Origin: Bacillota bacterium
GTDB lineage: Bacteria > Bacillota_I > Bacilli_A > RFN20 > CAG-826
Assembly: GCA_041177725.1 (NCBI GenBank)
Contig: JBEDAR010000005.1
Span: forward strand, 1 to 31,255
Reading direction: 5' to 3'
Length of the DNA: 31,255 nt
Positions 1 to 31,255 of this stretch are shown here, piece by piece. Positions within the stretch are counted from its first letter, which is position 1. The number at the start of each line of letters is the position of its first letter. The translations under genes and the position numbers were made by a program. Below the pieces are notes generated by a model. That model did not search any database. It had not been told where the DNA came from and saw only the letters and a list, made by a program, of their open reading frames with translations.

Positions 1-149
1 ATCTCTTTGCCTTTAACCAAATTCTCCAATATGCGCGTATCGGCAAGTGGAAAGATTATGTCTATGGCGAAAAGAGTTATGTGTGGTTAAGTTTAATTGG
101 TAAATCAACCTTAGCATGGTTGGTGTTTCTTGGCATTGTCTTGGCTTAA
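1..149 (+). CDS. Heliorhodopsin, C-terminal fragment (5' end outside window)
   Basis: Not in ORF track. Frame starting at nt 3 reads LFAFNQILQYARIGKWKDYVYGEKSYVWLSLIGKSTLAWLVFLGIVLA*, with TAA at 147-149. This fits the heliorhodopsin TM6-TM7 pattern (Q.LQY..IGKW.DY..GE..Y..LSL.aKS.LAW..F). The Lys at 102-104 sits in SLIGK (canonical SLVAK). Confidence 0.85.
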   Translation, partial: LFAFNQILQYARIGKWKDYVYGEKSYVWLSLIGKSTLAWLVFLGIVLA

Positions 150-665
150 AGAATCTAACCCTAATTGTCGATATACGTTCTGAATAAACGTTCCCTTCAT
201 CCTTAAATAAGCATCCATATCATATGGATGCTTTTTTGCTGCTTCAATCTTAATCGCTTGATGCGCTGATTTCATCTCGGGGTGTTTCCTTAAATAGTCT
301 CTAAAACCTATATGTCTTTTGAGTTCGTTTGCATTCGAGGCACAAACGTATACATGATGCTTTGGAAGTAGACTCCATTTTTTAAATTTAAACACTTCTC
401 TGCCGGGAATGCCTTGATCGCCCATGTGCCGATAACCTAATCGTGATAATTTAATGCTGACATCTTGAAAGGATTCGCTACCTTTCATTTCAATATCAAT
501 GTCAATGATGGGTTTGGCGGCAAGACCTTCAACTGATGTGCTTCCAATATGATGAATATAAGCATCGTCTAACGTCAATACCGTTTGTAGTCTTTTACGA
601 ATTTTTAGAAAGTTTTGTTTCCACACATGAGTGTATGGCTTCAACACAATCTTCTTTTGTTTCAT
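111..665 (-). CDS. GrpB family (UPF0157) nucleotidyltransferase-fold protein
   Basis: Motifs HHIGSTSVEGLAAKPIIDIDI, LGYRHMGDQGIPGREVF and HIGFRDYLRKHP are characteristic of GrpB. Confidence 0.85.
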   Translation of the reverse strand: MKQKKIVLKPYTHVWKQNFLKIRKRLQTVLTLDDAYIHHIGSTSVEGLAAKPIIDIDIEMKGSESFQDVSIKLSRLGYRHMGDQGIPGREVFKFKKWSLLPKHHVYVCASNANELKRHIGFRDYLRKHPEMKSAHQAIKIEAAKKHPYDMDAYLRMKGTFIQNVYRQLGLDSLSQDNAKKHQPC

Positions 666-684
666 TCGATCTAATCATCGCACA

Positions 685-2040
685 TCAGTTGTTCTTCAAC
701 GTGAGTAAAAGAATCGTTTCCACGTGGTAAGTTTGAGAAAACATGTCAACCGGTTGTACATACTTAACCTCATAGGTGTCTGATAAATATTTAATATCCC
801 TTGCGAGCGAAGATGGTTCACAAGAAATATAAACAAATCGTTTAGGTTTAATAACTTTCACCGATCGTAAGAATGCTTCATCACAACCTTGCCTAGGTGG
901 ATCAACAAACAACACATCATAGGTTTTGCCTTTGGCGGCTCGTTCCACTAAGTAAGGAGCAGCATCCGCTTCAATAAATGAAACATTTCTAATTTCGTTT
1001 AGTTTTGCATTTTCAATTGCATTCAACACCGCATCCCGAACAATTTCAACACCTGTGACATGCTTGGATTGTTTCGCTGCGAGTAAGGTAATGGTTCCCA
1101 CACCTGAATAGGCATCAAGGACCACATCGGTAGGTGTGAGATTGGCAATCGATAAGGCTCGAGCATAAAGTTTCTCGGTTTGAAATGGATTCACTTGAAA
1201 AAAAGATTTGGCTGCAATCTTAAATTTAAGTCCGGATAATGAATCTTCAATATAACCATCACCAAATAAAATATGTTCACGGTATCCCAAAACCACATCC
1301 GTAAATTCAGGGTTAATATTTTGAACAATCGTACGAATGTTGGGAAAAGCTTTTAAAAGCGCATCAACAAAAATTTGTCTTTCTGGAAAGTTAATTTTAC
1401 CGGTGACAAGCACTACCATCAATTGATTAGTAACAATGCCTTTTCTCACCATCACGTGGCGAATGAATCCCTTACGGTATTTTTGATCATAGGCTTCAAT
1501 GTGATGTTCGATACAAAGTTTTTTGACCAAACGCACAATTTGATCAGCTTCTGTGTTTTCGATTAAGCATTCATCAATATCAATGATCCGATGACTACCT
1601 TGTTGGTAAAGACCAGCGATGAGATTACCTCGTTCATCACGACCAAAAGGGAATTGAACTTTATTTCGATAATGAAGTGGTTTCTCACTTGGGATGATGT
1701 CATCGACTTTCCCGTTATAGTCACCCATGCGTCTTAAGACTTCTGCTACGCGCATCTTTTTCATTTTTAATTGTTCTTGGTAAGAAAGGTGTTGCAATTG
1801 GCAACCACCACAAACCTCATAATATTGGCAAGGTGGTGTCACCCGTTGCGGTGACGTTGTCAGTCGCTTAGCGATTCGACCTTCCGCATATTTACCGCGG
1901 TTGTTGGTGATCACAATTTCTGCTTCTTCTCCCATCAATAAATAAGGAACAAAAATGGGTAAACCCTCGTGTTTAACGACACCTTTACCATCATGCGTAT
2001 AATCAATGCAAACGCCTTTAATGTGGCGGATGGGGTTCAT
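685..2040 (-). CDS. rlmD: 23S rRNA (uracil-C5)-methyltransferase, RlmD/RumA family
   Basis: N-terminal TRAM-like domain; Fe-S motif CQYYEVCGGCQLQH; SFFQVN; DAYSGVGTI SAM motif; VDPPRQG; catalytic YISC; DMFSQTYHVE. Confidence 0.9.
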   Translation of the reverse strand: MNPIRHIKGVCIDYTHDGKGVVKHEGLPIFVPYLLMGEEAEIVITNNRGKYAEGRIAKRLTTSPQRVTPPCQYYEVCGGCQLQHLSYQEQLKMKKMRVAEVLRRMGDYNGKVDDIIPSEKPLHYRNKVQFPFGRDERGNLIAGLYQQGSHRIIDIDECLIENTEADQIVRLVKKLCIEHHIEAYDQKYRKGFIRHVMVRKGIVTNQLMVVLVTGKINFPERQIFVDALLKAFPNIRTIVQNINPEFTDVVLGYREHILFGDGYIEDSLSGLKFKIAAKSFFQVNPFQTEKLYARALSIANLTPTDVVLDAYSGVGTITLLAAKQSKHVTGVEIVRDAVLNAIENAKLNEIRNVSFIEADAAPYLVERAAKGKTYDVLFVDPPRQGCDEAFLRSVKVIKPKRFVYISCEPSSLARDIKYLSDTYEVKYVQPVDMFSQTYHVETILLLTLKNN

Positions 2041-2780
2041 AATGTAAACTCTCCGATAAGTGGATAATGATCTGATGGTAATTGGTGAAAAAACTCACTT
2101 CGATCAACGACAACATCTTTGACTTGGATGCCTTCTTGATAAAGAAGGTAATCAATTTGGGCAATGCCATCCCCACCTTTAAATTCGTGATACGTATTGC
2201 CTAATGTAAGGGAGGGAGCAAAGTGTAAATCACGCGGCATATATTTTTTAATTTTGATCGCGCCTTCATTAAAATCACCACCTAGAATCGTCGGTATTCT
2301 TTCTGGAAAAGACTGGATAAAATCAAACAATACTTTCAAATTGATATCTTTTGCTCTTGATGAACGATAGGCCAGATGTGTATTTAAAAACCTGAGTAGG
2401 CGTCCATCGGTGTGTTGTAAAACAATCATCGAAGCAATGCGTGGAAATCCTTCATCTACATCCATCGATCCTGGTGTTCTTGGCGTGTGACTTAACCAAA
2501 TGGTATCCGCAGCCTTGATTCGATAATCTTGCTTCTTGTAGTAAATTGGGCAACCTTCACCTTGCAAATCTTGGTTACGTCCCATGTAGTAATAGCCGTA
2601 AATGGTTTCTAGTTTTTTTAAATCTGATAACATCGCAGGTGTCGTTTCTTGAAGCATTAAAATATCGGGGTTGTGTTTTGCTATCATTGCCAAGACCGCA
2701 GGAATCCGAAATTTCCATTGATGGCTACCGTCAACAGGGACGTCGATTCTGAGATTAAAGGTCATGACTTTGATTTGCAT
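2037..2780 (-). CDS. Endonuclease/exonuclease/phosphatase (EEP) family protein
   Basis: EEP motifs TFNLR, LQE, NTHL, GGDFN, IDY and SDHYP. Stop overlaps the rlmD start (ATGA at 2037-2040). Confidence 0.9.
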   Translation of the reverse strand: MQIKVMTFNLRIDVPVDGSHQWKFRIPAVLAMIAKHNPDILMLQETTPAMLSDLKKLETIYGYYYMGRNQDLQGEGCPIYYKKQDYRIKAADTIWLSHTPRTPGSMDVDEGFPRIASMIVLQHTDGRLLRFLNTHLAYRSSRAKDINLKVLFDFIQSFPERIPTILGGDFNEGAIKIKKYMPRDLHFAPSLTLGNTYHEFKGGDGIAQIDYLLYQEGIQVKDVVVDRSEFFHQLPSDHYPLIGEFTL

Positions 2781-2815
2781 GCATTCATATTATACTTTGT
2801 GTAGAGGTGCATAGA

Positions 2816-3235
2816 ATGAAATGTCCAAAATGCGGAAGAGAAACGCAAGATAAAACGAAATTTTGTGGATGGTGTGGTGCAGATATGCGTAACCCATTCC
2901 AAAGCAAGGAAAAACCAATCCAACCCGAAGTGATGGATGAAAAGGATGTTAAACGCCAAGAAACGAGAAACAATAATCCTAATCCAAACCCCATGCTTGA
3001 ACCAAAGTCTAAATTGGTCGCGGGTTTACTCGCTATTTTTGTCGGTAGCTTTGGGGTTCACAATTTTTATTTAGGATATACCCAAAGAGGACTCGTTCAG
3101 TTATTGCTTACGACCGTTGGTTCGATCGTGATTGTAGGACCAATTGTTGCTGGTTTGTGGGCTCTTATTGAAGGCATTCAAATCTTTATTGGTGAAATCA
3201 ATATCGACGCAAATGGCACCAAACTAAAGGACTAA
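2816..3235 (+). CDS. Zinc-ribbon + TM2 domain membrane protein
   Basis: CPKC...CGWC zinc ribbon, then TM2 motif KSKLVAGLLAIFVGSFGVHNFYLG. ATG at 2816 chosen because GAGGTG (2804-2809) is an SD-like site upstream; the track starts at GTG 2807. Confidence 0.85.
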   Translation: MKCPKCGRETQDKTKFCGWCGADMRNPFQSKEKPIQPEVMDEKDVKRQETRNNNPNPNPMLEPKSKLVAGLLAIFVGSFGVHNFYLGYTQRGLVQLLLTTVGSIVIVGPIVAGLWALIEGIQIFIGEINIDANGTKLKD

Positions 3236-3688
3236 TTTTTTATAGTCGATTGCATACCAAACTAACATTCCAATACTCAGGATTATAAATACATAATTAC
3301 CAATCGCACCGGGAGCTGTTCCGACGGTTTCAAATGGTTTCAATTGGCCAATCAACCATCGCGAAGCATACTCCAACAAGAGTAAAAGCCATGCAAACGG
3401 TAACCATGCTTTTCTTTTAAGGAGAATATACACATAAATTAAACTGGATAACAATTGCGATAAGCCCCATAAGGCAAACATACCAATAATAACTCGTTGA
3501 GCTTCACTTGAATATGTGTCTAAGGGAATCGTTGCAATCAATTGAGCGCCACCATCTGGAAGAAAAATATGCAGAAGACTACGACTTATACCAACCAAAG
3601 TAAAAACCCAAATCGAACCTAAACTAATTTGATAATAGAGGGATTTTTGATCAACTTGATCAGGAAACAATGTCCATCTTTTTTTCAT
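3224..3688 (-). CDS. Hypothetical multi-pass membrane protein
   Basis: 154 aa with about four hydrophobic segments. Start overlaps the stop of the upstream hydrolase (ATGA, 3685-3688). No family assigned. Confidence 0.75.
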   Translation of the reverse strand: MKKRWTLFPDQVDQKSLYYQISLGSIWVFTLVGISRSLLHIFLPDGGAQLIATIPLDTYSSEAQRVIIGMFALWGLSQLLSSLIYVYILLKRKAWLPFAWLLLLLEYASRWLIGQLKPFETVGTAPGAIGNYVFIILSIGMLVWYAIDYKKLVL

Positions 3689-4419
3689 GAATATCTCCTC
3701 ATAAATTTCTTGGCAAGTTCAACCCACTCTTTCATATAGGCAAATCGGTGATGGAATTCTTCGAGTGAAAATTCACCATAGGCAACATCATCACTTCCAA
3801 CAGAGAAGCCATGAAGGCCTTCGGGATAAATGTGCAAGGCAAACGGAACATGATGTTTTCGTAGTGCTTCTGCAAACATTAATGCATTTTCAACATGGAC
3901 GATGGCGTCATCTTGCGTATGAAAAATAAAGCACGGTGGCGTTTGCTGGGTTACGTGTAATTCAAGCGAAACCTCTGCGGCTTTTTCTTTGGTGATATCA
4001 GGACCTAATAAATTCATCAACGATCCTAAGTGGCGGTATTTAATATCAGACGTAATCGGAGCGTACGCTAAAATACCAGCCTGAATGAGTTGAGGGTAAT
4101 AGGTCATGATGGTGGCGGCCAAGTGACCACCCGCGGAAAAACCAACCAAAAAGATTTTACTTACGCGTGGATCACTTCTTAATTGTTCAATCAGTTCCTT
4201 GGCTTCAATGTGGGTATGGGGATGGATGAGTTTCTCCTCGCGATAATAATAGATACCAGTATGATATCCTTCGCTAGCAAAGGCGTTAACAACGGGTTGG
4301 GCTTCTCGCCAAGACGTATACTCGTAACCACCACCGGGTAGAATTAGTAAAAAAGGTCTCGGTTGGTCATCTTGCCAAGAAATTTCAATAAAATTTTTAG
4401 AGTGTTGATATCGTTTCAT
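3685..4419 (-). CDS. Alpha/beta hydrolase (esterase/lipase-like)
   Basis: Oxyanion motif PGGGY, nucleophile elbow GFSAGGH, acid in QDDAIV, catalytic His in GLHGF. Confidence 0.88.
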   Translation of the reverse strand: MKRYQHSKNFIEISWQDDQPRPFLLILPGGGYEYTSWREAQPVVNAFASEGYHTGIYYYREEKLIHPHTHIEAKELIEQLRSDPRVSKIFLVGFSAGGHLAATIMTYYPQLIQAGILAYAPITSDIKYRHLGSLMNLLGPDITKEKAAEVSLELHVTQQTPPCFIFHTQDDAIVHVENALMFAEALRKHHVPFALHIYPEGLHGFSVGSDDVAYGEFSLEEFHHRFAYMKEWVELAKKFMRRYS

Positions 4420-4517
4420 ATTTACCTAATCTTTATTATAAAGAAAAAGACTTTTTTATTAAGTTATTTCTTTAGGCCTCAGCATTTTCAACACATTGAA
4501 TCGAGTATAATAGAGGC

Positions 4518-5825
4518 ATGAAAGACGAAACCATTCTCTTAAATAAGTTCAAGCTTGATCGTTATTCACCTTTGGTAGAAGATGCTTTATTAATCAATTT
4601 AGATTTAAAAAAATATCGCGATGCAAGAACTTCATTGGTGCATGCCACCATTTTAGGTCTATTTGAAAACAAAAAGGAACTGGTCATCTTTTTTTACCTT
4701 CCGGAAAATGGCCAACACTTATCTGAAATTGTCATCAACAAGCAACGATATGGCGTTCAGATACAAGATGAGGAGGGTCTGGTTCATAAATATGTGATTC
4801 CTTCACCTTTTAAACCAGGAAAGCTTGAAGTGAGCGAATTCGTTTTTGTGGATGATATGTTAAAACGCACTACCTTTGCTGTAAAAGAGGAACATGTCTT
4901 TGGGGTTTTAAATGACCAATATTACTACGATTCTAAGAAGTACTATCAAACCCAACTTGAAGGCGAATTACTTTATGACCTGATTGATATGTCTACCGTG
5001 CAAAATAAAGTTGAGGATTTTCTTGGAAGACCCTTCTTTTATCGAGATATATCATCTTTAAAAGCAAAGGCGACCAAACTTTATTATGTCGCTTTTAACC
5101 TCTTTGATACGAAACAAAAAAAATACTTTATTCCTGATGATATTGTGGAAATGAAAGTGAATTATGAAGAAAAAAGATACGTTTATCAGGCAAAAAAAGT
5201 GAAAAACACTTCCGACATTGACCCCACTGTTGATGGTGAAATATTTGCCTTAGATAAAAAAGAAACCATTGCAAAAGAACGACGAAAAATAGAAACTGGG
5301 GAGAAATCAGATTGGAATTTAATTCAAAATTTTTTCACGTATAAGCAATATCGTTACCAATCCATATACAAGATTAATGATCAAGTCAAAGCAACAGAAA
5401 AACAAACGCAAAACTATACATATGTGTTGGTAATTGGTCCGAAATATGGTTACCGTTACAGCCAAGCAACACTTAAAAGAAACAATGGAACAGACTATGA
5501 CTTTGAAGAAACAACCTTAACAAAAGTTAAGATTTATCATCTCACCTACCAAGAAAAAGGTCATCGTTATGCGGTGCCGGTACAAAGTTTGGTTTATGAA
5601 ACCGATCAAAAAGCAAGGTTACCAAGAGTGCGTCATCGGATTAAAATGTTTTTCAAAACATTGGGTAAGATTATGCAGGCTCCCATTCGCTTTGTTTTTG
5701 GTGCAACTGGATTTCTCTATCGATTAATTCGATGGATTTTTAAGCATTGGAAATGGTTACTGATCTTGGTGGTTGCAAGCCTATTAATCTATTTGGGTGT
5801 ACAAATTGCAGGATGGTTTCAATAA
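4518..5825 (+). CDS. Hypothetical protein, Tyr/Lys-rich soluble domain with C-terminal membrane anchor
   Basis: 435-aa ORF with no signal peptide. A basic/amphipathic stretch precedes one C-terminal hydrophobic helix (WLLILVVASLLIYLGVQIAGW). TATAAT lies 6 nt upstream of ATG. No family recognised. Confidence 0.8.
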   Translation: MKDETILLNKFKLDRYSPLVEDALLINLDLKKYRDARTSLVHATILGLFENKKELVIFFYLPENGQHLSEIVINKQRYGVQIQDEEGLVHKYVIPSPFKPGKLEVSEFVFVDDMLKRTTFAVKEEHVFGVLNDQYYYDSKKYYQTQLEGELLYDLIDMSTVQNKVEDFLGRPFFYRDISSLKAKATKLYYVAFNLFDTKQKKYFIPDDIVEMKVNYEEKRYVYQAKKVKNTSDIDPTVDGEIFALDKKETIAKERRKIETGEKSDWNLIQNFFTYKQYRYQSIYKINDQVKATEKQTQNYTYVLVIGPKYGYRYSQATLKRNNGTDYDFEETTLTKVKIYHLTYQEKGHRYAVPVQSLVYETDQKARLPRVRHRIKMFFKTLGKIMQAPIRFVFGATGFLYRLIRWIFKHWKWLLILVVASLLIYLGVQIAGWFQ

Positions 5826-7927
5826 TGGATTTTATTTCATTACTTCTATTTATTGGTACCTTGGGTTTAATTGGAGCGATGCTTTACCTTGATCTCGCTA
5901 AGTACAAATTCCATTTTTTTATTGGGATTATTGTCCTAGGGGTGGCGCTATACACTTATGGACTGATTGGTAACGGAGAAACCTTAAATACGGTTGATTT
6001 GGTGTTAAAAGCTTTTGGTAACACCACCGCAATCTTAAGAGGTATTTTCCGAACAACGGAAATTAGCAATCGTATTAATAACGATTTACTATTCTTGCTT
6101 TCGGCTTATGCGATTCACGTGATTGGTTTTGGTTACACCTATATTTTAATTTTTGCTGTTTTCTTCAACAACCTCGCCTTGAAAATGCGATTCTTTTTCC
6201 TCCAACAAAGACCTCACTATTTAATCTTAGCTGACGATGATAAGATCACTTATCTATTAAAATCCTTCGAGAAAGAATTCAAAAAGAATCGCCAATCTAA
6301 GGCGATCAATGTCGCCTTACCTAAAACGTTATTAGCGACAAAAGAAGTAAACACAAAATATCTCTTTAAACCTGGATTTACAAATTTTGATATCACCAAC
6401 CAACGCCTTGAATCCTTACTTGGATCTACCAAACAAGACACAACTTTGGTTAGTTTATTAACCAAGGACACCGATGTGATGGCCTTGGTTGAAAAACTCA
6501 ATCGATATTATCAAGAAAATCCGAATAGTAAACTCAAGTCGTATATTTTGTATCAAGATAAACAACATTTACCAATCTATGAATCCTTTAGTCAAGAAAA
6601 GCAAAAACTTCGCTTCTTCTCTTACCACCAACTGATTGCCCAACAATTGGTGCTGGAATATCCCCTCACATCCTATTTACCAAAAACCATGATTAATTTT
6701 GAAAAAGCGACCTTAGAGGATGTTAAAATTCAGTACCACTTGCTCGGTTTTGGGCAAACCAATGAAGAAATTTATCGGCACTTATTTGTCACGAATCAAT
6801 TTCCACCCAAAGCTTCAAAGTTTTTTGGTAAAGAATTTACCAGCTACAACAACCCTCCAATTAAATACAATCTTTATCGTGATCCCTTGATGAATCCCGG
6901 AGTGATTCAAACTTTCTCAAACCCACCCATGAATAAACGCGATTATTTACCACTGCCACCATTATCAGCAGAAACAGAAATGGTTAACACAACCTTTAAT
7001 GATGCGCAGTTCTTAGATGCGGTTACAAGTCGGATGACCAAATCAGATGATTACCAAATCTTTGTCATTGCCTTTGATAACGATGTCATTAATTTACGTG
7101 TACTTCAACAGATGCTAAGTTGGACGATTGAAAAACGACTAGAGCGTTTTCAACTATTTGTACAAATCCTCAATCGTGATTATCAACAAACCAGCCAACT
7201 ATTTAAAAATCCCCACGTCACTTCTTTTGGGTATGGTGATTACGGTTATTCATTAAATCAAATTATTAACCCTGTTTTTACACAAATTGCGAAGAACATT
7301 CACGCCACCCTCAATCCACAAAAACCTTTTGAAGCTTTACTTGCTCAAGAAAAAGAAAGTTTACTTTATGAAGCAATTAGTTTACGTTTTAAACTGAATT
7401 TAATGGGTTTAGATTTAGCACCACAGTCGAAGGGTTTATCCGAAACAACCTTTATGAAACGTTACGATGAAGATGATCAATCTCGTTTTCATCAAGTTTA
7501 TCCGCGCGCTAAAAATGATGCGGATTTAAATCGTTATAAACCAGTGGCGAAAAAAATTCGTAATTTACTGGCAAGACAAGAACATTTACGTTGGACCGCG
7601 CATCAAATGACGCAAGGTTATATTCCCATGAGTTTGGAAGAAATGGTGATGACCAAAGATTATGTTGATCACATTTTAAAAAAAGATGCACGTTTAACTT
7701 CTTTTGAGGGATTATTTGAATTACATGAAAAACTTGTTCACGATTTAGAATTCAGTTTTTCAAATGCAGATTTAATTTATCCTTACTTCCATACGATGGA
7801 CCACTTATATGCCATCATCCAAGGCACACCGTTTAGTGTCGTGGACACAATTGATGAAAAGAATAATCGCACCATCGAAATGCCGATTGTTGACACCGGA
7901 AATGTAAAGAGTAAGATTAAATCTTAA
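5825..7927 (+). CDS. Membrane protein with RCK/TrkA_N-like domains and C-terminal RyR domain (putative ion-channel-like)
   Basis: Start ATG 5825 overlaps the upstream TAA (TAATG); the track's start at 5747 is likely too early. About three N-terminal TM segments; Rossmann-like strand-loop-helix motifs (HYLILAD, YHLLGFGQTNEEIYRHL); RyR-like motifs IAKNIH, EKESLLYEAISLRFKL and LARQEHLRW....GY. Confidence 0.7.
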   Translation: MDFISLLLFIGTLGLIGAMLYLDLAKYKFHFFIGIIVLGVALYTYGLIGNGETLNTVDLVLKAFGNTTAILRGIFRTTEISNRINNDLLFLLSAYAIHVIGFGYTYILIFAVFFNNLALKMRFFFLQQRPHYLILADDDKITYLLKSFEKEFKKNRQSKAINVALPKTLLATKEVNTKYLFKPGFTNFDITNQRLESLLGSTKQDTTLVSLLTKDTDVMALVEKLNRYYQENPNSKLKSYILYQDKQHLPIYESFSQEKQKLRFFSYHQLIAQQLVLEYPLTSYLPKTMINFEKATLEDVKIQYHLLGFGQTNEEIYRHLFVTNQFPPKASKFFGKEFTSYNNPPIKYNLYRDPLMNPGVIQTFSNPPMNKRDYLPLPPLSAETEMVNTTFNDAQFLDAVTSRMTKSDDYQIFVIAFDNDVINLRVLQQMLSWTIEKRLERFQLFVQILNRDYQQTSQLFKNPHVTSFGYGDYGYSLNQIINPVFTQIAKNIHATLNPQKPFEALLAQEKESLLYEAISLRFKLNLMGLDLAPQSKGLSETTFMKRYDEDDQSRFHQVYPRAKNDADLNRYKPVAKKIRNLLARQEHLRWTAHQMTQGYIPMSLEEMVMTKDYVDHILKKDARLTSFEGLFELHEKLVHDLEFSFSNADLIYPYFHTMDHLYAIIQGTPFSVVDTIDEKNNRTIEMPIVDTGNVKSKIKS

Positions 7928-9514
7928 TTATTTTTTGAGAATGGTGGATTGAATAAAAGGCACTTCAATCAGAGGATCAAGCCTTGGGAAAAGTGGCGTA
8001 GGTGAATTCACTTTTAATCCATTCACAATCGTTGGGTTCGCAATCGATTTTAAGGTTGGTTTTGCTTTGGCTCCAAGTTGGCGGAAAAATGCATCGGCGG
8101 TCGTCACTAAGATAGGTTGATAAAGTGTTCCCGCAACATAAAGCGTATAAATGAGTTGGTGCATCACCACTTGAAGGGCTTTTAGCTTAACCGGGTCTTT
8201 TGCTAAATTCCATGGTTGGGTTTCATCAATGTATTTATTTGCTCTCGCAACTAGTTGATTTACTTTGGCATAGGCTTCTGTGATAAGTAATTGATTCATC
8301 AGGGTTTGATAATCTTGAATGGTTTGACTTGTTAATGAAGACAATTGATGATCGAATTCCGAAATTGGTGCTTGAAAGTTTGGTACAACACCTTGGAAAT
8401 ATTTATTCACCATGTTAATTGTGCGATTTAATAAATTACCAAAATCATTCGCCAGATCGGTATTAATGCGTTCAATAAATTGTTCAGGGCTAAATTGACC
8501 ATCACCACCAAACACCGTTTCTCGAACGAGGTAGTATCGAACCGTGTCGACACCATATTTTTCCATGAGCGGTAATGGGTCAATGACGTTACCTTTGGAT
8601 TTAGACATCTTCGCATCCTTCATCATTAATAATCCATGCGCGAAAACCCGGTCAGGTAAGCGGAGACCTAGGGCCATTAAAAAGATGGGCCAATAAATAA
8701 CGTGAAACCGAGTAATATCGCTACCAACAATGTGAATGACTTCTGATTGTGGGTCTTTCCAAAACTTTTCGTATAATTCGGGTTTTGGACTGCCGTAACC
8801 TAAGGCGGTGATGTAATTGGTAAGAGCGTCTAACCAAACATAAACAACGTGACGAGGATCTTCTTTGACTTTCACACCCCAAGAGAAAGACGTTCTTGAA
8901 ACACAAAGGTCTGCGAGTCCGGGTTTAATAAAGGTATTAATCATTTCATTTTTTCGTGATTCAGGGGTAATAAATAATGGATTTTTTTGATAATATTCCA
9001 TCAATCGATCAGCATACTTACTCATTCTAAAGAAATAAGCGTCTTCAGCTTCTGGGTGAACTGGGCGCTTACAGTCGGGGCATAATTTCGCCTCACCAAT
9101 TTGCGTATCGGTCCAAAATGATTCACAAAACTTACAATACCAACCTTGGTATTTCGATAAATAAATATCGTCTTGCTTTAATAGTTGGCTAAAAATTTGT
9201 TGCACAACTTTTTCATGACGTGGTTCCGTGGTCCGAATAAAATCATCATAACTAATGTGCATCTTTGCCCAAAGGTCTTTGATGCCAACTACAACATCAT
9301 CGACAAATTGCTGTGGTGATTTTCCGTTTTTTTCTGCTGTTTCTTGAATTTTTTGTCCATGCTCATCGGTTCCAGTTAAAAAGTAAGTTGGAACACCGGC
9401 AAGCCTTTTGTAACGAGCAAAGACATCCGTAACGACAGTAGAGTAAGCGTGACCAATGTGTAATTTTGCACTGGGATAATAAATGGGGGTGGTAATATAA
9501 AATTTTGTTTTCAT
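7928..9514 (-). CDS. metG: Methionyl-tRNA synthetase (short form without C-terminal tRNA-binding appendix)
   Basis: FYITTPIYYPS, HIGH, GTDEHG, Zn knuckle CKFC/CPDC, YVWLDAL and KMSKS. Start placed at MKTKFY (9514) rather than the track's 9541. Confidence 0.95.
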   Translation of the reverse strand: MKTKFYITTPIYYPSAKLHIGHAYSTVVTDVFARYKRLAGVPTYFLTGTDEHGQKIQETAEKNGKSPQQFVDDVVVGIKDLWAKMHISYDDFIRTTEPRHEKVVQQIFSQLLKQDDIYLSKYQGWYCKFCESFWTDTQIGEAKLCPDCKRPVHPEAEDAYFFRMSKYADRLMEYYQKNPLFITPESRKNEMINTFIKPGLADLCVSRTSFSWGVKVKEDPRHVVYVWLDALTNYITALGYGSPKPELYEKFWKDPQSEVIHIVGSDITRFHVIYWPIFLMALGLRLPDRVFAHGLLMMKDAKMSKSKGNVIDPLPLMEKYGVDTVRYYLVRETVFGGDGQFSPEQFIERINTDLANDFGNLLNRTINMVNKYFQGVVPNFQAPISEFDHQLSSLTSQTIQDYQTLMNQLLITEAYAKVNQLVARANKYIDETQPWNLAKDPVKLKALQVVMHQLIYTLYVAGTLYQPILVTTADAFFRQLGAKAKPTLKSIANPTIVNGLKVNSPTPLFPRLDPLIEVPFIQSTILKK

Positions 9515-9530
9515 GGTTCTTATTATAAAT

Positions 9531-9563
9531 AAAAAAACCACTCTCTTCTAAGAAAGTGGTTTT
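9531..9563 (-). terminator. Intrinsic terminator downstream of rpmE
   Basis: Minus strand reads AAAACCACTTTCT-TAGA-AGAGAGTGGTTTTTTT (stem plus U tract), 12 nt after the rpmE stop. Confidence 0.75.
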
Positions 9564-9574
9564 GATGCTTTGTT

Positions 9575-9778
9575 TTACTTTTTCGCGTAACGTTTGTTGA
9601 AGCGATCGACGCGACCATCAATCTTGGTATTACGATCTTTTCCGGTAAAGAATGGGTGGCAGTTTGCGCACGTGTCAACCCGTACTTCATCAAGAATCGA
9701 TCCTGCTTCGAAGGTATTGCCGCAGCTAATGCAAGTAACTTTAACTTGCTTATAGTTTGGGTGGATGCCTTGTTTCAT
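9575..9778 (-). CDS. rpmE: 50S ribosomal protein L31, Zn-binding (C+) type
   Basis: MKQGIHPNY...TCISCGN...DTCANCHPFFTG...GRVDRFNKRY (67 aa). True start is 9778; the track extends the ORF upstream. Confidence 0.95.
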   Translation of the reverse strand: MKQGIHPNYKQVKVTCISCGNTFEAGSILDEVRVDTCANCHPFFTGKDRNTKIDGRVDRFNKRYAKK

Positions 9779-9834
9779 TGGATGTGCTCCCTTCCGCCTT
9801 AAATCTCGATTGGATTTAAAGTAAGTGCCTAAAA

Positions 9835-9863
9835 ATATTAGCATCCTTTTATGTGGGTTGCAA
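9835..9863 (-). promoter_or_regulatory. Sigma-A-type promoter of rpmE
   Basis: Minus strand TTGCAA, 17-nt spacer, TAATAT, with TG at the extended -10 position. Confidence 0.55.
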
Positions 9864-9877
9864 CGAAAAGAGCGTGT

Positions 9878-9905
9878 TTGTAAAAAAATAGTTAAGTTCT
9901 ATAAT
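9878..9905 (+). promoter_or_regulatory. Sigma-A-type promoter of the Pr6Pr gene
   Basis: TTGTAA (9878-9883), 16-nt spacer, TATAAT (9900-9905); SD AAGGAGG upstream of ATG 9930. Confidence 0.6.
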
Positions 9906-9929
9906 GAGAGAAGCAAAAGGAGGGGTTTT

Positions 9930-10619
9930 ATGAAATTAACCCTCAAGCAACATTGGCTTACCTATGTCATTCTCGCCTATGGTTTACTGTTAACTGGTGT
10001 TTTAATTGAAAAGTTTGTGGCTGACTTCCTTTTAGATCCTACCGATGATTGGTGGCGCTTTTGGTATCTGTTCACCTACCAAACCAATATCATGGTGGCC
10101 GCTTGGTCTGTCATGTATGGTTTAGGAAAAGTATTCAATTGGGAAAACGTTGTGGGTTGGTTAACCAAGAAGATTGTGGTTATCATCATCACCGTTAATA
10201 CACTCATTGTTTTTTTAATTGTTTTCTTTGTTTTGAACCCAGTTCTACAAGGTCAATGGAATCCGATTTCTAGTCTTTCAGAACTACTTAACCACAACCT
10301 ATCTACCGTATTAATGAGTATGGTTTTCTTAATGATTCCCGGGAATGGCGTCTTAAAGAACAAAACTGCTATTACGGTTTTAATTTATCCCTTCACTTAC
10401 TTTATTTTCCACACCATCATTGGTCTTAGTTTCACTTTTAAAGATGGCGCGCCTGCGTTTAATTATGGCTTTGTGAACCCAAACAATTATGACAACCTAC
10501 TTGTCTTCGTAGGAATTGTGGTGTTGTTGGTGTTGATTTTTGGTGCGATTGGTTTTGGATTAATTCAATGGAAGAATAAAATTCATCCTGTGAAGCAAAC
10601 TAAAGCTATTCGACGATAA
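9930..10619 (+). CDS. Pr6Pr family (AIG1/ADTRP-like) membrane protein
   Basis: About six TM segments with motifs FTYQTN, LLNH, YPFTY and YGFVN. ATG 9930 follows a strong SD. Confidence 0.7.
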   Translation: MKLTLKQHWLTYVILAYGLLLTGVLIEKFVADFLLDPTDDWWRFWYLFTYQTNIMVAAWSVMYGLGKVFNWENVVGWLTKKIVVIIITVNTLIVFLIVFFVLNPVLQGQWNPISSLSELLNHNLSTVLMSMVFLMIPGNGVLKNKTAITVLIYPFTYFIFHTIIGLSFTFKDGAPAFNYGFVNPNNYDNLLVFVGIVVLLVLIFGAIGFGLIQWKNKIHPVKQTKAIRR

Positions 10620-10627
10620 TTTTAATT

Positions 10628-10663
10628 AAAAAAACCGGTTCGCTGTGGACCGGTTTTTATTTT
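10628..10663. terminator. Bidirectional intrinsic terminator between convergent genes
   Basis: AAAAAAACCGGTT-CGCTGTG-GACCGGTTTTTATTTT: stem flanked by an A tract and a T tract. Confidence 0.8.
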
Positions 10664-10677
10664 GGGATCTAATTGAA

Positions 10678-11445
10678 TTAAGCGACAAAGCCTTCGTACG
10701 TTGCTTTTTCGATATCACTCAATAAATAGTCTGCTGGTACTAATGCATCAGGGTTTCTAAAGGTTATTGTTGCTTCATATACCTTATCATCACCCGAAGC
10801 GCTAATGCTAATTTCACCTTCGCTTGTGCTGGTGGTAAAAGTAATCACCACATCTAATTCACTTGGTACAAACCCAACCGTGTCTTCAAAGGACGCTAAA
10901 TCAAGGAAATTACCAACGGGTAGGGTGTAGACTTTAACGTCTTGGGTTTCTGGTTGCCCACCAATGACAAGATTTGTGGCTTGGTTATTAATAATCGATT
11001 TTGTTTCTTCGGATAAAACGGTGTTAGCAGTATCGACCGCCTCATCAAACATATCAAACGAATCAGCTTCGAAAGCATCAAAGACTTTATCGATTTGATT
11101 TGGTGTGTTCGCAAATTCGCGTTTAGCAAATAAACCACCCTCTGCATAATCATAAATAATTGTTAGGGTTCTCGTGGTTTCCACTCCTTCGTTCATCTCG
11201 GGAGAGTTGCTTACTAATTTGATACCAGTTCCAAAAAAATAAACTTCATACGTCCTGATCTTGCCATCCTCGGATAAAGTTGCTTCGACTTCATAATTCG
11301 ATGTAATGCGATTTTGATTATCGAGCGTGGGAAAGTAAAGATCATTCATCGTATTAAACACATCGGAAAAATAAGTTTGTGGTCCAAGACAACCTGCAAG
11401 CACAAGTGTGGTGGCAAATAGCGGCAACAATTTTTGAATTTTCAT
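10678..11445 (-). CDS. Hypothetical lipoprotein
   Basis: Basic N-terminus, hydrophobic core and lipobox LAGC; acidic mature domain. SD AAGGAG lies 7 nt upstream of ATG 11445 (ATG 11448 is an alternative). Confidence 0.8.
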   Translation of the reverse strand: MKIQKLLPLFATTLVLAGCLGPQTYFSDVFNTMNDLYFPTLDNQNRITSNYEVEATLSEDGKIRTYEVYFFGTGIKLVSNSPEMNEGVETTRTLTIIYDYAEGGLFAKREFANTPNQIDKVFDAFEADSFDMFDEAVDTANTVLSEETKSIINNQATNLVIGGQPETQDVKVYTLPVGNFLDLASFEDTVGFVPSELDVVITFTTSTSEGEISISASGDDKVYEATITFRNPDALVPADYLLSDIEKATYEGFVA

Positions 11446-11506
11446 CATCTTTCTCCTTTTACCCTTCGGTATGGTCATTTATATTAAACCATATATTTAA
11501 CAACTC

Positions 11507-11536
11507 AAATAAAAAATTTCTTGGAAACCAAGAAAT
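11507..11536 (-). terminator. Terminator-like hairpin in the lipoprotein/tldD intergenic region
   Basis: Perfect 9-bp stem ATTTCTTGG-(3 nt)-CCAAGAAAT (11516-11536), followed on the minus strand by TTTTTATTT. Confidence 0.6.
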
Positions 11537-11540
11537 GAAT

Positions 11541-11700
11541 AACAGATTGGCGCTGGTATCGCATTCAGTGAGAGCGGATCATATGCCGATCAAAGAAAGA
11601 GAATGGTGATGAACAACCATTCTTACCAGGCATCTTTATTAAAGCATATCCTTATATTTGCTGCCACAAGGATGCTGTAAGGATTGTGTAAAGTAAGGTT
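11541..11700. ncRNA. Candidate structured non-coding RNA (family not recognised, strand uncertain)
   Basis: Nested complementary segments form a multibranch fold (see findings). No convincing ORF; no match to riboswitch, T-box, SRP, tmRNA or RNase P motifs that I know. Confidence 0.35.
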
Positions 11701-11719
11701 TGACGCAACTAACATTTGA

Positions 11720-11748
11720 TAGTCACACTGATAAAAACTTGTTAAAAT
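11720..11748 (+). promoter_or_regulatory. Putative promoter of tldD-tldE
   Basis: TAGTCA (11720-11725), 17-nt spacer, TAAAAT (11743-11748) with extended-10 TG; SD GGAGG upstream of ATG 11773. Confidence 0.55.
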
Positions 11749-11772
11749 GAGTTTATTATTTGGAGGAATGTT

Positions 11773-13170
11773 ATGATTTCTAAGAAATTAGCGAGCGCGT
11801 TACTTCTCGAAGCGACCGCCTTTGGCGCAGATTTTGCTGAAGTCTATTTAGAAGATACCTTAAGTTCAAATCTTTCCATGGAAAATGGCAAGATTGAAGA
11901 ACGTGTTTCAACGAACGGCTTTGGTGTGGGTATCCGCGTCCTAAAAGGATTACAAAGTGCCTACGGATATACCTCGGATCTCTCAAAGAAAAGTTTAATC
12001 AAGCTAGCCCAAGATGTGGCAAAAGCTTTTTCTGGTCCACGGGTTCTCACCCCACCGCCTTTAGAAAAAGTAAAAGTGAAAGAAATTATTTACTTATCAC
12101 CACAACCAATGGAAACAATTTCCGTCAAACAAAAAATTGATTTACTGAAAATGGTCAATGATACGATGGCAAGTGTGGATAAGCGTATTGTCAGAACGAA
12201 CGTCTATCTTTCAGATATGGTTAAACAAGTGACGATTTTCAATACATTAGGAAGACATGTCGAGGACACTCGCCGTCGTGCCAGACTTTACATGATTGCC
12301 GTAGCAGCCGAAAATGGCAAAATTGAAAACTTTGGTGAAGGTCCTGGTGCTAGTGACGGTTTTGATTTCTTTACCTCAAAAATTAAACTAAAGGAAATGG
12401 CAACCGAAACGGCCAAGAGCGCAATTTCGTTATTAGGCGCTGCTGAGTGCCCATCAGGTAAAATGCCTGTGGTCATTGGTAATGGCTTTGGTGGAGTTAT
12501 TTTCCACGAAGCATGTGGTCACCCATTTGAGGCCTCAGCGGTTTCAAAGAAATTGTCTGTTTTCTGGGATAAATTAGGAAAACAAGTCGCCAATCCAATT
12601 GTGAATGCAGTTGATGATGGAACGATTCCCTTTGGTTGGGGTTCTACTAACGTCGATGATGAAGGTTTCCCAGCGCAAAAAGTTCAATTGATTAAAGATG
12701 GGGTTTTAAATAGTTTCATGATTGATCAATTTAATGGTCGCCGGATGAAAGCTGAACAAAATGGTCACTCTCGAAGACAAAATTATAAATTTGAACCAAC
12801 TTCAAGAATGACAAACACCTATATTGAAAATGGCCCGCATACGGTTGAACAAATTATTGCGGCAACTCAATACGGTCTATACGCGAAAAAAATGGGTGGT
12901 GGTTCAGTGAACCCTGCCACAGGTGAATTCAACTTCACCGTTTCGGAAGGTTATATGATTCGCAATGGCAAAATTGCGGAGGCGGTCAAAGGCGCTGCCT
13001 TGGTTGGTAAGGGTGATGAAACTTTAGCAAAGATCGACATGGTCGCGAATGACTTAGCAAGAGCCCAAGGGATGTGTGGTGCTGCTTCTGGTAGCATTCC
13101 AACCGATGTAGGTCAGCCAACCATTCGCGTCACTGAAATCACCGTTGGTGGTCGTCGAGGAGGACAATAA
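11773..13170 (+). CDS. tldD: TldD family metalloprotease
   Basis: HEXXXH-type motif FHEACGH, DDEG, RMTNT, NPATGEFNF and C-terminal Cys motif GMCGAASGSIP...GQP. Confidence 0.92.
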   Translation: MISKKLASALLLEATAFGADFAEVYLEDTLSSNLSMENGKIEERVSTNGFGVGIRVLKGLQSAYGYTSDLSKKSLIKLAQDVAKAFSGPRVLTPPPLEKVKVKEIIYLSPQPMETISVKQKIDLLKMVNDTMASVDKRIVRTNVYLSDMVKQVTIFNTLGRHVEDTRRRARLYMIAVAAENGKIENFGEGPGASDGFDFFTSKIKLKEMATETAKSAISLLGAAECPSGKMPVVIGNGFGGVIFHEACGHPFEASAVSKKLSVFWDKLGKQVANPIVNAVDDGTIPFGWGSTNVDDEGFPAQKVQLIKDGVLNSFMIDQFNGRRMKAEQNGHSRRQNYKFEPTSRMTNTYIENGPHTVEQIIAATQYGLYAKKMGGGSVNPATGEFNFTVSEGYMIRNGKIAEAVKGAALVGKGDETLAKIDMVANDLARAQGMCGAASGSIPTDVGQPTIRVTEITVGGRRGGQ

Positions 13171-13171
13171 C

Positions 13172-14497
13172 ATGGCAAAATTTGATGCTTATTTTACATT
13201 AGCAAAACAAAAGGGTGTAGAAGTTTTAGAACTATACTACTCTCGAGCCAAATCGTTGAGTTTCAAATTATATAACGCCCAAATTGAGGGTTATAAACTT
13301 TCTGAAGATATTTCACTCTATGCCCGCGGCATTTACAAAGGTAAGATTGGTTATGCTTCAACGGAAAAAATGAGTAAAGAAACACCTGAATTTTTAGTCA
13401 ATGAAATTATCACAAATGCTGGAACGGTGACTAAAGAAGAATTAGCAATTATCTTTAAAGGTTCAGCAAAGTATAAAAAGAAAAAAGTTTACAATCCTGA
13501 TATTGCTGCACTTTCGATTGATGTTAAAAAGAAAAACTTATTTGAAATCGAACGTAAATTAAAAGCAGCGGATAAACGCATCGCGCAGGTAAACGCTTGC
13601 AGTTATCAAGAACGTGAATCAGAAGCGATGCTGTTAAACTCTTATGGATTACAACTGAAGCGTAAGAGTAACTACTATTATTACTATGCCGGGGTGCTCG
13701 CAATTCAAGGCGAAGAACGTAAGAGTGAAGGTGATGTTCATTTCTCTAACGATTTAACCACCTTCAATGTGGATACCTTTGTCAATAAAATCATCGGTAA
13801 AGCCTTAATTAAATTTGGCGGAACACAATGCCCATCCAAAGATTACAAAACGGTCCTAGATAAAGAAGTTGTTGCGGATTTACTATCAGCCTATTTAGAT
13901 AATGCTTCTGCAGATGAAGTGCAAAAGAAAACCTCGTTAATGATTGGTAAACTCAATCAACCTGTTGCCAGTAAAAAAGTCACGATCATGGAAATGCCAC
14001 TGAAGAAAAATGCTTTCTTTACCTACTTCGATGATGAAGGTGTGGCCACTTACAATAAAACGGTTGTGAAAAAAGGAGTCTTACAAACTTACTTCCACAA
14101 CTTAAATACAGCACATAAAGATGGTGTTCAAACCACCGGTAATGGTTATCGTTCGGGTGGAAAAGTTGGTGTTGGATTCCAAAATATCGTTCTAAAACCA
14201 GGTCGTAAATCGCTTGAAGAACTCTTTGCCAAAATTGGTGATGGTGTATATATTACCGAAGTCATGGGTGTACATGCAAGTTTAAATCCAACATCAGGAA
14301 ACTTCTCTTTGCAAGCCAACGGCTTCATGATTGAAAATGGTAAACGCAGTACCCCATTAACCTTAATTACCGTTGCCGGTAATTTAATGGATATGTTTAT
14401 GAACGTCAAAGAAGTTGGTAGCGATAACGAATTATTATCTTCTGGCTATGACGTGCCTAGCATCTATATTAAAAAACTTACCATCGCTGGTAAGTAG
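13172..14497 (+). CDS. tldE: TldE/PmbA family protein
   Basis: FDDEGV, NPTSGNFSL, ITVAGN; no HEXXH. Follows tldD with a 1-nt gap; SD GGAGG upstream of ATG 13172. Confidence 0.9.
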   Translation: MAKFDAYFTLAKQKGVEVLELYYSRAKSLSFKLYNAQIEGYKLSEDISLYARGIYKGKIGYASTEKMSKETPEFLVNEIITNAGTVTKEELAIIFKGSAKYKKKKVYNPDIAALSIDVKKKNLFEIERKLKAADKRIAQVNACSYQERESEAMLLNSYGLQLKRKSNYYYYYAGVLAIQGEERKSEGDVHFSNDLTTFNVDTFVNKIIGKALIKFGGTQCPSKDYKTVLDKEVVADLLSAYLDNASADEVQKKTSLMIGKLNQPVASKKVTIMEMPLKKNAFFTYFDDEGVATYNKTVVKKGVLQTYFHNLNTAHKDGVQTTGNGYRSGGKVGVGFQNIVLKPGRKSLEELFAKIGDGVYITEVMGVHASLNPTSGNFSLQANGFMIENGKRSTPLTLITVAGNLMDMFMNVKEVGSDNELLSSGYDVPSIYIKKLTIAGK

Positions 14498-14516
14498 CGT
14501 ATAAACACATTAACCT

Positions 14517-14556
14517 AAAACCAACCTATTCTTTCTTGGGTTGGTTTTTTCTTTGT
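14517..14556 (+). terminator. Intrinsic terminator of tldD-tldE overlapping the 3' end of the convergent gene
   Basis: CCAACCTA-TTCTTTCT-TGGGTTGG followed by TTTTTTCTTTG. Confidence 0.6.
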
Positions 14557-14837
14557 TTAAGTAAATAAATCATTAAAAAAGATACTAAAGTGGAAAAACC
14601 GCTTCCGATGACCGAGTAAATAATGAGGACGATCCCAATTAAATCCCCCCAACTACCCGGTGTTTGTGAAGCAGAAATCATGATAACGATTGCAAAAGTA
14701 AGTCCTAGTACCAAGATACCTAGATTAGGTAAAAGTGATAAACCGACTTTATGGGTTTGTGAATAAATCCGATAAACAAGAAATTGAATACCTGCAAACA
14801 AACCAAGTGCCACGAATAGTCCTAGTAATTCTTCCAT
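14526..14837 (-). CDS. Small three-TM membrane protein (possibly YesK-like)
   Basis: 103 aa, three hydrophobic segments, basic C-tail; SD AAGGAG upstream. YesK similarity is an impression only. Confidence 0.7.
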   Translation of the reverse strand: MEELLGLFVALGLFAGIQFLVYRIYSQTHKVGLSLLPNLGILVLGLTFAIVIMISASQTPGSWGDLIGIVLIIYSVIGSGFSTLVSFLMIYLLKQRKNQPKKE

Positions 14838-15022
14838 TGTTCATTCTCCTTTGATACATTTTAACAATTGATTTAAATACAATATACAACAAGATGGGTG
14901 ATTGAAAGAAATCCATCTCATCAATAATTGAATCATCTTAAATAACCTAAATAGTGATGCGTAAGCGCACCATTGCCTATAATCCTATCTCCAACGTATA
15001 TTATATTCAAAGGAGAATATCG

Positions 15023-15436
15023 ATGAAAAAAATAACTCGTGAATTCATAACCTTTATTTCCAAAGGAAATGTCATCGATTTAGCAGTTGCTTTCATGTTA
15101 GGGACTACCTTTCAAAAAATTGTTTCCAGCCTTGTAAATCATATCTTGATGCCACTGGTTAGTTGGTTGGTTAAAACGGATTTATCACAATGGTATGTGA
15201 CCCTTCAAGAAGGAATTCCAACGCTTGAGTCTGAGTTGGGTTTCAGTAATCCACCATCGGGGTGGCAAGTGATGCCAATTCGTTTAGAATTTGGTTTGTT
15301 TATTCAGTCTTTGATTGATTTTTTGATGATTGCAATTTTATTGTTTGCAGTGATGAAATTCTTCCAACTAACGCAAAAAGTGAGAATGGAAGTTGAAAGA
15401 AAGTTGAAAGATCAAACTAAGAAAAACGCCAACTAG
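15023..15436 (+). CDS. mscL: Large-conductance mechanosensitive channel
   Basis: EFITFISKGNVIDLAVAFMLG...KIVSSLVNHILMP and G.FIQSLIDFL. ATG 15023 follows SD AAGGAG. Confidence 0.92.
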   Translation: MKKITREFITFISKGNVIDLAVAFMLGTTFQKIVSSLVNHILMPLVSWLVKTDLSQWYVTLQEGIPTLESELGFSNPPSGWQVMPIRLEFGLFIQSLIDFLMIAILLFAVMKFFQLTQKVRMEVERKLKDQTKKNAN

Positions 15437-16517
15437 GATTTTTCTTTTTCACCATTTTTAAAACACGATTAAACAAAATGGATTCTGCTGCTTTCCTGCC
15501 AGATTCATGAATTTTTTTAATCGCAATATGTTGCCGTTCAATGGTATAACTGACTTCGGAAAAAGAGGCTTCAATCATCCCCGCAACATATAAGTATGCT
15601 GTGAGTGTGATCATATTCATGTCATTGCTTAAATATTTTCGCAGTTTAGAATCAAGTTTATAGTAATGCGTACTAGCTGCTTTGGGTGTTGCTTTCATAA
15701 AATAAATAAAGGTATTAAGGATCAAGATTTTTTGTTGTAGCGATTCACCAAGACGTGGTGAAGTAGAAACAAATTTTAAATCTTTTGCTGCAGTTTGATA
15801 ATCCTCATCAACCAAGGCTTGATAAATTTTATGGAAATAAATTTGGATATTTAAATTATTAAGATCTTTACCAACTTGAAAAGGTTGTGGATCTTTTCCT
15901 TCTTTATAAGCTTTCTCAATACGTTGTAATTCAAGATAAGCAGCATTTCCTTGTGTGGTGGTTAACGTTGCAAGTCGATAACCATCAGTAACGGTGTCCA
16001 ATTTAAACGGCATAAAGTTATAAATCATTAACATGCCGCCCACAGCAATCACCACGATTGCTGCATATCGCTCCCATTGAAGTTCATTGAACAAACCGTA
16101 GGCAACAAATAAAGCAACCACAATTTCAATCAAATATATAAACAATCCACCCCACAAGAAAAGGCGTGGTCGAATCTTTGTTGCTTTAGGAGTTACGATG
16201 GTTTCCCCTGTTAAACCTTCATAGGGTTGAAACCGTAAACGAAAACCATTTTTAGATCTTACAAACGCCAACCCTAAAAAATTAACTGTGTTAATGGCAT
16301 AACCGCCTGCAATTGCCCCTAACATGTGACCTAGTTCGAGAGAAATAACATTGATGAGAAAGGCACCGAATATCGTGGCAATCGCATAGCCATATTGCGC
16401 AATACCGGTAATCCCAAGTGTTATGAAGGCTGGGGCGATGATGTTGACACCAACAAAGATGGCAATAGCAATCATCACGCCATAGACAATGAGGGTTGTA
16501 AATTCTTCTTTTTTCAT
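15417..16517 (-). CDS. Site-2 protease (M50)-like membrane protein with degenerate HEXXH
   Basis: N-terminal TMs, LELGH in place of HELGH, and NFMP...TDG resembling the NxxPxxxxDG motif; helical C-terminal domain. Confidence 0.6.
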   Translation of the reverse strand: MKKEEFTTLIVYGVMIAIAIFVGVNIIAPAFITLGITGIAQYGYAIATIFGAFLINVISLELGHMLGAIAGGYAINTVNFLGLAFVRSKNGFRLRFQPYEGLTGETIVTPKATKIRPRLFLWGGLFIYLIEIVVALFVAYGLFNELQWERYAAIVVIAVGGMLMIYNFMPFKLDTVTDGYRLATLTTTQGNAAYLELQRIEKAYKEGKDPQPFQVGKDLNNLNIQIYFHKIYQALVDEDYQTAAKDLKFVSTSPRLGESLQQKILILNTFIYFMKATPKAASTHYYKLDSKLRKYLSNDMNMITLTAYLYVAGMIEASFSEVSYTIERQHIAIKKIHESGRKAAESILFNRVLKMVKKKNPSWRFS

Positions 16518-16541
16518 TGTTAATATTTTAACACTTTCAAT

Positions 16542-17576
16542 TTATGGATGAATAGCGGTTGGTTGCCATAACTGATAGTGTTGCTGCACGCTTTCCCAGT
16601 CACTTCCACGAAGAATGGCGCGTATTTGATAGTTTTCTTCTGCAGATTCAAATGTATTTCCTAAATAAACTTGCAGACGGAATTCATAATCGTTTTCACC
16701 TAGTTTGAGAACGGATAGATGGCGATTCGCCGAGGAAATATCACCGTGAAAAGGAAACATCAATGGCGTTTGGTTACGTTCAAAAACTTGCCAGTGTTGC
16801 AGGAGCGTGGTGATAGGGCCCATGGTCAGCGCTAATTTGAAATTATCCTCTGTACGAATGGTTTCATATTTTGTATCTTGAGCACCAAAAAAACCGCTAG
16901 GGTAAGTCTCGTCTCGAATCTCATAAATCGTTGTAGCGTCAGCATAAAGTTGATACGTAACAGCGATTGGAATCACCACTTCAGTTTGATACATTTTATT
17001 CATCTGCCATTGACCATACGTTATCGCATTAGGGTAACGTGTGATTACCATCTCTTCTTCTTCAACAAATTGATTAAACCAAAAATATTCTGAGCCAAAA
17101 TATACATGACTCAAATCACGATGTTTGCGATAAAGACGAGCATTATTGAACCGCTCATCACTGGGTTGTAAGTTTTCTAAGATTGGGATGACGGCTTGAT
17201 CCTCGATTGTTTGATTTGTGTTCAATGACGTTAGCGCGGCAGGGATGATTGGTAATGTGCTAGAAAAATCAAGTACTTGGTTCTCAAAATGTCCCGGTAA
17301 CGCCTCTGCTACTGCGTAAGCGGTGGTGATATCTTCAATCGCGGGAAAGTTAAATTCAAACAATGGTAAGGGTGTGAGTGGCGAGGAATTTTCTATGTCA
17401 AAAGTGCTTTCTAAAACAGTTTCCTTAAGGATAAGCCGCCCGTTCAGTAAGGGATTAAAATCATCTGTTGGGACGGGAATGGATGAAATTGAACTCGAAC
17501 CACTGTTTGAAGAATTAGTGATGTTACATCCACTTAACACAAGAAAGAAAATGGGTAGACACAATTTTTTATTCAT
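16542..17576 (-). CDS. Hypothetical lipoprotein with Ser-rich linker
   Basis: MNKK...VLSGC lipobox followed by NITNSSNSGSSSISS. Start overlaps the tadA end by 8 nt. Confidence 0.8.
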   Translation of the reverse strand: MNKKLCLPIFFLVLSGCNITNSSNSGSSSISSIPVPTDDFNPLLNGRLILKETVLESTFDIENSSPLTPLPLFEFNFPAIEDITTAYAVAEALPGHFENQVLDFSSTLPIIPAALTSLNTNQTIEDQAVIPILENLQPSDERFNNARLYRKHRDLSHVYFGSEYFWFNQFVEEEEMVITRYPNAITYGQWQMNKMYQTEVVIPIAVTYQLYADATTIYEIRDETYPSGFFGAQDTKYETIRTEDNFKLALTMGPITTLLQHWQVFERNQTPLMFPFHGDISSANRHLSVLKLGENDYEFRLQVYLGNTFESAEENYQIRAILRGSDWESVQQHYQLWQPTAIHP

Positions 17577-18054
17577 GACGTTTTTTTTGAAAATATGTTT
17601 TTAGTAACGCTTGAGATTCAGTAGACAAGATGTCGGATTGAATCTGTGGTTGGTGTTGTAACCGAGGAATTTTGAACAATTGTAGTTGTGATTGAATGGC
17701 ACCACTTTTTTCATCTTTGACTGCAAAGACGATGCGGTCGATTCGACTTTGAATTAATGCTCCTGTGCACATCATGCATGGTTCTAAGGTGACATAGAGT
17801 GTGCACCCTTGTAATCGCCAAGATTGGCGATGTTGACTCGCTTGTTGAATGGCTAATAATTCAGCGTGTGCGGTCACATGTTGATGGCTTTCTTTAAGAT
17901 TGTGACCACGACCGATGATTTGATTTTGGTATACAACCACCGCCCCGACCGGCACTTCGTCGAGATCAAAAGCAAGTTTAGCTTCTACTAAAGCTTCCTT
18001 CATCCAGCGTTCGTCATCGAACACTACAACGGGTTGTTTATTTTTGTTTGCCAA
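17569..18054 (-). CDS. tadA: tRNA-specific adenosine deaminase
   Basis: EVPVGAV, HAE and TLEPCMMC deaminase motifs. Start uncertain: TTG 18054 (overlapping serS) or GTG 18024. Confidence 0.92.
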   Translation of the reverse strand: MANKNKQPVVVFDDERWMKEALVEAKLAFDLDEVPVGAVVVYQNQIIGRGHNLKESHQHVTAHAELLAIQQASQHRQSWRLQGCTLYVTLEPCMMCTGALIQSRIDRIVFAVKDEKSGAIQSQLQLFKIPRLQHQPQIQSDILSTESQALLKTYFQKKRHE

Positions 18055-19318
18055 TGACGGTTAACCCACCCATGAAAGGGATTAGGACAGCAGGGATTTT
18101 CACATCACCATTTGCTAATTGATATTGTTCTAGAATCGCAGGGACAATGCGTGACGTTGCTAACGCTGATGCATTTAAAGTGTGAGCAAATTTTGTTTTT
18201 TGAGTCACTGGATCTTTATAGCGAATTTTACCTCTTCTCGCTTGATAATCACGCGCGTTTGATACCGAAGATACTTCTTTATAAATATTCAGTGAAGGAA
18301 TATAAACTTCAATATCATAGGTTCTCGCCATCGAGTGAGAACAATCGCCGGCAGCTAGTTTTGAAACACGGAAGTGTAACCCAAGTTTTTCAACAAGCGA
18401 AGAAGCTTTTGCCACGAGTTCTAAAAACATCGCCGGACTTTGTTCTTCTCGAGTATATTGAACGAGTTCAACTTTGTTGAATTGATAACCACGAATCATG
18501 CCGCGTTCTTCGCTGCGATAACTGCCCGCTTCATATCGATAACAAGGAGTGTAAGCAAAATACTTCTTGGGTAATTGGGAACCTTCCAGAATTTCATCAC
18601 GGTGAAGATTGACTAAACCGGTTTCAGCGGTTGGTAGTAAAAATTTTTCTGGATCGGTTTTTTTCAACCAAAAAACATCATCTTTAAATTTAGGAAATTG
18701 CCCTGCGGTTAATCCAGATTCATAATTTAATAAATGCGGTAATAGCACCATTTCATAACCATCTTTTAAGTGTTCGCTCATAAAGAAATTCAGGAGCGCC
18801 CATTCTAATTGAGCGCCAAGACCACGGTAAATCCATGTGCCTGCACCTGAGATTTTTGCTGCGCGTTGATAATCCACAATACCAAGGTGTTCTGCAATTT
18901 CAACATGGTCTTTGATTTTAAATGAGAAGGTGGGTTGTTTACCGACGATGCGAATTGCTTCGTTGTTTTCTTTGCCACCCTCTTTAAGATCGTCATCAGG
19001 AAGGTTGGGTAACTCAAGGAGAAAAGTTTCAATTTTAGTTTCTAACGCTTTTAGTTCTTGTTCTTTTCCTTGAATCGATTGATTGAGGACCTTCACTTGG
19101 GAAAAAATTCCTTGAACATCGCGACCGGCTTTTTTAGCTTCTGGAACAGAAGCAGACAACTTATTAGCTTCCGCTTTCACTTGTTCAACCTCTAACAAGA
19201 GTTGTTTCCGAAGTTGAACATCTTGAAGCAATCCAGCAAAATTAACAGTGAAACCTTTTTTTGCAAGCAAGGCTGTTACTTTTTGAGTTTGGTCTTTAAT
19301 CAGTTGCAAATCGAGCAT
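18038..19318 (-). CDS. serS: Seryl-tRNA synthetase
   Basis: N-terminal coiled-coil arm, LPNLP, LLPTAE, YTPCYRYEAG, QFNKVE, EVSSVSN...YQARR and HTLNASALA. Confidence 0.95.
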   Translation of the reverse strand: MLDLQLIKDQTQKVTALLAKKGFTVNFAGLLQDVQLRKQLLLEVEQVKAEANKLSASVPEAKKAGRDVQGIFSQVKVLNQSIQGKEQELKALETKIETFLLELPNLPDDDLKEGGKENNEAIRIVGKQPTFSFKIKDHVEIAEHLGIVDYQRAAKISGAGTWIYRGLGAQLEWALLNFFMSEHLKDGYEMVLLPHLLNYESGLTAGQFPKFKDDVFWLKKTDPEKFLLPTAETGLVNLHRDEILEGSQLPKKYFAYTPCYRYEAGSYRSEERGMIRGYQFNKVELVQYTREEQSPAMFLELVAKASSLVEKLGLHFRVSKLAAGDCSHSMARTYDIEVYIPSLNIYKEVSSVSNARDYQARRGKIRYKDPVTQKTKFAHTLNASALATSRIVPAILEQYQLANGDVKIPAVLIPFMGGLTVIGKQK

Positions 19319-19321
19319 AGA

Positions 19322-21892
19322 CTATGCCTCCACTTCTTCATCGTCATCCCCTTCATCTGTGTCTGGGGTTTCGGGTTCGTTTGGATTATCCAATTCAACA
19401 GTTTCAACTTCCTCAGTTGGTTCTTCCAAACTTGGTTCGACGATGGCAATAGATGAAACAAATTCTTTTTCCGCTAATCTAATGAGACGCACACCTTGGG
19501 TGGATCGAGCGATAACTCGTACTTGAGTTAAGGAAATACGAATGATGACACCAGCTTTGGTGACAACCAATAAATCTTCGTCTCCGTTGGCAGCTTTTAA
19601 AGCGATGAGGTTGCCGTTCTTGTCAGAGGCTTTAATCGTGTTCACACCCTTAGCACCGCGTTTGGTTTGGCGATATTCTTCAAAAGCTGTCATTTTTCCA
19701 AAACCTTTATTGGTAACGACAAGAATATATTTACCTTCTGCTGTAGTAGAAACACCAACGACTTTTGCGCCTTCCGCTAATTTCATCCCACGAACACCAG
19801 CCGCCGTTCTTCCCATATCACGAACGCCATTTTCAGGGAATGTTACCATTTTACCGGTTGAGGAAGCGAGACTGACAAATAGGTTGCCAGTGGTTTGTTT
19901 GACATCGAGGAGCATGTCACCTTCTCGTAATGAAATGGCAATCTTACCGTTTTGGCGGATGGATTCAAATTCTTTAATTTCTGTACGTTTAACGACACCT
20001 TTTTCGGTGATAAAGAATAAATAGTGACCGGGCGTGTATTCGTCAACCGAGATAATCGATTTAATCGTTTCTTGTTTTTCTAAACTTAACAAGTTCACAA
20101 CTGGAATCCCTTTTGCGGTTCTAGCAAACTCCGGTATTTGATACCCACGTAAGCGGTAGACTTTTCCTAAATTCGAGAAAAATAAAATATCGGTATGGGT
20201 TCTAGCATTGACGATAATTGAGACAATATCGTTTTCATTTAAACCTGCACCTTTAACACCCCGGCCTCCTCGGTTTTGCGTGCGGAAAACTTCCGGTAAT
20301 TGCCGTTTGATGTAACCATTTTGTGTCATGGTAATGACAATATTCGTTTCCGGGATGAGATCTTCATCTTCAATGGAGGAAAGATTATCGGAAATTTCGG
20401 TCATCCGATCGTCGCCGAATTTATCGGCAATCACATCTAAGTCCGTGAGAATAACATCCACGACCATTTGCCGATTCCCAAGTAGTTGTTTGAAATAAGC
20501 GATGTTCTTTTCTAATTGCACTTTTTCGTCTTCGAGTTTTTGTTTTTCTAAACCAGTTAATCTTCTGAGGGGCATATCCACGATTTCTTTGGTTTGTTTT
20601 TCGGAGAGTTTAAACCTTTGAGAAAGCGTGTTTCTCGCAATATCGATGTTTGCAGATTTCTTTAAAATATCCACAATCGCATCGATATTGTTAATCGCAA
20701 TTAAATAACCATTGACGATGTGAATGCGGTCTTCTGCTTTGGTTAATTGATAACGCGTTCTTCTTTCCACCACTTCAATTTGGTGATCAAGATAATGTTG
20801 AATCATCGCTTTTAAAGAAAGGACTTTGGGTTGCCCATTGACCAGGGCAAGGTTAATAATCCCAAAACTTACTTGGAGTTGGGTGTGTTTATAAAGTTGA
20901 TTGAGGAGGACTTCGGGAATAATGTCGCGACGAACTTCAATCACCACGCGAATCCCATTCTTGTTAGACTCATCACGAATATCTGTGATGCCTTCAATCA
21001 CTTTGTTTCTCACTAAATCAGCAATCGTTTCAATCATCGAAGCTTTATTCACTTGGTAGGGAATTTCTTTAACGATGATGCGCTTTTTGCCGTTTTCAAA
21101 TTCTTGAATGTCCACCTTGGAACGAATCACCAATGAACCCGTACCAGATTCATAAGCTTGACGAATACCGGCTTTGCCAAGAATGATACCACCAGTGGGA
21201 AAATCGGGCCCTTGGAGGTGATCTTGCATCAATTCTAAAACATCAATATCCGGATTCTTTGAATAAGCTTTAATCGCACTGACAACTTCCCTTAGGTTGT
21301 GCGTGGGCATATTTGTTGCCATCCCAACCGCAATCCCTGAACCACCATTGACTAAAAGGTTGGGGAAACGAGATGGTAATACAACGGGTTCTTTTTCCGT
21401 GCCATCATAGTTATCGACAAAATCAACGGTTTCATCGTCAATATCTTTGACCATTTCCATCGCCATTTTTGCCATTCTCGCTTCGGTATAACGCATCGCC
21501 GCTGCTTCATCGCCGTCTACGGAACCAAAGTTACCATGACCATCCACGAGTGTATATCGCATTGAAAACGGTTGGGCTAATCGCACCAAGGTTGAATAAA
21601 TCGCTTGGTCACCGTGAGGGTGAAATTTACCCATGACGTCACCGACGATACGTGCTGATTTCTTATAGGGTTTATCCGATTGCATACCGAGTTCATTCAT
21701 GCCAAAAATAATTCGGCGATGAACGGGTTTTAAACCATCTCTTACATCAGGAATAGCCCGAGAGACAATCACGGACATGGAGTAATCTAAAAAGGCAGTT
21801 CGTACTTCGTTAGAAATATCGACGTCTTTAAGACCAGCTTCAATCCCTTCTTGGATGATGCCGTCAACTTTTGGATCTTTTTGATCTGCCAT
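19322..21892 (-). CDS. gyrA: DNA gyrase subunit A
   Basis: RAIPDVRDGLKPVHRR, HPHGD, catalytic AAMRYTE, GyrA-box QNRGGRG (gyrase rather than ParC), beta-pinwheel repeats and acidic tail. Confidence 0.97.
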   Translation of the reverse strand: MADQKDPKVDGIIQEGIEAGLKDVDISNEVRTAFLDYSMSVIVSRAIPDVRDGLKPVHRRIIFGMNELGMQSDKPYKKSARIVGDVMGKFHPHGDQAIYSTLVRLAQPFSMRYTLVDGHGNFGSVDGDEAAAMRYTEARMAKMAMEMVKDIDDETVDFVDNYDGTEKEPVVLPSRFPNLLVNGGSGIAVGMATNMPTHNLREVVSAIKAYSKNPDIDVLELMQDHLQGPDFPTGGIILGKAGIRQAYESGTGSLVIRSKVDIQEFENGKKRIIVKEIPYQVNKASMIETIADLVRNKVIEGITDIRDESNKNGIRVVIEVRRDIIPEVLLNQLYKHTQLQVSFGIINLALVNGQPKVLSLKAMIQHYLDHQIEVVERRTRYQLTKAEDRIHIVNGYLIAINNIDAIVDILKKSANIDIARNTLSQRFKLSEKQTKEIVDMPLRRLTGLEKQKLEDEKVQLEKNIAYFKQLLGNRQMVVDVILTDLDVIADKFGDDRMTEISDNLSSIEDEDLIPETNIVITMTQNGYIKRQLPEVFRTQNRGGRGVKGAGLNENDIVSIIVNARTHTDILFFSNLGKVYRLRGYQIPEFARTAKGIPVVNLLSLEKQETIKSIISVDEYTPGHYLFFITEKGVVKRTEIKEFESIRQNGKIAISLREGDMLLDVKQTTGNLFVSLASSTGKMVTFPENGVRDMGRTAAGVRGMKLAEGAKVVGVSTTAEGKYILVVTNKGFGKMTAFEEYRQTKRGAKGVNTIKASDKNGNLIALKAANGDEDLLVVTKAGVIIRISLTQVRVIARSTQGVRLIRLAEKEFVSSIAIVEPSLEEPTEEVETVELDNPNEPETPDTDEGDDDEEVEA

Positions 21893-21903
21893 ACACGTTC
21901 TCC

Positions 21904-24949
<3,046 letters not shown>

Positions 24950-24953
<4 letters not shown>

Positions 24954-25180
24954 AAACCTTTGATAATAATCAGGCGTTTTTGCACCGTGACTTGATCCCC
25001 AGGATAGAGTTTTCGCCCCCGGCGTTGTTCCGGTTGCTGGTTAACTTGGATTGGGTTTTGGCTTAAAAATGTTTTAATTTGCCCCCCGGTTTCAATCAAC
25101 CCAGCAATCTTCATTAATTGCCCCAATTGGATATAAGGGGTGTGAATGACAATTTCCGATTGGGTCGATTCTTTTTCCAT
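24950..25180 (-). CDS. yaaA: S4-domain RNA-binding protein YaaA
   Basis: YIQLGQLMK...GGQIK...VN...EQRRGRKLYPGD; canonical position between dnaN and recF. Confidence 0.9.
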
Positions 25181-25195
25181 GTTTAAACCTCTATA

Positions 25196-25204
25196 ATTTT
25201 ACCA
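25196..25204 (-). promoter_or_regulatory. Extended -10 promoter of yaaA-recF-gyrB-gyrA
   Basis: Minus strand TG-G-TAAAAT directly after the dnaN terminator U tract; SD GAGGT upstream of ATG 25180. Confidence 0.55.
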
Positions 25205-25205
25205 T

Positions 25206-25240
25206 AAAAAAGAAAATTAGGGAATATTATATATTCCCTA
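25206..25240 (-). terminator. Intrinsic terminator after dnaN
   Basis: Perfect 10-bp stem TAGGGAATAT-ATA-ATATTCCCTA, then ATTTTCTTTTTT on the minus strand. Confidence 0.75.
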
Positions 25241-25267
25241 AAGGCCTCTTAAAATGCATTTAAATAG

Positions 25268-26389
25268 TTAATACGTGCGCACTGGCGTTGCTAACTGGAT
25301 GAGGGAGTCATCTTTATCGTTTTTCAATACAAATGGTCTCATATCGCCAATAAAACCAATTTTAATGTCTTCTGCTCCAAAGGCGCGAATCGCTTCCATT
25401 AAATAAAAGGCGTTAAAACTAACTTCAAAACGATCACCATTAAAGGAAAACTTTGTTAGGGGTTCACTCGCAGATCCAATTTGTGCAGATTTACTAGAAA
25501 CTTCAACGGCCGTTTCGCTCATGGTTAATTTCACCACATTTTCTCGTTCAACGGATAATAAAGCAACACGTTCCATAACCGCCAATAATTCTTTAGCGTT
25601 CGCCACTAAATAATAGTTCGAAGTTTTAGGAATAATGTTCGTGGTGTTAGGATACTCTCCACCAATTAATCGAGAGATGACGAGGGTGTTACCAAATTCA
25701 AAGGTTGCTCTTTTTTCCGTGAAAGAAAGGTTAATCGTAGGTTCGTGTTCCATCATCGACGTGACTTCAATTAAGGTTCTCGCTGGTACATTACTGATAA
25801 ATTTAACCGGTTTGTTGATGCTGATTTGTTTTCTGGATAACCGAGCAGAATCAGTAGCAGTTGCAACCAATTTGCCATCCGATGCTTCTAAATTAACCGC
25901 AGTCATAATCGGTCTTTGTTCTTTTGTTGAAGCAGCAAAGGCTGTTTGTTCAACCACCTTTTTTAATACCTTGGTTTCTAGTTCCAGGGAGACGCCGGCT
26001 GTATCCAAATCTAATTCAGGATATTCTTCAACTTTAATGGAATTGAGTTTATAAGTTGATCGACCATCACTGACATTGACAATGGTGTCGTCAAACAATT
26101 CCACGGTTAATTGGGAACCTTCAACTTTTCGGGCAATTTCTCCAAACAGTTTAGCATTGACCAATGTTCCACCGTTTTTCGTATCTGTTAATAAAGTTTT
26201 TCCTTTGTTTGCATAAGGGACTCTAGTAATAATCGATAATTCGTTATTAGAACTGACAATCGTTAAGCCTTTTTCATCCACCACGAGTTTAAAATTACTG
26301 AGCACCGGTATTGGTGTCTTCAATGCGATAGCCTTACTGGAAATGTTAATTGCCTTTAATAATTCTTCTCGCAGTACTTTAAATCTCAT
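25268..26389 (-). CDS. dnaN: DNA polymerase III beta clamp
   Basis: IPVLSNFKL, AFAAST.E.RPIMTAV, ATDSARLS, SRLIGGEYP, FNAFYL and QLATPVRTY. Confidence 0.97.
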   Translation of the reverse strand: MRFKVLREELLKAINISSKAIALKTPIPVLSNFKLVVDEKGLTIVSSNNELSIITRVPYANKGKTLLTDTKNGGTLVNAKLFGEIARKVEGSQLTVELFDDTIVNVSDGRSTYKLNSIKVEEYPELDLDTAGVSLELETKVLKKVVEQTAFAASTKEQRPIMTAVNLEASDGKLVATATDSARLSRKQISINKPVKFISNVPARTLIEVTSMMEHEPTINLSFTEKRATFEFGNTLVISRLIGGEYPNTTNIIPKTSNYYLVANAKELLAVMERVALLSVERENVVKLTMSETAVEVSSKSAQIGSASEPLTKFSFNGDRFEVSFNAFYLMEAIRAFGAEDIKIGFIGDMRPFVLKNDKDDSLIQLATPVRTY

Positions 26390-26411
26390 ATTTATTTATC
26401 TCCTTAAAGAT

Positions 26412-26448
26412 TAATAATGATAATAAGGCGTGTGAATGTTGTGGATAA
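26412..26448 (-). promoter_or_regulatory. oriC basal unwinding module: DnaA boxes + GC clamp + DnaA-trios
   Basis: Minus strand TTATCCACA (26448-26440), ACATTCACA (26439-26431), CGCC, then TTA TTA TCA TTA TTA. The complement is 3'-AAT AAT AGT AAT AAT-5', a DnaA-trio array. Confidence 0.8.
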
Positions 26449-26522
26449 GTCAATCACCATATTCTTTTGTGTTATATTTTACCACACTTCATCCAAACTT
26501 TTCTTCCAAATATATTCGTTCA

Positions 26523-27887
26523 TTACGCTTTTTTTAATCGTTTTTGTAATTGATCGATTGCGGTGGCAATTGCCTCATCAACTTTCAACGATTTTTCCAC
26601 TTTTTTCACAGCGTTCATCACCGTGGAGTGATCTTTACCACCAAAGAGAGCACCAATCTTTAAAAACGGCACATCTAATAGTTGGCGAATGAGATACATG
26701 GCAATATGTCTAGCCATTGCAATCTGATTCGTCCGTATTTTACCCGTTAGTTGCTGATTGGTTAAATTGTAATAATCTGCCACCGTATTGATGATTCTGT
26801 TTTCAGTTAAAGATGATGGATTCGATGATCCAATGAGTGGTTGCACAGATTCAATGGCGATATCCATGGTAATGTGTTTGGTTTGTTTGATGTTGATGAC
26901 ATAAAACACCAAGCGATTTAACGCCCCTTCTAATTCACGAACATTATTTGAAAAGCGTTCGGCGAAAAAATGAAAAACTTCTTCATCAAAGTAGGTGATA
27001 TCAAGGCCGTTAGCCTCGATCTTCTTTTTAAGAATGGCAACGCGAGTTGGTAAATCCGGAACCGTAATATTCATGGTAAGACCGGAACCAAATCTTGTGA
27101 CTAATCGCGCTTCTACACCGCGTATTTCACTAGGATGACGATCGCTGGTTAAGATAATTTGTTTTCCAGAATTAATTAAGTGATTAAAAATATGGAAGAA
27201 CATCTCTTCCGTTTTTACCTTTTCCGCCAAAAATTGGACATCATCAACCATTAACACATCAATAGATTTAAAAAAGTCCTTCATATTATCGGAATCTTTT
27301 TCACCACTCACATACTTAATGAATTCATCCACAAAATCGTCAGTGGTGATGTATAAGACCTTTAATGAGGGGGCGTTTTCTCTAATGTAATTGCCAATCG
27401 CATGAAGCAAGTGTGTCTTTCCTAAACCTGACTGTGCATAAATAAAGAGTGGATTATAGTTGAATAACTTTCCAGGACTAGAAGCGATTAAAACTGCCGC
27501 TTGATGCGCTTCACGATTGGAAGTGCCGACCACAAAATTATCAAAGGTGTATTTGCGATTGACAAAAGAGCTAGCAAAAAAAGAAGGCTTCTTTTCAGTT
27601 TTTTTAGCATTCTTTTCTAAATCACCCTTTTGTAGAAAGGAGAGTTTAAAGTTTGTTTGAGTGACTTCGGTCACGGTCATATTTAAAACATCTAAATATT
27701 TAGTGGAAAGTAAATTGGCGGCCAATCCAGAATTAACCACAATCTTAATTTCGTTATTCTCGAGGGATTGAATGTAAGTGTCTCCAAAAAAAGAATCAAA
27801 AATATGACGGTCGTTAATGCGGTTTTGCAATTTATCAAGGACACGATCCCAAATTTGCGCTATTTCAGATAAGGTTGGGTTTACCAT
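26523..27887 (-). CDS. dnaA: Chromosomal replication initiator DnaA
   Basis: YTFDNFVVG, YNPLFIY..SGLGKTHL, DDVQFL, SDRHP, RLVTRF, NVRELEGAL and GGKDHSTV. Start placed at MVNPTL (27887); the track's upstream extension runs through DnaA-box DNA. Confidence 0.97.
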   Translation of the reverse strand: MVNPTLSEIAQIWDRVLDKLQNRINDRHIFDSFFGDTYIQSLENNEIKIVVNSGLAANLLSTKYLDVLNMTVTEVTQTNFKLSFLQKGDLEKNAKKTEKKPSFFASSFVNRKYTFDNFVVGTSNREAHQAAVLIASSPGKLFNYNPLFIYAQSGLGKTHLLHAIGNYIRENAPSLKVLYITTDDFVDEFIKYVSGEKDSDNMKDFFKSIDVLMVDDVQFLAEKVKTEEMFFHIFNHLINSGKQIILTSDRHPSEIRGVEARLVTRFGSGLTMNITVPDLPTRVAILKKKIEANGLDITYFDEEVFHFFAERFSNNVRELEGALNRLVFYVINIKQTKHITMDIAIESVQPLIGSSNPSSLTENRIINTVADYYNLTNQQLTGKIRTNQIAMARHIAMYLIRQLLDVPFLKIGALFGGKDHSTVMNAVKKVEKSLKVDEAIATAIDQLQKRLKKA

Positions 27888-27948
27888 ATGTTCAACATTA
27901 TAGTAAATGAATGTGTAAAAAAACACCGAAAAAATTGTAAAAAATCTT

Positions 27949-28065
27949 TTATCCACAATTGGGTGAGTCAAAATCTCGATTTAGTCTTACTTTCCACCCA
28001 ATCCACATCCTAATAATGTGGATAACTTTGTGGATAAACTTCTGCACAAAGAATTAAGTGGAAAA
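27949..28065. promoter_or_regulatory. DnaA-box cluster upstream of dnaA (second part of a bipartite oriC)
   Basis: Perfect boxes TTATCCACA at 27949-27957 and TGTGGATAA at 28017-28025 and 28029-28037; degenerate boxes at 27999-28007, 28040-28048 and 28057-28065; A/T-rich tract follows (about 28071-28140). Confidence 0.88.
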
Positions 28066-28151
28066 CACCTTAATGAATGATTAAGTAGTAAACATTTTAA
28101 TTTTATTTTTTCTTTTTTAAAAAATGTAAGTTTTATTAAAGTGGTTTTGTT

Positions 28152-28181
28152 TTGACAATTTCACTAGATAATGACTATAAT
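28152..28181 (+). promoter_or_regulatory. Consensus sigma-A promoter of the rpmH operon
   Basis: TTGACA (28152-28157), 18-nt spacer, TATAAT (28176-28181); SD GGAGGT upstream of ATG 28221. Confidence 0.8.
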
Positions 28182-28220
28182 TTTATGCGCATACAAAATG
28201 TATGACCTGGAGGTTTTCGG

Positions 28221-28355
28221 ATGAAACGCACATATCAACCAAGTAAGAGACGTCGCCAATCCATACATGGATTTCGTCAAAGAATGGCTACCAAGGGGGG
28301 CCGTAAGGTTTTGAAATTACGTCGTCAACAAGGTAGAAAGAAACTTTCTGCTTAA
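28221..28355 (+). CDS. rpmH: 50S ribosomal protein L34
   Basis: Not in ORF track (44 aa): [44 protein letters not shown]. Confidence 0.97.
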
Positions 28356-28370
28356 TAAAGGTTAGCTTTT

Positions 28371-28709
28371 GTGAAACGAAGTCACCGTTTACTCAAAGAC
28401 GCTGACTTTCAAACGGTTCTCAACCATAAAAAGTTTCTTAAGTCACAAGAATTTACTTTGTACGGTTGCAAACAATCAATAGGGCACACGAGGGTGGGTC
28501 TCTCTGTAGGGAAAAAAGTTGGAAACGCAGTTGTCAGAAACAAAATACGTCGCCAAATTAGAATGATGTTATCTACCAACCTTGATCTTCGCGATTCTAT
28601 TGATTACATTGTGATGGTTCGTAATACATACCTTTCACAAACATTTCAAAACAATCAAACCAACTTGCTTAATCTATTTGAAAACCTTCGGAGGAAGTTA
28701 ATCGGATGA
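28371..28709 (+). CDS. rnpA: Ribonuclease P protein component
   Basis: RVGLSVGKKVGNAVVRNKIRRQIR (RNR motif); GTG start; canonical position after rpmH. Confidence 0.95.
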   Translation: MKRSHRLLKDADFQTVLNHKKFLKSQEFTLYGCKQSIGHTRVGLSVGKKVGNAVVRNKIRRQIRMMLSTNLDLRDSIDYIVMVRNTYLSQTFQNNQTNLLNLFENLRRKLIG

Positions 28710-30037
28710 AACTTACTAAATCACAAAAACTCATGGCGTTGTTTGGAGGCTTGTTTATATTATCCTCATGCACCGCAAGTTTTTGTTCACCTCAAGACAT
28801 CAGTCGCGTGATGTACGCTTATGAAAGTGGCAACACCAGTGAAGATCCAAATCTTTTCATTGCTAACCCCGGTTTACAAGGCATCATCGATGAGGCTGAA
28901 TCGAATGGATTTGATACACCTTCCGACGCATTTTGGTTAGCCTTAGATACCAAAGTTCTTGAAGCTGCAACTGCAGCCGCTAATGCGAACAACGAAACAA
29001 ATTTAGATGAACAAAACATCCTCACAAACTATGGTTATGTTAAATTTTTAGGAACCAACTCGATCTTATGGGGTAATTTTAATCGCTGGGTTAACGAAAT
29101 CAAACTCGACCTACCACTCAGTGAAACCCCCAACCTTGATTTCACCAATTTATATAAAACCACGATTGATCAATTTGCTTCTCAATATCGGTCTTGCATT
29201 ACCACAACTACCGGGAACTATGGACCTAATGGTGAATACTTATTTGAAGGCAAAACCTGGGCAGAAGCCTTTAATCGGGGTTTAATTGAGGGTTTGTTTG
29301 TTTATCCCGTTGCTTTCTTGGTGGAGTTTTTCAATAATCTTTTTGTCTCCGACATATCTGGTTTAAGTCAAGTGCTAGCAATTCTTTTCACCACCGTGAT
29401 TGTTAGAGGGTTAATGATTGCTGTGACTTTTAAATCAACTCTAGCCTCTCAAAAAATGAGTTTGCTCCAACCAGAAATTGCTAAATTACAAAATAAATAT
29501 CCCAACGCCAATACGAATCAATATGAAAAACAAAGAATGGCGCAAGAGCAATGGGCAATTTATCAAAAACATGGTGTAAACCCATTTAACCAAATCTTGA
29601 TTGCCTTTGTTCAATTTCCTGTTTTTATCGCAGTTTGGGGTGCAATGACAGGGTCTGCAGTCCTTGCTACAGGAAGTTTTCTTGGTTTAAATCTTTCTTC
29701 ACCCTTAGGTGGAGTCATCACATCAACTTGGTTCCAAGGACCTTGGTGGACTGCCACTGTTATTTTTGTCCTGATGACACTGGCACAATTCATTGCGATG
29801 AAATTACCAATGTGGTTCCAAAAATCAGCGCAAAAGAAAGTCGCACATACGGTTAAAAGTAGCGCCGCTCAACAATCCCAATCTCAAGCGAATATGGTTA
29901 GTAATGTGATGTTTATTATGATCATTGTGATGGGTTTCTCTTTACCAAGCGCCATGGGAATTTATTGGTTTATTGGTGCGATTATTTCCTTGGCACAAAC
30001 GCTATTAACCCGTCAACTTATCGGAGGTAAAAGATGA
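28706..30037 (+). CDS. yidC: Membrane protein insertase YidC (long lipoprotein form)
   Basis: Lipobox LSSC, extracytoplasmic domain, then TTVIVRG, LQPEIAKLQNKY, HGVNP, QFPVF and PSAMGIYW. Confidence 0.93.
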   Translation: MKLTKSQKLMALFGGLFILSSCTASFCSPQDISRVMYAYESGNTSEDPNLFIANPGLQGIIDEAESNGFDTPSDAFWLALDTKVLEAATAAANANNETNLDEQNILTNYGYVKFLGTNSILWGNFNRWVNEIKLDLPLSETPNLDFTNLYKTTIDQFASQYRSCITTTTGNYGPNGEYLFEGKTWAEAFNRGLIEGLFVYPVAFLVEFFNNLFVSDISGLSQVLAILFTTVIVRGLMIAVTFKSTLASQKMSLLQPEIAKLQNKYPNANTNQYEKQRMAQEQWAIYQKHGVNPFNQILIAFVQFPVFIAVWGAMTGSAVLATGSFLGLNLSSPLGGVITSTWFQGPWWTATVIFVLMTLAQFIAMKLPMWFQKSAQKKVAHTVKSSAAQQSQSQANMVSNVMFIMIIVMGFSLPSAMGIYWFIGAIISLAQTLLTRQLIGGKR

Positions 30038-30633
30038 AAACTTACACCACCAAAACCCTAGAAGATGCATTAGCTCAAGCAGAAAAAGAACTCAATATTC
30101 CCGCTAACGATTTATCTTATAAAATTGTTGAAGAAAAAGCGGGTTTATTTTCTCGAAAGTTGGTAGTTGAAGTTTACGAAGTATCTGACGCTATCGCTTT
30201 TGCAGAAGCCTATCTTGTTAAAGCTATCTCGCAATTCGGCATTGAAGTCAAAACCAAAACCGAACTTAAAGATGACATCATCAACATTACATTAGACACC
30301 TCTAGAAATCCCATTTTGATTGGTAAAAACGGTATTACGTTACAAGCATTAAATGAGCTTGTACGACTAGCAACCTCGAGTAAATTTAAAAAAAGATTCC
30401 GAATTTTACTCGACATCAATGATTATAAGGAAGCAAAATATGACAAGGTTGTATCGATTGCAAAACGCCTGGCAAAAGATGTTGTCAGGACCAAACAAGA
30501 TATCACCTTGGATCCAATGCCTGCGGATGAAAGACGAATGGTGCATAATGCACTTACCGGCATGCCTAATATTAAAACAGAAAGTGTGGGCGAAGGAGCC
30601 CATCGTGCCATTTGCATACGCTATATCGCATAA
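30034..30633 (+). CDS. jag: RNA-binding protein Jag/EloR/KhpB
   Basis: Jag_N (TLEDALAQAEKEL), KH (LIGKNGITLQAL) and R3H (PMPADERRMVHNAL). Confidence 0.93.
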   Translation: MKTYTTKTLEDALAQAEKELNIPANDLSYKIVEEKAGLFSRKLVVEVYEVSDAIAFAEAYLVKAISQFGIEVKTKTELKDDIINITLDTSRNPILIGKNGITLQALNELVRLATSSKFKKRFRILLDINDYKEAKYDKVVSIAKRLAKDVVRTKQDITLDPMPADERRMVHNALTGMPNIKTESVGEGAHRAICIRYIA

Positions 30634-30637
30634 ACAC

Positions 30638-30656
30638 AGCCCGAAAGGGCTTTTTT
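30638..30656 (+). terminator. Intrinsic terminator-like hairpin between jag and mnmE
   Basis: AGCCC-GAAA-GGGCT followed by TTTTT. Confidence 0.7.
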
Positions 30657-30661
30657 AATCC

Positions 30662-31255
30662 ATGAACCTATTTACGGATACCATTGTTGCCCTCGCTACG
30701 CCACCAACCAAAAGTGCCTTGGCAATTATTCGCCTTTCTGGACCACAAGCATTTTCAATTTTTTCAAGCATCTTTTCCAAGGATTTAAACCTAGAAAAAG
30801 AAAGAGGCGTCCACTTAGGCACGATTACCAATGAAGGCGAAATGATTGATCAGGCGATTGTAATTCAATATATTGAACCGAAAAGTTTTACGGGTGAAAA
30901 TTTATTGGAAATCATTATTCATGGTTCGCCACTCATCGCGCAACAACTCATTGAGGTTTTGATTACTAAAGGTGCTAGGAGCGCTAATCCCGGAGAATTT
31001 TCATCTCGAGCCTATCTTAATCAAAAAATGGATTTAGTCCAAGCAGAAGCCATTCATGATGTGATTCAAGCAACCACCATCGAAGCCAAACGCTTATCAT
31101 TGTTGTCTTTAACAGGTAAAACAAGTGAAAAACTAAATCCAATTAGAGAAAGAATCGCTGACATCTTGTCATTAATTGAAGTCAACATTGATTATCCGGA
31201 ATACCAAGACATTGAACAGGCGAGTAAAGAAAAAATCATCATCGACTGTACAGAA
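30662..31255 (+). CDS. mnmE: tRNA modification GTPase MnmE/TrmE, 5' part (runs off window)
   Basis: Not in ORF track. MNLFTDTIVALATPP..SALAIIRLSGP, PKSFTGEN, PGEFSSRAYLNQKMDLVQAEAI and EVNIDYPEY; frame open to the window end. Confidence 0.95.
   Translation, partial: MNLFTDTIVALATPPTKSALAIIRLSGPQAFSIFSSIFSKDLNLEKERGVHLGTITNEGEMIDQAIVIQYIEPKSFTGENLLEIIIHGSPLIAQQLIEVLITKGARSANPGEFSSRAYLNQKMDLVQAEAIHDVIQATTIEAKRLSLLSLTGKTSEKLNPIRERIADILSLIEVNIDYPEYQDIEQASKEKIIIDCTE

Follow-up and report, generated by a model that had tools for sequence, protein, structure and literature searches.

The 3' end of a heliorhodopsin gene, probably intact, at a contig edge and its glycine-marked clade in freshwater Bacilli

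Results

The locus at the start of the contig

The window (the whole 31,255-nt stretch of DNA analysed here) begins at base 1 of contig JBEDAR010000005.1 (C5) of the MAG GCA_041177725.1 (G000), an assembly of 920 kb in 112 contigs that is 79.6% complete and has 38% GC. Its first open frame translates to 48 residues, which the initial annotation took for the C-terminus of a heliorhodopsin. This identification stands: against Pfam PF18761 (Heliorhodopsin; curated cut-off 26.7 bits) the fragment scores 67.5 bits (E 1.4e-18; profile positions 197-241 of 242), which is far above chance, and an orthologue described below passes the full-length profile, the full-length alignment and the fold comparison. 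A frame at a contig edge could in this case be identified reliably from 48 codons alone. These codons run from the last part of TM6 through a loop predicted to be cytoplasmic (TM6-TM7) and TM7 to the C-terminus, which is predicted to be extracellular, and the 5' ~615 nt of the gene, or the first 80% of the MAG's own copy, are missing from the assembly. The frame had also been called unannotated, and it looks so only because the gene runs off the contig.

Several residues of known importance fall within the fragment (Table 1). Gln213 of the actinobacterial heliorhodopsin 48C12 is a neighbour of the beta-ionone ring, at a site known to tune colour (PMC7049168, PMC7807009), Glu230 is a residue of the Schiff-base cavity (PMC7049168), and Ser237 hydrogen-bonds the Schiff base (PMC7049168).

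The convergent GrpB-family gene, the first gene of a conserved downstream synteny block, overlaps the 3' end of the heliorhodopsin frame by 39 nt (window 111-149). Within the 3' end of the GrpB frame, 60 nt beyond the heliorhodopsin stop codon, lies a terminator-like hairpin that is conserved in congener G003, and the heliorhodopsin transcript probably ends at this hairpin and the T-run that follows it. An Rfam scan of the window gave no match. At window position 116 all four public runs compared read G where the window has A, a synonymous difference in the third base of an Ala codon; the A represents either a minority variant or another population.

Table 1. Features at the start of the window. 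Positions are those of the window; residue equivalents follow 48C12 numbering.
Feature	Position	Strand	Basis
Last 48 codons of the heliorhodopsin gene (open frame)	3..146	+	PF18761; tail identical to 253-aa orthologue in G003
Conserved Gln codon, = Gln213	18..20	+	alignment to 6su3
Glu codon, = Glu230	69..71	+	alignment to 48C12
Trp codon at the Val235 position	84..86	+	clade-versus-rest comparison
Ser codon (AGT) of SxxxK, = Ser237	90..92	+	alignment to 48C12
Gly codon (GGT) preceding the Lys, at the Ala240 position	99..101	+	clade marker
Lys codon (AAA), = Lys241, retinal Schiff-base lysine	102..104	+	alignment to 48C12
Stop codon TAA of the heliorhodopsin gene	147..149	+	sequence reading
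Terminator-like hairpin (11-bp stem, 3-nt loop), then T-run	209..239	+	fold -17.5 kcal/mol, z -3.0
GrpB-family gene, convergent	111..665	-	Pfam PF04229, 157 bits; synteny in relatives

The full-length protein, judged on an orthologue

As a proxy for the whole protein I used the orthologue from congener G003 (P0003, 253 aa), whose last 48 residues are identical to those encoded in the window. The initial annotation had proposed looking in the full protein for a match to the heliorhodopsin HMM, for seven TMs and for the TM3 counterion Glu, and P0003 has all three. It scores 264 bits against NCBIfam NF038020, the heliorhodopsin HeR equivalog, for which the cut-off is 100, and it aligns end to end with 48C12 and TaHeR (E ~1e-48, 38-41% identity). 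Its AlphaFold2 model, for which the same alignment served as input (pLDDT 81, pTM 0.76), has seven long helices in a heliorhodopsin fold and a beta-hairpin in the AB loop (strands 38-48 and 51-61), a typical feature of heliorhodopsins. In Foldseek the model matches heliorhodopsin structures at TM 0.85-0.88 (0.87 to 6is6, TaHeR; 0.85 to 6su3, 48C12), whereas type-1 rhodopsins reach at most 0.66.

By alignment, P0003 carries all the residues listed for the Schiff-base region and cavity of 48C12 (PMC7049168): N8, H15, Q18, S75, H79, Y90, N99, R102, W103, E105 (the TM3 counterion), Y106, S109, N136, E147, P172, W173, Q211, Q214, Y224, E228, S235 and K239. These are invariant in 27 clade members, E105 included, except for Y90, W103 and Y224, whose conservation is 90% or more. 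Among the cavity residues tested (His23, His80, Asn101, Arg104, Glu107, Tyr108 and Glu230 of 48C12), the window itself shows only Glu230. A count of Lys plus Arg, a prediction by crude segmentation in which the TM3-4 and TM5-6 loops were left unresolved, gives 1 at the N-terminus, 3 in the TM2-3 loop, 3 in the TM4-5 loop, 4 in the TM6-7 loop and 0 at the C-terminus; the AB loop has 1 by the same segmentation, with three more Arg at the edge of TM1. By the positive-inside rule this distribution would favour the inverted topology, with the N-terminus inside.

How close is this protein to the heliorhodopsins of known structure? Apart from its predicted fold, the orthologue shares with 48C12 (6SU3, 6UH3, 9LJJ) and TaHeR (6IS6, 7U55) the equivalents of the Schiff-base Lys, Ser237, Glu107, His23 and His80, Arg104, Glu149, Glu230, Gln213 and Pro172/Trp173. 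It differs from 48C12 in having Gly for Ala240, Trp for Val235, Trp for Cys166, Asn for Ile142, Tyr for Leu202 and Met for Gln148. The hosts differ too, being Actinobacteria or Thermoplasmatales for the two reference proteins and Bacilli of an apparently wall-less type here. Within the classification of Kovalev et al. (2020; PMC7049168), subfamily 8 is bacterial, has Tyr at 202 and Asn at 142, and retains Asn138; the orthologue is bacterial and has Y200, N140 and N136 at positions 202, 142 and 138, so that it resembles subfamily 8, an assignment made on these three marker residues only.

Glycine before the lysine marks one clade

The initial annotation had singled out the Gly before the Lys as a variant retinal motif. 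The variant is real and is rare across the family: a set of 134 diverse representatives, reduced by clustering at 50% identity, has Ala before the Lys in 85 cases, Ser in 25, Thr in 7, Val in 4 and Gly in at most 4, of which only one or two are well aligned. It is not private to this genome, however. In 120 close database clusters, all full-length members that are at least 61% identical have Gly at this position (SLFGK 75, SLIGK 36, SLVGK 3, SLGGK 1) and the more distant matches have Ala. Species-representative genomes are divided just as sharply, with Gly in 40 of 40 loci at 61% identity or above and Ala in 39 of 39 loci at 52% or below.

The 41 rows with Gly are monophyletic (SH-aLRT 99; stem length 0.58) in a maximum-likelihood tree built from 181 sequences. 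Their sister is an SLIAK sequence, and one unrelated Gly occurs elsewhere on the tree. As judged from these sequences, the replacement of Ala by Gly before the Lys is a single ancient change and the marker of one clade, whose hosts are apparently wall-less Bacilli similar to Izemoplasmatales and Acholeplasmatales. About 12 further substitutions are fixed on the same stem: T44R, 55Y, 89K, I119L, 129E, 153P, C166W, 197P, I198G, S201F, I234V and V235W in 48C12 numbering, together with Leu for Gln at the C-terminus, beyond the aligned 48C12 numbering. Besides the Gly, the window fragment contains I234V, V235W and the C-terminal Leu; the Trp at 235 has a frequency of 1.00 in the Gly clade and 0.04 elsewhere, where the residue is Ile or Val.

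The relatives already carry the label "heliorhodopsin HeR" in GenBank, so the family is a known one. The 2020 classification paper (PMC7049168) does not mention Gly before the Lys, and in the literature searched I found neither a report of Gly at this residue nor a paper that joins heliorhodopsin with Acholeplasmatales or Izemoplasmatales. Other replacements at the site have modest effects: A240S shifts absorption by ~5 nm to the blue, A240T shifts it to the red, and natural Ala/Ser swaps amount to 5-6 nm (PMC7807009). The Gly may alter the photochemistry, as the initial annotation suggested, and the expected effect would be small.

Some GenBank MAG titles (for loci L051, L055, L085-L090 and others) are plainly wrong or doubtful, such as 'Staphylococcus epidermidis' on freshwater congeners and 'uncultured Muribaculaceae' on heliorhodopsin loci of Bacillota type.

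A second heliorhodopsin in the same genome

The MAG also encodes a complete heliorhodopsin of 275 aa with the motif SLVAK (contig C14:12357-13181, L003:1456-2283; PF18761, 278 bits), which groups with SLVAK heliorhodopsins of Izemoplasmatales (SH-aLRT 98). It is of the same family and of the same Tyr202/Asn142 type as the Gly-type copy and is likewise conserved across the genus, but the two are only ~50% identical over the tail, the paralog has Ala before the Lys, and its neighbourhood is another. Downstream of it, in the same orientation, lie a tocopherol-cyclase-like gene (PF14249) and a gene for an alpha/beta hydrolase; upstream lies a divergent alpha/beta hydrolase gene. Two congeners keep the downstream pair, even with a protein identity of 51%, and the pair was not seen next to the heliorhodopsin of the Izemoplasmatales relatives. 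Both types of heliorhodopsin are kept in 13 of 17 congeners. Assembly JAGYLV01 contains two Gly-type copies on different contigs (L073, L074), and two others (L060 with L098, and L072 with L106) contain one Gly-type and one SLLAK copy each; paralog pairs thus occur outside the genus as well.

Upstream neighbours

The upstream genes, whose inspection the initial annotation had called for, could be read in relatives. Immediately upstream of the heliorhodopsin gene in the closest of these, and in the same orientation, is a DUF4287 gene of ~80 aa. Farther upstream in congeners come one or two HTH_3 regulators, a DUF1801 gene and an ABC exporter pair. The regulators are tandem proteins of 420-490 aa, with the HTH_3 (Xre-type) domain at the N-terminus and a large uncharacterised C-terminal part, that lie between the ABC pair and the heliorhodopsin gene (L025:9556-12277, L046:109-2716 and, in the present MAG, C48:57-2739); they are paralogous to one another and their number varies among species. 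In the present MAG these upstream genes sit on contig C48, the low end of which faces the gap, so that the gap between C48 and C5 should be only about 1 kb. A partnership with the ABC exporter was considered as a link at the level of the clade and was rejected; the genes directly adjoin only in G001.

A gene cut by the assembly

Several lines of evidence bear on whether the 48 codons belong to a whole gene. On the other contigs of the MAG a PF18761 search and a permissive tblastn found no N-terminal part, and only the C14 paralog and the window fragment itself appeared. A 28-aa match on contig C42 (E 0.06) was considered as the N-terminal part and treated as noise. When 40 relatives were searched with the 48-aa peptide, 15 of the 17 congeneric genomes proved to have an orthologue (79-100% identical), each time within an open frame of 256-329 aa, and the protein is ~253 aa long. 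The G003 tail has 100% protein identity, and over window positions 1-720 the DNA identity to G003 is 96%. The downstream order in the window (GrpB, an RlmD-like methyltransferase, an EEP-family phosphatase and further genes) is common to several congeners, where it follows the full-length gene.

Public sequence also extends across the contig edge. A 1,281-nt contig from run X1 covers window positions 1-128 with one mismatch and continues ~1.15 kb upstream. Public contigs diverge from the window after position ~137 (runs X1 and X3), and this strain-variable sequence is the likely cause of the break in the assembly. Separately, in a 9.6-kb public contig from run X4, about 2.7 kb of additional sequence separates window positions 715 and 720. 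As the divergence in X1 and X3 and the insert in X4 show, the gene content between the heliorhodopsin and the RlmD-like gene varies among strains, which matches the variable inserts in congeners.

Synonymous and nonsynonymous codon differences to the closest orthologues number 4:0, 17:2, 17:2, 19:1 and 19:2 (row L011, mis-registered with 97 nt differences, was left out). The differences are almost all synonymous, so the frame is under purifying selection. As evidence of expression, one metatranscriptome contig (window positions 1-142) is too little for a claim and may represent carried-over DNA. The gene thus appears to be truncated by the assembly rather than in the cell, as judged from the orthologues and the X1 contig.

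Host, habitat and light-related genes

What kind of organism carries this gene? Close relatives, MAGs that come from the surface waters of rivers and lakes, bear the labels Bacilli or Bacillota; among clade members at 61-72% identity the labels are Izemoplasmatales, Acholeplasmataceae, Tenericutes or Mollicutes. Near-identical DNA was met in ten studies, for the most part in metagenomes from fresh water, and some runs labelled 'subsurface' or 'marine' also contain part of the window. Searches of G000 and of four congeners with a completeness of at least 90% (G005, G008, G010, G013) gave no PBP transpeptidase (PF00905), and each of these five genomes has only one Mur-ligase-like gene, possibly FolC; cells of this freshwater genus are probably wall-less. 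The host had been described as a genome-reduced, Mollicutes-like member of the Bacilli with a light sensor about 26 kb from the origin in a sunlit habitat. The size of the MAG (0.92 Mb at 80% completeness), the missing transpeptidase and the labels of the relatives agree with the first part, and dnaA at window positions 27072-27560 agrees with the second. The sunlit habitat is supported by the freshwater metagenomes, the surface-water congeners, a photolyase, carotenoid genes and the second heliorhodopsin. The organism lives in fresh surface water, and its genome is of about 1.1 Mb.

Contig C42 (L036:7084-10799) carries a crtI-family desaturase gene and a phytoene/squalene-synthase-family gene in one operon and, divergent from this crtI/crtB operon, a class II CPD photolyase gene (TIGR00591, 505 bits). 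The synthase gene of this type is present in all five congeners tested. A route to retinal, which the initial annotation had proposed looking for, did not emerge from the search of a genome that is 80% complete and of four congeners of at least 90% completeness: neither RPE65 (PF03055) nor a lycopene cyclase (PF05834, PF18916) turned up in these five genomes, the PF05834 search giving only two weak matches of Rossmann type (18 bits), and Blh (PF15461) was not found either, a weak negative since the control genomes were silent too. With neither a cyclase nor a cleavage enzyme found in these genomes, the product of the C42 operon is probably an acyclic or C30 carotenoid and not retinal, and the retinal is most likely scavenged from outside.

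Discussion

The window very probably begins with the true 3' end of an intact and functional heliorhodopsin gene that was cut by the assembly, and this gene belongs to the Gly clade and to a freshwater host among Bacilli of the wall-less type. At the level of sequence, membership of the family, the integrity of the key residues and purifying selection are established. The full protein would be ~253 aa long, with seven helices and a cytoplasmic N-terminus, and would bind all-trans retinal through a Schiff base on the Lys of TM7, held by the Ser of the SxxxK motif and the Glu counterion in TM3. Within the clade the residue before the Lys changed from Ala to Gly once, along with about 12 other changes that were fixed, which include Trp at 235 and Trp at 166, the latter aligned with a fenestration residue; the host also carries the canonical SLVAK paralog. 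Such a protein would presumably be a slow-cycling light sensor or regulator and not a pump, and the Gly and the changes fixed with it would give it a spectrum or kinetics slightly unlike those of the paralog.

Could the Gly clade differ from other heliorhodopsins in kind and not only in degree? On this reading, which I consider rather unlikely, the changes fixed together reshape both the pocket around the chromophore and the side opening, and retinal uptake, the binding of a carotenoid antenna or signalling is of a different sort as a result. About 13 positions are fixed on the one long stem, several of them in TM5-TM7, and position 166 aligns with the fenestration or carotenoid-site residue of Cv06 (bioRxiv 10.1101/2025.11.27.691015), although this mapping comes from sequence alignment and reasoning. 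The retention of both paralogs by most congeners in genomes of ~1 Mb argues for roles that are useful and not redundant. However, no polar residue in the Schiff-base region or the cavity has changed, the known effects at the residue before the Lys amount to only ~5 nm, and the Tyr202/Asn142 pattern is common to the paralog and to a described subfamily. That the Gly clade is a separate type of heliorhodopsin, giving wall-less freshwater Bacilli with ~1 Mb genomes two-channel light sensing beside the canonical paralog, is a doubtful proposition; in that event Gly240, Trp235, Trp166, Pro197/Gly198 and Phe201 would change the acquisition or the tuning of the chromophore.

Improbable, in my judgement, is a function like that of OcHeR, which modulates the heterodimeric multidrug ABC exporter OmrDE in response to light (PMC11109279), that is, light-triggered binding and up-regulation of the ABC exporter encoded upstream. 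The attraction of the idea is that several congeners have two half-transporter genes (ABC_membrane plus ABC_tran, similar to SmdA/SmdB) upstream in the same orientation, which is also the gene order of the precedent; in G001 these genes end 73 bp before the heliorhodopsin gene, and in the present MAG they lie on the contig that faces the gap. However, one or two large HTH_3 genes, a divergent DUF1801 gene and the DUF4287 gene intervene in this MAG and most congeners, and two congeners (L051, L052) have a wholly different neighbourhood. Beyond the genus, 25 clade loci (L058-L083, L091, L095) have no such ABC pair within 6 kb, and other clade members adjoin two-component systems or DJ-1/PfpI. 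The resemblance to OcHeR-OmrDE is one of gene order, and the case differs from the precedent in that the link is not clade-wide and is interrupted by regulator genes in the lineage of this MAG.

It is more doubtful still that the protein assists the class II CPD photolyase of the genome in the manner of TfHeR. The genome does encode such an enzyme, and the precedent, cited in PMC11109279, comes from another member of the Bacilli, but the photolyase gene lies beside crtI/crtB on contig C42, adjacent to neither heliorhodopsin gene, and an operon link such as defined the TfHeR case is not present.

Finally, the idea that the 48 codons are a dead remnant, a decaying or truncated pseudogene with nothing functional upstream, can be put aside as very improbable, for although so little of the gene was assembled and its N-terminal part was found on none of the other contigs, the break falls precisely at base 1 of the contig, the tail is identical in protein to that of an intact orthologue (96% DNA identity; four synonymous and no nonsynonymous differences), a public contig runs ~1.15 kb further upstream, the strain-variable sequence past position ~137 accounts for a break in the assembly graph, and the stop codon and terminator hairpin are conserved.

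An intact heliorhodopsin of the Gly clade, cut by a contig edge, thus seems the best account of the locus. It does not add a system of a new kind. The Gly before the Lys is a natural variant, shared by a whole clade, at a colour-tuning site, and it has co-evolved with about a dozen other changes; the occurrence of a Gly-type and an Ala-type heliorhodopsin in one genome of ~1 Mb is a natural paired comparison. Freshwater hosts similar to Mollicutes, apparently with neither a cell wall nor a route to retinal but with a photolyase and a carotenoid operon, offer a simple setting for how monoderms obtain their chromophores and use light signals.
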